Source: an uncultured Candidatus Saccharibacteria bacterium
GTDB taxonomy: Bacteria > Patescibacteriota > Saccharimonadia > Saccharimonadales > Saccharimonadaceae
Reading direction: 5' to 3'
NCBI GenBank assembly: GCA_946414465.1
Contig: CAMKOP010000003.1
Span: 15,162 to 79,161, forward strand
DNA length: 64,000 nt
Shown here: positions 1 to 64,000 of the stretch, piece by piece
How positions within the stretch are numbered: position 1 is the stretch's first letter
Layout of the letters: each line of letters starts with the position of its first letter
Translations under genes and position numbers: made by a program
Notes under the pieces: generated by a model
Database searches by the model: none
What the model was told of the DNA's origin: nothing
What the model saw: only the letters and a program-made list of their open reading frames with translations

Positions 1-1
1 T

Positions 2-91
2 GGCTCAGCAGTCGACCCAACATCTGTAAATATAGCGGTCTTTGGGCAGTTAGCTTCACCTGAATATTTCGTTTGGAAGCGAACGGCATAA
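2..91 (+). other. Silent tail-fibre C-terminal cassette 0 (3' end only, truncated by window edge)
   Basis: Frame 2 reads ...GQLASPEYFVWKRTA* and shares the xxW(K/R)RTx* ending with the fibre C-terminus and cassettes A and B. No start codon or RBS. Confidence 0.5.
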
Positions 92-107
92 TAAGAAGTT
101 TTGTTAA

Positions 108-125
108 AAGACCGTGACAATGCCG
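108..125 (+). repeat. Candidate crossover site (cassette A)
   Basis: AAGACCGTgACAaTGcCG, 15/18 identical to the fibre-gene site at 823-840 (reverse complement). Confidence 0.5.
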
Positions 126-368
126 TATAAGCTTAGGTTTTCGGAGTACTATCGTTCTTTGGCAGCAATGACATTATCTTTGTATGACGAAGAAACAGGT
201 GCCTGGAAAACCGGCTCTAAGGTATCGGACAAGACCGTGCCTGTTAATAAGGCTGCCACAGAAAGTATGTCCGACAAATCAATGGCACATTACGAAGTGA
301 TTGGTAAAATAAAAGGCTCAGTCGTCCAGCCTTATATTACCGTCTATATGTGGCGAAGAACTGCATAA
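108..368 (+). other. Silent tail-fibre C-terminal cassette A
   Basis: Begins with AAGACCGTGACAATG (K-T-V-T-M, same frame as the fibre site). Ends ...QPYITVYMWRRTA*. No ATG or RBS; the ORF-track start is a GTG inside the site. Confidence 0.6.
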
Positions 369-386
369 TTCTCCCTGTTCTTGCAT

Positions 387-617
387 CAGACCGTAACATT
401 GACGGTTAAGCAAATCCCCTCGCACACCCATAATCTATTATGTGGGTATGGTGATGTTGGCAATCCGACAATGACTACCGACGCCCTAAGGTATCAGTAT
501 TGGGGTGGAAATAACAGGGGTTGGCATAACTTTTTGACGCAAAAAACTGGTGGCGGAGAGGCTCACGAGAATATGCCTCCGTATTTAACAGTTTATATGT
601 GGCGTAGGGTTAGCTAG
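387..617 (+). other. Silent tail-fibre C-terminal cassette B (tail-collar type)
   Basis: Reads QTVTLTVKQIPSHTHNL...GGGEAHENMPPYLTVYMWRRVS*, paralogous to the last ~76 aa of the fibre. No RBS. Its 3' end overlaps the fibre stop by 8 nt. Confidence 0.7.
388..404 (+). repeat. Candidate crossover site (cassette B), left arm of a perfect 17-bp inverted repeat
   Basis: AGACCGTAACATTGACG is the exact reverse complement of 823-839. Confidence 0.65.
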
Positions 618-2775
618 TGCGTCTCCACATATAACAAGTTAGATATGGCTGAAGGTTGTTGTGGGCTTTGCCACCACCTGCTGGTGCTGTTTTATTTCCC
701 CAACCACTCGTATTATTTGCACCGTTCGTAAGTAAGGTTTGCCAGTTGCTACCACCGTTTTGACCCTTAACATCGTTATTGATGTGTGCCGAAAGGTGTT
801 GATGGCTTGGAATTTGCTCAAGCGTCAATGTTACGGTCTTACTACCTCCACTCTTATTTGACGCATTAAAATCTGTATCATTCGTATCGACACCGACAGG
901 CACTTTACCAGCACCCCACGGCTGCCATGTTCCACCAAGAAATGTTTGTGGCGAAACATTATTCACGCTCATGTAGATTGAGCCTACTGGGTAAACATAA
1001 GTCAGCAAGTCGCTCTTAGAGATGAGCTTTGCTGTATTATGTGCATACACACTACCAGAGGAGATTATGTCTCCCTCGACCTCAAGTTGACCGTTATTTT
1101 GCCCTTTGTCAACTTGAGGCTTCCTACCGACCGAACATCTGCCATCTTCACCAATAAAGAACTTAGGGATGCCGACAGTAAGAACTAAGTCAATAGTAGT
1201 TGAACTAAATGCGTCAGTCGCTTTAACTTGAATATCCCATTGATAATTATTATCGAGTGTAATTGCGTAGTCTTGAATAGACCAGTTGTTTCCAGATGGC
1301 GTATTTGGTCTTGTTTGCCAATTTCCCCAGTTGGATTCTGATGATTTTTTGGTTCGAAATTGAACAGTAAGTGTATTTTTCGTTGCGTTGTTTACGATGA
1401 TTGGAGCGTAAGTACCGTGGATTTTTAAGGTCGTCTCGGATTCAAATCCATTAGTTCTTTCCGCACTAGCAACGACTGTCGGTGCAGACCATGGGTATAC
1501 CGTCACATCTTTAGAGACAGCTGTAGATAGCGATAATTCGTCTACGGCAGATACTTTTAATGCGAGCGTGCCGTTCTGGCTTGGTGCTAATAATGTTTGA
1601 GATACCGCACTAGACGATGAATAGCCGAGCGTATAAGTGCTACCACTAAATGAAATTGCGTAGTTAGAGATTGCGACATTATCATTACCTGTAGCCTTAT
1701 CACTTGTAGAGACTGTGACTACTGGAGTTGATTGCCCCTGAATTAATGCATGAGAGTCACCAGTCAAAGCAATAGCATCAGCGTTCGTGTCGGCATAATC
1801 AAAGTTACTAAAATTTGGCGAGATGTGTGTGGTTTTAGTTGTGAAGGTTGTCGAAATGACCATTGAATCACCTGCCGTAGTAGTAAGTTTGGCTTGCAAA
1901 ATCACGCTTTTATCGGTAGGTATTCCTGAAGCTGTGAATGTTCCGGATGAAGTTGTTATCGTACCCGCAGATGTCCATGCTGTATATGTCGTACCGCCAT
2001 CGGTTGAATATCTATAATTGAGTGTTCTCGCCAAAGCACCACCATCAGATTGACGAGTCCAATCAATTACTGCATTGACGGTATTATATGTTTTATATGT
2101 CTGGCTAAATAATGACAATGTCGAGAGTGGGGGACATGGTGTCGTGAATGTTCCGGCTACCGTACTGATGTTTCTTTGAGTGTTATTTGCATATGCACCA
2201 TAGTGGTAAGTAGTATTGCCAGTAATCGTAAGAGCTGTAGAACCTTGGCTTGAGCTATTATCGACAGTTAGTTCTGCCGATGTAACATTTGAAGCCTTGG
2301 CGTAGCGATAAGGGTTACCATATGTACTACTACCGAGAATTGCCGCCTCGATATAGCGACCATTCGTAGAGCCTGGAGTACCGTAAGATGATATGGAAAC
2401 ATTAAATACTGCAGAATTGTATGTTTTACTCTTAATTGAAACCGACAATCCAGTAGGATTAGAGTACCCACTTGGAATATAGCCTGTGCCAGAATAATTG
2501 ACAGTACCAGAATACCAAGGACAAGTATAGGAAACTGTCCTATTGCCAGCCGGTAATGAGCCAGTCCATAAAGTACAGTTTCCAGAAACCGTTTTCTGTC
2601 CAAGGTTTGTTCCATTAACAGTAAAATTATTGAAATAGACATAGATACTAGCACCAGGCTTAAGCTCAAAAATAACTCTAGAGCTACGACTTTCACCGGT
2701 AGAGGCGTCATCGTATTGCAATCTAGTATAGCCATATCCACCTGTATCGATTGATGCTACTGTTACCCAACTCAT
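610..2775 (-). CDS. Phage tail fibre / receptor-binding protein with tail-collar C-terminal domain
   Basis: 721 aa, Ser/Thr/Asn/Gly-rich beta-type sequence. The C-terminus ...TLEQIPSHQH...GGGKAHNNLQPYL.. matches the phage tail collar domain pattern. Confidence 0.85.
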   Translation of the reverse strand: MSWVTVASIDTGGYGYTRLQYDDASTGESRSSRVIFELKPGASIYVYFNNFTVNGTNLGQKTVSGNCTLWTGSLPAGNRTVSYTCPWYSGTVNYSGTGYIPSGYSNPTGLSVSIKSKTYNSAVFNVSISSYGTPGSTNGRYIEAAILGSSTYGNPYRYAKASNVTSAELTVDNSSSQGSTALTITGNTTYHYGAYANNTQRNISTVAGTFTTPCPPLSTLSLFSQTYKTYNTVNAVIDWTRQSDGGALARTLNYRYSTDGGTTYTAWTSAGTITTSSGTFTASGIPTDKSVILQAKLTTTAGDSMVISTTFTTKTTHISPNFSNFDYADTNADAIALTGDSHALIQGQSTPVVTVSTSDKATGNDNVAISNYAISFSGSTYTLGYSSSSAVSQTLLAPSQNGTLALKVSAVDELSLSTAVSKDVTVYPWSAPTVVASAERTNGFESETTLKIHGTYAPIIVNNATKNTLTVQFRTKKSSESNWGNWQTRPNTPSGNNWSIQDYAITLDNNYQWDIQVKATDAFSSTTIDLVLTVGIPKFFIGEDGRCSVGRKPQVDKGQNNGQLEVEGDIISSGSVYAHNTAKLISKSDLLTYVYPVGSIYMSVNNVSPQTFLGGTWQPWGAGKVPVGVDTNDTDFNASNKSGGSKTVTLTLEQIPSHQHLSAHINNDVKGQNGGSNWQTLLTNGANNTSGWGNKTAPAGGGKAHNNLQPYLTCYMWRRTS
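823..840 (-). repeat. Candidate crossover site inside the expressed tail-fibre gene
   Basis: The minus-strand sense AAGACCGTAACATTGACG encodes K-T-V-T-L-T at the start of the variable tail-collar C-terminus. Confidence 0.65.
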
Positions 2776-2777
2776 TT

Positions 2778-4733
2778 TTACTCCTTTGGTACGAACGCCC
2801 AGCCATCAGACTGTGGCACTATCTTTAGAGGTGGCATATCTATCTCGTTTTCGGCAGAAATACTTTTAGTATGAACACCATCATTGTTAATAAAGCTACT
2901 CTCGGAATTGCTATCGAATATAATTAGTCCTTGCGAGTCAAGCTTGCTGTATGCTCCATGGAGATTTGAGTTCGTAATCTTTACGCCAGTAGTATCAATA
3001 GCTACTTGTGTATTTGCAAACTCGCCATTGGCTTGAGACCAATTCGAACGATAATTGCCGACAGCTAACATCATATCTGTAATTGAGAACTCAGAATCGG
3101 ATGAGCCAAACACCTCGATTGTTAATTGCGTAGACATCGGCAATATGCCCTCGATACTGAAATCTTCCCAAGTTGACGATTCGCCATTATCTAGACTAAT
3201 CTCCCAAACTCCGTGTTCGGTACCGTCAGTAATTCTTACATAACATGTACCAGTTGCAGTCTTCTTTATGCGACAAGAAAAGGAGTAGTATATCTTCGAA
3301 CTTTCTGAAATAGAAGAGTCGTCAGCACTAACTGCTACTCTTTGAATTGCTGTCTTTCCGATTAACGATATAGCTTGTCCAGAAAGTGAGCCATAGACCG
3401 TAGCTTCAGCAGATGGTTGAACGATTAAATCACCAGCTTGCGAGAAGTTCCAATAATCTGGTAGTTGAGTATCGGAATTAATCGAGTACATGGCAGAGTT
3501 CTTGATAAGGTTATTACCGCCAGAATTTTGTACAGATGTCACGACATTATTGATTGTTTGATGAATCTCCGTATAGTTATCGTTTACTTGACCTTCGAGA
3601 GATGTCATCTCTTGGACGATAGACTGAATCTCTTGATTCTGTTTGTCGACTTTAATCTGAGTATTATAGATAGTCTTCGTTATGCCGCCAGCCAATGCGT
3701 AATCTGTCTGGGTTTCTGTCGGCGTCACACCTTTAATTGTTTCCTTAATGCCGCCATCAACAGTAAGTTTGATGTCTGTAATTATTACATCCCAAGAGTT
3801 GTTGCCATCTGTAATCGTAATCATATCGCCAATTTCATACCAACCATGACCTTCCGTATCAGCTTCAAATGGATACCATTCGAAGCCATCAACTGCATCA
3901 AGAATAGGTTGAGCAAGCAACTCCCTATCATCGTCAAGAATCTCATTATTTGCAAGCTTTAATTCGGTTAATCCGTGTAGCTCGACACTTTCGTTATCAA
4001 CTACGGCGATGTTGTCTTCTTGTGGAGTACGAGCAAGTACGACGCTGTTTACAGGACCATATTTGGGCTTAATTGAATATTTCTTGAGATTATCATATGT
4101 CAGAATCTCAGATGACTCCAATGGTGGAGCTATTACTCTTAAAGTATCCGTAATGCCATCAATTAAGATAAGTGAAGCAGTAGCTCCAGCTATCTCGGAA
4201 AGAATATCACGATAGGTAATATCATTGATTCGAGCATATAAGTCTTCAGCAATCATATAACTACCATTAGTCAGAGACCGTACGTCGTACACGAGATTGT
4301 ATTTAGCGACAATCTGTGCAACTAGGTTCTCGACGGTGGTAGGAAATGTAATATTCGAGTCATATTCCTGAGTTGCCATCTGACCGAGCTTATCGTAAGC
4401 CGAGAAGATAGTGAATCCTTTCTCGATGTCTGATTTTTGCTCATAAATCTTAAAGTTGCCGAGATAACAATCTTCCCATAAGTCTTGCACGGAGTCGGTG
4501 CAAACACTCATAGTAACACCAACGGTTTCGCCGACAAGATTATACTCGTTGCCAAGCAGCTTGAATGTCAGAGCCTTAGTTGCAGAACGAAAATAATACC
4601 CAGCCGATTCGACCGTAAATGACATGAGACTGTCGGCAGACGAATAAGATTCCTGCTCACCAACAATAGTGGCTTTAATAACCTTCACAGGCTCACCCAT
4701 GGCTTGTTTGAATGCTTGCGATACCTCAATCAT
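2778..4733 (-). CDS. Phage tail tip / Tal-like (prophage tail endopeptidase family-like) structural protein
   Basis: 651 aa, immediately upstream of the fibre. The N-terminal half resembles siphophage tail-associated proteins, and the central part is coiled-coil-like. Assignment is from recalled family patterns only. Confidence 0.65.
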   Translation of the reverse strand: MIEVSQAFKQAMGEPVKVIKATIVGEQESYSSADSLMSFTVESAGYYFRSATKALTFKLLGNEYNLVGETVGVTMSVCTDSVQDLWEDCYLGNFKIYEQKSDIEKGFTIFSAYDKLGQMATQEYDSNITFPTTVENLVAQIVAKYNLVYDVRSLTNGSYMIAEDLYARINDITYRDILSEIAGATASLILIDGITDTLRVIAPPLESSEILTYDNLKKYSIKPKYGPVNSVVLARTPQEDNIAVVDNESVELHGLTELKLANNEILDDDRELLAQPILDAVDGFEWYPFEADTEGHGWYEIGDMITITDGNNSWDVIITDIKLTVDGGIKETIKGVTPTETQTDYALAGGITKTIYNTQIKVDKQNQEIQSIVQEMTSLEGQVNDNYTEIHQTINNVVTSVQNSGGNNLIKNSAMYSINSDTQLPDYWNFSQAGDLIVQPSAEATVYGSLSGQAISLIGKTAIQRVAVSADDSSISESSKIYYSFSCRIKKTATGTCYVRITDGTEHGVWEISLDNGESSTWEDFSIEGILPMSTQLTIEVFGSSDSEFSITDMMLAVGNYRSNWSQANGEFANTQVAIDTTGVKITNSNLHGAYSKLDSQGLIIFDSNSESSFINNDGVHTKSISAENEIDMPPLKIVPQSDGWAFVPKE

Positions 4734-4742
4734 CTAAATACC

Positions 4743-5114
4743 TCACAACTTGCTTACAGGCACTAATGAGACCGTAAAGCTTTTATATAAGCCCCTGGAC
4801 TTATCTAGAAGCTCCGGTTCGTAATCTCCTGCATAATATCTAGCAGTCACCGTGTTTTTAACTTTTGGTGAGAAATATGTGACATCGAAATATGGTTGGT
4901 CAAGCAAAGCGATAATGTCGCTCACTTCGTTTTCTGTTAAAGCATCACGAAATGTAAGCTCTATCTTAGGGAAGATGCCGATAAGAGTAGCACGAACATC
5001 GCCGTTCATGTTACGGTCGGCATCCTTCCAGAGCTTGTTATAGCCTATCTTGTAGCCGGAAAGACCACGGATTGTATTGCCGTTAATCTTTAATAAGTCA
5101 CCAGAGTAAGCCAT
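4743..5114 (-). CDS. Phage tail component (Dit-like?), 123 aa
   Basis: The ATG at 5112-5114 overlaps the upstream stop (TAATG coupling). Position is between the lysin and the Tal-like gene. Start trimmed from the ORF-track 5174. Confidence 0.5.
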   Translation of the reverse strand: MAYSGDLLKINGNTIRGLSGYKIGYNKLWKDADRNMNGDVRATLIGIFPKIELTFRDALTENEVSDIIALLDQPYFDVTYFSPKVKNTVTARYYAGDYEPELLDKSRGLYKSFTVSLVPVSKL

Positions 5115-6028
5115 TATTTCCGCCTTTCGATTATGTCTCCAGCATAAAGTCCAACGCCTGATTTCGAGTGCCACCCATCATAAACTGATTGACCAGGTTT
5201 AACCTTAGTTGAATACCAAGTCTTTGCGTAGGCATCCATAACTGAACCGTATTGAACATAGCCTTCGCACATTTTCATGATTGCACCAAGGGTGTCACCA
5301 TTTACGACATTGATAACATCACATGAAGCTACCGGCTCTGGTGTCGGTTCAGGCGTTGGTTGCGGAGTGTAGTCACCAGGAACCACCCATTTATAGCCAC
5401 TAATATTCATGTTGTGAGTAGCGACCCTGAGTGGTGAATAGTTGGCATCATTTACCATCGCAGTATTCATACCAGTTGAATAGAGATACATCACGGTGTG
5501 ACCATATTGAGTATTGAATCCGCCTGAGCCGATAGCACCAGCGACAGGTTGGTCGATATACTTGAAACCATAGTTTTTTACGAGATAAGCTGCAACATCT
5601 TTACCATTTACAGGACCGTAGTCCGGATGTGCTGTCGAATATTCTCTACGACCAGTTGCGAGATATGCAGTATATTTCGAGCATTGCCAACCTTTACCAC
5701 CGTCATTATCTCCGTCCGGTAGTCGACGAGCTAAGATTTGGTCGATTGAAGTTGAGAAACCTAGACCAACTTCTTCTTGGTCATTAGCCTCAATCGTCTC
5801 TTCATCTGTTGCCGGCTCGTTATTCATCATTTCTTCAAGACGAGCATTAGCATCATTGATGAAATCTTCGGTGTACTTTTCAATTTTGGCATTATTGCCA
5901 TCAAGAGTAATACTTCCGTTTTCGGCTTTAGTACCATAGAGAATAAATGCAGTACAGAGCAATGCGACACCTAAAACAATAAAGAAAGCGATATGGTTAC
6001 TGAGCCATTTCTTAACCTTATTCATCAC
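5114..6028 (-). CDS. CHAP-domain peptidoglycan hydrolase with N-terminal TM anchor and LysM-like C-terminus
   Basis: TM segment FFIVLGVALLCTAFILYG. CHAP Cys (GKGWQCSKYTAYL) and His (YGHTVMYLY) motifs. PT-rich linker followed by NVVNGDTLGAIM. Confidence 0.8.
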   Translation of the reverse strand: MMNKVKKWLSNHIAFFIVLGVALLCTAFILYGTKAENGSITLDGNNAKIEKYTEDFINDANARLEEMMNNEPATDEETIEANDQEEVGLGFSTSIDQILARRLPDGDNDGGKGWQCSKYTAYLATGRREYSTAHPDYGPVNGKDVAAYLVKNYGFKYIDQPVAGAIGSGGFNTQYGHTVMYLYSTGMNTAMVNDANYSPLRVATHNMNISGYKWVVPGDYTPQPTPEPTPEPVASCDVINVVNGDTLGAIMKMCEGYVQYGSVMDAYAKTWYSTKVKPGQSVYDGWHSKSGVGLYAGDIIERRK

Positions 6029-6242
6029 CTGATTTCTCCTTATCTTGATTGTTCTTTTGGTTCGTTACACCTAAGAAGTAGATATTAATGCCACCAGAGA
6101 AAAGAAGAGCAGTTTGCGTGAGTTGTTTAGCGACCTCTTCGAATCCCCAAGTCGAACCGAGACCTTGTACAATGAATGCTGCAAAAGATAAAAGACCTAC
6201 GGCGATTGATAATTGTCTTGTTGTTTTCTTTTTTAGTTTCAT
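6018..6242 (-). CDS. Holin-like small membrane protein
   Basis: 74 aa with two predicted TM helices and a charged C-terminal tail, directly upstream of the lysin. Confidence 0.5.
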   Translation of the reverse strand: MKLKKKTTRQLSIAVGLLSFAAFIVQGLGSTWGFEEVAKQLTQTALLFSGGINIYFLGVTNQKNNQDKEKSGDE

Positions 6243-6265
6243 TTTGTGCCTCCTTTCAAGTTGGC

Positions 6266-6676
6266 TTATTTGCTCATTTTTGAGCGTTTAGTTCTCGAAT
6301 CAGATACAGAACAATTTCCATTTTTTGTGCAGTTATGTACTAGCTCAACATTGCAGGAATAATCTTTGAATCGAATCATGCTATCTTCGTTCTCTTCATA
6401 CCATTTGTTATACTCACGAACTTTTTTAGTGACTTCGCCGTTGCCGCCATTCTTGTGATATATTTCATACTCGTTTTGGATGTTGCCATAATTAACCGGA
6501 AACTTTCTAAAAAGCTCCCAGTTTAGCTGGTCTTCCATAATCATCTGGAGAATTGATTGCTTCGCAGCATGCTTTCGATTCTCGCTTCTTTGCTTGAAAA
6601 ATGTAATAAGAGTAACAATCGCTGGAATTCCAGTCGTTGCGATTCCTGATAGCGTGTTTAGAGTTTCTTGGTTCAT
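6266..6676 (-). CDS. Phage membrane protein, unknown function
   Basis: 136 aa with one N-terminal TM. First gene after a minus-strand terminator. Confidence 0.4.
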   Translation of the reverse strand: MNQETLNTLSGIATTGIPAIVTLITFFKQRSENRKHAAKQSILQMIMEDQLNWELFRKFPVNYGNIQNEYEIYHKNGGNGEVTKKVREYNKWYEENEDSMIRFKDYSCNVELVHNCTKNGNCSVSDSRTKRSKMSK

Positions 6677-6697
6677 TTATGATATTCCTTTGGCATC

Positions 6698-6727
6698 AAA
6701 AAACGCCTAGAACCGAGTTCTAGACGC
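6698..6727 (-). terminator. Rho-independent terminator (minus strand)
   Basis: 10-bp stem CGTCTAGAAC/GTTCTAGGCG (one G-U pair), 3-nt loop, then a T-run on the minus strand. Confidence 0.6.
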
Positions 6728-7021
6728 TATTGATATTAACTATATTATATCATAAAAAGCATAAGTTTTGTAGGCTATTTACTCAGATTGCCGCTAACTG
6801 ATAGCCTACTTATATTATACCGCATTATCGCTTAAGCTTATGTTGCTTATTTAGGCGATGCATGATGATATGTTTGCGGATTATCTCTAGTGGATAAATC
6901 ATACATTTTCTCCTGTATATCGTTATTAGCACAAAATACGCCATACCGGTAATATCGTGCAAGCATAAGTACAATTTTCAATAAATGAAGCCGGTTATGT
7001 ATTTACAAAAAATGCAAAATA

Positions 7022-7039
7022 ACGTAAAATATTTTACGT
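7022..7039. promoter_or_regulatory. 18-bp perfect palindrome upstream of the methyltransferase gene (possible operator)
   Basis: ACGTAAAATATTTTACGT, 28 nt upstream of the ATG at 7067. Confidence 0.3.
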
Positions 7040-7066
7040 ATAGCAACTAAATTAAGGAACACATTA

Positions 7067-8161
7067 ATGGCTCAAAAGTACAATGTTATTGACTTGTTTG
7101 CCGGTGTCGGAGGTCTTAGTTTTGGTTTTGCAGAAATGAAAGAATTTAACATTGTTGCTGCAAATGAAATCTTGCCTGACATTGCCAAGTCATACGAACT
7201 CAACCACCCAAATGCAAATGTACTAGCATGCGACATTGCAGACTTAACAGAAGAAAAACTAAAAGAAGCAACAAACGGTCAAAAGATTGACCTTATTGTC
7301 GGTGGACCTCCTTGCCAGTCGTATTCTACTCTCGGCAAGAGACAAATGGATGATAGGGCTAACCTTTTTACTCAATACAAGAGAATTCTCGAAATCTTAC
7401 AACCGAAAGCATTCATCTTTGAAAATGTTTCAGGTCTACTAAGTATGCAAGGTGGCAAACTTTTTCCAAAGATTAGAAGTGAATTTGAAAGTATCGGCTA
7501 CAACCTAAAATATAAACTTCTAAACGCCGTAGAATATGGCGTACCGCAAGAACGAAAGCGTATTATTTTAGTTGGCTTTAAGGGTGAAAACACATTCGAA
7601 TATCCAGAACCTACTCACGGTGAAGGTAAGGGTCTGAAACCATTTGTAACACTAGAAGATGCAATCGGAGATTTACCGGTAATTAAAAGTGGCGAAGAGA
7701 ATAATACCTACGCAAAAGAACCAGATAATGATTTCTTAAAATTCGTCAGAAGGAACGGCACAACTGTTCTCACCGAACACTCAGCACCTAAAAATAACCC
7801 TCAACTTATTGCCCTAATGGAAGCCCTAGGTGATGGTCAGGACAAAAATGACTTACCAGAAGAGTTGAGGCCAAAGAGTGGATATGGTAATACATATGCA
7901 AAGTTGTGGTGGAAGCGTCCATCTACTACAATCACCAGGAACTTCTCATGCCCTTCGTCATCAAGGTGCATCCATCCAAGAGACTCAAGAGCGTTAAGTA
8001 ATCGTGAAGGAGCAAGGCTTCAGAGTTTTCCAGACGATTACAAGTTCTATGGTTCGCAGACAAGTATTAAACTAGGTATCGGAAATGCCGTACCATGCCT
8101 ATTGTCGAGAGCATTAGCAAAACAAATGCTTAAGGCATTACAGGCTTCAGAAGATAAATAA
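7067..8161 (+). CDS. DNA (cytosine-5)-methyltransferase of an R-M system
   Basis: Motifs DLFAGVGG (I), GGPPCQSYS (IV), ENV (VI), QERKR (VIII), GNAVP (X). Confidence 0.92.
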   Translation: MAQKYNVIDLFAGVGGLSFGFAEMKEFNIVAANEILPDIAKSYELNHPNANVLACDIADLTEEKLKEATNGQKIDLIVGGPPCQSYSTLGKRQMDDRANLFTQYKRILEILQPKAFIFENVSGLLSMQGGKLFPKIRSEFESIGYNLKYKLLNAVEYGVPQERKRIILVGFKGENTFEYPEPTHGEGKGLKPFVTLEDAIGDLPVIKSGEENNTYAKEPDNDFLKFVRRNGTTVLTEHSAPKNNPQLIALMEALGDGQDKNDLPEELRPKSGYGNTYAKLWWKRPSTTITRNFSCPSSSRCIHPRDSRALSNREGARLQSFPDDYKFYGSQTSIKLGIGNAVPCLLSRALAKQMLKALQASEDK

Positions 8162-8177
8162 TACACAAAATTCAATT

Positions 8178-8202
8178 AAGTCCTCTTAGTGAGGACTTTT
8201 TT
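8178..8202 (+). terminator. Rho-independent terminator
   Basis: AAGTCCTC-ttagt-GAGGACTT followed by TTTT. Confidence 0.7.
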
Positions 8203-8248
8203 GATGAACTATTACCATAAGCTGTTATAATTGGAAGTATGACATGTT

Positions 8249-8274
8249 CACTTATTGTCTGTAGACTTATTGTC
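8249..8274 (+). promoter_or_regulatory. C-box-like operator (tandem repeat around a TGTA spacer)
   Basis: CACTTATTGTC-TGTA-GACTTATTGTC resembles the C.PvuII-family C-box layout GACTnnnAGTC-TGTA-GACTnnnAGTC. It lies ~34 nt before the C-gene ATG. Confidence 0.6.
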
Positions 8275-8307
8275 TGATTGCTGTCAAAATTGAGGATAGT
8301 AATAATT

Positions 8308-8523
8308 ATGTGTGGAATTTTACTAAAAACATTCGCAAGCAATCTAAAGAAGTATAGGCTGGAAGCTGGATTATCCCAGGAAAAACTAGCCGACTTATGT
8401 GAGCTGCACAGAACTTATATTAGCGATATTGAGCGTGGCGAAAGAAACATTTCGCTCAGCAATGTCGAAAGGCTATCGAAAGCCCTTAAAATTCCCGCTT
8501 CTAAACTATTAGAAGAGGAATAA
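8308..8523 (+). CDS. Controller (C) protein, XRE-family HTH
   Basis: 71 aa; GLSQEKLADLCELHRTYISDIERGERNISLSNVERLSKAL is a typical C-protein HTH. Start trimmed to the ATG at 8308. Confidence 0.8.
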   Translation: MCGILLKTFASNLKKYRLEAGLSQEKLADLCELHRTYISDIERGERNISLSNVERLSKALKIPASKLLEEE

Positions 8524-9192
8524 ATGGGCGCATTCGTAGGTGTATCAAAGCTATTTGGAAACAAAATAATAGAATATGCCAAAAAGGCGGGATATTCAGA
8601 AGACAATATTTTGATTCTCTCTGGAGATGAAATCGAATTAGCGAAGAAATACCCAGAGACTTACCGGAACCTTCTTTCCTGTAGACATCACGCTGACAGA
8701 AGGGCTGCTATTGATTATGGCAAAGACCTAGTTGCCTCGTGGCTATTCGAGGACTACCTTTTTGATATTCTCAAAAATCACTCCGAGACTTTTACGGTTT
8801 CTCTATCTGGCGCAGACAAAGAACGCAAAATTCTTGCGAGAGCAAGGACTTCTTCTACTAGTGACTATGAAATCATCTATAAGGATGGCACTACACGCAA
8901 AATGGAATTAATGAATGATTATTCTGGCTATTGGGCTAAAAATAATCGTCTCGACTTAAGAGATAGTAAATACAACAAGCTCAGGAACGAGAGCGCTCTC
9001 CTATTAGCTATCGCAGTAGGAGAACAGAGATTCTCCATAATCGATTTTTCAAAAGAAATCGACTCGACCTATATTGCAAATCATCCACCATACGGTTTTA
9101 AGCCGGCATATCAAATACCGATAAATAGCGAAGCGATGATTGAGTTGAAATCAGAAAAACTAATTAACGAATTATCTAAATATAAGGAGTAA
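8524..9192 (+). CDS. Hypothetical protein, candidate restriction endonuclease subunit
   Basis: 222 aa, translationally coupled to the C gene (TAAATG). No clear catalytic motif recognised. Confidence 0.4.
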   Translation: MGAFVGVSKLFGNKIIEYAKKAGYSEDNILILSGDEIELAKKYPETYRNLLSCRHHADRRAAIDYGKDLVASWLFEDYLFDILKNHSETFTVSLSGADKERKILARARTSSTSDYEIIYKDGTTRKMELMNDYSGYWAKNNRLDLRDSKYNKLRNESALLLAIAVGEQRFSIIDFSKEIDSTYIANHPPYGFKPAYQIPINSEAMIELKSEKLINELSKYKE

Positions 9193-9196
9193 AAAG

Positions 9197-10039
9197 ATGG
9201 ACGAACACAGAGATAGGTCAAGCGGATGGAGACACGCAAAGCTCTCCGGTCACAGCAATGAAGAGTTGGTATGTGAAATGTTGCGTAACGATAAAGCTCA
9301 ACAGGAACGACTCTTAAAAACAATAGGTGATACAGATGCCACAATAGTCAGCTGTGATTATGGCGGATTACATGAGACTAATGTTCCAAGCATCATGGGC
9401 GGAACTACTAAAAATAAGGCAGATTTGACTGTCAGATTAAGCAACGGCAAAAGTGTCGGTATATCCATTAAAAAGAGTCTGGCTGGTCAGGTGTTCCTTA
9501 TTAGGGATGAAAACTTCATGAAAGGTTTTGAGCTACAATATGGCAAAACCATACCTGAAGATGTAAAGCGTGCAATAACTCTATTTTGGGGTTCAGCAAA
9601 GGACACTACATCGGTCATTAATACTTATAGCTCTGACTATACAATTAAGAAATATGAGCTTCATAAGAATAGGCTAACCGCACAGACTCTAAGAAAATAC
9701 GACCCATCGCTTTGCAGTACACTTCTCGATTGGTTTAAGGACAATATTTACGACATTACGGATTACTGTTTCGCAAGAGGCCAGGCGAGAGACAAAGACG
9801 ACAGAGCTACAATCATCTGGTACATTAATCTTCTAGGCGAACATGATGTTGATGAAATGCACCATATCGATACGCTATGCGAAGCCGTTGAGAATAGTAA
9901 AAGCGTAATTCAATATGGAAACAGAGGCGGAGGCACAACAATCACTCTTCCTTTTGGTTTCGTACAATGGCATCAAACACAGATGCAATTCCATCATCAA
10001 TATAAGATGATTGAGCAGCTCAATATCAAGAGCTACTAA
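9197..10039 (+). CDS. Candidate restriction endonuclease (PD-(D/E)XK-like)
   Basis: 280 aa; the KADLTV...GISIKKS spacing resembles a D...(S/E)xK nuclease core. Last gene of the C-controlled operon. Confidence 0.5.
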   Translation: MDEHRDRSSGWRHAKLSGHSNEELVCEMLRNDKAQQERLLKTIGDTDATIVSCDYGGLHETNVPSIMGGTTKNKADLTVRLSNGKSVGISIKKSLAGQVFLIRDENFMKGFELQYGKTIPEDVKRAITLFWGSAKDTTSVINTYSSDYTIKKYELHKNRLTAQTLRKYDPSLCSTLLDWFKDNIYDITDYCFARGQARDKDDRATIIWYINLLGEHDVDEMHHIDTLCEAVENSKSVIQYGNRGGGTTITLPFGFVQWHQTQMQFHHQYKMIEQLNIKSY

Positions 10040-10499
10040 AATAATCGTCGATTATCTTTTGAGCTTCGTCGAAACCTGTAGCAAACTCAGCCTTATATCT
10101 GCATTTTCTTAGCCACTCTAACATAGCTTGTTGCTCTTCAAGGTGTTGGTCTTTCTTTAGAGTTCCGTCTTTTTTGAATGGCGAATTACCTTCAGCTTTA
10201 AGTTCGAGATATAGACCCGCGTATAAATGCTCAACTATTACTTTTGCCATACCAAAATCTTTGCCATGTTTTTCAAATGCCTCAAGGTTTTCTTTTTCTG
10301 TAGGGATTTTGAATACTGGATATGCAATGAATAAGTCCGGATACCCCCTCTTTGGGTGGAGTTTCTTGAACTTAGCAGCTTGTCCTTTAGTTAGCTTTAA
10401 GTCTGCTGCTACATCGAACCGATAAACAACACTAGGATAATGTCTCTGAAGATACTGTGCTATTTTTATATATAATTGATGCTCTCTATCTACTAGCAT
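10026..10499 (-). CDS. VRR-NUC domain nuclease (phage)
   Basis: RGYPDLFIAY ... LYLELKAEG fits the VRR-NUC PD-(D/E)XK pattern. Confidence 0.8.
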   Translation of the reverse strand: MLVDREHQLYIKIAQYLQRHYPSVVYRFDVAADLKLTKGQAAKFKKLHPKRGYPDLFIAYPVFKIPTEKENLEAFEKHGKDFGMAKVIVEHLYAGLYLELKAEGNSPFKKDGTLKKDQHLEEQQAMLEWLRKCRYKAEFATGFDEAQKIIDDYFSSS

Positions 10500-11647
10500 A
10501 ACAACTCCCCAAGAATTGCAACAAGGACATCAACTACGATTGAATTGCCAGCTTGCTTGTATAGTTGTGCATTTGAAATGCCAATAGCTTGTGCCTTTTC
10601 TATATCCGAATCATCGAATCCCATCAATCTCCAACATTCTTTTGGCGTTAGCTTGCGAATACGAACATTAGGAGGTAATGTAGCATAACCAAGGCAATCT
10701 GGCCTCGTTGTTAATGTTGGCATAACTCCGTTATTACTTTCGATATATTTATCAAGAGTGCTTCGTTGCTCGCTCGTAGTATACGAATGATTAATAATCT
10801 CACCACCTTTCACCACGCCATCTTTGACCAGTTTATTGCATAAATTAGTCTTTAGATTCACCTTGATGAAATTATCTGTCGGTCTTTGACCTGGTGCAGT
10901 AGTAATGGAATTAGCTCTATCTTGGTCTTTGCGATTAATATTTGCCAGGAATCGTTCTTTGCGTGGGAACTTGCTTGGCTTCTGGTTTACTCCCATAAAA
11001 TAATTCATCATGTTTTCAGAGATAAAATATTTTTCATCTACTTCGTCTTCAAGCATATCTTTGAGTTTTTTCTTTAACTCTCTTGGTTTTGGAAAATCGA
11101 AGGCATTGAAATTGTTATATTTCCTATCCCAGACATCTTCACGAATACTTACAGTAAATACACGCTCACGGTTTTGCGGAATGCCATAATCTTTCGCATT
11201 TAATACTTGAAATGAACTGACATAGCCAAGTTGTCTCATCGATTCAATGTAGGCATCAAAGTTGTGGCGATGTTTTTTAGAAAGCAGATTTTTAACATTC
11301 TCCCAAATCACAAATTTAGGATGAAGCTTGTCGACGATTCGCAATGTCTCATACATCAAGCTTGAACGAGTACCACTACCTTCATCGCCGCCAGCTTGTC
11401 TGCCAGCGACGGAAAAGTCCTGACATGGCGAGCCGTGCATAATAAGGTCTACATCAACATCTTTATCCCATTTTGTAATATCTTGTGGCTCAAAATTTGT
11501 TCCATGAATGGCATTGAAACTTTTAATCGCATACTTATCAATCTCGACTGCATCAACTATCATATGTGGTATCAGTAAACGGTCTAGGGCTTTCGAGCAA
11601 GCACCAATTCCCGCAAATAATTCAAGGACTTTCAAGTGCTCATTCAT
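10493..11647 (-). CDS. Phage DNA (cytosine-5)-methyltransferase (no cognate nuclease apparent)
   Basis: Motifs LELFAGIGA, GSPCQDFSVAG, ENV, QNRER, GNSIVV. Confidence 0.92.
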   Translation of the reverse strand: MNEHLKVLELFAGIGACSKALDRLLIPHMIVDAVEIDKYAIKSFNAIHGTNFEPQDITKWDKDVDVDLIMHGSPCQDFSVAGRQAGGDEGSGTRSSLMYETLRIVDKLHPKFVIWENVKNLLSKKHRHNFDAYIESMRQLGYVSSFQVLNAKDYGIPQNRERVFTVSIREDVWDRKYNNFNAFDFPKPRELKKKLKDMLEDEVDEKYFISENMMNYFMGVNQKPSKFPRKERFLANINRKDQDRANSITTAPGQRPTDNFIKVNLKTNLCNKLVKDGVVKGGEIINHSYTTSEQRSTLDKYIESNNGVMPTLTTRPDCLGYATLPPNVRIRKLTPKECWRLMGFDDSDIEKAQAIGISNAQLYKQAGNSIVVDVLVAILGELLC

Positions 11648-11922
11648 AATGCCATCCTTGCTTGCTTATAATCTTCGTATCTCGCTTCGATTGTTGCTTC
11701 GCAGGGTTTAATCAGCCCTTCCTCGACAAGCTTTTGGCGAGTTCTACGAATGGTTTCTGGGCTTGATACATGACCGAGATTCCAGAATAAACCTCGACTA
11801 TGTCTCCAGCCTTCTCGCTCCCAAATGATTGATATTAATAGCTTGTCATTATCTGCAGCAAGCGGCTCAGCTTTTACGGCATCAAGTATTTTATGCCTCA
11901 TGTCTAATGTATTAACTTTCAT
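11644..11922 (-). CDS. Phage hypothetical protein
   Basis: ATG at 11922 preceded by GGAGGT. 92 aa. Start trimmed from the ORF track. Confidence 0.5.
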   Translation of the reverse strand: MKVNTLDMRHKILDAVKAEPLAADNDKLLISIIWEREGWRHSRGLFWNLGHVSSPETIRRTRQKLVEEGLIKPCEATIEARYEDYKQARMAL

Positions 11923-12043
11923 ATTTACCTCCATAGAAAGAACCCTTGGACTGCCGGTAAGCAAAGAAATAATGTGGAGTTATTTATTGCAATGGCTAAA
12001 AATTACCGGCAGACTAAGAGACAGAATTTTTCTGTAACGATAT

Positions 12044-12232
12044 TCATTTTCCGTTCGTTATATGCACGATAATTCCGTAACTTCGTTTAATGTCTGCCAT
12101 GATTTCTTTAAGCTCATTCAAATCGTCGACACAATCTATGCCGTAGTCTGCCGTATTCTTAATGATTTCTAATTCATCACGAATATGCTCCCATTGCTCA
12201 TTTGTCATAGCACCCCCAAGCTTGTCGTTCAT
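12044..12232 (-). CDS. Phage hypothetical small acidic protein
   Basis: 62 aa with a GGAGGT RBS 4 nt upstream of the ATG. Confidence 0.5.
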   Translation of the reverse strand: MNDKLGGAMTNEQWEHIRDELEIIKNTADYGIDCVDDLNELKEIMADIKRSYGIIVHITNGK

Positions 12233-12522
12233 TGTTACCTCCTTTGTTATTTGACAGAGCGTTAGCTCTTATCTACCAACGAGCAAAGGTCATTAAGTGT
12301 GTGGGCTTAATAATAATTTCGTTGGTAGGTAAGAACCAAAGCTCGGCTCTCGAACATAGATGGGCTGGCTACATATAAAGAAGAAGCATTCTGAACTTTG
12401 ATAACGAACACATTCACTAGCTCTCCCAGTCGCATACAAGTTACTCGGCAATTTTTGCGACCTTATCAATAGCGCATTGCGCAAGTAACCAGTCCATCAA
12501 TGTTAAAGAGCCGATATTCTGC

Positions 12523-12801
12523 CTAAAACGGAATTTCATCTGGACTCGGAACAGTATCCTCATCTTTGGCAGATTCGCTTCTGTTTAAGCTAAGTTCAAC
12601 TCCTTCGTCATAAAAGATTGAGATAAGCTTTGGCTCACTTGTTGGAGTTGCGTGTAGTTTAATCAGAAGCCTAGATGCATGAGGCGAAGAGAGAAGAACA
12701 CCTACCTCGTGATAACTGTTCTTCTCGACGCCATCTTTTTTGTATGTGCCGTTCTTAACTTTTAATGTTCCGATTTTGCTGAAGACACTTTTTTCTGCCA
12801 T
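12523..12801 (-). CDS. Short SSB-like protein with acidic DEIPF C-terminal tip
   Basis: 92 aa ending ...DEDTVPSPDEIPF, like the conserved SSB C-terminal (D)DDIPF interaction tip. Sits in the recombination module. Confidence 0.5.
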   Translation of the reverse strand: MAEKSVFSKIGTLKVKNGTYKKDGVEKNSYHEVGVLLSSPHASRLLIKLHATPTSEPKLISIFYDEGVELSLNRSESAKDEDTVPSPDEIPF

Positions 12802-12974
12802 AATTCTTCGTATTCCTCCTTTGAATGTCCGTAGACTTTTATCGAATGAGCTATTGCACCTTTTAGACCTGCCAGCCTAGCTCGTTCACGACCGGTCAGA
12901 CCATCGCTACCTATATTTTGTGAAGCAAATCCTCCTTTACCATGTCCTTTGCCTTTATGTGTTCCGTCACTCAT
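12762..12974 (-). CDS. Small Gly/Lys-rich protein, KGG-repeat stress-protein-like
   Basis: GKGHGKGGFASQN... resembles the KGG motif family. Overlaps the next gene by 40 nt. Confidence 0.4.
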   Translation of the reverse strand: MSDGTHKGKGHGKGGFASQNIGSDGLTGRERARLAGLKGAIAHSIKVYGHSKEEYEELWQKKVSSAKSEH

Positions 12975-13765
12975 TAGAAACTCAATCCTTCAATCTTTGA
13001 TGCCAGTTCATCGATTCGCTTGAGACTCGCTTTTTCAAAAGCTCTTGCTTCGGCGAGTCGTTCCTCGACATCATTGCGATTAATATCGAATATTTGAAGT
13101 TCAAGCCCTGGAATAAGGTCGGTGAAGATAATGAAATGTAATGTCTCCAAATCTTCGTTGACCATGAAATATTTCAAGACTTGTGGCTCATACTCTTTTG
13201 GATAATGGTTTTCGTCAAAGCATTTAATAACTTCAGCAGACGAAAGGCATTTAACTTCGCAAGCCTCACGAACTTTGCCATCCTTACCAGTAATTGCACC
13301 ATCTGGACTTACATATGCATTCTCATCATAGTCAGACACCCAAACAACCGATTCTTCATCGACTTTCTTACCGGTCTTTTCCTCGAATGCTGCAATAGCT
13401 TCAGGTTCGAGAATATGACCACGAGCCATCATCGAGAATGGTTCGCCATTGAGTTTGTCTTCGTAATCATTTGGGGTTACAGGGCGAGCGACGCGGTCTG
13501 CAACAATCTCATAAAAGTGTTTCTTTGGCTCAGATTCGAGCTTAAGTTCAGCAAGTTCATTTGGCTCAAGCATTCCTGCAAGCTCTTGAACGGTGCATCG
13601 TTTGTCTTCTGGTGATAATGGATTTTCTCGCTCAAGCCTCTCGATGATTTTCGCTTTAAGTGGGAGACCAGGAATCCAAAGGTCTTTGAACTCAGAGCCA
13701 CCAGATTTTCCTTTGCGAAACTCCAACCATTCTTCTGAGTTTTGTTGTAGTTTAATAACTTTCAT
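12974..13765 (-). CDS. YqaJ-like viral recombinase exonuclease
   Basis: The N-terminus MKVIKLQQNSEEWLEFRKGKSGGSEF matches the YqaJ pattern. RBS GGAGAGG precedes the ATG at 13765. Start trimmed. Confidence 0.8.
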   Translation of the reverse strand: MKVIKLQQNSEEWLEFRKGKSGGSEFKDLWIPGLPLKAKIIERLERENPLSPEDKRCTVQELAGMLEPNELAELKLESEPKKHFYEIVADRVARPVTPNDYEDKLNGEPFSMMARGHILEPEAIAAFEEKTGKKVDEESVVWVSDYDENAYVSPDGAITGKDGKVREACEVKCLSSAEVIKCFDENHYPKEYEPQVLKYFMVNEDLETLHFIIFTDLIPGLELQIFDINRNDVEERLAEARAFEKASLKRIDELASKIEGLSF

Positions 13766-14033
13766 TTCTAATCCTCTCCATTGTTTCTCTACGGATGTCT
13801 GCCAATGCCTCTTCACGAGCAGATGGCTCGAAATAATCCTCAACATATTCATCAACTTTCGGCGTAATATGTTTTTCGACTATTTCGTGTATTGCGTTGT
13901 AAATCATGGTGTTTAATTCTTCGCCGCAATCCGGCATATCCATGACCAAATCTTCGGTGATTTCATCGGAATCCTTAGCACGATGTTCGCCGATTAGGAT
14001 GCAATCTTCTAAAAAGCTTTCTGGAATCGTCAT
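13752..14033 (-). CDS. Phage hypothetical acidic protein
   Basis: 93 aa, coupled into the operon. Confidence 0.45.
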   Translation of the reverse strand: MTIPESFLEDCILIGEHRAKDSDEITEDLVMDMPDCGEELNTMIYNAIHEIVEKHITPKVDEYVEDYFEPSAREEALADIRRETMERIRNESY

Positions 14034-14626
14034 TTTGATAGCTCCTTTTTCATCGCATCCTTTTTAGCTTGGACTGCCTTATCGAGTTGTTGCTCTTTAG
14101 TGAGACTCTGCCAGACTTTCAACAAAGCTTTCATATCCTTAGCCTTTGCGAGTTGGTCGATTGCCTCTGCTTGAGCTTCTTCGGCTTTCTGCTTCTTGAA
14201 ATCCTCAAACTCTTCCATTTCTTCGCCTGATGCGATTTCGCCAGAACCGGCATAGCCTAGAATCGCCAACGCACGACCGATTGCGATTGTCTCGTTCTTT
14301 TCAAAGCCTTTCTCGGCTTTTACTTTGTCGGCATACATAAGCGATGAACCTTCGGCATCTGCTGATTCAAGAGCTTCTTTTGCACTAACTCCAGACTTCA
14401 GAAGGTCATAGAAATCAGTCTTGTCTTTCCAGATATATGCATGATGAGTCAAATCGCCTTTATCGTTGTATGCGAACTTAACCGCAATCTTTGAGCGTGG
14501 GTTCGCAGAACGAAATTCATTCAAACGGTCTGCAACTTTTGCGTAATTGATTTCGAGCGTCTTTACTTGACCATCCTTAGTCTTGTATCGCTTCTCAATC
14601 TTCGTTACTTTAGTAGTCTTAGCCAT
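14030..14626 (-). CDS. Putative single-strand annealing protein (Rad52/Sak-like)
   Basis: Paired with the YqaJ exonuclease. YAKVADRLNEF and ETIAIGRALAILGY resemble Rad52-family motifs. Has a coiled-coil tail. Confidence 0.5.
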   Translation of the reverse strand: MAKTTKVTKIEKRYKTKDGQVKTLEINYAKVADRLNEFRSANPRSKIAVKFAYNDKGDLTHHAYIWKDKTDFYDLLKSGVSAKEALESADAEGSSLMYADKVKAEKGFEKNETIAIGRALAILGYAGSGEIASGEEMEEFEDFKKQKAEEAQAEAIDQLAKAKDMKALLKVWQSLTKEQQLDKAVQAKKDAMKKELSK

Positions 14627-14633
14627 ATGCCTC

Positions 14634-14723
14634 CTAAGCTAGACTGTTCTGTGGCGACAGGATTCTGACCTGAATAGTTTTAGTCTTGCTACCTATCTTT
14701 TTAACTTTGATATTTCTTGCCAT
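14634..14723 (-). CDS. Possible 29-aa basic peptide (not in ORF track)
   Basis: An AAGGAG RBS lies 7 nt before the ATG. Reads MARNIKVKKIGSKTKTIQVRILSPQNSLA*. Confidence 0.3.
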   Translation of the reverse strand: MARNIKVKKIGSKTKTIQVRILSPQNSLA

Positions 14724-14863
14724 TGCATTTCTCCTTTGCAATTAATTTGATATTTACGAAGCTTTAAGTGCCGGAGACCTCGTTAATCTCTGAGCGTCTT
14801 CTCGCCACACTTTCGCCTTCTCAGAGGTGGCAAATATGTTGGGGTTTGTCACCTCAATCAAAG

Positions 14864-14893
14864 AAAAAAGCCGGCTTCGCAATGAAACCGGCT
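14864..14893 (-). terminator. Rho-independent terminator (minus)
   Basis: AGCCGG / CCGGCT stem followed by a T-run on the minus strand. Confidence 0.55.
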
Positions 14894-14901
14894 CTAACAA
14901 C

Positions 14902-14934
14902 AAAAAATCTCGCTAGAATTTCTTCTAACGAGAT
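14902..14934 (-). terminator. Rho-independent terminator downstream of tRNA-Ala (minus)
   Basis: 12-bp stem with one mismatch, loop TTTC (GAAA on the minus strand), then a T-run on the minus strand. Confidence 0.65.
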
Positions 14935-14948
14935 TAAATAAGCTTAAT

Positions 14949-15024
14949 TGGTGGAGTGTGCGAGACTCGAACTCGCCACCTCAGCTATGCCATAGCTGCG
15001 CTCTACCGGATGAGCTAACACCCC
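14949..15024 (-). tRNA. tRNA-Ala (GGC), CCA encoded
   Basis: Manual cloverleaf: acceptor GGGGTGT with G3:U70, anticodon loop AT-GGC-AT, T-loop TTCGAGT. Confidence 0.9.
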
Positions 15025-15059
15025 AATTATATTTGGTCAAATTGTGTAAATTACTTACA

Positions 15060-15103
15060 GGGGTGTGCTGTATAAGCGCTCTAATCAGCTGAGCTAACGC
15101 CCC
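15060..15103 (-). pseudogene. tRNA 5'-fragment (acceptor + D-arm only)
   Basis: GGGGCGTTAGCTCAGCTGATTAGAGCGC resembles the first ~28 nt of the neighbouring tRNA-Ala. No anticodon arm or T arm follows. Confidence 0.4.
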
Positions 15104-15226
15104 ATGTTTTTATTTTAACACATTATATGCTAAAATAAAAGTATGAAGAAATACGATTCGGCATTTTTACCACATTGGCGCTGATTCTGACTGATACAGA
15201 CATTAATTTTGATTTAAGGAGGATTT

Positions 15227-16240
15227 ATGAAAACAATTTTAACTGGTATTCGCGTAAATAGTGAGCTTACGCTTGGAAATTTCCTAGGCGCTTTATTACC
15301 GATGACACGGCTTGCCAATAAATATTCTGATGACCACAATGTAAACATCTTTGTAGCAGATTTACATACAATTATTGCCGAACAGGATGGAGCTTTGCAG
15401 GATAATTTATTAATGCTGATCAAGATGTATCTTGCGGCTGGTTTGAAAGTCAATGAAAATGTACATATCTATCGCCAAAGTTATGTGCCAGCGACTTCGG
15501 AAATGACTTGGATATTAAACTGTGTTGCAACGATGGGTGAACTTGGGCGTATGATTCAGTACAAAGAAAAGGGCAAGGGTGAAGATTCTTGCAACGTTGG
15601 TATCTTTGACTACCCAGTGTTGATGGCGACGGATATTTTGCTGTTTGATACCACCTATATTCCAGTTGGCCAGGATCAATTTCAGCATATTGAACTAACT
15701 CGTGATATTGCTATGCGAGTCAATCATCGTTTTGAAAAGGATATCTTTACAATTCCAGCTAGGACTGCCGAACAGGCAAAGTTTATGGGGACTGATGACG
15801 GCATTAGGATTCGTGATTTAGTTAATCCTGAAAAGAAGATGAGCAAGTCTGCAAAATCGGCTAATTCTAAAATCATGATGACGGATGAGCCTGAAGCTGC
15901 GGCCAAGAAAATCATGTCAGCGACGACTGACTCGTTTGGCGAGATTAAATATGATTTGAAGGAACGTCCTGGGGTTTCGAACTTATTACAAATTGAGGCT
16001 TTGGTAACTAATAAACCTTTGGATAAAGTTGTGAAGGAATGGGAAGGGAAGCCAAATTATGGTGATCTTAAGAAACAAGTTGCAAAGAGTGTCGAAAAGA
16101 TGTTGACCGAGTTCCATGCTAAACTAAATGAAATAGAGGATAAGGAAGTGTTTGCCTTGATGGAAAAAGGCGAAAAATACGCCAATAAAAAAGCGAACGC
16201 AAAATTGTACGAACTACAAAAAGCCTTCCAGTTGCGCTAG
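15227..16240 (+). CDS. trpS: Tryptophan--tRNA ligase
   Basis: Class I aaRS of TrpRS size with a KMSKS motif (KKMSKSAKS) and N-terminal TGIRVNSELTLGN. Confidence 0.93.
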   Translation: MKTILTGIRVNSELTLGNFLGALLPMTRLANKYSDDHNVNIFVADLHTIIAEQDGALQDNLLMLIKMYLAAGLKVNENVHIYRQSYVPATSEMTWILNCVATMGELGRMIQYKEKGKGEDSCNVGIFDYPVLMATDILLFDTTYIPVGQDQFQHIELTRDIAMRVNHRFEKDIFTIPARTAEQAKFMGTDDGIRIRDLVNPEKKMSKSAKSANSKIMMTDEPEAAAKKIMSATTDSFGEIKYDLKERPGVSNLLQIEALVTNKPLDKVVKEWEGKPNYGDLKKQVAKSVEKMLTEFHAKLNEIEDKEVFALMEKGEKYANKKANAKLYELQKAFQLR

Positions 16241-16269
16241 TTGACTTTTTAACATAAGTGTGATATAAT
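16241..16269 (+). promoter_or_regulatory. Copy 1 of a conserved 29-bp promoter element (orphan)
   Basis: TTGACT-17 nt-TATAAT. 26/29 positions are identical across all three copies (16241, 58318, 62118). No plus-strand gene follows, only a terminator. Confidence 0.5.
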
Positions 16270-16294
16270 TAGAGTAGTGTGGAATTTGGCATTA

Positions 16295-16324
16295 AAAATC
16301 TCGGCTTGAAATAGCCGAGATTTT
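16295..16324. terminator. Bidirectional rho-independent terminator
   Basis: AAAATCTCGGCT-tgaaat-AGCCGAGATTTT. Confidence 0.75.
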
Positions 16325-16333
16325 GGGTGGGAG

Positions 16334-17152
16334 TTAACGTAAATCAAGACGATAGTTAGGATTATCCATTAGCTTAACTAGTTCTAATGGGTCGTTGAGA
16401 TCTTCGATGCCGTTATAAAAAGCTAGAATATCATTAGTCTCTTTGATAGAAGAGCGTAATAGATAAAGTATGTTAGATTCACGTGGCCATTTACTCTTGG
16501 CTTCTTTTAAGATTGGCAAAAGTAAAACAGATGTTTCAAGCACGTTTTTTCTGATAGCGCGTTTTGACAAAGCGGTCATCGTAGTATTATTATCCCAGCG
16601 GTCAAACCCTTTGCATTTTAAAGCAATTTTGTTGACGAGCTGATCATCTTCGATGAATTGATGATAATAGCGGAATGCTATTTCGCTTTTTTTCTCGTTG
16701 GGGTAAATTGATGATATGGTGACCATTTTGACTGCAGCTTTGACAGTTGGTCCAACTGGCAAATCTTCAGCTAATTTGGCGACTTCATTTGACGATAATA
16801 CTCTATCGAGTATAGCTGTTTCTTCTATAGCATCATGCAATAGAATTGTTGCAAATAAATCGTCATCAGGTATTTTGAGCGCTTGGAGCCTGCACGCCAT
16901 GGATAGTGGGTGCACAATATAGAGTTCACCGTTTTTGCGTAGGCTATTGCCGTGTTTTTCACACATATAACCTAATGCATCCATACTCTGTTCAAGTCCA
17001 AGGTCATCAAAATATACTTTTAATCTTGTGCGCATCTTCTCTACTTTTAGATCGGATTGTTCCAACTCTTTACGTCTCTGATCGCGTTTTTTTATATCTT
17101 CGATTCCATTTAAATAAATCTCGCGATTTTTTAAAATTGACATTAGACTCAC
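16334..17152 (-). CDS. HD-domain protein, RelA/SpoT-type (p)ppGpp hydrolase-like
   Basis: HGNSLRKNGELYIVHPLSMA ... LLHDAIEET matches the SpoT HD hydrolase motif. Confidence 0.75.
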   Translation of the reverse strand: MSLMSILKNREIYLNGIEDIKKRDQRRKELEQSDLKVEKMRTRLKVYFDDLGLEQSMDALGYMCEKHGNSLRKNGELYIVHPLSMACRLQALKIPDDDLFATILLHDAIEETAILDRVLSSNEVAKLAEDLPVGPTVKAAVKMVTISSIYPNEKKSEIAFRYYHQFIEDDQLVNKIALKCKGFDRWDNNTTMTALSKRAIRKNVLETSVLLLPILKEAKSKWPRESNILYLLRSSIKETNDILAFYNGIEDLNDPLELVKLMDNPNYRLDLR

Positions 17153-17212
17153 CTCCCTCTTAATGTGCTCCCACCGGTGGATTGATTATACCATATATGG
17201 TATAATTTGGGT

Positions 17213-18094
17213 ATGATTAGAACAGGGAAGAAATTTAGCAAGCCAGAGATGTCACGAGTGATAAACGGTGACGTAGTACTTTCTGACACACCTGAAGCTC
17301 CTGAAAAGAAACGTCTTGATCATATGATGGTGGAGATTTTTAAGAGTTATAATCGTTCGACCCTGCAGAAGTTTATTGAGAGTGGGTTTGTGAGAGTAGA
17401 TGGTATAGTAGCCAAAAAACCTAATCAAAAATTTGTCGAGGGGGCTTATATCGAGCTTGATGTACCTGAGGATATGAAAAATGCCGATGTCGAACCAGAT
17501 GTAATTTATGAAGATGACGATGTGATTGTGATGAATAAGCCAGCTGGACTCCTAAGTGAGCCAAGAGGGCAATATTGTCCTGAAAAAACTCTAGCGGATT
17601 TTGGTTATATTGCACATCGATTGGACCGTGATACTTCTGGGGTGGTGATTTTGGCAAAAACTGAGGATATTCAGCATTTCCTAAAAAAACAATTTCAGGA
17701 TAGGACGGTGCATAAAACTTATGTGGCAGTAGTATGTGGCCGACCGAAGCTGGACGAGGCTCGAATAGACTTGCCTTTGATTCGAGATTTAAAACGCCCA
17801 ACGACTTTCCGAGTGGATGCTAATGGTAAGGAGGCCGAAACTTTTTATAAGGTGCTAAAAACGAATGATGTGTATTCGATGGTAGAATTAAAACCTACGA
17901 CTGGTCGTACTCATCAATTGAGAGTGCATATGAAATACCTTGGGCATCCAATTTTGGGTGATTCTGTATATGGTACTGAAAAAGCAGACCGATTATATCT
18001 ACATGCGAGGGAATTAGAAATTACTTTGCCGAGTGGCGAGAGAAAAACTTTTAAAGCTAGGGTGCCGAGAGAGTTTAGTAATGTTCTTCGATAA
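17213..18094 (+). CDS. rluD: RluA/RluD-family 23S rRNA pseudouridine synthase
   Basis: S4-like N-terminus and the HRLDRDTSGV catalytic motif. The ATG at 17213 lies 6 nt after TGgTATAAT (possibly leaderless). Confidence 0.85.
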   Translation: MIRTGKKFSKPEMSRVINGDVVLSDTPEAPEKKRLDHMMVEIFKSYNRSTLQKFIESGFVRVDGIVAKKPNQKFVEGAYIELDVPEDMKNADVEPDVIYEDDDVIVMNKPAGLLSEPRGQYCPEKTLADFGYIAHRLDRDTSGVVILAKTEDIQHFLKKQFQDRTVHKTYVAVVCGRPKLDEARIDLPLIRDLKRPTTFRVDANGKEAETFYKVLKTNDVYSMVELKPTTGRTHQLRVHMKYLGHPILGDSVYGTEKADRLYLHARELEITLPSGERKTFKARVPREFSNVLR

Positions 18095-18737
18095 TATAGA
18101 CGATGTTGCTAGGATTGCTGGTCAATGTGGGACGTCTATTTTTATTATGCCAAAATCGCAATCGGTTGAGATTAAAAATGCGATAGTTTTGCAACCCGAA
18201 GGTAAAACGGTAATTACGATTGAACAAGTGCGTAGCGTAATTAATAGGCTCAACGTAAAGCAATATAATAATCAGTTTATTATAATTCGTCCAGCGGAGT
18301 TACTGCAACTTGAAGCGGCGAATGCTTTATTGAAGAGTCTAGAAGAGCCAGGAGATAAGGTACATTTTGTTTTGATTACGGATACTCCTTCACAGATTTT
18401 GCCAACAATTCTAAGTCGGGCGTCACTTTTCATACTCAAAAATCATGATTGGGATAAAATTGAAGCTAGTGATAAGGTAAAGGCTTTAGCAAAGAAATTG
18501 ATGGTAGCGAAAGGGGCAAATTTGGTAGATGTGGCAGAGGAAATCAGTAGGAAAAAGGATGGAGTGAGAGTCTATGCGATGGAGATACTTGGCGTAGCAA
18601 TCGAAATGATGTATAAAACCTATCTATTGAATCATAAGAAGGTATTTGTTGAAAGATTACCTAAATTTTTGCAGGCGTATGAGGGAATTTCGCGTAACGG
18701 TAATGTAAAATTGCAAATAGTAGCTAATTTATGCTAA
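18081..18737 (+). CDS. holB: DNA polymerase III delta' subunit-like
   Basis: LLKSLEEPGDKVHFVLIT...ILPTILSRA matches the clamp-loader delta' pattern. Start trimmed to the ATG at 18081. Confidence 0.7.
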   Translation: MFFDNIDDVARIAGQCGTSIFIMPKSQSVEIKNAIVLQPEGKTVITIEQVRSVINRLNVKQYNNQFIIIRPAELLQLEAANALLKSLEEPGDKVHFVLITDTPSQILPTILSRASLFILKNHDWDKIEASDKVKALAKKLMVAKGANLVDVAEEISRKKDGVRVYAMEILGVAIEMMYKTYLLNHKKVFVERLPKFLQAYEGISRNGNVKLQIVANLC

Positions 18738-18746
18738 AATAAGTGT

Positions 18747-19574
18747 ATGATTGCAGTGATTGCTATTTTGATTTTTACGGTTTATCTTTGTTTCTTTTTC
18801 CCGTTGGAAGTCAAAGAAAAGAAGGTCGAGGAAAAGTCGCCCAAATATTCTGCTCAGATGAAAAAGCTATGGCAGGTGGCACAGACTTCCATGAAAGAGC
18901 GCAAGCCATTTAGAGCGGAAAAAGCATTGCTTACGATTTTGAAATTTGATGAAAAAAATGCTGCTGCCTATAACAGGCTAGGGATTTTGTATGCTAAGGG
19001 ACAAAAATACGATGAAGCTGTAGAATGCTTTGAGATTGCGCAATCTTTGGATAATAATCCGGCTTCAATCCATAATGCTGGGTTAATCTATCTTGAAACT
19101 GGTGCTTATGAAAAGGCAGCGATGGCGTTTCGTCAGGCAATTGCACTTGAGGGTGATATCCCGGCACGGCATATTGCATTGGCAAAGGCTGAGGAGAAGA
19201 TGGGTAATACTAAAAAAGCAATCGAAGCTCTAGAAAATGCATTTGAATTAGATCCAAAAGTTGCTACTTTGCGTCAAATATTAGCTATTTATGAGGCATC
19301 AGGTGATACAGAAGCGGCTACGGTGACTGCTGCTCGAATTGAGGAGCAAATAACAAAAGACAACGCCATTAAAAAGCGCAAAGCCACAAAGGCTGTTGAA
19401 AAGAGGCCGTTGTCGTCTGGACGAGTCACTATGAGAGGAGATAGAAGGGCTCAACGTACAACTGTTGTTAGACCAAAGAATAATGGTACTGCTGCTCATA
19501 AAACTACACCTACCCCGAAGCCAAAATCAAGTCGTAGAGTCATCAAACCTCATGTAGGTAGAAAACGTATATAG
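18747..19574 (+). CDS. TPR-repeat protein with N-terminal TM and basic C-terminal tail
   Basis: TPR-like AxxYNxLGxxY repeats and a Lys/Arg-rich C-terminus. Confidence 0.7.
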   Translation: MIAVIAILIFTVYLCFFFPLEVKEKKVEEKSPKYSAQMKKLWQVAQTSMKERKPFRAEKALLTILKFDEKNAAAYNRLGILYAKGQKYDEAVECFEIAQSLDNNPASIHNAGLIYLETGAYEKAAMAFRQAIALEGDIPARHIALAKAEEKMGNTKKAIEALENAFELDPKVATLRQILAIYEASGDTEAATVTAARIEEQITKDNAIKKRKATKAVEKRPLSSGRVTMRGDRRAQRTTVVRPKNNGTAAHKTTPTPKPKSSRRVIKPHVGRKRI

Positions 19575-19609
19575 AAAATATCTGACCGAGGGGGGGTCAG
19601 ATATTTTCT
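19573..19609. terminator. Bidirectional terminator
   Basis: 15-bp stem AGAAAATATCTGACC / GGTCAGATATTTTCT with a 7-nt G-rich loop (GAGGGGG). Confidence 0.75.
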
Positions 19610-19953
19610 ATGGTGCACCCTAGTGAAAGAAGTTGCAACTATGCTGAAGGAGGACTTGATGGCCGAAAATTGTCCATCTTACCTCTATTTCTTTCATTAA
19701 ATGTGCGTAATTAGATTATGACACACTTATTATAAAAAATCACCTAAATTTTTGTGGTCTGAAATAAGGCAAAAAAGTACGCTCAAAATCATATATATTG
19801 TTTGCAAAAGTACTAGGGGGCCATTCCCGCTATATTTTTTGTCTGATTCTTAATGGTCGGGACAGTCCCCCCCAGAGACTCCGATTTTAACCCCTGCGTA
19901 GCTAGGGGTTTATTTGGGGTAATACGGACTTAACTGAATAGATCGGAATACTG

Positions 19954-19985
19954 AAAAAAAGCCCCCGACTCTTACCGTCGGAGGC
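19954..19985 (-). terminator. Rho-independent terminator (minus)
   Basis: CCTCCGAC-ggtaaga-GTCGGGGG (one G-U pair) followed by CTTTTTTT on the minus strand. Confidence 0.7.
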
Positions 19986-20506
19986 GAAAGCATAAAATGA
20001 TGTACTTCATTCAGACTTACATGGAGGTTTTCACCTCATTTATTAGATAAAATCCAAATAAATGGGTTTGTGCCAGATCATGTTTGTTCAGGTTTTCCCA
20101 CTCTGATCCAAGGGAACAAGAAGAGTTCCAAGGAAAATAGGAAGGAAATGTCACATCAAAGGCGCACTCCTGCAAAAATCGTAATCCTCAATTGCACTCG
20201 CTGCTTATAGCTTTTACCATAACGGTGCCCCATTAGGAAGAAACAAATCACTCTGGAACGTCTGCCAGAGGTTATTGCCTCTCGGCATTTCGCGCCACGG
20301 GAACCAAACCGCAATTAGCAATCTGGTCGCTAGCTACACAATTCCTACATAAGATACTGCCGTAGGAGGCAGGCCATGCACTCTAGATCCTAAAGATTCT
20401 AGCGTACTCGTCGTGCCCGGGCTTCGAGATGTCCAGTTATTTACCAAGACCCCTTTCTCTGCAAACATTTTGCAAAATGTCAATAGCATTTTTTACCTTT
20501 TAGATT
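19954..20506 (-). ncRNA. Candidate large structured RNA or long 3'UTR downstream of the 919-aa gene (family unknown)
   Basis: ~550 nt with no ORF of 60 aa or more contained within it and visibly higher G+C than the flanks. Has several local hairpins. Capped by a minus-strand terminator at 19954-19985. Confidence 0.35.
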
Positions 20507-23266
20507 TTATCTTGTTCGGTTCCACATTCGTAGCTTTTCATCCACTAACTCATCTTGGTTTTGCATCTGTTGATCTTGCCATTCTTGATATCTCGCCAAA
20601 TCGTCCATCTGGGCACCATTATCAAATAAGATCGGCCAAGCTGGGAACTGGCTAGCCCGCATTTGTCGCCAATTTGCATTTTTCTTATTCCTAGTCCGGA
20701 AAAACATGAAGCTTTCCTGATAAGATTCGTCTAAGGATTTATCAAAGTTATCCCTATCTCTATGTATCACCCTAGTTACTAGTGGAAGTGTCAATGCGCT
20801 AGTTTTTGCATCTTTGAATGCCTCTTGCAAAAATGGCTCAACATTATTGTTCGATAGTATTGGATCACTGGAATCCAATGCCCCACCTTCTTTTATTATC
20901 AAATACATTGCGGCACCTTTATGAGAGAGGCTGTCGGCAATTGCACACCTATTACCTTCATAATTAAATGCAAAGCCCATATATCGATCCGGATTATTTA
21001 TCCCTACTTTCTTATTTCCAAATACAAGCTGAAAAGCTTTTACATTGCTGTCTGGAATATTGTTATCTATGAAGTCATAGTATTTTATCAATGTATCAAT
21101 TTTTTGCAAACCAAAATCAAAGGGTGGAATATCTTCCTGGTTGATGTGGTTGTTATTGTTAGGTAAATTATGAATTGAGCCCTTATTTTTATTGGTCTTT
21201 TTTGGTTGTAAACTCGCAGGTTTTTTTTGTAAAAATTGGTTGTATATGTATACCGCATACTGGTCTCGTAAGTCTTCAAGGTCTGTTCTAGTAAGATTGG
21301 TTATTTGTGCTCTCTTTATTACACGTTGGTTGTCTTTTTCAAGCGATTTGTCTCGCTCTTTGGCTTGTAAATATGCCCAGTAGTCACTTTTACTTCTTTC
21401 GCTTCCGAAATTTGTCAATTTCCGATTCGTGCCGAGGTCATTACTATTTCCTTTGAAGGCCATAATCATAGATTCGAAATATTCTGGATCATTTGAAAAA
21501 ATATTATCATAATACCAATTCGCTTCATCAGAATACTCGCCATTGCGAGTCTTTATTGTATTTAGAAAGCCAGTAAAAGCTAATCTAGCAATCGTTTCAT
21601 CAGTAAAATCTAGCCCAATCTTCGCTTCATTGTCTATATACTCCTGCGTTTCAAAGATTTGAGTTAAATCTATATTCCTATTGCCGTTCTGGGCAACACC
21701 TTGCTCGAGCCGCATCTTTAAACCGTCTCGGATCGCTTTCCTGTAATCAACGTCTATTTCCAAAGGACTATTTGGCCTATTGGTATCCATATACTCAAAT
21801 AACAAACGAGAAAAAGATTCAGGGTCGTCACGTTCAGAAATAAAATGTTTAATTATCGTGTCGCCATAATCTATTTTCGTGACATCAAGTCGGCGGAGTA
21901 AATATTCAAAATCGAAAGATCTCTGAGCGTTTAAGACGCTGTTAGCCATATAATCTTCTGTGAATTGACGATAGTCGTCTTTTTTCTTCTCCACGTATTC
22001 TGAGTTATTGTTGATGCTCTCTTCGATTTGGCTGGCAGCATTTTTTAATCTATCTAATGCCACATGAGTAACTTCTGGATCAAGGATTCTTTCATTAGTC
22101 CATTCGTCTAGCTCAAGCTTCCTCTTATAATAAGGCACATCATATTTCACACGTAACTCATCTTGATCTCCTTTTTTGTATCGGAATGTGAAGTCTGGAT
22201 CATCCATCATTGTGTTTATCTTGTTGTTTAGGTCGAAGTAGCTTGCAATTTCTTTCTTGCGGTCATCATCTACTTCTTTTATGCCATCAACGGCAAAGGC
22301 TGTAATCTGTGCTGAATTTTTATCTATACCATTATCTACCAAAACCGTATCTGCCTTTTCTGGATTTTTTACAGTGGTGTTTGGCATAAATAAACCTGAT
22401 CTTATTGCTGTCTTGATAACGGCACGCTGGCGCTTTTCAACCTCATCTTTTGGCAATTCTAAATAATCATCGAATAAACCGCTAAAAATATCGTGGGTGT
22501 ATTCTTTTAGTACACCATTTGCTACTTCGGCGGAACCATTTTGATATTCCCAACTCGGTTTCTTTTCTTCATAATACCATCTTCTGTTAGACTCGTCTTG
22601 CCTAGCATCAAGTATCGCCTGGTCTATAGCCGCGCCCTCTAATTCTTTTTTAGTGATTTGAAGATCGGAATTGTCGTCGATTATTTTATCCGTGTATAGT
22701 TTTTCGTATGCTTCACTAACATATAGTTCGTGTTTATTGTTATTTGGGAGCATTTTTTCATAATAATGATTAATTGTTTTGAGGGATAGTTCACGAGCTT
22801 CATTTACTACGAGATTTCGTTTTTTATCAGAAGGATCGCCATCGCGTATTATACCTTGGTCTAACAGGCGGTTATAAACGTCATTAACAGCGTCATCAGT
22901 CAATATTTGTTTTGCTTTTTGTCTTATCTGCTTCACCGTCGCTGCATCGGTTTCGCGCTGCATTTCTTGCATACGTTTACGCAACTCCCAATTTGATTCC
23001 CCCGGTTGTTTAGGATAAACATCACCAGCTATTGTTCCGTCCCTAGATGTCCCGCGAGGCTGTTCTGCGGACTTCTCGAATCCTGCTTCCTCTACTTTAC
23101 CTTGGGCTTTTTCCGATAATTCTCTACCGACGTACAAGGTTTCATTATTTACGTCAGTAGTCGTATGAGAAGCAATTTGTTCAGCGATTTTGTGGCCTAA
23201 GCTTTGCCATTCGGCACGTTCATCGCTAGTGTTCTCGCCGCTGTTATTTATGTTTTCTCCGCCCAT
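20507..23266 (-). CDS. Large hypothetical protein (919 aa), no recognisable domain
   Basis: Long uninterrupted ORF with a GGAGGT RBS and its own promoter. Highly charged, with no TM or signal peptide. Confidence 0.7.
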   Translation of the reverse strand: MGGENINNSGENTSDERAEWQSLGHKIAEQIASHTTTDVNNETLYVGRELSEKAQGKVEEAGFEKSAEQPRGTSRDGTIAGDVYPKQPGESNWELRKRMQEMQRETDAATVKQIRQKAKQILTDDAVNDVYNRLLDQGIIRDGDPSDKKRNLVVNEARELSLKTINHYYEKMLPNNNKHELYVSEAYEKLYTDKIIDDNSDLQITKKELEGAAIDQAILDARQDESNRRWYYEEKKPSWEYQNGSAEVANGVLKEYTHDIFSGLFDDYLELPKDEVEKRQRAVIKTAIRSGLFMPNTTVKNPEKADTVLVDNGIDKNSAQITAFAVDGIKEVDDDRKKEIASYFDLNNKINTMMDDPDFTFRYKKGDQDELRVKYDVPYYKRKLELDEWTNERILDPEVTHVALDRLKNAASQIEESINNNSEYVEKKKDDYRQFTEDYMANSVLNAQRSFDFEYLLRRLDVTKIDYGDTIIKHFISERDDPESFSRLLFEYMDTNRPNSPLEIDVDYRKAIRDGLKMRLEQGVAQNGNRNIDLTQIFETQEYIDNEAKIGLDFTDETIARLAFTGFLNTIKTRNGEYSDEANWYYDNIFSNDPEYFESMIMAFKGNSNDLGTNRKLTNFGSERSKSDYWAYLQAKERDKSLEKDNQRVIKRAQITNLTRTDLEDLRDQYAVYIYNQFLQKKPASLQPKKTNKNKGSIHNLPNNNNHINQEDIPPFDFGLQKIDTLIKYYDFIDNNIPDSNVKAFQLVFGNKKVGINNPDRYMGFAFNYEGNRCAIADSLSHKGAAMYLIIKEGGALDSSDPILSNNNVEPFLQEAFKDAKTSALTLPLVTRVIHRDRDNFDKSLDESYQESFMFFRTRNKKNANWRQMRASQFPAWPILFDNGAQMDDLARYQEWQDQQMQNQDELVDEKLRMWNRTR

Positions 23267-23305
23267 GTACCTCCTAAAGTGTGAAATAATATAATTCTTA
23301 AGTTA

Positions 23306-23334
23306 ATTCTACTATTATTTTACCGGAATATCAA
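23306..23334 (-). promoter_or_regulatory. Sigma70-like promoter of the 919-aa gene
   Basis: Minus strand TTGATA-17 nt-TAGAAT, about 40 nt upstream of the ATG. Confidence 0.5.
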
Positions 23335-23416
23335 TTGGTTTTTAAAATGAAAAACACCCTGACTACCGCCAGGGATGTTTTTCTGAATAATACTAAACCC
23401 CCCATTGGTGTACCTC

Positions 23417-23851
23417 CTACAGTTGTGCGTCCCAGAACGCATCCACTGAAGGATAGTCCTCGGCCCACATCTCTTCGTAATACCTATTCCACGTATAGTT
23501 ATCGTCTTCCTCTTGCAGATATCCTAAGATTCTCACTGCATCGTACCAATTTGCCGGCCAGTCCCACCAATCAAAGTGTTTTCTGGCTATTTCTCTCCTC
23601 CTGCTATACTCTCTCATTCCGTCCGGAGTAACGTGTGTAATCTTGCGCTTTGGCTCAACTACATATCTTCTCCCGAGCTCTGCCTTAAGAGCATCCTGGA
23701 TTTCCCAGACATCATCTTTAGTCAGATCGGACGGATTGAAGCAACGAAGGCCTACATGCCAGTATTGCCTTACATTTGGCAGAATCGTACTTCTGAAGAT
23801 CTTCTCAACCCATTCGTGTGTAAAACTGTAATTCTTTTCCAATACATTCAC
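23417..23851 (-). CDS. Hypothetical Trp-rich protein (144 aa)
   Basis: GTG start per the ORF track, followed by a terminator hairpin at ~23345-23378. No homology recognised. Confidence 0.45.
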   Translation of the reverse strand: MNVLEKNYSFTHEWVEKIFRSTILPNVRQYWHVGLRCFNPSDLTKDDVWEIQDALKAELGRRYVVEPKRKITHVTPDGMREYSRRREIARKHFDWWDWPANWYDAVRILGYLQEEDDNYTWNRYYEEMWAEDYPSVDAFWDAQL

Positions 23852-24000
23852 CTCTTTTCAGTATTATCACAGATTTAAATTTACTTTTGCGCTCTTACCA
23901 TTTCTGGCAAGTTGGCTTCGCAGTAGCCCATGTAGTCTTAATGTCTACAGGTACATTCTCTCCGAGAAGGGGGCTCATCACCCAATATTTAGTATAGCGT

Positions 24001-24189
24001 TTAATAATCTGACGTATTAAATTTGTTCACAGCAACAAAACCAAGCAGTCCAGTTGCTATTATCGCGAAAGCAAACATAAACGGACTGTCAGCTGCTGCC
24101 TCCCACAGAGCATTGATATCGAAGTCGAAAAACCCCAGCATCATGAATGTGGTAAAGGCTACTATAATGATAGTCTTAAAAATTCTCAT
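24001..24189 (-). CDS. Small membrane protein (62 aa)
   Basis: Two hydrophobic helices, with GGAGGG upstream of the ATG. Confidence 0.4.
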   Translation of the reverse strand: MRIFKTIIIVAFTTFMMLGFFDFDINALWEAAADSPFMFAFAIIATGLLGFVAVNKFNTSDY

Positions 24190-24204
24190 ATATCCCTCCT
24201 TTAG

Positions 24205-24414
24205 CTATTTGGCCCTATTGCCATTATCATCACACAGATGTCCGGTCATAGGCAGTTTTACCTTATTTCCGTCATCATCGCACAGGTATCCGACAAGGAA
24301 GCTCTTAGGATCAGGCTTCTTTATTTCACCTTTCTTTACTGCTTCAGCGAACAACTGTACGATCAGAGCTCTCATTCTTCTCTGCATTTCCATAGCTTCG
24401 TTTTCTCTTGACAT
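24205..24414 (-). CDS. Small hypothetical protein (69 aa) with internal LCDDxGN repeat
   Basis: AAAGGAGAA RBS. Contains GYLCDDDGNKVKLPMTGHLCDDNGN. Confidence 0.4.
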   Translation of the reverse strand: MSRENEAMEMQRRMRALIVQLFAEAVKKGEIKKPDPKSFLVGYLCDDDGNKVKLPMTGHLCDDNGNRAK

Positions 24415-24624
24415 AATTTTGTTCTCCTTTCATAAGCAAAACGAAAGCAATAACTAATATATGATAAAAATACCAAGCAAAATCTCAGTATTGGATGAAA
24501 GTCATATTCTCTCGGATGTTAATCTGCGTAAGCACTTTACATGCAAACATTATAATTATAGCATAAAACACTAGAAAAGTCAATGTTTGGTGGAATAGTG
24601 GAACTGGTCTTTGACTTTTGCCAA

Positions 24625-24785
24625 TGGAGGTTGGTCGGTATTTTTGCTGAAGCGAGGGAGATTGGACGTCGGCTTTTGCTAACGCAAAAGCCTCTCTCGC
24701 GGCGTCGCCTCAGAAAATCTAAAACAAGTTTTAGATTTTCATTCATCTCCTCGCGAGACGAACCTACGGTTCGCGACCAACCCCA
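24625..24785 (+). ncRNA. Candidate structured small RNA (~160 nt, family unknown)
   Basis: A terminal 13-bp helix (24625-37 / 24774-85) encloses four nested hairpins. Followed by a terminator. ORFs on both strands look non-coding. Confidence 0.4.
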
Positions 24786-24795
24786 CAATATCAGA

Positions 24796-24830
24796 AAATA
24801 AATAAAGAGCCTTTGGCTCTTTCTTTATTT
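24796..24830. terminator. Bidirectional terminator
   Basis: AAAGAGCC-ttt-GGCTCTTT flanked by A- and T-runs. Confidence 0.7.
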
Positions 24831-24832
24831 TC

Positions 24833-24918
24833 TGGTGCTGGAGGTTGGACTCGAACCAACGAAGCGCGAAGCGCGAGAGATTTACAGTCTCTTGTCATTG
24901 CCACTAGACGACTCCAGC
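24833..24918 (-). tRNA. tRNA-Tyr (GTA), long variable arm, CCA encoded
   Basis: Manual cloverleaf: anticodon loop CT-GTA-AA, class II variable arm, T-loop TTCGAGT. Confidence 0.9.
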
Positions 24919-24997
24919 GTATTTAATATTATATATTATTTATTCTATAAAAGCAACCTTTTTACAAAAATATTATTGTATGATACAATTATTCTAC

Positions 24998-25072
<75 letters not shown>

Positions 25073-25073
25073 C

Positions 25074-25100
25074 AAAAAATCCCCCGAAGGGGATTATTTT
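25074..25100. terminator. Bidirectional terminator
   Basis: AATCCCC-cgaa-GGGGATT flanked by A- and T-runs. Confidence 0.7.
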
Positions 25101-25112
25101 GTTTGGTTTGTC

Positions 25113-25640
25113 TTAAGTCTCTTTGACTGCTTTTTTATTGTACTTAGAACTGCCTAGACCGAGAATGAGCCAAAACAGATTTGGGAAGAAGAACAAACCT
25201 ATGGCAAAGAGTGCACTTCTACCAAAGGCTTTAGCAGTACGTGATGCATAGATAATGTTCGCTATAAGACCAATGATGGCCATAACTGATAACGCTACAA
25301 TTACGATTGAATGTGCACCAAAATCATAGTTTTCTATTTGTTTTATGGTCATTCCGTTTGGATTGAATCCATTGACTGTACAAATGATGCTTCCAAGGAA
25401 GGAAGTGAGCAAAGTAATCCAGAACCATTTTTTCATGCCGACTATTTTATAGAGTAAATAAACATTATAGATTGGAATTAGTGCTTTCCAGCCTTTCTCG
25501 CCTGCCTTTTCTAGAATTTTCCAGGTTGAAATTATTATTAGTAATACTATTGTAATAACTAGCATGCTAGTAAAACCGATGACTAAGCCTGATGCAAAGG
25601 CTTCATCGGTGGTAAGTGTTCGTAAATTATCTTGTGGCAT
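25113..25640 (-). CDS. Multi-pass membrane protein (DUF5684-like)
   Basis: KILEKAGEKGWKALIPIYNVYLLYKIVG resembles that family; about 5 TM helices. Confidence 0.5.
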   Translation of the reverse strand: MPQDNLRTLTTDEAFASGLVIGFTSMLVITIVLLIIISTWKILEKAGEKGWKALIPIYNVYLLYKIVGMKKWFWITLLTSFLGSIICTVNGFNPNGMTIKQIENYDFGAHSIVIVALSVMAIIGLIANIIYASRTAKAFGRSALFAIGLFFFPNLFWLILGLGSSKYNKKAVKET

Positions 25641-25704
25641 TTTTCTCCTTGTTATATAATACTTATACTATTTTTTCCAGTAAAATACAATGTATAATAT
25701 ATAT

Positions 25705-36386: not shown

Positions 36387-37553
36387 ATGGATATAGTGTT
36401 TATGATAATTGGGGGTGCAATAATAATACTACTTATTGTTGTGATAGTGCTTTTGTTAAAGAAAAAAGACCATAGCGAGGAACTAGCTAATTATAAAGCG
36501 ATGGAAGAGCGATTGATTCGAATGGAGGGTGAAGTAGGTAAAATTAATCCTGCGATTGATCGAAATTTTCGCGAAAACCGCAAAGAAATTTCTGAGAATT
36601 TGGAAAGACTACAAAACAATAATGCAAAGAGTATTGAACAATTAAGGACTGGTAATGAGAAAAAGTTGGAGGAAATGCGTGAGACGGTTGATGAAAAACT
36701 AAAAGCTTCAGTAGAAAAGCGTTTTAACGAAAGTTTTAAATCGATTTCTGCTCAATTGACACAGGTGTATCAGGGTCTTGGTGAGGTTAAAACAATGACT
36801 TCGGAAGTGGGTAGTTTGAAAAAGGTTATGGAGGGCGTGAAGACAAGAGGAATTTACGGTGAAGTACAGTTAGGTGCAATTATCGAAGATATTTTAAATA
36901 AATCTCAATACGAAGAAAATGTAATTACAAAAAAGGGCAGTAGTGATCGTGTAGAATTCGCTATCAGGATGCCAGGTAAAGATGCTGAGAGTGTCGTATT
37001 CTTGCCAATTGATTCAAAATTTCCAGTGGAGAACTATTCGAGATTGCTATCTGCATATGATAAAGGGGATAAGTCGGATATTGATAAATATTCAAAGGCA
37101 CTTGCTAACGACGTAAAAGAGCAGGCGAAAAAGATTTCAACAAAATATCTAGATCCGCCGATGACAACAGATTTTGGGATGATGTTTGTGCCAACAGAGT
37201 CATTATATGCGGAAATTTTGCGTATTCCGGGTTTGTCCGATGAGATGAGACAAAAATATCATGTATCTGTGACTAGTCCTTCGACTTTACCGGTAGCGTT
37301 GAATGGGCTTTTGATGGGGTTTAAAACAGTAGCCATTGAAAAACGTTCGGCGGAGGTATGGCAAACTCTTGGAGCAGTAAAGACTCAGTTCGGGAAGTTT
37401 TCAGATTTGTTGGAAGGTGTGCAAAAGAAATTGCAAGAATCTGCTAATAAAATAGAATCGGCTAAGACAACTTCAAGACAGATAGAAAAGAAGTTGAAAA
37501 GCGTGGAAGAACTGCCAGAAAAGGAATCTGTCAAATTAATCGGGGAAATCTAG
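36387..37553 (+). CDS. rmuC: DNA recombination protein RmuC
   Basis: N-terminal TM, long coiled coil, and an RmuC-type C-terminal nuclease-like region. Confidence 0.8.
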   Translation: MDIVFMIIGGAIIILLIVVIVLLLKKKDHSEELANYKAMEERLIRMEGEVGKINPAIDRNFRENRKEISENLERLQNNNAKSIEQLRTGNEKKLEEMRETVDEKLKASVEKRFNESFKSISAQLTQVYQGLGEVKTMTSEVGSLKKVMEGVKTRGIYGEVQLGAIIEDILNKSQYEENVITKKGSSDRVEFAIRMPGKDAESVVFLPIDSKFPVENYSRLLSAYDKGDKSDIDKYSKALANDVKEQAKKISTKYLDPPMTTDFGMMFVPTESLYAEILRIPGLSDEMRQKYHVSVTSPSTLPVALNGLLMGFKTVAIEKRSAEVWQTLGAVKTQFGKFSDLLEGVQKKLQESANKIESAKTTSRQIEKKLKSVEELPEKESVKLIGEI

Positions 37554-37554
37554 A

Positions 37555-39060
37555 GTGAAAAAGTTTTTTAGTAAAATAATTGATGGTTCTGATTATTTTG
37601 TATTATTCACGTTAGACGCTGTTTTGATGATTTTAGAGCTAGTAGCGGCTCGCTTAATGTCGCCGTATTTTGGTAATAGCAATTTTGTTTGGACAGCGAT
37701 AATTGGGATTATTTTACTAGCAGGTAGTTTAGGCAATTTGATTGGTGGCAAGATTGCTTCGCACAAACACCCTCGATATATAGCTTGTTTGTTATTGCTT
37801 GCTGCTTCAATATATATTGCAACAATTCCGTTAGTAGAAGGTAGTATTCTTGGTTCAACTAAGGAACTAAAAACTGGGGTACAATTCGAGGCCGTGATAA
37901 GTAGTATTCTGTTGTTTTTATGTCCTTCGACTATACTGGGCACTATCCCTCCGATTGTCATGAAGGAAAGGATTAGTGAAAGTAAGAATAAAGGTAAGGA
38001 GTCTGGGCGGATTACTGCTATTATTGCGCTAGGTAGCCTTGTTGGTACATTTTTAGGTGGGTTTTGGCTGATACCGACTTTTGGAACAAAAATCATTTTT
38101 GCGATGCTTGCTATTTGTATAGCATTGGTTGCGCCGTTGTTTATTCTGTCCGATAGAGATGGTTTAAAACGCGGAATAATCGTTTCTATGTTATTTGCTT
38201 TAGTCACCCTAATTTTTGGTATTATATCGTTAATAATCGTTAATGATGGTGCGCATAATTCAGAAATTAGTATTGACACTGAATATGGCAGGATTATTAT
38301 CGTCGAAGAAAACCACAACGGCGAAAATATTAGATATTACAAACAGAGCGGAGCTTATTCTTCAGCAAGCTATACGAGTGATCAAAGAAAATACGATTTA
38401 GTGTTTGATTATTTGAAAAAATATGATGAGATGTTTAAATTTAGAGATATTAGTGAGGTCGCAATGATTGGTGGGGCCGCTTATCAATATCCAAAATATT
38501 ATATATCTCATTATCCTGATAAAAAAATGGATGTAATAGAAATAGATCCAAAATCGACTGAAATAGCAAAACAATATTTTTATTTGAACGATTTATTATA
38601 CGATTATGGTGATGAGCGACTGGGGCTTTATAATGATGACGGGAGAATCTTTTTAAGAGATAGTGAAAAGAAGTATGATGCAGTGTTAAACGACGCCTTT
38701 TCTGGTGAAGTGCCAGTTGGGACGATGGCTACAGTTGAAGCTGCTAAAATTATTAAAAACAGTTTGAAAGATGATGGTGTTTATATGTCGAATGTATTGG
38801 GTGCTGTGGAAGGAGACAAGGGCAAGTTTTTACGAGCAGAGGTAAAAACATTGCAACAGGTTTTTAAACATGTGTATGTAATCGCTGTTTATAAGAATCC
38901 AAAACCAGAGCGATATGTTAATTGGATGGTTGTAGCGACTGATAATGATAAGTACACTCCTAACGATATCGTAGATGTTAGATTAACTGATGATGATATT
39001 ATCTTGACAGATGATTACAATCCAGTCGACAGTCTAGTAACGACAAATTACTTCGAATAG
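37555..39060 (+). CDS. Fused membrane / spermidine synthase-like protein
   Basis: About 7 TM helices in the N-terminal half and a SAM-MTase/spermidine synthase-like C-terminal half. Confidence 0.7.
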   Translation: MKKFFSKIIDGSDYFVLFTLDAVLMILELVAARLMSPYFGNSNFVWTAIIGIILLAGSLGNLIGGKIASHKHPRYIACLLLLAASIYIATIPLVEGSILGSTKELKTGVQFEAVISSILLFLCPSTILGTIPPIVMKERISESKNKGKESGRITAIIALGSLVGTFLGGFWLIPTFGTKIIFAMLAICIALVAPLFILSDRDGLKRGIIVSMLFALVTLIFGIISLIIVNDGAHNSEISIDTEYGRIIIVEENHNGENIRYYKQSGAYSSASYTSDQRKYDLVFDYLKKYDEMFKFRDISEVAMIGGAAYQYPKYYISHYPDKKMDVIEIDPKSTEIAKQYFYLNDLLYDYGDERLGLYNDDGRIFLRDSEKKYDAVLNDAFSGEVPVGTMATVEAAKIIKNSLKDDGVYMSNVLGAVEGDKGKFLRAEVKTLQQVFKHVYVIAVYKNPKPERYVNWMVVATDNDKYTPNDIVDVRLTDDDIILTDDYNPVDSLVTTNYFE

Positions 39061-39089
39061 CTGATTATCTACTATGATATAATCATACT

Positions 39090-39857
39090 ATGAAAATAGC
39101 GATACTTGGTGCGGGAGCGTTCGGCACAGCTCTTGGTGGTATTCTAGCCGATAATGGCTATGACATAGATTATTACGATCCTAAATTCGAGAAAGAAAAC
39201 CTATCTTCAGTACTTGATAGGGCTGCATATGTATTGCTTGCTTCGCCTTCAACTGCTGCTCCATATTTATTACCGCACCTTCCTAAAGATGTTCCAATGA
39301 TTATTGCAACTAAAGGTTTTTTAAATGATAAACAGTTTTTAGCATTCGATGATTATATGGTTATTTCTGGGCCTGGCTTTGCTGACGATATAAAAGCGGG
39401 AAAAAATACATATTTTACGATTACTGATAAAAAATTGAAGGATTTGTTTGGTGCTGATTATATTAGTTTTGATTATACAAACGATACCTGTGGTGTTTTG
39501 ATGTGTGGTACACTTAAAAATGTTTATGCGATTCAGGCCGGAATACTTGGACTAAAACGTAATTCTTTATCATGGAAGGAATACATTATCAATGCTTCAA
39601 GTGAGATAAAAACCATCCTTTCCTTTAACGGTGCTAGCGAAAAAACCATGGACCTTTACTGTGGTATTTTTGATTTAGAGCTAACTTGCGGATATCCTTC
39701 AAGAAATTACGAATATGGGGATTTGCTTCGTAGAAATAATTCTTATATTCCAGTAAAAACAGTAGAGGGTTTAGCGGCTTTAAAACGCATCAAACGTGGT
39801 GAAATAAAGGTTCCGGATGATGCATTTATTATTAAAAATTTAATGGAAAGGTTCTAG
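39090..39857 (+). CDS. Short NAD(P)H-dependent glycerol-3-phosphate dehydrogenase-like protein
   Basis: MKIAILGAGAFGTALG Rossmann motif. Shorter than canonical GpsA. Confidence 0.6.
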   Translation: MKIAILGAGAFGTALGGILADNGYDIDYYDPKFEKENLSSVLDRAAYVLLASPSTAAPYLLPHLPKDVPMIIATKGFLNDKQFLAFDDYMVISGPGFADDIKAGKNTYFTITDKKLKDLFGADYISFDYTNDTCGVLMCGTLKNVYAIQAGILGLKRNSLSWKEYIINASSEIKTILSFNGASEKTMDLYCGIFDLELTCGYPSRNYEYGDLLRRNNSYIPVKTVEGLAALKRIKRGEIKVPDDAFIIKNLMERF

Positions 39858-39858
39858 A

Positions 39859-42800
39859 ATGGGATTAAATAAAAAACAGAAGGAAGCAGTCGAATATTTA
39901 GATGGGCCGCTTTTAGTGCTAGCTGGGCCTGGTACAGGAAAGACTCAGCTGCTTTCTGAAAAAGTTGCATATATTTTGAAAAATACTGATACCAATCCTG
40001 AGAATATTCTATGCATGACATTTACAGAATCTGGTGCTACCAATATGCGTGAACGTTTGAAAACTATTGTTGGCAAAGAAGGTACAAAAGTAAATGTGAA
40101 TACTTATCATGCTTTTGGTTCGGATATTTTGGCACAATATAGAAACTATTCTGATGAATATGATAGAAGATTAGACGATGCTATTGATGAGGTCACCCAA
40201 TATAAAATCGTTAAAGATATTCAGGATAATTTACATGGCCGCGATATTTTACGTGGCGATAACGTCAAGGATATTATTGCTGTAATCTCAGCAGCTAAAT
40301 CTGCAGGTTTGACGGCGAAGGACCTGGAAATTATTGCTGAGCAGAATATTGCCGATTCTGAAACCCTATCAAAAGCCATTTCGCCATTACTTAAAAATAT
40401 TGTTCCGAGAGTTTTTAGGGAATCCTATGACAATGCTTATCGTCCAATATACGAGATTCTAAAAGGTTATACAGACACTGATACGATTGTGAAGAATATC
40501 GAGCGTTCGATTGGCGGAATGGCGAGAGATTTGAAAGACGCAATTGCGACTGCTGAACAGGAGCAGAAAATCAAACCACTTTCTAATTGGAAGGATACCT
40601 ATTTTGAAAAGGATAATCACGATAATTATAGGATGAGGGATAGAGTTGCCAATAAGAAGCTACTCTCGTTGTCTCATGTGATGGATGAGTATGATAAACG
40701 GCTACGCAAGGAAGGTCTATTTGACTTTGATGATATGATTCAAGAAGCTTTGAAGGTTCTCAAAAATGATAAGGGATTCAAAGCAACTTTGATGGAGAGA
40801 TACCAAGTTGTGATGCTCGACGAGTTTCAGGATACCAATCCTTCACAGTTTGCGATAATAAAAGAGCTGACTGATTATGAGAAACCACTTATCATGGCGG
40901 TAGGCGATGATGACCAAGCTATTTATGAATTCCAAGGGGCATTATCGACGAATCTAGTCGATTTTCAGAAACACTACGAAGCAAATGTTATACCTTTGGT
41001 TGAAAACTATAGAAGCACACAAGAGATTTTGGATTTTTCGAGAAAAATTATCAACCAAGCGCCTGATAGATTTGCGGACAAAGAATTAATCGCTCATAAA
41101 GAAGCCCCAAGTACGTCACAGATTACGCGTCATGAGTTTTTATCCTCAGATATGGAATATGCTTTTGTGGCTCAGAAAATTGCAGACCTAATTAAAGATG
41201 GCGTACCGCAAAACGAAATTGCCATTATCTCATATAAAACCAAATATTTTATGCCACTTTTGCCATATCTAAAAGAGTATCCTGAAATAAAAATTGCTTA
41301 CGAAAAAAAGGACAATTTACTTGAAGATGAGAGGGTACACGAACTTTTGACTCTAGCTAGATACATTGACGAAATGGCTAATGGGAAACGGTCAAGTGTT
41401 TCAATTATGGAAATACTGTCTTATCCTTGCTTCGAACTGCCTGCTATTGAGGTGATGAAATTAGTCTCAAAGGCAAGATATGAAAAACGGGCAATTTTTG
41501 AACTTCTGGCTGATTCTGAAGTCCCTGAGATACGTATGGTGGCGGAGTTGATTGCAGGGCTAGTTACGAAGGCTATGAATGAACCACTAGAAGTATTCCT
41601 TGATTATTTGATTGGTGTAGCTGATTTTGATAGTATACGCTCGCCATTTCTAGAATACTATACAAAAGATGATGAGTATGCGACATTTTCTTTGTACGAG
41701 AAATTAGCTTCGCTTAGAGGTAAATTACACAAACATTTTGGAGAAAAACCACTTAAGTTAGCTGATTTGATACAAATGTTAGATGATTATGAACAGGCAG
41801 ATATGCCAATTAATATAAGTTCGCCTTATCGTGATGCGGATGAGGCTGTGTCTATCCTTTCTGCGCACAAAGCTAAGGGCTTGGAATTTGCACATGTATT
41901 TATTATCTCGGCTGATCATATGGCTTGGGGCAAGGGAAAAGGGAATAATAATTTGCTGAGTTTACCAAAGAATTTAATGCAGATTCGTCATACCGGCACT
42001 ACTGACGGTGAAAAACTACGGATATTGTATGTGGCTTTGACTCGAGCAAAGGATTCGATTACTATTACGAATTCATTGAAAGATTTCAACGGCAAGAGTC
42101 CAGAGAGGTTGGAATACTTAGAGGAATATACAGAGGGCGATAAGGTTATTTCGCCGCTTATCCCTAACCCAGATGTTAATACATACTATAAAGCAAGCGC
42201 GCAGCTTTGTTCCGATTCTAATCTGAAAAATTGGTTAGTGCCATATATCAAACCCACGCCCGATATGCGCTCAATCTATAAAGATCGTTTGTCAAAATGG
42301 AAAATGTCGGCTTCGTCTCTGACTTCATTTATAGATATCGTGTATGCAGGGCCAGAGGAATTCTTTAAGTCGTATGTATTGCAAGCACCACGAGAGCCAG
42401 AAACTGAGGCTTTAGCTTTTGGTGATTTAATGCATAAAACTTTTGAGAAAGTTACAAATAGTGGTATATCGGATGAAGAGGCTGTGGAGTTTTTCTTGGA
42501 TGAGTCAAATAAAAAAGATTTACCAACGGACGTCTTGCAAAAAATTCGTGAACGGGGGGCAGAAGATCTGTTGATATCCTTGAATAAATTTAACGACGTA
42601 TTGCGACATGGTAAAGCGGAAGTTGACTTTGGTCCTGAAAGAATCTCGATTGAGGGCGTACCAGTGACTGGTAAAATTGACCATATTATAATAGACGAAA
42701 AAAATAAAACGATTGAAGTTTTCGATTTTAAAACTGGCGGTTATCATAAGGAAAAATGGCAGTCACATGCGACACTTTATAAGTATATGTTGCAATTAGA

Positions 42801-43092
42801 ATTTTATAAGTTGCTGCTCAATAATTCACCAACTTATAAAAAATATAAGGTAGAAAAAGCACATATCTTGTTCGTAGTGCCGGATCGTGATGGCGAAGTA
42901 TATGATAAGGTCTATGAATATAATGAACAAGATGAAACTGAAATCAAAAAACTAATCAAGGCCGTTTATGGATTAGCTGTCTCACTTGAATTTATGGATG
43001 ATCCAGATGTATTTGTATCGGCTAATAACACATTAGGACTAAAAAACATCAAAGATTTTATTGAGCTTTTGCTTGCAAAAACTTCTGAATAA
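39859..43092 (+). CDS. UvrD/PcrA-type helicase fused to a C-terminal PD-(D/E)XK nuclease (AddA-like)
   Basis: Walker A AGPGTGKT, the DEFQD motif, and C-terminal GKIDHIIIDEKNKTIEVFDFKTG. Confidence 0.85.
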   Translation: MGLNKKQKEAVEYLDGPLLVLAGPGTGKTQLLSEKVAYILKNTDTNPENILCMTFTESGATNMRERLKTIVGKEGTKVNVNTYHAFGSDILAQYRNYSDEYDRRLDDAIDEVTQYKIVKDIQDNLHGRDILRGDNVKDIIAVISAAKSAGLTAKDLEIIAEQNIADSETLSKAISPLLKNIVPRVFRESYDNAYRPIYEILKGYTDTDTIVKNIERSIGGMARDLKDAIATAEQEQKIKPLSNWKDTYFEKDNHDNYRMRDRVANKKLLSLSHVMDEYDKRLRKEGLFDFDDMIQEALKVLKNDKGFKATLMERYQVVMLDEFQDTNPSQFAIIKELTDYEKPLIMAVGDDDQAIYEFQGALSTNLVDFQKHYEANVIPLVENYRSTQEILDFSRKIINQAPDRFADKELIAHKEAPSTSQITRHEFLSSDMEYAFVAQKIADLIKDGVPQNEIAIISYKTKYFMPLLPYLKEYPEIKIAYEKKDNLLEDERVHELLTLARYIDEMANGKRSSVSIMEILSYPCFELPAIEVMKLVSKARYEKRAIFELLADSEVPEIRMVAELIAGLVTKAMNEPLEVFLDYLIGVADFDSIRSPFLEYYTKDDEYATFSLYEKLASLRGKLHKHFGEKPLKLADLIQMLDDYEQADMPINISSPYRDADEAVSILSAHKAKGLEFAHVFIISADHMAWGKGKGNNNLLSLPKNLMQIRHTGTTDGEKLRILYVALTRAKDSITITNSLKDFNGKSPERLEYLEEYTEGDKVISPLIPNPDVNTYYKASAQLCSDSNLKNWLVPYIKPTPDMRSIYKDRLSKWKMSASSLTSFIDIVYAGPEEFFKSYVLQAPREPETEALAFGDLMHKTFEKVTNSGISDEEAVEFFLDESNKKDLPTDVLQKIRERGAEDLLISLNKFNDVLRHGKAEVDFGPERISIEGVPVTGKIDHIIIDEKNKTIEVFDFKTGGYHKEKWQSHATLYKYMLQLEFYKLLLNNSPTYKKYKVEKAHILFVVPDRDGEVYDKVYEYNEQDETEIKKLIKAVYGLAVSLEFMDDPDVFVSANNTLGLKNIKDFIELLLAKTSE

Positions 43093-43155
43093 TAGTATTA
43101 TATCGCCATCGGTCATAGCGAGCTATGACTAGAACATTAGAAAGGAGGTGACTAT

Positions 43156-43278
43156 ATGTCGATAATGAAAATATGGATGAAGAGAATCCATAGCATCACA
43201 TGGAGCTGCCCTCGTTGTGGTAGGCCTTTCACGACAGAGATTGCACGTGATTTGCATTATCTCTCATGTGGTAAATAA
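43156..43278 (+). CDS. 40-aa zinc-finger-like small protein (not in ORF track)
   Basis: AAAGGAGGTG RBS 5 nt before the ATG. Contains CPRCG...H...C, and a terminator hairpin follows at ~43308-43335. Confidence 0.5.
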   Translation: MSIMKIWMKRIHSITWSCPRCGRPFTTEIARDLHYLSCGK

Positions 43279-43362
43279 ATAACATTTTAATCCTCTATCC
43301 AATTACTATGGCAAGGCTAAGCCTTGCCATTTTTCTTTCTCTGTGATATAATTTTAGGAATT

Positions 43363-43572
43363 ATGGCAAAGAAGAATAATACTAAAAGAAAACTAGTTGG
43401 GCTCGTTTCTGAAGAGTCTGGTGTTCGTGCTTATTATACTAAGAAAAACACGATGAATACTCCAGATAAGCTTACTTTGCGTAAGTATGATCCAGTACTA
43501 CGCAAGCATGTTGTTTTTGCTGAGACTAAGAAGAACTTAGGTAGAAACGAAGTAAAAGAGAAGAAGCGCTAA
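43363..43572 (+). CDS. rpmG: 50S ribosomal protein L33
   Basis: The [17 protein letters not shown]...YYTKKNT...[17 protein letters not shown] pattern matches L33. Start trimmed to the ATG at 43363. Confidence 0.85.
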
Positions 43573-43581
43573 GAAATTGGT

Positions 43582-43703
43582 ATAGCAACAAAAAGTACCT
43601 TTTCGGACACGCGTCCAAAACCCCTGTCGCCACAGGGGTTTTGGCGCTACACCTCGCCTTGCCAGGCTCCGGAGTGTCCTCAAAAGTACTTTTTTGTTGC
43701 TAT
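43582..43703. terminator. Nested ~120-bp imperfect palindrome between convergent genes (bidirectional terminator or structured element)
   Basis: Outer arms ATAGCAACAAAAAGTAC / GTACTTTTTTGTTGCTAT. Inner hairpin CCAAAACCCCTGT-cgcc-ACAGGGGTTTTGG. Confidence 0.55.
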
Positions 43704-44908
43704 TCTAAGTTTTGTAGCCTATATTCAATATCCCTTAATACATTCATAAAATACATGAACGATTCATATGGCGAAGCATAGGCAGAGAAGTAGGCGTGGA
43801 CATCGCCATCATTCCAATATTTAGTACACATAGAATAAGGATGATCTGACGTAGTGAGATAACGCCAGTCTGTAATAAGACGAAAATCTTTGGTCGCCAT
43901 AATATCATTCTTTAGGCTATAAAGTTCTTGCATAGCTGAAGTCTGCATTTTATTGGACAACCATGCAGACAAATCTCGTTCAGTGTCAGCCCAAGTGACA
44001 GTATCTGGCATAGAAATCTCGTCTACCGGCTCTTCGAGTTCGCAGGCTTCTGACACGGTGACGAATTTGTTGCCATATTCAGATAGCCATTCCGATATAA
44101 ATCCGTTCATAAATTTAAAAATACCAGTATCTTCCCATTGATGTTCGCCAAAGGTCTCAAAATCCATAAATAGATTGATGAGATTGCCGCGGAGAGAATC
44201 CATATTGAGCCACCCGATGTATTTTTGGGTAGTGAGCGGCCATTCACTCCAACTACGATTAGAAAACCTGAACGCTATATCATCGGACAAGCGGTAATTT
44301 TTTAATAAAAGCTTAGTAGTTTTGCAGTTTATCGGTGAATAAACATGATTGGGGCTACGCCAGCCGAGGATTTTATCCCATCCTTCAGCTAATACGGCTT
44401 TGTAGCCTTTGCTTTCTGCCCATTTGGCAAGTTCATCGTTGTAGGCGAGTTCGGTATTGCGAAATACTTGAGGTTTTTTACCAAATAGTTTTTCTATAAC
44501 CATTGAGTGTAGATTAACTTGGCTATTGAATTCATCAATATCATAAAAAAATGATAAAGAATGATAATATGTTTCGCCAATGATTTCGGCTTGACCGCGT
44601 TTTACCATACGTTTGATTTGTTCGATTAATTCAGGTGCCCATCTGCTGGCTTGTTCGAGCCAAGTACCGGTGATAGAAAACGATACTTTAAACTCTGGAT
44701 ATATATGCATATTTTTTTCTAGTAAATCAAGCATTGGACGGTAGCTTTTTTCGGCGACTTTTTTGAAAATACGTTCATTGGATTGACGACTAGTGTATTG
44801 ATCATTGAAATAATTTGAATCATTTGAGACATCAAAAATAGAGTATTCGCGGTAGCGAACTGGCTGATGGATATGCAAATATAGACAGATTGCGCGCATG
44901 TCAGTCAT
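43700..44908 (-). CDS. Glycoside hydrolase family 57 protein
   Basis: The N-terminus ICLYLHIHQPVRY is typical of GH57. Confidence 0.8.
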   Translation of the reverse strand: MTDMRAICLYLHIHQPVRYREYSIFDVSNDSNYFNDQYTSRQSNERIFKKVAEKSYRPMLDLLEKNMHIYPEFKVSFSITGTWLEQASRWAPELIEQIKRMVKRGQAEIIGETYYHSLSFFYDIDEFNSQVNLHSMVIEKLFGKKPQVFRNTELAYNDELAKWAESKGYKAVLAEGWDKILGWRSPNHVYSPINCKTTKLLLKNYRLSDDIAFRFSNRSWSEWPLTTQKYIGWLNMDSLRGNLINLFMDFETFGEHQWEDTGIFKFMNGFISEWLSEYGNKFVTVSEACELEEPVDEISMPDTVTWADTERDLSAWLSNKMQTSAMQELYSLKNDIMATKDFRLITDWRYLTTSDHPYSMCTKYWNDGDVHAYFSAYASPYESFMYFMNVLRDIEYRLQNLE

Positions 44909-46127
44909 TCCTCTTATGTTTTATGGTTTTATTATAAATCTTCAGACATTTTTTTGCAACTTGATCCCACGAAATTTTACGGTATTCGGTTTGAACGTTT
45001 TCTTGTAACGATTCTCTTAGGGCGGGATTGTCCGCTACAGCAAGGATTTCATTTGCAAGCTTTTGCTTGTCCCAGTAATCGTATTTTAGAGCGGACCAGA
45101 TAATTTCGGAAACACCAGATTGTTTGGTGAGAATTAACACATCACCATGATGAGCCGCTTCGAGGGCGGTTAGTCCAAAGGGTTCTGATACGGAACTCAT
45201 TACAAAAATATCTGTAAGGGTATAGATATCGCGAAGCTTTTTACCGCGGATGAAACCAGTAAAAATGACGTTTTTGGCGATACCTAGATCGGCGGACATT
45301 TCGATAAGTTCGTTCAACTCTTCACCATTGCCTGCGAAAATGAATATTAACTTAGGATTTTTTGAAATAGCGAGTGCGGCGGCCTGCATGAGATTTGGTA
45401 GACCTTTTTGGAGAGTAAAACGTCCTACTGTTGAAACTATTGTATAGCTTGCTGATTTGAGATTTTCGACATAGCGGTAGAGTTTTTTGTCAAAATCGTA
45501 ATTGTTTTTTTCGTAGTTTTCGTCAAGGGAATTATAGACGACGTCTATTTTAGAAAGCGGTATGCGATACTTGTCGTGAACGATGCGTTTGGTGGTTTCG
45601 GATACAGCGATGATACGATCTGCCATCATCAGGCCTTCATATTCAATTTCGTGGATGAGCTTGTTGCCACTGTGCATACCAGCGCGATCAAATTCAGTGG
45701 CATGGACGTGGGCGATTAGTGGGATATTGTGGTTTTTCTTCGCAATAATACCAGCTTCGTAGGTGAGCCAATCGTGAGCATGAACTGCATCGGGATGATG
45801 TGTCCTGAGATATTTTTCGACATATTCGCAGTATTCCTTTTGGACATTACGGATTGACATGAGAGTGTTTTCATCGATATTTGGAATAATGCTCTTGAAT
45901 ATTTCTAATGACGAATAGGAGCCATTACCGTAACGGTAAATTGGGTCAAGGTGGGTAGCTGGTAATATTCTCATAAAATCGGTGTCCGGATGTTTTGCAT
46001 CGTATGGAATAACAAACTCAATACTAATGCCTTGGCGCGACAAAGCTTTGGCAAGATTTAAACAGGCGACGCCTAACCCACCGCTGTTATGCGGTGGTAA
46101 TTCCCAACCTAACATAAGTATTTTCAT
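44901..46127 (-). CDS. Glycosyltransferase (glycogen/alpha-glucan synthase-like, GT4/GT5)
   Basis: MKILMLGWELPPHNSGGLGVAC N-terminus and a C-terminal SEPFGLTALEA motif. Confidence 0.8.
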   Translation of the reverse strand: MKILMLGWELPPHNSGGLGVACLNLAKALSRQGISIEFVIPYDAKHPDTDFMRILPATHLDPIYRYGNGSYSSLEIFKSIIPNIDENTLMSIRNVQKEYCEYVEKYLRTHHPDAVHAHDWLTYEAGIIAKKNHNIPLIAHVHATEFDRAGMHSGNKLIHEIEYEGLMMADRIIAVSETTKRIVHDKYRIPLSKIDVVYNSLDENYEKNNYDFDKKLYRYVENLKSASYTIVSTVGRFTLQKGLPNLMQAAALAISKNPKLIFIFAGNGEELNELIEMSADLGIAKNVIFTGFIRGKKLRDIYTLTDIFVMSSVSEPFGLTALEAAHHGDVLILTKQSGVSEIIWSALKYDYWDKQKLANEILAVADNPALRESLQENVQTEYRKISWDQVAKKCLKIYNKTIKHKRND

Positions 46128-46197
46128 CTATATTATTTTAGCATAAATTTTATGATTTGTGTAACATTTGTGATAAAATTAGTGTGGAACTTTATAA

Positions 46198-46273
46198 AGG
46201 GGTATAGCTCAGTTGGTAGAGCACTGGTCTCCAAAACCAGGTGTCGGGGGTTCAAGTCCCTCTGCCCCTGCCA
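46198..46273 (+). tRNA. tRNA-Trp (CCA), CCA end encoded
   Basis: Manual cloverleaf: anticodon loop CT-CCA-AA, T-loop TTCAAGT. Confidence 0.9.
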
Positions 46274-46356
46274 AATTTATTATTAAAATCGCCTATCTTG
46301 GCGGTTTTAATTAATAAATTCCACAAGTTATTTTTATATGGTGTTATAATTAGGAC

Positions 46357-47277
46357 ATGGATTTTGAGTCGGTTGAAAAAGCAAGATTGGCTTATGCTGC
46401 GAAACTTAAGCGGGGGCTTATTATTTGCGTGATTATTCTTTCTGTAATAGTTACTATAGGGATTGCTTCTGGAGGTGGGGTTGGAGTAGTAGGTTTAGTA
46501 TTTTTTGCTGCATTTTTCGTAGTTATAATTTATTATATTTTAAATTTTTTCCTTTATAGAACGGAGCGAACAGACTATCGAAAAGCATATAAGGGTTATT
46601 TTGTCGAGCGTAACATGAAGAAAATATTCACTGACCTCAGGTATGATCACGATTCTGGTATGCCTAGCTTGGTACTTGCTTCTACTGGTATGATTCGAAC
46701 TGGTGATAGATTTTATTCGAATGATTTTACTGATGCAAAATACCATGATGTAAGTTTTTCGCAGGCTGATGTGACAATTCAAGAAGAACAAACTGATTCG
46801 GATGGCGATTCTTATTATGTGACAATTTTTAAAGGTCGTTGGATGGTTTTTGAATTCCCAAAAAAGTTCGCATATAGAATAGAAGTCGTACAAAAAGGTT
46901 TTTCGGCTAAAAAAATACCTAAGACTGGCCCAAATGGTCGAAAATTCGAAAGACAAAGTATTGAGTCTTCTACATTCCATAAAAAATTCAAGATTTATGC
47001 CGAAGATGGATTTGAAACTTTTTATGTCCTAGATCCTGCGCTGATTGACCATATTGAAACCCTAAGTAATAACTGTAAAGGAAAATTATTGCTTTGTTTT
47101 GTAGATAACAAACTTCATGTAGGTTTACATGATAACAAAGATGCCTTCGAACCTCCTTCACCACTAAAAAAACTTGATGAGAAAAAAGAGACCGAAAAAA
47201 TATATAATGAGCTTAAAACTATTACTGATTTTGTTGATTTTCTAAAATTAGATAAGAAAATCTTTACTAATAAATAA
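46357..47277 (+). CDS. DUF3137-like membrane protein
   Basis: Two N-terminal TM helices followed by a soluble domain. Family assignment from recalled pattern. Confidence 0.55.
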   Translation: MDFESVEKARLAYAAKLKRGLIICVIILSVIVTIGIASGGGVGVVGLVFFAAFFVVIIYYILNFFLYRTERTDYRKAYKGYFVERNMKKIFTDLRYDHDSGMPSLVLASTGMIRTGDRFYSNDFTDAKYHDVSFSQADVTIQEEQTDSDGDSYYVTIFKGRWMVFEFPKKFAYRIEVVQKGFSAKKIPKTGPNGRKFERQSIESSTFHKKFKIYAEDGFETFYVLDPALIDHIETLSNNCKGKLLLCFVDNKLHVGLHDNKDAFEPPSPLKKLDEKKETEKIYNELKTITDFVDFLKLDKKIFTNK

Positions 47278-47301
47278 GATTTATGCTACAATTAAACTAT
47301 T

Positions 47302-47793
47302 ATGGAAGGTAATAGAAGAAATAAACCGCGTGCGCTTTTAGTTTTTGGTGCTCCAGCTAGCGGTAAAACTACTTTTGCAGAAAAATTTGCCAAGAAATTT
47401 GGATTGGCATATTATAATTTTGCGGATTTAATGAATGATCATGGTTTTTCGTATGAGCAGATTCTAGTTATACTGGAAGAAATATTGAAAACTGGACAAA
47501 CAATTGTGATCGAGGGCAGTCTTGATGCTGAAGCCAACCGTACAGAAATTCGAAATATCGTGCGTAAGGCTGGTTATGAACCTGCGTTGATTTGGGTGCA
47601 AACAGACATTTCCACTATTAGACAACGTCTTAAAACACGTTACAGAAGTGTTTCAAGAGCAAAAGAAGCCTATGATAAAGCTGTAGCTGAGATGGAAGCT
47701 CCGGCTGATAATGAAAAACCGATTATTTTATCCGGTAAACATACTTTTGAAACACAAACTAAACATGTGATTGCTGGACTTGCGGATTTGTAG
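47302..47793 (+). CDS. P-loop NTPase / small kinase-like protein
   Basis: Walker A GAPASGKTT; 163 aa. Confidence 0.7.
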   Translation: MEGNRRNKPRALLVFGAPASGKTTFAEKFAKKFGLAYYNFADLMNDHGFSYEQILVILEEILKTGQTIVIEGSLDAEANRTEIRNIVRKAGYEPALIWVQTDISTIRQRLKTRYRSVSRAKEAYDKAVAEMEAPADNEKPIILSGKHTFETQTKHVIAGLADL

Positions 47794-47795
47794 AA

Positions 47796-48341
47796 GTGAT
47801 TATCAATGATAAAGAATTTGGGGAAGTTATTGTTAGGCGGAGCCCTTTAGCGCGAGGAGTTAAATTTTCGATTTCAACTTCTGGAAGACTTGCAATGTCG
47901 GTACCTAAACACACCTCTGATTTTTTGGCAAAGAGATTCCTGAGCTCTAATCGTAAAATGATTCGTGAAAAATTGCCTATCAAAGATCCAAAAGAGCAAC
48001 GTGCAAGGGATTATCAAAAAAAGATTCTTATGAAGAAAGCGCGTGAGTATTTGCCGTATCGTTTGGAGTATCATGCTAAATTATATGGTTATAACTATTC
48101 TAAATGTCGATTGACTCATGCCAATACAAGATGGGGGAGTTGTTCATCTAATCGTACGATTTCGCTTAATATCGGTTTGATGAAAGTGCCTGAACCATTA
48201 CGAGATTATGTTATATTGCACGAGTTGGCGCATCTAAATCATATGGATCATTCAAGGGCATTTTGGGCAGAGGTAGCCTCGCACGACAAGAACTATCGTT
48301 CGCATGAAAAAAAGCTAAAAATGTTCAATCCTGGCATTTAA
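47796..48341 (+). CDS. M48/DUF45 (YgjP-like) zinc metallopeptidase
   Basis: HELAHLNHMDHSRAFW (HExxH) motif. Confidence 0.8.
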   Translation: MIINDKEFGEVIVRRSPLARGVKFSISTSGRLAMSVPKHTSDFLAKRFLSSNRKMIREKLPIKDPKEQRARDYQKKILMKKAREYLPYRLEYHAKLYGYNYSKCRLTHANTRWGSCSSNRTISLNIGLMKVPEPLRDYVILHELAHLNHMDHSRAFWAEVASHDKNYRSHEKKLKMFNPGI

Positions 48342-48400
48342 TTATAATAAAACCATGCTTTTATAAAACGATTATGCTATAATTGTTGTAAGGAGGAAGT

Positions 48401-48892
48401 GTGAAGTTAAAAAAGCATCTAAACTCGAGAATTATTTTCGTTAGTTTGTATGTTTTTGCTTTTATTGCATATATCATATATGGTTTGCAACCTGCAAGAG
48501 CTGTAAATTATGATATTTCGGCTACTCTAAATATTCCTAGTATTGACTTAATTGCCGATGTGACAGCTTTAGAGCTTAAAAATGGTAAATTAGATACTCC
48601 AGATACGATAGTAGGTAGCTACTCAAGGCATAATAATAAAACTTTACTAATAGGCCATTCTACCACTGTTTTTAATAGATTGAATGAGGTACATTTAGGA
48701 GATGAATTAGAATATAATAATTCTGTTTATCATGTAGTTACGATTGATTTGGTACCTAAGCCGGATATTAGCATGACTTCCTTGCTTAAATTTGAGAAGA
48801 AAGACACTTTAATTTTAATGACTTGTGCGGGTGAATTATTAGACGGAAATGATGCAACGCATAGGTTAATAATAAAAGCAGTGAAGGGCTAA
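48401..48892 (+). CDS. Sortase
   Basis: N-terminal TM, catalytic His (LIGHS), Cys (LILMTCAG) and Arg (THRLII). Confidence 0.8.
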   Translation: MKLKKHLNSRIIFVSLYVFAFIAYIIYGLQPARAVNYDISATLNIPSIDLIADVTALELKNGKLDTPDTIVGSYSRHNNKTLLIGHSTTVFNRLNEVHLGDELEYNNSVYHVVTIDLVPKPDISMTSLLKFEKKDTLILMTCAGELLDGNDATHRLIIKAVKG

Positions 48893-48893
48893 A

Positions 48894-50864
48894 TTAATTC
48901 TGTTTGAATTTAAGCTTGATAGCAAAACCACCACCGGGTGCCATATATAGATCTAGTGAATCGGTGTAACCGACTTTCTTGTTTTGTTTGACGATAGCAA
49001 ATGGGTTTTCACGATAATGAGCGTTTTCGGCATCGGCGTAAATGGAAGCTTCATACACACCGCCTTGTTCGAGAAAATCAAGATTGATATGGATACGACG
49101 TCCATTTTCGTCCGTAACTCCGCCAATATACCAATCTTTAGAATTACGATCTTGTCGAGCAACGATGTAATACTCACCGATTTCACCGGCTAGCGGTAAA
49201 GTAATGTTGAAATCTGTCGGCACGTCACGGATAAATTCAAACTCGTCTGGAAATCTGTGTTCATAGATAAACGGGCGATCGGCAGCCATTTGCATACCAG
49301 AATAGATTGTAACAAAGTAGGCTAATTGACGAGATAAAGTAGTGGCCATACGTTTAACGCTGTTGGCTAGATCGAGAATTCCGGATGTATAATCCATGCC
49401 TCCGGCTAGTAGCCTAGTATATGGCAAATAACAAGCGTGTGAGGGACTAAGTGCACCACCCTCGTATTCTTGGCCACGAGCCCCTTCTCTCGACAAAATA
49501 TTTGGCCATGTTCGCTCAATGCCTGTACCTTTAATGGGCTCATGTATATCAAGACAGATATGCTTTCTTGCGGCAAGTTCAACGGTCTTTTGATAATGAT
49601 TGACGCCAAGTTGTGAATGGTGAAATTCACGACGTCCATTTATCATCATGGTGCTACCTGCATATCCAGTTTTTATATAATGAACACCTCTGGCTGCGTA
49701 ATAATTATATGCCTCTTCTAGCTGTTTTTCGTAGTTATCTACAAATCCGACGGTTTCATGATGTCCGACTATTTCAATATTGTTGTTTTTAGCATAGCGT
49801 GACACTTCGTCTAAGTCAAAATCTGGTGTTGAGATTGTAAACTTGTTATGGATACCATTTTCAAGCCAATCACCTTCCCAACCTTCATTCCATCCTTCAA
49901 TAAGCAGCCCTGCGATACCTAAGCGAACCGCAGCGTCGATATACTCTTTGGCATGTTCGGTAGTAGCGCCGTGGCGTTCACCTGGTGCCCAAGTCCATTC
50001 ACCGACGAACATTGCCCACCAAATGCCGATGAATTTAAGGGTTTTGACCCAGCTAAAATCTGATGCTGGTGGTTCGTTTAGTGCGTACATTACGCGATTG
50101 GTAGTTAATTCAATGGCAGAGTTTGCTATCATAATGAGGCGCCATGGCGTTTGGAAGGGAAGTAGGACATGAGCTTTAGTGCCGTCAGACAGTGGCGTGA
50201 TATCAGTTTTTAAAATATTATTCTGATTCAGTTTAATTGTAGCAGAGCCATAATTATATAGTGCGGCTTCATGGATGGCAAGATAATATCCTGTTGGAGT
50301 TTTGAGGGTTAAAGGTGTATGAACAGATTTTTTGAGTTGATGGACCATGGTTTTTTCGTAATTGTACTCGTATCTATCCGGTTGGTAGGCAGGAATTTTC
50401 CAGGCGATAGAATTGAGGTCCACGTTAAATTCGGTAAGCTCGTCCTTGATGGTAATTTGACGAAATTTTGGTTGAGGTGGAATTTCATAGCGGAAGGCGA
50501 CCGCATTATTGAACACACGAAATCTGAGTGTAAAAATACGTTTTTGTTCTTTTTCTTCTGATAAGTAAAAGGTAGATTCATTATAATTGTTTTTTATGTA
50601 ACGTTCCTCGCCCCAAGGTAATTCTATTGTTTCTTCATGCTTCTTTTTTTGTTCACGGATGATAATCAGATCATCGACTAGCGGAGTTTCACCGCAGATT
50701 AAAAAACCTAATCTGGATGGTTTGACAATACGCTTGTCGTTTTTATAGACAGAATAAAACAATTGGCCAGATTTTAGTTCTAAAAGGCATTTGATAGACT
50801 TATCGGGTGAATAAAACTCCTTTTCTGCCTTTTTCTTACCAAAAAGATTTGCCCACTTGAACAT
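48894..50864 (-). CDS. Glycoside hydrolase family 97-like alpha-glucosidase
   Basis: 656 aa. The GIERTWPNILSREGARGQE region resembles the GH97 catalytic core. Confidence 0.65.
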   Translation of the reverse strand: MFKWANLFGKKKAEKEFYSPDKSIKCLLELKSGQLFYSVYKNDKRIVKPSRLGFLICGETPLVDDLIIIREQKKKHEETIELPWGEERYIKNNYNESTFYLSEEKEQKRIFTLRFRVFNNAVAFRYEIPPQPKFRQITIKDELTEFNVDLNSIAWKIPAYQPDRYEYNYEKTMVHQLKKSVHTPLTLKTPTGYYLAIHEAALYNYGSATIKLNQNNILKTDITPLSDGTKAHVLLPFQTPWRLIMIANSAIELTTNRVMYALNEPPASDFSWVKTLKFIGIWWAMFVGEWTWAPGERHGATTEHAKEYIDAAVRLGIAGLLIEGWNEGWEGDWLENGIHNKFTISTPDFDLDEVSRYAKNNNIEIVGHHETVGFVDNYEKQLEEAYNYYAARGVHYIKTGYAGSTMMINGRREFHHSQLGVNHYQKTVELAARKHICLDIHEPIKGTGIERTWPNILSREGARGQEYEGGALSPSHACYLPYTRLLAGGMDYTSGILDLANSVKRMATTLSRQLAYFVTIYSGMQMAADRPFIYEHRFPDEFEFIRDVPTDFNITLPLAGEIGEYYIVARQDRNSKDWYIGGVTDENGRRIHINLDFLEQGGVYEASIYADAENAHYRENPFAIVKQNKKVGYTDSLDLYMAPGGGFAIKLKFKQN

Positions 50865-50891
50865 AAGATAATTATAGCATATAATAAAAAC

Positions 50892-52385
50892 ATGGCTCGT
50901 AAGAAGCGAAATAGAGTGAAATATTTCTTGGTGGCAGTGGTATTATTTGCGATAATGTTTGCAGGTGCATTTCTTGGTATACAATACTTCACAAAAACTG
51001 GTATTTTCAGAATTCCCGGTGTAGTGTATTATGACGAGAGTTTAAATGAAAGTGAAATTGAACTTCTAAAGAGCATTTTCACCGAAGAGGTTGATTTAGA
51101 TAAAGATGTGACGATTTCAGCACGATATAGTTTAGTCAAGCCAGAGTTAAATAACGGTGAATACCTGTATAACATTTCCGTACCAGTGACTGATTATTAT
51201 AGTTTGGATAGTAATATTGAAGCGAGCGAACCAGAACTATTATTTGCGGACGCCTATCAGTCCGACGTAGCTTTTACGATGACAGATATCGATGAACTTG
51301 ATTTTAAGAAAAAACTACTTAGTATCAATAATAAGTATTATCTAGATGATTTTACTGAAGGGGCAGTATTTAGAACAATTAAGTTTGACTCAGCAATGTT
51401 TGATGACGAGATAAAGCCATTGGTGGAAGAAACATTTACAAAAACATTCCCGGAAAAATCATCTGTGTTGACTTTTGCGCAGACTGGCGTGACGGCGCTT
51501 AGTCGCGGGATGAATTCTAAATTAGTTTCTGTGGGCGGTGATGCGACTTATTTTGCTGAGAATATTAAAGATTATTTATCCAGTTTTGATTTAACTCATA
51601 CTTCAAATGAGTCATCTTTTACGACATTTGCTAACTCTTCGAATATTTGCTCTGATACTAGATTCATTGATACTTTGACTGCGATTGGTTTGGATATTGT
51701 GGAATTAACTGGTAATCATAATCAGGATTGCGGTAATGAAGCAGCTTTAAATTCAATTGATATTTACGAACAAAACAACATTAAGATGGTCGGTGGTGGT
51801 CGTAATGCTGAGGATGCAGCTAAGCCTCTAAATATCGCTGAAAAAGATACTAATATCACATTCCTAGCGTATAATCTTTCGACCGGTGGGGCTACTTATG
51901 GTAATACACCTGGGGCAAATCAGTATTATGAAGAAAATGCAATTAGCGAAATCAATGCAGCCAAAGAACGTGGTGATTTTGTGATCGTGGATATACAATA
52001 TTATGAATGTAGTGCATATGCCTCAGAATACGAGGATCCGACTTGTGATAGGGCAGACTCTGCAGCAGGTGATCAAGTCGGTTTCTTCAGACACCTGATT
52101 GATCTAGGTGCTGATGTAGTGGTCGGCACTAGTGCGCATCAGCCTCAGACTTTTGAGCTATATGGTAATGGAGCGATTTATTATGGACTTGGGAATTTGT
52201 TCTTTGATCAGATGTGGTGGCCGGGGACTACTCGTAGTTTGATTTTGGCGCATTATTTCTATGATGGAAAACTACTTCAGACAAGAATTGTTCCGACTAT
52301 TTATGATAAATCATTGCAAACTAAATTATTAGATGAGGACACTTCGAAATGGTTCATCGGAAGACTACTAAGCGTAAGACCATAA
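50892..52385 (+). CDS. CapA-family (PGA_cap metallophosphatase-like) protein with N-terminal TM
   Basis: GNHNQDCG and VVGTSAHQPQ motifs. Confidence 0.75.
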   Translation: MARKKRNRVKYFLVAVVLFAIMFAGAFLGIQYFTKTGIFRIPGVVYYDESLNESEIELLKSIFTEEVDLDKDVTISARYSLVKPELNNGEYLYNISVPVTDYYSLDSNIEASEPELLFADAYQSDVAFTMTDIDELDFKKKLLSINNKYYLDDFTEGAVFRTIKFDSAMFDDEIKPLVEETFTKTFPEKSSVLTFAQTGVTALSRGMNSKLVSVGGDATYFAENIKDYLSSFDLTHTSNESSFTTFANSSNICSDTRFIDTLTAIGLDIVELTGNHNQDCGNEAALNSIDIYEQNNIKMVGGGRNAEDAAKPLNIAEKDTNITFLAYNLSTGGATYGNTPGANQYYEENAISEINAAKERGDFVIVDIQYYECSAYASEYEDPTCDRADSAAGDQVGFFRHLIDLGADVVVGTSAHQPQTFELYGNGAIYYGLGNLFFDQMWWPGTTRSLILAHYFYDGKLLQTRIVPTIYDKSLQTKLLDEDTSKWFIGRLLSVRP

Positions 52386-53299
52386 AAAAGAATTCTAAAA
52401 ACTTTTGGAGGCTAATGGTATATGTTGTCTTTTTTGGGGCTATGATTGCCGGTATTACGTTGGCGGTATTAATGCTAGTCTTTAGACCACAACTAATACC
52501 TGATAATGAAAATCTATCGAACGAGGAGGAGATTGTAACTACAGAACCCGAGCCGGAAATAATCCTACCAGATAAAATTGATTTCCAGGCGATTATAGAT
52601 GATTGGGTTAGAACATCAGGCGGCAATAAGAGTGTCTTGGTATATGATCTCGAACGTGATGAAATGGTCGGAGAGTATAATCTAAATGAATCCTATAACA
52701 CTGCATCTTTGTATAAGTTGTTTGTGGTTTTGGAAGGATACCGTAGAGTTCAAGCAGGTGAATGGCAGGCTGAAGAGGTTGCTGGTTCGACCGGGAGAAC
52801 GATCTCTCAATGTCTTGATTTAGCGATTCGCGAGTCATATTCTCCTTGTGCGGAGGTACTTTGGTCTAAAATTGGTCGCGCAGAGTTGGATGATATTGTA
52901 AGAAATGACTATAATATTATCAACTCAGATATTTCTAATTTGATTTCAAATCCAAAGGATATTCTAGCGGTAATGAAGCTCTTTTACGAACATAAATATA
53001 TAACTGACGAGACGTTATTGAATCAAATAAAAGATTCGTTTTTGAATCAACCGGCTACTACCTATAATTGGCGTCAAGGGCTGCCTAGTGGTTTTACTAA
53101 GGCTAACGTATATAATAAGGTTGGATGGGATTTTAACCCCGATGGAAATTATTGGAACATTTATCATGATGCAGCAATTGTCGAATTCCCGGAATCTAAT
53201 CGTCATTATATTGTAGTCGTGATGTCAAATCGTCTGCCTTTTCAACAGATTAGAAAACTTGGTACTAATATAGAAAAACATTTTTACGGCGAATTGTAA
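52349..53299 (+). CDS. Serine hydrolase / class A beta-lactamase-like protein, membrane anchored
   Basis: S-x-x-K motif (ASLYKLF) and an N-terminal TM. Confidence 0.65.
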   Translation: MVHRKTTKRKTIKKNSKNFWRLMVYVVFFGAMIAGITLAVLMLVFRPQLIPDNENLSNEEEIVTTEPEPEIILPDKIDFQAIIDDWVRTSGGNKSVLVYDLERDEMVGEYNLNESYNTASLYKLFVVLEGYRRVQAGEWQAEEVAGSTGRTISQCLDLAIRESYSPCAEVLWSKIGRAELDDIVRNDYNIINSDISNLISNPKDILAVMKLFYEHKYITDETLLNQIKDSFLNQPATTYNWRQGLPSGFTKANVYNKVGWDFNPDGNYWNIYHDAAIVEFPESNRHYIVVVMSNRLPFQQIRKLGTNIEKHFYGEL

Positions 53300-54259
53300 T
53301 TAATAAGTACTAAAGAACTGAGACCAGTAGGTTTTGTAGTCTGAATCTAAATCGAAATTGAAGCCAACGGCGAGTTTAGTGTACTCAGGATTAAGAATAT
53401 TGGCACGGTGTGTTTCGCTACCCATCCATAGAGCCACAGTGGTAGCAGGTGAAACAGCAGCATTGCCAATGGCAAGATTTTCGCCACTAACACCACCTGA
53501 ACTAGGGACTGGACACACTGTAGACCAGCTGGTGCCATCTGGGCGAGTGTGGGCATATTTAATGACAGTTTCTTTGGCTCGAATATCAGCAGCTTCTTCA
53601 CAAGTATAACCCCATGAAAGTTGTTCCAGATTGTTTTTGATACGAATTTTATTAACTAATGATAAGACTTCATGTTTCCACTGATCTGCTGGTGGAGCAA
53701 TTACTGTCACAGTAATAGAATCTTTGCGTCTGCCGTCGTAGGTACCGGCTGTAATGGTGGTAGTGCCAATGCCACTAATCACTGGGTAGCGGCAAGTTTC
53801 ATCATTGTATCCCAACCAGGTACGAGCAGAATTATAGAATCCTGAGATTACATTAGTGTTGGAGGTCTGCCAATACATCTCGCCGAGGTCTGATAAACTA
53901 CCACCGGTACAGAGATCGATGTCTGGTGTAGCATAGATAGTAATGGCATTTTCATTCCAAAGTTCACCAGCTGGTACTTCTGTATTGTCAAATTCATGAC
54001 TTGAGGTGGAAACATAGTCATCATTTCCTGTAGCATAGATACTATTTGATTCCACATCTGAATCAGATACTGATTCAAGAAGTTCCATTTCGCCGATAGT
54101 ATCTTCTACGATATCAGAACGTTCATCAACAGTGCGGAACGTAAGTCCATCGTTAAACCAGATTGCGCTCGCGATGAGGACGCCCGCTATCAATATGGCG
54201 GCCGCATTAACTGACAACAATATTGTCATTTTATTGTTTTTTGGACGTTTTTCGTCCAT
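53300..54259 (-). CDS. Secreted CAP/SCP (YkwD-like) domain protein
   Basis: N-terminal TM and a C-terminal CAP pattern (GENLAIG...THRANILNPEYTKLAVGF). Confidence 0.75.
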   Translation of the reverse strand: MDEKRPKNNKMTILLSVNAAAILIAGVLIASAIWFNDGLTFRTVDERSDIVEDTIGEMELLESVSDSDVESNSIYATGNDDYVSTSSHEFDNTEVPAGELWNENAITIYATPDIDLCTGGSLSDLGEMYWQTSNTNVISGFYNSARTWLGYNDETCRYPVISGIGTTTITAGTYDGRRKDSITVTVIAPPADQWKHEVLSLVNKIRIKNNLEQLSWGYTCEEAADIRAKETVIKYAHTRPDGTSWSTVCPVPSSGGVSGENLAIGNAAVSPATTVALWMGSETHRANILNPEYTKLAVGFNFDLDSDYKTYWSQFFSTY

Positions 54260-54261
54260 GA

Positions 54262-55194
54262 TTATTTTTTCTCCTTGTGTTTGTTATCCAGAGTCAGAGA
54301 TTTTACAAAGGTGAGTGCTTCATTTAAAGCTGGCATCAAAGCAATAAAGATAAGTATCATAATAAAGTTTAGAATTATTACTTCGGTTGATGGAGCAGAC
54401 CCACGGAATAATGCTGCAAAGATAATCGAGAATATAATCATGTAAATAATCGCAACTGACGCAACGATAACTACGTACGATAATATACGTAGCCAAGCTG
54501 ATGAAAGATTGAGCATTCGGTAACGTAAAATTGTATAATACACGGCGATAATTGTGACAGCGAGTGCGAGCGGGCCAAGCCATATTAGTGACCAATTATT
54601 GAACAGTGGCAAAATGAGGTTAAAAACTAACACGATTGTACTGGATAGCCCAAAGCTAGCCATCGTGACGATATCTCCGCCTTGTTTACGCTTGGAGTGT
54701 GTTTTGAAAAACTGGTGAGCAAATACGCCGATGATAACAGGTACGATTGCGCCAAAGAAGGCAATATAACTAAAATATAATGGGCCAATATTCATTACTA
54801 CACTGTTGCCAGTGTGGCTTAAAATAATATCTGAATATAGAGCACTTGGGTTAAACATGATTGCTCCGCCAATTATTAAACCTAAAACAAGAAAGATAAA
54901 AGTGGTAATTTTACCATATCTTTTTTTCCAAGCACCGTAACCTAAAAATGCGACATCAATCAATATTGCGCTAACAAAAGTCCAAATAACGTGCCAATTA
55001 ATTGTGTTGGATTGTTCTGGACGAGCCACTAAAAAGATAGAAATTGATGCCATCCATACGGTGGCAAATATAGCAGCGGCAAAATACCAAGCTGAGCGTA
55101 CACGGTCGCCTTTGGTTGCGCCGAAGAAAACGATAGCGCCAGACAAAAATGTCAGAATTGACACTGTGGCTAGTAGCATAACAATTAATTGCAT
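54262..55194 (-). CDS. Polytopic membrane protein (~8-9 TM), unknown function
   Basis: Hydrophobic throughout. Confidence 0.6.
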   Translation of the reverse strand: MQLIVMLLATVSILTFLSGAIVFFGATKGDRVRSAWYFAAAIFATVWMASISIFLVARPEQSNTINWHVIWTFVSAILIDVAFLGYGAWKKRYGKITTFIFLVLGLIIGGAIMFNPSALYSDIILSHTGNSVVMNIGPLYFSYIAFFGAIVPVIIGVFAHQFFKTHSKRKQGGDIVTMASFGLSSTIVLVFNLILPLFNNWSLIWLGPLALAVTIIAVYYTILRYRMLNLSSAWLRILSYVVIVASVAIIYMIIFSIIFAALFRGSAPSTEVIILNFIMILIFIALMPALNEALTFVKSLTLDNKHKEKK

Positions 55195-55231
55195 TTACCT
55201 CCTTTTTAATTATTATAGCACAATTAATGGT

Positions 55232-56869
55232 TTATTTGTTTATGTTTATATGGTTGTTGAAGTTTTGATTATTGTCGCCAACAGTTGTGGTCGTGTCAAC
55301 AATAGCAAAATCTTGATATCTTTCATTATTTAAGTAGATGGTATAGGTACTACCCAGCACGAATTTGCCTGTACCTACAGCCAGATGTGAGAATTTCTTA
55401 ATTGCTGTGTGTTCAACGATTGTTTCGTTATTGCTATTTTTAATAGTGATAGTTGTGCCGGCTGGTTGTTCAATGTCGAAGAATACACTAATGTTATTAA
55501 TAGCTGAGGTGTTACTAATAGACTCTGCCATGCCACTTGAACCAACGGCTAAAATCTCGCCACCGTTCTGAATAATGCTTAGTCCAGAGTCTAATGCACT
55601 ATTGCCGTTGTTTGTAGGACCGTCTACAACGATTATTCCATCGTTAATATAAATCCATCCGTTACTGTCGATACCATCACCCGAGGAGTTGATTTTTATC
55701 TCGCCACCATTGATAGTGAGAATGCAGTTTTCGTCCGAATCAAATGGACCTCCACCTGGCCTGTTGGTGGTAGCTGAGGCATCAGCCCCGCCACCTGTGT
55801 TTATTCCATCATCTATTGCCGTGACGCTGATGACGCCGGAATTTATTGTGATAACTTGTGCTTCAATACCTTCGTAGGCTTTGGTGATATTGATATTGCC
55901 GCCGTCAATTACAAGTGTATTATTAGCGTGAATAGCGTCATCATTGGCATTAATGGTAATATTGCCGTCTACTATACCTAAATATATGTCTGAATGAATT
56001 GCATCATCATAGGTGTCGAGATTGAAAAATCCGTTTTCGATAAGAATATTTTTAGTTGCTTTGATACCTTTTGCACTAGATTTAATGTTTAAATTGCCAT
56101 TTTCGATTAAAACAAAACCTTTGCCATAGTTTGATTCATCGGTTGATTTGATGGCGTCAGCTTTTGAATCGATATTGAAGTTGCCTGATGTTATATATAC
56201 CGAATCTGTACCGCGAATCGCATCATCTATGGATGTAATTTTATAATTACCCCCACGAAATGTTAAATCGTCTTTACCCACTATGCCATCTTCATGATTT
56301 GCAATGACGTTCAAATCGCCTTCTCCTTGCAACGTGAAATCGGATTTGACATAAATAGCGCCTTTGACGTCCGATTCAAATGAATTGGCATAATTTGTAC
56401 CGTCGGAAATAGTATTTTCACCAATTAATTCTATAACTATATCTTCTGCGGATTTTCCATAAATTGCTGGACCAGAATTATTATTTATCATGACATTATC
56501 CAGAATTAGTTTAACTTCGCCAATGCCAGCCTCAATAGTGACGCATCCGTCATCTAAATTGCCTGTTAGATGGTAAGTACCGGATTGATTGATGGTCAAT
56601 GAATCTGAGAGAATGATGTCTTTGGTAGCATAGCGATCCCAATTGATTTTGAGATCACCATTGTCTATATCGATGGCCTTAGTTATTTCTTCAACAGAAT
56701 CGGCGTTATCCTGATTATTAATTAATATCGCAACTACAATTACGCCGATTAATGCGAAAATACCAAGTATGGCTCGCCAATCAAATGTAATCAACTTTTT
56801 TCTATGATTAGCTTGCTGAACTTTGGCCGAACTACTGGGTTTTTTGTTCCAGGAGTTATGCTCTGCCAT
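55232..56869 (-). CDS. Carbohydrate-binding domain protein (DUF4353-like, beta-helix repeats)
   Basis: N-terminal TM and repeated DDAI(H/R/K) / DGI beta-helix-like units. Confidence 0.7.
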   Translation of the reverse strand: MAEHNSWNKKPSSSAKVQQANHRKKLITFDWRAILGIFALIGVIVVAILINNQDNADSVEEITKAIDIDNGDLKINWDRYATKDIILSDSLTINQSGTYHLTGNLDDGCVTIEAGIGEVKLILDNVMINNNSGPAIYGKSAEDIVIELIGENTISDGTNYANSFESDVKGAIYVKSDFTLQGEGDLNVIANHEDGIVGKDDLTFRGGNYKITSIDDAIRGTDSVYITSGNFNIDSKADAIKSTDESNYGKGFVLIENGNLNIKSSAKGIKATKNILIENGFFNLDTYDDAIHSDIYLGIVDGNITINANDDAIHANNTLVIDGGNINITKAYEGIEAQVITINSGVISVTAIDDGINTGGGADASATTNRPGGGPFDSDENCILTINGGEIKINSSGDGIDSNGWIYINDGIIVVDGPTNNGNSALDSGLSIIQNGGEILAVGSSGMAESISNTSAINNISVFFDIEQPAGTTITIKNSNNETIVEHTAIKKFSHLAVGTGKFVLGSTYTIYLNNERYQDFAIVDTTTTVGDNNQNFNNHININK

Positions 56870-57540
56870 TAAATATCCTCCTCGAGACAGGGTTCGGAGA
56901 GTAGGATTTTAAGATTGCAGTTCTTGACGCGAATTTCATCTAGGAATTCCTTTTCTTTGATGCCATGACGTAGTTTAATATCGTAGGTAAGTTTATAGAG
57001 ACTGCCCATATTCATGGTTTTAGTTTCGACCAATTTGGCGCTAGAAGTGTATTTTTTGAATATTTCGGTAAATACATCATCATAGTCTAAATCTTCTGGT
57101 ATGACGACTTTCAGCACTCTTGCTTGGGCGTTTGGTTCGAGGATATGGGTATAGGAAAAGAATACGATTGCAATAATACCAATTGCAGTGATAACTGCAG
57201 CAAAAAGTAGGTGTCCCATACCAAGAGCCAACCCAATCATCATGGCGAAAAATACACTTAGCAGATCTTTGGCGTGACCCTGAATTGAACGAAAACGAAT
57301 AAGCGAGAAAGCGCCTAGAATTGCAATAGAAGTACCGAGATTCCCATTTATCATAATCATGACGGCCATGACGAGTAGTGGCAGAACTGCCAGTGTAATA
57401 AGAAAACCTTTAGTCGTCTGTGAGGTTTTCATATGGGTGATGGCGATAGCGAGACCAAGTAGTAGTGAGGCTCCTGCGCATATTAATGCAGTCTTGATAT
57501 CAAGACCCGTTGCTGCTGTATCAAATAGACTATTGAACAT
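56869..57540 (-). CDS. DUF4956-like membrane protein
   Basis: 4 TM helices plus a soluble C-terminus. Conserved neighbour of VTC-domain genes. Confidence 0.65.
   Translation of the reverse strand: MFNSLFDTAATGLDIKTALICAGASLLLGLAIAITHMKTSQTTKGFLITLAVLPLLVMAVMIMINGNLGTSIAILGAFSLIRFRSIQGHAKDLLSVFFAMMIGLALGMGHLLFAAVITAIGIIAIVFFSYTHILEPNAQARVLKVVIPEDLDYDDVFTEIFKKYTSSAKLVETKTMNMGSLYKLTYDIKLRHGIKEKEFLDEIRVKNCNLKILLSEPCLEEDI

Positions 57541-64000: not shown

Follow-up and report, generated by a model that had tools for sequence, protein, structure and literature searches.

In the inversion systems of p15B (Min), Mu (Gin, G segment) and P1 (Cin, C segment), the constant part of the tail-fibre gene lies outside the invertible DNA, which holds the variable C-termini. 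In Gin and Cin the entire segment is flipped by an outer pair of inverted repeats, and several internal sites give Min many combinations; all of these features recur in the locus described here. In the three systems, a serine invertase of the Din family is encoded beside the segment, the sites are dyad-symmetric and 26 bp long, and an enhancer that depends on Fis takes part. The R64/IncI1 shufflon (Rci, sfx, pilV) is also similar to our locus in that its segments invert singly or in groups and thereby choose one C-terminal end of a single adhesin, although this adhesin belongs to a plasmid pilus rather than to a phage fibre and rci adjoins the shufflon. Its sfx sites consist of one conserved arm, a spacer and a non-conserved other arm, and they are known to undergo inversions only. 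This is the architecture that we propose below for the sites of our locus.

A phage counterpart is the Rin shufflon of Bifidobacterium prophages (Mavrich et al. 2018, PMC6109161). As in the present locus, the phages are temperate siphophages in which a constant N-terminus of the receptor-binding protein (RBP) is accompanied by several promoterless variable C-terminal cassettes, with short asymmetric crossover repeats in the gene and at the head of each cassette; there too, inversions were found by comparing prophages, and the chemistry of a tyrosine (XerD-like, armless) recombinase was proposed (PMC6109161). The same paper contains a simpler bifidophage inversion at an 8-bp repeat, without a flanking recombinase. 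The tail-fibre shufflon of BV01-like Phocaeicola phages (PMC13596623, 2026 preprint) resembles our locus: in this gut temperate phage, a multi-cassette array of ~1.7 kb extends over the 3' end of the fibre gene, the motifs are directional (10 bp, with extensions), and the configuration varies among contigs. It differs in its flanking recombinase and in its cassettes, which alter stop positions instead of swapping homologous half-domains (PMC13596623). The motif of that system, TGGGAGAACT, is absent here, and the rix repeat of Rin, TTCCCTAACCC, has no copy in our array, its two 1-mismatch matches lying far off in host DNA at chance level.

The locus analysed here lies at the left end of the window, by which we mean the whole 64-kb stretch of DNA under study. 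We conclude that it is very probably a DNA-inversion switch of the shufflon type for the receptor-binding end of a tail fibre. An initial sequence-only reading had proposed such a multi-cassette switch of the fibre C-terminus. The features it described are all found at the positions it gave, and the proposal is now backed by inversions among relatives (contigs numbered with L), purifying selection, tips found fused to fibres elsewhere and a recombinase in the element family. Switches of this kind have precedents in Min, Rin and R64-type shufflons; here the host is little studied and no invertase gene adjoins.

The switch sits in a temperate siphophage prophage that is integrated at tRNA-Ala of a Candidatus Saccharibacteria (TM7; Nanosyncoccus-like) chromosome. 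The 58-bp attachment core (14948..15005) is the 3' part of tRNA-Ala (14949-15024) and is 100% identical to positions 42-99 of a close relative's contig, L055, where it adjoins a Xer-like integrase gene. This core forms the right boundary of the switch-bearing element, so that the prophage portion of the window is 1-14.9 kb, with host housekeeping genes from 15.2 kb onward. Pfam and PHROGs scans place the fibre gene downstream of Dit-like (DUF6711) and Tal-like genes on a common strand.

The fibre gene (610..2775, minus strand, stop at 610-612) has AAGGAG upstream of its own ATG and encodes 721 aa comprising an N-terminal anchor, a DUF859 shaft and a C-terminal Gp10_C knob; in Rin, the corresponding fold is a TP901-1-type RBP head. 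Gp10_C (PF21939) matches aa 591-720 (E 1.6e-31, 110.6 bits against a curated gathering cut-off of 27 bits) and DUF859 is also matched, in agreement with the tail-collar-type C-terminus, ending in GGGKAHNNLQPYLTCYMWRRTS, that had been noted at first. Codons 1-576 (1048..2775, minus strand) make up a constant part that lies outside all invertible segments and has a dN/dS of 0.04-0.05 against L003 and L004. The proximal half of the knob (aa 585-645; 841..1023, minus strand), which only outer-site inversion would swap, accompanies the long silent cassette in L001 and L004. A PDB sequence match to the T4 gp10 C-terminal domain covers this half only, at about fibre aa 587-644 (query residues 26-83 of the C-terminal 160-aa fragment). 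The expressed distal tip, tip 0 (613..822, minus strand), forms aa 646-721 together with the inner site, contains an HxH motif and differs among otherwise similar fibres. The fibre is collinear with L001, L004 and L005 down to exactly position 1024, and with L002/L003 down to 824, the latter homology ending at the inner site. AlphaFold modelled the C-terminal 160 aa at low quality (pLDDT 63), so the model lends no structural support to the switch reading.

Beyond the fibre stop, the plus strand carries the fragments ending at 91, 368 and 617 that had been described as silent cassettes, separated by gaps of 0-20 nt. Cassette B (387..617, 76 aa from QTVTLT to the stop, ending in PPYLTVYMWRRVS) overlaps the fibre stop by 8 nt and matches Gp10_C at profile positions 63-139 with 37.3 bits, above the cut-off. 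Cassette A (108..368, 86 aa from KTVTMP to the stop, ending in QPYITVYMWRRTA) has a TAA stop codon directly upstream of its site and a second in-frame AAGACCGTG core at 231-239. Only its last 20 aa match Gp10_C, at 20.2 bits and under the cut-off, and among the full-length fibres of the protein database none was found to carry its tip type. The fragment at 1..91, ending in PEYFVWKRTA, had been taken for a third cassette like A and B; we find it rather to be the 3' end of a longer C-terminal domain with a different crossover site. This cassette C is the tail of an alternative knob of ~162 aa and of another type, homologous to the end of a long cassette in L053 that starts YAHNTARLLEE at a copy of the outer site and abuts a 121-aa gene adjoining the tape-measure gene. 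By comparison with L053, the inverted outer-site copy of cassette C should lie ~400 nt beyond the left end of the window. Fibres of 727-738 aa (e.g. P0042, P0043, P0061) have this domain type as their expressed C-terminus.

Two classes of crossover site are found in the fibre gene. The inner site (site 2, AAGACCGTAACATTGACG, 823-840, minus strand) covers codons K646-T651 (KTVTLT) and recurs on the plus strand at the head of cassette B (CAGACCGTAACATTGACG, 387-404, 1 mismatch) and of cassette A (AAGACCGTGACAATGCCG, 108-125, 3 mismatches, some in the presumed arm). With up to 3 mismatches allowed, the 64 kb contain these three matches against 0.05 expected, and no shuffle reached three, so the shared (K/Q)-T-V-T sites reported at first stand far above chance. 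The inverted-repeat arms extend over 31 nt at 90% identity (388-418 / 809-839) and 25 nt at 76% (108-132 / 816-840). The 64-kb window has the 8-mer AAGACCGT at no positions other than 108, 231, 833 and an unrelated one in host DNA, 49582. The outer site (site 1, TATGCACATAATACAGCAAAGCTC, 24 bp, 1024-1047, minus strand) covers codons Y577-L584 (YAHNTAKL), on the N-terminal border of the knob; it is single-copy in the window, can be aligned across six copies, and forms an inverted pair in L001 (11729-11752 and 13225-13248). Relatives carry 3-6 sites each, in both orientations. In the site copies the downstream side is conserved and the upstream side unrelated, and a weak ACCGT/ACGGT dyad in cassette B is absent from the other copies. 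Unlike those of the Din family, the sites are asymmetric and lack two inverted 12-bp half-sites, and the cassettes travel without a tail-fibre assembly gene.

Inversion in silico yields uninterrupted fibres of 721 aa (tip B), 731 aa (tip A) and 690 aa (231 core), which agrees with the in-frame fusion anticipated from the sequence. Two elements that define a shufflon are thus present: repeats in both orientations with one copy inside the target gene, and in-frame fusion of alternative C-termini to one constant N-terminus. On the arrangement of these sites the switch is two-tiered, the outer site predicted to swap the whole knob and the inner site only the distal 76-86 aa. Rin, by comparison, has a single site class, while here two nested classes would swap a domain or a half-domain.

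Inversions that distinguish relatives indicate that both site classes are in use, and from these relatives we infer switching in the window's own prophage. L015 and L017, assemblies of a single phage that come from different samples and have an identical fibre protein, share flanks of 4741 and 656 bp at 100.000% identity and differ by the inversion of a 462-bp cassette segment. The inverted segment shows two mismatches only, both in imperfect arm ends, and the exchange point lies inside the 16-bp block AGGAAGTAACATTGAT. L004 and L005 are collinear at 93%, with segment 12341-12793 inverted at 96.2% and two tips exchanged; this exchange maps within TAAGACCGTA. Outer-site inversions distinguish L003 from L004 and the window from L001, where window 803-1047 is inverted at 99.2% identity; the window and L001 also differ in cassette content. 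Contig ends are a further sign of switching: both ends of L180 break exactly at the TAAGACCGT core, and the one end of L053 within the array breaks at the fibre's inner site, as expected from a branch in the read graph.

We propose the following mechanism. Fibre codons 1-576 would stay in place throughout. In the outer tier, the gene site at 1024-1047 would recombine with its inverted counterpart at the array's far end, just left of the window, so that the whole array flips and the Gp10_C knob is exchanged for the unrelated ~162-aa knob of cassette C. In the inner tier, 823-840 would recombine with an inverted copy at a cassette head and exchange the distal 76-86 residues (tips 0, B, A). Each fusion would be in frame, and the ousted tip would turn into a silent cassette. 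The reaction itself would be of the conservative site-specific type, with a tyrosine recombinase acting in trans on sites built from a 6-bp overlap region (AGACCG in the window's clade) and one conserved arm (TAACATTGACG-like), and partner sites would need an identical overlap region. The element's own armless Xer-like integrase is the best candidate for the enzyme, with a host Xer-type enzyme as the alternative. That the locus is a switch and also works by conservative site-specific recombination is, taken as one claim, somewhat probable in our judgement.

The search for a recombinase bears on this proposal. Pfam and PHROGs scans found none in window positions 1-15 kb, as had been reported for the window, and L001-L005, L007, L012-L018 and L054 have none closer than 10 kb to the array, so the dedicated recombinase next to the array that also defines a shufflon is lacking. 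In Rin, an invertase gene distinct from the integrase flanks the array, whereas here the family has one recombinase. No Resolvase match appeared in any Pfam scan, hence no adjacent Resolvase-domain gene as in the Din family in the loci scanned, and phmmer with a Hin sequence matched none of the ORFs of at least 80 aa in all loci. Among the relatives examined, the one site-specific recombinase found is of the armless Xer-like tyrosine type and is encoded beside the attachment site, outside the window and ~15 kb from the array. Its NCBIfam best matches are XerC, XerA and XerD, all below cut-offs. A serine invertase or an Rci-like tyrosine recombinase had been suggested as worth seeking left of position 1; the element family has a tyrosine recombinase gene, at the attachment site and not beside the array. 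Of the Min-like layout proposed at first, the multi-cassette inversion is supported and the serine invertase is not.

In three other clades, partner sites have in every case the same 6 nt immediately before the TAAC... arm, and these 6-mers differ by partner set (AGACTG, AGGAAG and TGTGTA in one group; AAACTG and AGACCG in another). In the 33-kb genome containing L015, the 9-mer TAACATTGA is confined to the four shufflon sites and a perfect 12-6-12 dyad ~155 nt downstream of the Xer-like integrase gene; a second phage has kept this dyad. In the window's clade, the integrase has the tRNA-Ala core as its attachment site, with no TAACATTGA dyad nearby; the link to the enzyme is therefore shown only for the dyad-bearing clade, whose integrase is 46-48% identical to that of the window's clade. 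We also raise, as a tentative possibility that we would not call likely, that a single prophage Xer-like recombinase, or host Xer, both integrates the phage and runs a hierarchical host-range switch through heterospecific 6-bp overlaps, which would divide the sites into an outer pair for the whole knob and private inner sets for the tips. If this dual role were true, the locus would be a phage shufflon without a dedicated invertase, programmed like engineered lox/FRT spacer variants, and no programmed host-range switch would have been described before it in viruses of the Candidate Phyla Radiation.

The same switch could instead be driven by homology, with short coding repeats recombined by host RecA or by a phage YqaJ-type exonuclease and annealing protein, and selection on host range enriching the products. 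The prophage does encode a YqaJ-like exonuclease (12974-13855, Pfam scan), no array has a recombinase nearby, and an identical block shared by partner sites is predicted by this mechanism as well. Moreover, all that the outer core has in common with the inner core in the window's clade is a loose TAAYAYWG pattern, a poor fit to a single sequence-specific enzyme. Efficient RecA or Red-type recombination, however, needs roughly 20-30 bp of identity, and the mapped exchanges lie in identity blocks of just 10 and 16 nt, which counts against it. The inversion between L015 and L017, with zero substitutions in 5.4 kb of flanks, implies that inversion is far more frequent than short repeats would undergo spontaneously, and directly repeated sites persist in L001 and L003 without deletion of cassettes. 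Homology also leaves unexplained the conserved arm with its variable 6-mer and the dyad beside the integrase gene. We therefore regard a homology-driven switch as rather unlikely, and site-specific recombination as the preferred mechanism.

Alternatively, there may be no switch at all, the fragments being relics of duplication and horizontal fibre mosaicism and the inversions rare evolutionary accidents. Mosaicism is notorious in tail-fibre genes, tip types are common to fibres only ~50% identical, and the difference in cassette content between the window and L001 would fit such a history. Relics should decay, yet the silent cassettes show dN/dS of 0-0.12 with dS up to saturation: cassette B differs from L053 by 16 synonymous and 0 non-synonymous substitutions and has a dN/dS of 0.05-0.07 against L001 and L180, cassette A gives pN 0.16 and pS 0.82 against its L180 homologue, and cassette C has a dN/dS of 0.12. 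By these ratios the silent cassettes are under strong purifying selection, as synonymous-codon variation at their conserved C-termini had suggested. The crossover sites, judged by codon usage, are constrained as DNA. Their codons are nearly fixed (ACC 22 / ACT 7; TTG 30/32; ACG 17/22), whereas the C-terminal motif, though just as conserved, is written with all four Thr codons (9/12/8/5) and with six Arg codons, and the cassette-less relatives L008 and L009 show synonymous differences at the position equivalent to the site. In addition, the cassettes hold exact frame registry with the fibre site, L015 and L017 differ by a single inversion between otherwise identical genomes, and one architecture (an expressed knob, an inverted silent knob at the far end and tips between) recurs in several clades. 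Relics are thus an improbable explanation.

It is still less plausible that the fragments are separately translated small genes, such as fibre chaperones or extra tip subunits. Gene callers do predict ORFs of 80-92 aa, some matching Gp10_C, and the cassettes stand in sense orientation downstream of the tape-measure operon, so that they may be transcribed by read-through. None of the cassettes at 1-91, 108-368 and 387-617, however, has an ATG with a Shine-Dalgarno sequence, in line with the first description, and stops (TAA/TAG) stand directly before the site codon, at the K position. Promoter-like matches in 1-3000 show no excess (6 against 7.2 expected from shuffles). The spacing of merely 0-20 nt and the half Gp10_C domain of cassette B, unlikely to fold alone, also speak against small genes, and relatives bear these sequences as fused fibre ends, a tip type that is silent in one genome being expressed in another.

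The least credible explanation is that assembly has gone wrong or that a diversity-generating retroelement is involved, because, although metagenome assemblers may mis-join at repeats and such retroelements also target fibre C-termini, the repeats, at 10-40 nt, fall short of the assembly k-mer length (k141 contigs), independent NCBI, ENA, JGI and Logan assemblies give coherent arrangements, no Pfam scan found a reverse transcriptase domain, and the cassettes differ from the expressed tip throughout and not only at adenines.

The tail-fibre gene of the window (610-2775, minus strand) encodes 721 aa and follows, on the same strand, a DUF6711 (Dit-like) gene and the gene of a 651-aa tail protein. 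Pfam places DUF859 in the middle of the fibre and Gp10_C in its last 130 residues (E 1.6e-31), in agreement with the tail-collar-type C-terminus that the sequence-only reading had assigned to this ORF. Beyond the fibre stop, the three plus-strand frames which that reading described are present: they lack start signals and end at 617, 368 and 91 with the C-terminal motif it quoted. The crossover site it proposed was also recovered, since the 18-mer AAGACCGTAACATTGACG at 823-840 (minus strand; the inner site, codons KTVTLT) recurs inverted in cassette B (387-404, plus strand, 1 mismatch) and in cassette A (108-125, plus strand, 3 mismatches), giving 3 copies in the window against 0.05 expected from shuffles. 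The inverted-repeat arms reach 31 nt at 90% identity and 25 nt at 76%, and the weaker extra core at 231 is represented by the 8-mer AAGACCGT, in frame.

In-silico inversion between the cores leaves the products intact and in frame, as had been foreseen: the fibre becomes 721 aa long with tip B, 731 aa with tip A and 690 aa from the 231 core. The junction of the fibre with cassette B would read GGAGGTAGTAAGACCGTAACATTGACGGTTAAGCAAATCCCC and that with cassette A GGAGGTAGTAAGACCGTGACAATGCCGTATAAGC. The second in-frame core of cassette A, AAGACCGTG at 231-239, which yields the shorter fibre if used, may be a vestige of an earlier cassette boundary. An AlphaFold model of the C-terminal 160 aa of the fibre reached a pLDDT of 63, too weak for a fold search.

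The head/tail/tape-measure operon and the Dit/Tal/fibre operon converge in all relatives, and the cassettes occupy the gap between them. Convergent rather than collinear operons, with the array at their meeting point, are seen in the related contigs L001, L003, L015, L018 and L054. The silent cassettes are thus in sense orientation to the tape-measure operon, on its downstream side. Just beyond the cassette B stop, within the fibre 3' end, a terminator-like hairpin (CACCACCTGCTGGTG, 672-686, plus strand) precedes a T-rich run. The hairpin could end transcription that reads through from the tape-measure operon, and the count of such hairpins is not above chance.

Comparison with the relatives separates two classes of site. 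In BLAST alignments, collinearity of the fibre gene with the window breaks at 824 in L002 and L003, and at 1024 in L001, L004 and L005. The outer site, TATGCACATAATACAGCAAAGCTC (24 bp, 1024-1047, minus strand, codons 577-584, YAHNTAKL), stands where the Gp10_C domain borders the rest of the fibre. L001 has two copies of this block, inverted to each other and 1.4 kb apart, and at the far end of the pair the sequence of window 803-1047 recurs in reverse orientation with 99.2% identity. L001, L004 and L005 express another, longer C-terminal domain (780-aa fibres), and the Gp10_C knob is their silent inverted cassette. To judge from its sequence, the 1.6-kb contig L053 shows what stands to the left of the window: it encodes a protein identical to that of cassette B, then a 162-aa cassette running from an inverted outer-site copy (YAHNTARLLEE...) to ...SPEYFSWKRTA* and homologous to window 1-91, and after it a small gene adjoining the tape-measure gene. 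The domain type of cassette C (1-91, plus strand) is elsewhere the expressed end of 727-738-aa fibres. Together with the L053 homology, this identifies cassette C as an alternative to the whole knob, for exchange at the outer site, and cassettes A (108-368) and B (387-617) as alternatives to its distal half, for exchange at the inner site. The inverted outer-site copy of cassette C is expected some 400 nt left of the window, with the tape-measure gene, head genes and terminase beyond it. The initial description of three like fragments therefore holds for frames and motif, but the fragment ending at 91 is the end of a whole knob. An IMG/VR scan with the 24-base site version returned only the contig already in the comparison set, and a metagenome scan with the 15-base pattern AGACCGTNACNTTGACG was too loose, with only single chance matches among those listed.

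Three comparisons between relatives indicate that inversions happen. L015 and L017, which carry the same 693-aa fibre and come from different samples, are 100.000% identical over 4741 and 656 bp, with a 462-bp segment inverted between them. The inverted segment has only two mismatches, both in imperfect arm ends, which confines the exchange to the 16-bp block AGGAAGTAACATTGAT. L004 and L005 have flanks 93% identical, and segment 12341-12793 is inverted at 96% with two tips exchanged, the exchange falling inside TAAGACCGTA; outer-site inversions distinguish the window from L001, and L003 from L004. Contig L180, with four cassettes including homologues of A and B, has both ends exactly on TAAGACCGT, and the L053 end within the array stops in the inner site of the fibre. 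Such ends are what read-graph branching at a recombination core would produce.

Conservation of the sites extends to the DNA level. Their codons hardly vary among 34 non-redundant cassette records (ACC/ACT, GTA, ACA, TTG in 30/32, ACG in 17/22), while the invariant residues of the C-terminal motif use every synonymous codon freely, which upholds the earlier remark that the conserved termini differ in synonymous codons. The cassette-less L008 and L009 have EEKHTLT at the site position, with synonymous differences there. All site copies share a common TAACATTG-like right arm after a 6-mer identical between partners, and we read them as recombinase sites. In the L015/L014 clades AGACTG marks the expressed knob with its tips and AGGAAG the silent knob with its tips; the outer pair has TGTGTA with arm TAACAATGAAA. 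L007 and L018 have two inner sets (AAACTG and AGACCG); in the clade of the window all inner sites carry AGACCG and the outer pair TGCACA with TAATACAGCAA. A 6-mer shared between partners is the overlap-region logic of tyrosine recombinases, as in lox and FRT sites. By this analogy the 6-mer classes would be overlap regions, and there are hints that they dictate which sites pair.

On the 89,042-nt contig, this region makes up a prophage's right arm. Phage-like genes, among them two C5 methylases, a YqaJ exonuclease and others of no known function, extend to 14.6 kb, followed by tRNA-Ala (14949-15024) and, from 15.2 kb onward, cellular housekeeping genes. Positions 42-99 of the close relative L055 match window 14948-15005, the 3' part of tRNA-Ala, with 100% identity over 58 bp, and adjoin a tyrosine recombinase gene. 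These 58 bp are hence the att core that bounds the prophage, and the integrase falls at the unseen left end. The 30.5-kb contig L054, with a complete tRNA-Ala gene (353-428, within 1-724) between right-end sequence and integrase gene, looks like an excised phage form. Comparison of the distant UViG (IMG/VR virus genome) with the window gave no attP. Contigs with fibre homologues bear the labels Candidatus Saccharibacteria or Nanosyncoccus. Among GenBank phages, megablast returned no match to window 1-3000, and exact-protein look-ups of the window fibre, its Tal-like protein and the cassette A product P0241 found none on record.

No recombinase gene was found in the prophage part of the window, as first stated. 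A local HMM and Hin search likewise gave no recombinase up to 10 kb from the array in any of the relatives, so a Min-like system in the serine-invertase sense is not supported, and that reading was rejected. A recombinase does occur away from the arrays: the relatives examined have one armless Xer-like tyrosine recombinase each, beside att. The 33-kb UViG containing L015 holds only six copies of the 9-mer TAACATTGA: four at shufflon sites and two that pair up as a perfect dyad, AATTCAATGTTA-CTATTA-TAACATTGAATT, about 155 nt 3' of the Xer-like gene. A second phage has the identical dyad with a different spacer. In both IMG/VR phages the dyad (12-6-12, AATTCAATGTTA-N6-TAACATTGAATT; L019 3795-3824 and L021 511-536) lies 3' of the Xer-like integrase gene. 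Its arms are the shufflon-site arm, which links the integrase to the shufflon arms in the UViG clade of L015. On sequence grounds this is the simple core-site layout of a tyrosine recombinase, and the dyad could be attP or a dif-like site used with the host Xer enzyme. In the clade of the window the integrase is 46-48% identical to that of the UViG clade, att is the tRNA core, and neither the dyad nor such an integrase link was found. A host Xer-type enzyme acting in trans is a candidate that would explain both clades.

Other candidates were discarded. Between the att core of the window's clade and the shufflon cores the only similarity was an 11/14 match in L054, which L055 does not share and which was put down to chance; nor is the TCAATGT tandem of L055 conserved. 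The genes between the array and the tape-measure gene encode clade-specific, non-conserved small secreted or membrane proteins, and neither Pfam nor PHROGs nor NCBIfam shows a recombinase signature in the 626-aa DUF4379, 790-, 222-, 280- and 198-aa proteins. Further phages for covariation were the 29.9-kb UViG of L014, without a lysogeny module, and the L021 contig, with a different tail region.

The lack of an adjacent recombinase, the YqaJ exonuclease and the fact that outer and inner cores are unrelated would suit inversion driven by homology instead of a site-specific enzyme. We regard this as unlikely, because the exchange blocks span only 10-16 nt, one inversion has zero flanking substitutions, and direct repeats persist. 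That the cassettes are decaying relics is a poor prospect, given the frame registry and the selection data. Cassette B differs from its L053 counterpart by 16 synonymous and 0 non-synonymous changes and shows dN/dS of 0.05-0.07 against L001 and L180; cassette A against L180 gives pN 0.16 and pS 0.82, and cassette C against L053 dN/dS 0.12, with 0.04-0.05 for the expressed constant fibre part. This synonymous excess supports the original view of maintained cassettes. Identical tip types (e.g. HKHPIPYRTD..., HSHQIRSGW...) form the fibre end in some genomes and sit in silent cassettes in others, and accompany shafts only ~50% identical; tip A is rare, with only two homologues found, both silent. 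Separate translation of the cassettes is scarcely credible with the start signals missing. Least credible of all is an assembly artefact or a DGR, as the assemblies are independent and the Pfam scans found no reverse transcriptase. We conclude that the locus is very probably a real shufflon-type host-range switch.

Phage tail genes that undergo programmed inversion form a recognised class. Among the systems closest to the locus, Min, Gin and Cin are serine invertases, and the R64 shufflon combines Rci with sfx. The others are the Rin shufflon of bifidoprophages, with an adjacent XerD-like invertase and an 11-bp rix site, alongside a simpler bifidophage inversion without flanking recombinase (PMC6109161), and the BV01-like phage shufflon (PMC13596623). 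The locus works like all of these, but the rix and BV01 motifs are absent and it departs from the textbook layout of a dedicated invertase beside the invertible DNA. It adds, in Saccharibacteria prophages, the nesting of a domain-level and a half-domain-level switch in one gene, within the Gp10_C knob; we found no description of such a nested switch in these prophages in the literature. To our knowledge, hardly any work exists on the phages of Saccharibacteria and other CPR bacteria. Three or more maintained interchangeable receptor-binding ends imply variable surface receptors on these tiny epibionts and phages that bet-hedge against receptor variation. Should the integrase, possibly in dual use, or the host Xer be the invertase, simple tyrosine recombinases would have a broader repertoire than is known today. 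For the engineering of Gp10_C-type fibre tips, the cassettes also mark natural places to splice in frame, YAHNTAKL and KTVTLT.

Several neighbouring genes deserve mention. Beside the array, a 1.1-kb segment (L015 13294-14315, L018 13710-14846) holds two small genes (143 and 125 aa) with signal-peptide-like N-termini and is inverted between the two clades at 74% identity; L018 has a 26-bp palindrome at 14884-14909. In the window the C5 cytosine methylase genes (7067-8161, plus strand; 10493-11647, minus strand) bracket three ORFs (222, 280 and 157 aa) without informative family match, the 157-aa one having only an unannotated PHROG match and a faint Holliday-junction-resolvase match. Region 7067-11647 may be a phage-borne restriction-modification or anti-restriction module; L001 and L002 have three methylases instead of two. 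The ORF at 5114-6028, upstream of the Dit-like gene, codes for 304 aa, with a transmembrane segment at the N-terminus and a linker rich in Pro and Thr; in this position relatives encode a CW_7-repeat (lysin-like) protein of 437-439 aa. MuF-like minor capsid proteins in this phage family often bear extra C-terminal toxin-type domains (PF15644, PF18812, weak CdiA_C), and in the UViG (L023, 2433-6264) a Fic/DOC and SocA-like gene pair stands between the MuF and scaffold genes. Finally, the host gene at 29540-36334 has a product of 2264 aa that combines Listeria-Bacteroides repeats and Big_2 domains with a tyrosine-phosphatase-family domain at the C-terminus; by its domains it is a large epibiont surface protein, conceivably a phage receptor or host-attachment factor.

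Follow-up and report, generated by a model that had tools for sequence, protein, structure and literature searches.

Bacterial noncoding RNAs longer than approximately 500 nt that carry dense conserved structure are rare, and about a dozen classes have been described. For RNase P, OLE, ROOL, GOLLD and HEARO, each case that has been studied proved to be functionally unusual. Type I 3'UTR sRNAs such as DapZ and MicL are independently transcribed and have their terminator in common with the mRNA; they are Hfq-dependent, base-pairing regulators of 80-300 nt in Proteobacteria. RNA-only assemblies are formed by ROOL, GOLLD and OLE, and those of the large RNAs ROOL (RF03087) and GOLLD (RF01998) are RNA-only nanocages (PMC12286853). 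The ROOL and GOLLD genes are found in prophages and phages, often beside tRNA islands, and in GOLLD the 3' region is conserved and the 5' region is variable (PMC12286853).

Here we describe the noncoding interval at positions 19612-20506 of a 64,000-nt stretch of DNA from an uncultured Candidatus Saccharibacteria bacterium (GCA_946414465.1, CAMKOP010000003.1:15162-79161), hereafter the window. Comparison of its sequence with related loci makes it likely, with a probability of roughly 0.75, that the interval holds a 5'-truncated copy of a stand-alone large structured ncRNA gene that lies outside Rfam and belongs to a small mammalian-gut clade of Candidatus Saccharibacteria. The preliminary description of this DNA had proposed one unclassified large RNA of ~0.9 kb. 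The idea of a large structured RNA of no known class, encoded on the minus strand from the stop codon of the 919-aa gene to the terminator at 19954-19985, was supported by conservation among contigs, compensatory changes, loop-confined insertions and folding z-scores. The proposed extent was not, as the RNA covers only approximately 520 of the 895 nt and the interval consists of two units.

The interval and its genomic surroundings

The longest open reading frame in 19575-20506 was 51-52 aa, in agreement with the view that this DNA is ORF-free, and the sole nearby ORF of more than 60 aa was found at 20413-20655 on the plus strand. An enrichment in G+C had been attributed to the interval, and this held for the right-hand ~520 nt but not for the full 19612-20506 block. 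The G+C content was 47.6% at 20100-20450 compared to 38.9% on average for the window (99.6th percentile among all 351-nt segments), 44.9% at 19950-20470 (97.9th percentile of the window), and 41.9% across 19612-20506 (86th percentile only). As proposed earlier for the transcript boundaries, the 919-aa ORF stops at 20507 on the minus strand, and the first strong minus-strand terminator lies at 19985-19961 and is followed by a T-run. A perfect 16-bp palindrome reported at 20465-20480 is present in the sequence, where it sits in the spacer of a relic promoter (see below); it is unremarkable, since the window contained four perfect 16-mer palindromes compared to 1.3 ± 1.1 in shuffled sequences. 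Genes converge at ~19600-20100, with the plus strand used on the left and the minus strand on the right. The cumulative GC skew peaks at ~19.9-20.1 kb, and the switch of coding strand is probably the cause.

The 919-aa orphan protein gene occupies 20507-23266 on the minus strand, and the RNA gene follows its homologs. The protein had no match in Pfam, NCBIfam, PADLOC or PHROGs, nor in phage, plasmid and viral collections. Its AF2 model was mostly helical (pLDDT 69), and a Foldseek comparison with the PDB gave a best E of 0.09, with generic helical repeats only and no fold match. No RuvC, HNH or other nuclease domain was found by domain searches. The protein is acidic (pI 5.0, net charge -33), and this acidity does not favor RNA binding. 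Seven close homologs were found, with 30-99% identity, and an exhaustive search gave 48 representatives of the family, which have an invariant N-terminal motif, WQSLGHKIAEQIASHTT. One member of the family occurs in NCBI assembly GCA_016648615.1. An exact look-up of the 919-aa protein of the window gave no entry. The gene belongs to a conserved minus-strand orphan cluster at 20507-24414 that is made up of 69-aa, 62-aa (hydrophobic), 144-aa and 919-aa genes without family matches.

On the left flank of the interval, a TPR gene on the plus strand has its stop at 19574, and the neighbors at the locus are the orphan gene and then the TPR/holB/rluD housekeeping genes. A mobile or tRNA-adjacent setting in the style of ROOL and GOLLD, which had been suggested earlier, was not supported: there were no viral-contig matches and no adjoining phage genes, the nearest tRNAs (24833-25072) are 4.3 kb from the RNA, and phage-like genes are 15 kb from it. 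Phage baseplate/tail-type genes (Gp10_C, DUF859) are present at 610-4733 of the window, where the nearest relatives are Streptococcus prophage genes with ~30% identity. From its gene content, this segment is probably a prophage remnant in the Saccharibacteria genome.

The part of the interval at 19612-19953, referred to here as block 2, is a separate conserved noncoding module located past the RNA terminator in both the window and L002 (homolog loci are given L numbers). It was set apart from the large RNA because it is absent from the L001 locus and is present without the RNA in L018, a bovine sample in which the protein is 30% identical and block 2 lies at 2612-2869, right after the homolog gene. 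At the distant homolog loci L020 and L021, neither the large RNA nor block 2 was present. In L002, block 2 was found at 10784-11103 and, in part, at 2850-2916. Its identity between the window and L002 was 88% compared to only 59.5% for the flanking gene, and it was more alike between these two loci than anything surrounding it. On the minus strand, block 2 contains a TATAAT at 19734-19729, a 12-codon ORF at 19677-19639 that is not conserved, and a hairpin at 19889-19910. This hairpin had been listed among the local structures of the large RNA; it is retained in L002 with an altered loop, but it belongs to block 2, the other unit.

An invariant 31-nt sequence, GCATAGTTGCAACTTCTTTCACTAGGGTGCA, lies at the end of block 2 (19614-19644, minus strand) and is unchanged in L005, at the main L002 site and at the other L002 site (2877-2916). 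A terminator-like hairpin comes after it in the window, in L005 and at the second of the L002 sites, and the main L002 site has a T-run only. A 17-bp hairpin terminator at 19571-19611 is common to the TPR gene on the plus strand and any minus-strand transcript of block 2. A peptide gene in block 2 was ruled out, as ATT replaces ATG in the second copy of L002 and the conservation runs past the stop. A long plus-strand hairpin was ruled out by the deletion of one arm in L002, and a dif-type site for the 31-mer was ruled out by eye, as the sequence lacks dyad symmetry and its two copies are 8 kb from each other. Block 2 had no match in phage, plasmid and viral collections. Block 2 might be a small RNA gene.

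The probable RNA gene and its predicted structure in related loci

The contigs of the close homologs of the 919-aa protein, which come from human and bovine gut metagenomes, were fetched and their downstream DNA was aligned to the window. The organisms were identified as Candidatus Saccharibacteria from the names of cluster mates of the TrpRS of the window and the RpoA of L002. In L001, L002-L004 and L005/L006, where the homolog is 60%, 48% and 99% identical to the 919-aa protein, respectively, the DNA could be aligned from immediately past the stop codon up to the terminator. The short contigs L010 (protein 47%) and L011 (55%) also contain the 5' part of the RNA at their ends. A promoter was located 35-50 nt past the stop codon of the homolog gene. 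In L001, it reads TTGACA-17-TATAAT (12/12 consensus, with TG) and begins 44 nt past the stop codon; in L002, it reads TTGACT-17-TATAAT (11/12 consensus, with TG); and the same promoter boxes are visible in L010 and L011. A promoter of its own, as expected of a stand-alone ncRNA gene, is thus seen in L001, L002, L010 and L011, and in the window copy the -10 box is deleted. The 3' intrinsic terminator expected of such a gene was also found. In the window, it lies at 19954-19985 on the minus strand and consists of GCCUCCGACGGUAAGAGUCGGGGGC followed by U7, with nine pairs, seven of them G-C. The terminator hairpin (GCCUCCGAC...GUCGGGGGC) and the U-run end all copies, and the stem does not vary in L001 and L002. 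The protein mRNA ends at the same hairpin, as there is no other terminator ahead of it. The predicted full-length transcripts are 616 nt in L001 and 690 nt in L002.

The RNA core of the window had 85.7% nucleotide identity to that of L001 compared to 67.0% for the adjacent gene; for L002, the two values were 66.5% and 59.5%. Moreover, the adjacency of gene and RNA is retained though the outer neighbors vary on both sides: Peptidase_M16, an unknown 189-aa gene or TPR downstream, and a Mur ligase or a 144-aa gene upstream. The conserved core and 3' domain contain the invariant blocks GAAGCCYGGGCACGAC, CAGCGAGYGCAAUUGAGGA and AAGUCU, and the variable 5' domain consists of three hairpins, one of which accepts an insertion of ~90 nt. 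No conserved start codon or reading frame was found in the RNA across the homologs compared.

Three contigs, L010 (4146-4301), L011 (3470-3575) and L019 (at its end), terminate inside the RNA region, which fits assembly breaks at sequence common to co-occurring strains. In L019 (protein 35% identical; 2525-2578), only the 3' module of the RNA (hairpin, CAAGUCUGGAUGAAGGUACACC) stands directly after the stop codon, and the contig then ends. This arrangement suggests that the RNA is built of modules or that an older 3' tail received it as an insertion; the region was regarded as modular across the family because the L019 stop codon leads straight into the 3' module. L022 is from the same species as L001, and the apparent split of its homolog gene into 680 aa and 190 aa (6127-6136) is a run of N, a scaffold gap and no frameshift.

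The L001 RNA had a folding energy of -231 kcal/mol and a z-score of -9.27 compared to dinucleotide shuffles (antisense, -7.0). The z-score was -5.94 for the L002 RNA and -2.8 for the window copy, the latter a modest excess over shuffles. In the consensus fold, there were 22-25 G-U pairs per sequence in L001, the window and L005, and 18 in L002; these counts establish that the sense strand of the RNA is that of the 919-aa gene, the minus strand of the window. The structure alignment comprised four sequences, of which three (window-type, L001-type and L002-type) are effectively independent; these three were the only diverged variants of full or near-full length to be collected, besides fragments. 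The RNAalifold consensus contained 168 pairs in 24 helices, with standard pairs in 93% of cells. Both sides had changed in 25 of the 168 pairs compared to 8.5 ± 2.3 in column shuffles, none of which reached 25 (0/500), and when partners were slid by 1-3 columns only 2-5 double-changed pairs were obtained. Covariation among homologous regions, put forward earlier as a check, was thus found as compensatory changes, with moderate support from three effective sequences. The sequences tested had also served to derive the consensus structure, which makes the covariation statistics weak by R-scape standards.

The clearest double changes were seen in the hairpin at 163-192, with the variants CCUGAGGA/UCCUCGGG, CCAAGAGC/GCUCUUGG and GCAGAGA/UCUUGGU, in helices 21-23 near the 3' end, with three apiece, and in the 5' hairpin of L010, where C-G is replaced by U-A. 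The three large insertions of L002 (~90, 51 and 11 nt) fall in hairpin loops or between helices, as do the two small insertions of L001. The hairpin at 20357-20372 on the minus strand (CUGCC-UCCUAC-GGCAG), which had been pointed out from the window alone, is kept across all homologs, with one arm mutated in L005. Predicted long-range helices, for example CUCGAAGCCCG with CAGCGAG-GCAAUUGAG, are invariant, and so there is no covariation in them. The fold is supported in local helices only, and the predicted structure is supported, not proven. The self-complementary GCUAGC (20329-20334, RNA sense) reads ACUAGU in L002, with two changes that leave the self-complementarity intact; it could serve as a kissing contact between RNA molecules, of the kind seen in OLE and GOLLD, or belong to predicted helix 8.

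The truncated allele and alternative explanations

In the window, the body of the large RNA lies at 19954-20471 on the minus strand (nhmmer 20471-19954, E 1.5e-184) and corresponds to approximately nt 85-616 of the L001 RNA. A relic promoter at 20455-20483 on the same strand consists of the -35 box TTGACA (20483-20478), a 17-nt spacer and AGAGAA (20460-20455), the last standing where homologs have TATAAT. The -35 box and spacer (TTGACA TTTTGCAAAATGTTTGC) run directly into AGAGAA and the first core hairpin. The window copy is without the TATAAT and the 5' domain, both of which are present in L001, L002, L010 and L011. The 5' domain is formed by the hairpin GUUGUGAGCC/GGCUUGCAGC, a GGGG/CCCC hairpin and a GUCC/GGAC hairpin, and it is 110 nt long in L001 and about 190 nt in L002. 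No promoter-like site was called at the start of the window RNA, and alternatives read by eye were weak. AAAAU(G/A)U-type sequence is present at each of the two break points, and this suggests that the 5' part was lost by a deletion between two AAAAU-type microhomologies.

The same junction was found in L005 and L006, which are other samples of the same species and ~2% divergent. As the junction is common to these independent assemblies and the window, the truncation is not an assembly error. Of 521 RNA positions, 10 (1.9%) were different between L005 and the window; the adjacent gene differed by 0.8% over its length and by about 1.5% when third codon positions were taken alone. Five of the 10 differences break predicted pairs and none is compensated; these numbers are small, and the pattern fits a relaxed constraint on the window RNA after the deletion. 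The window copy may be read-through-only or decaying, and the odds that it is still functional are about even. If it is functional, its expression would come via read-through from the 919-aa gene, because there is no intervening terminator. By analogy, the truncated allele could also yield the RNA via processing of the mRNA in the style of 3'UTR sRNAs.

The arrangement of boxes, stem and deletion points to the following model. The intact RNA would be transcribed from its own consensus sigma-70-type promoter after the stop of the ~920-aa gene and would end at a strong intrinsic terminator common to the protein mRNA, an independently transcribed layout of the 3'UTR type. It is predicted to fold into a multi-helix architecture of a variable 5' domain, a conserved core and a 3' domain. 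In the window lineage, a deletion would have taken the -10 box and the whole 5' domain, after which the RNA would be made only via read-through from the 919-aa gene. We infer that the RNA may be a folded scaffold with a function in trans, working by itself or together with a protein. The adjacent ~920-aa protein is the obvious but uncertain candidate partner, a link that is proposed from the conserved adjacency. An RNP composed of the RNA and this protein is doubtful as things stand, and an RNA-only assembly would be equally open; the self-complementary loop candidate GCUAGC/ACUAGU would fit a multimer.

A purely long structured 3'UTR of the 919-aa mRNA that acts in cis, for example on stability or termination, is the main rival to a stand-alone RNA gene and had been raised in the preliminary description. 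What stands of that proposal is that at no locus is the RNA set apart from the stop codon by a terminator; moreover, the adjacency to the gene is strictly conserved, and the window allele keeps the body despite the loss of the internal promoter. It is opposed by the consensus-grade promoter that four lineages keep exactly at the start of the structured part, by more distant gene homologs (L018, L020 and L021) that are without such a tail, and by the length of 600-700 nt, which would be extraordinary for a structured cis element. We regard a cis-acting tail as unlikely. Very unlikely, in our judgment, is that the conservation stems from recent horizontal spread or from a function at the DNA level, such as a mobile remnant or a recombination or binding site, and not from a functional RNA. 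The large RNA has diverged substantially (60-67% identity to L002) with its helices kept by double changes, insertions respect the hairpins, and no repeats, inverted termini, integrase or transposase were found around the RNA, nor any phage, plasmid or viral match. These observations have to be set against a modular presence and absence across loci that fits a mobile origin, the far greater likeness of block 2 than of its surroundings between the window and L002, the recurrence of part of block 2 elsewhere in L002, and the breaks of contigs L010, L011 and L019 inside the region.

The size and ornate fold are also what a highly divergent RNase P RNA, tmRNA, ROOL, GOLLD or OLE RNA missed by covariance models might display; candidate-phyla bacteria often have aberrant RNAs, and GAAGCCCGGGC bears what we take to be some short-motif resemblance to CR-I of RNase P. 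However, Rfam 15 models at E ≤ 10 gave chance-level matches only (11-25 bits) on the window (19500-20600) and on the two complete copies (L002 10000-11150 and L001 6850-7600), and ARAGORN found no tmRNA in the window or the homolog loci. Moreover, were the RNA essential, a lineage without its promoter and 5' domain should not have persisted long enough to diverge by 2%, and a disguised known RNA is in our estimate highly improbable. A decayed protein-coding gene, the other alternative named at the outset, is scarcely credible. The interval is indeed ORF-free, near-coding in G+C and beside real genes, but a concatenated six-frame pseudo-protein query of the RNA gave zero matches at E ≤ 10 among 5.8 billion proteins (this query missed even an 82-aa call on L002), and Pfam gave nothing credible on the RNA region, so no protein remnant was found. 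In addition, the lengths of indels among homologs are not divisible by three, substitutions on one side of a helix are paired with substitutions on the other, and there is no conserved start codon or frame.

Comparison with known large RNAs

The proposed stand-alone RNA gene is probably the type of a new, narrowly distributed class of large ncRNA. A scan of the whole window with Rfam 15 at the gathering threshold found six tRNAs only. Membership in the RNase P, tmRNA, SRP, 6S, OLE, ROOL, GOLLD, HEARO or raiA families was rejected, with scores below the gathering threshold, and the same applied to the group I/II intron and T-box covariance models. The lack of RNase P, tmRNA, SRP and 6S signatures noted earlier was thus upheld, as no family was obtained even at E ≤ 10. 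A tmRNA with its tRNA-like domain and tag frame was likewise rejected with ARAGORN. The RNA had no match in IMG/VR, INPHARED and other phage, plasmid and viral collections. The invariant 19-mer CAGCGAGYGCAATTGAGGA was used as a probe to scan the DNA of GTDB representative genomes, JGI metagenomes and IMG/VR; the nine matches were due to chance, with the 19-mer alone in common, and as no further copies of the RNA were found in these collections the family is regarded as very narrow. No description of a large RNA of this kind in Saccharibacteria was found in the literature.

Should the family be real, its presence in Saccharibacteria would make this new class notable, because these epibionts have genomes of ~1 Mb and keep little nonessential DNA. 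That it would be the first large (600-700 nt) ornate ncRNA class of Saccharibacteria and the candidate phyla radiation, forming a folded particle as an OLE-like RNP or an RNA-only multimer, is a tentative suggestion against which the odds still lean. The strict pairing with one orphan protein gene provides a concrete testable hypothesis, and the natural truncated allele in the window is a ready-made comparison, within the limits that the family is very narrow and that the window copy may be defective.

Among the known systems, the HEARO/omega RNA of IscB (RF02033) is comparable as a large structured RNA that adjoins one large protein gene and is co-conserved with it. It differs in that there is no covariance-model match here, the protein is without a nuclease domain or fold match, and there are no transposon ends. 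A guide-RNA/nuclease pair (IscB-HEARO, TnpB-omega RNA or Cas12-tracrRNA) was rejected, as the adjoining protein has no RuvC/HNH domain. With the type I 3'UTR sRNAs, the RNA has in common an internal promoter at the end of the upstream ORF and a single terminator for mRNA and RNA. In contrast to them, it is 600-700 nt long and densely structured, with no obvious seed.

ROOL and GOLLD resemble the RNA in size class (580 to more than 800 nt), in their occurrence in gut- and rumen-type metagenomes and in requiring no known protein partner; as in GOLLD, the RNA is conserved in 3' and variable in 5'. It differs from both in having no covariance-model match, in lying outside prophage and phage contigs and in being limited to a handful of species. 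Membership was rejected on the housekeeping neighbors, the distance of 15 kb to phage-like genes and the lack of an IMG/VR or INPHARED match. Membership in the OLE RNP (OLE RNA, RF01071, with OapA, OapB and OapC) was rejected as well, as there is no adjoining oapA-type membrane gene and the host is not a member of the Firmicutes. There is no covariance-model similarity to OLE, which occurs in anaerobic and extremophilic Firmicutes and not in Saccharibacteria as here, and the neighboring protein here is encoded upstream, soluble, acidic and unrelated to the membrane protein OapA. The likeness to OLE lies in the overall plan: an ornate ncRNA of ~600 nt, encoded by a stand-alone gene beside a conserved protein gene of the same lineage, with a multi-domain fold that carries invariant sequence blocks.
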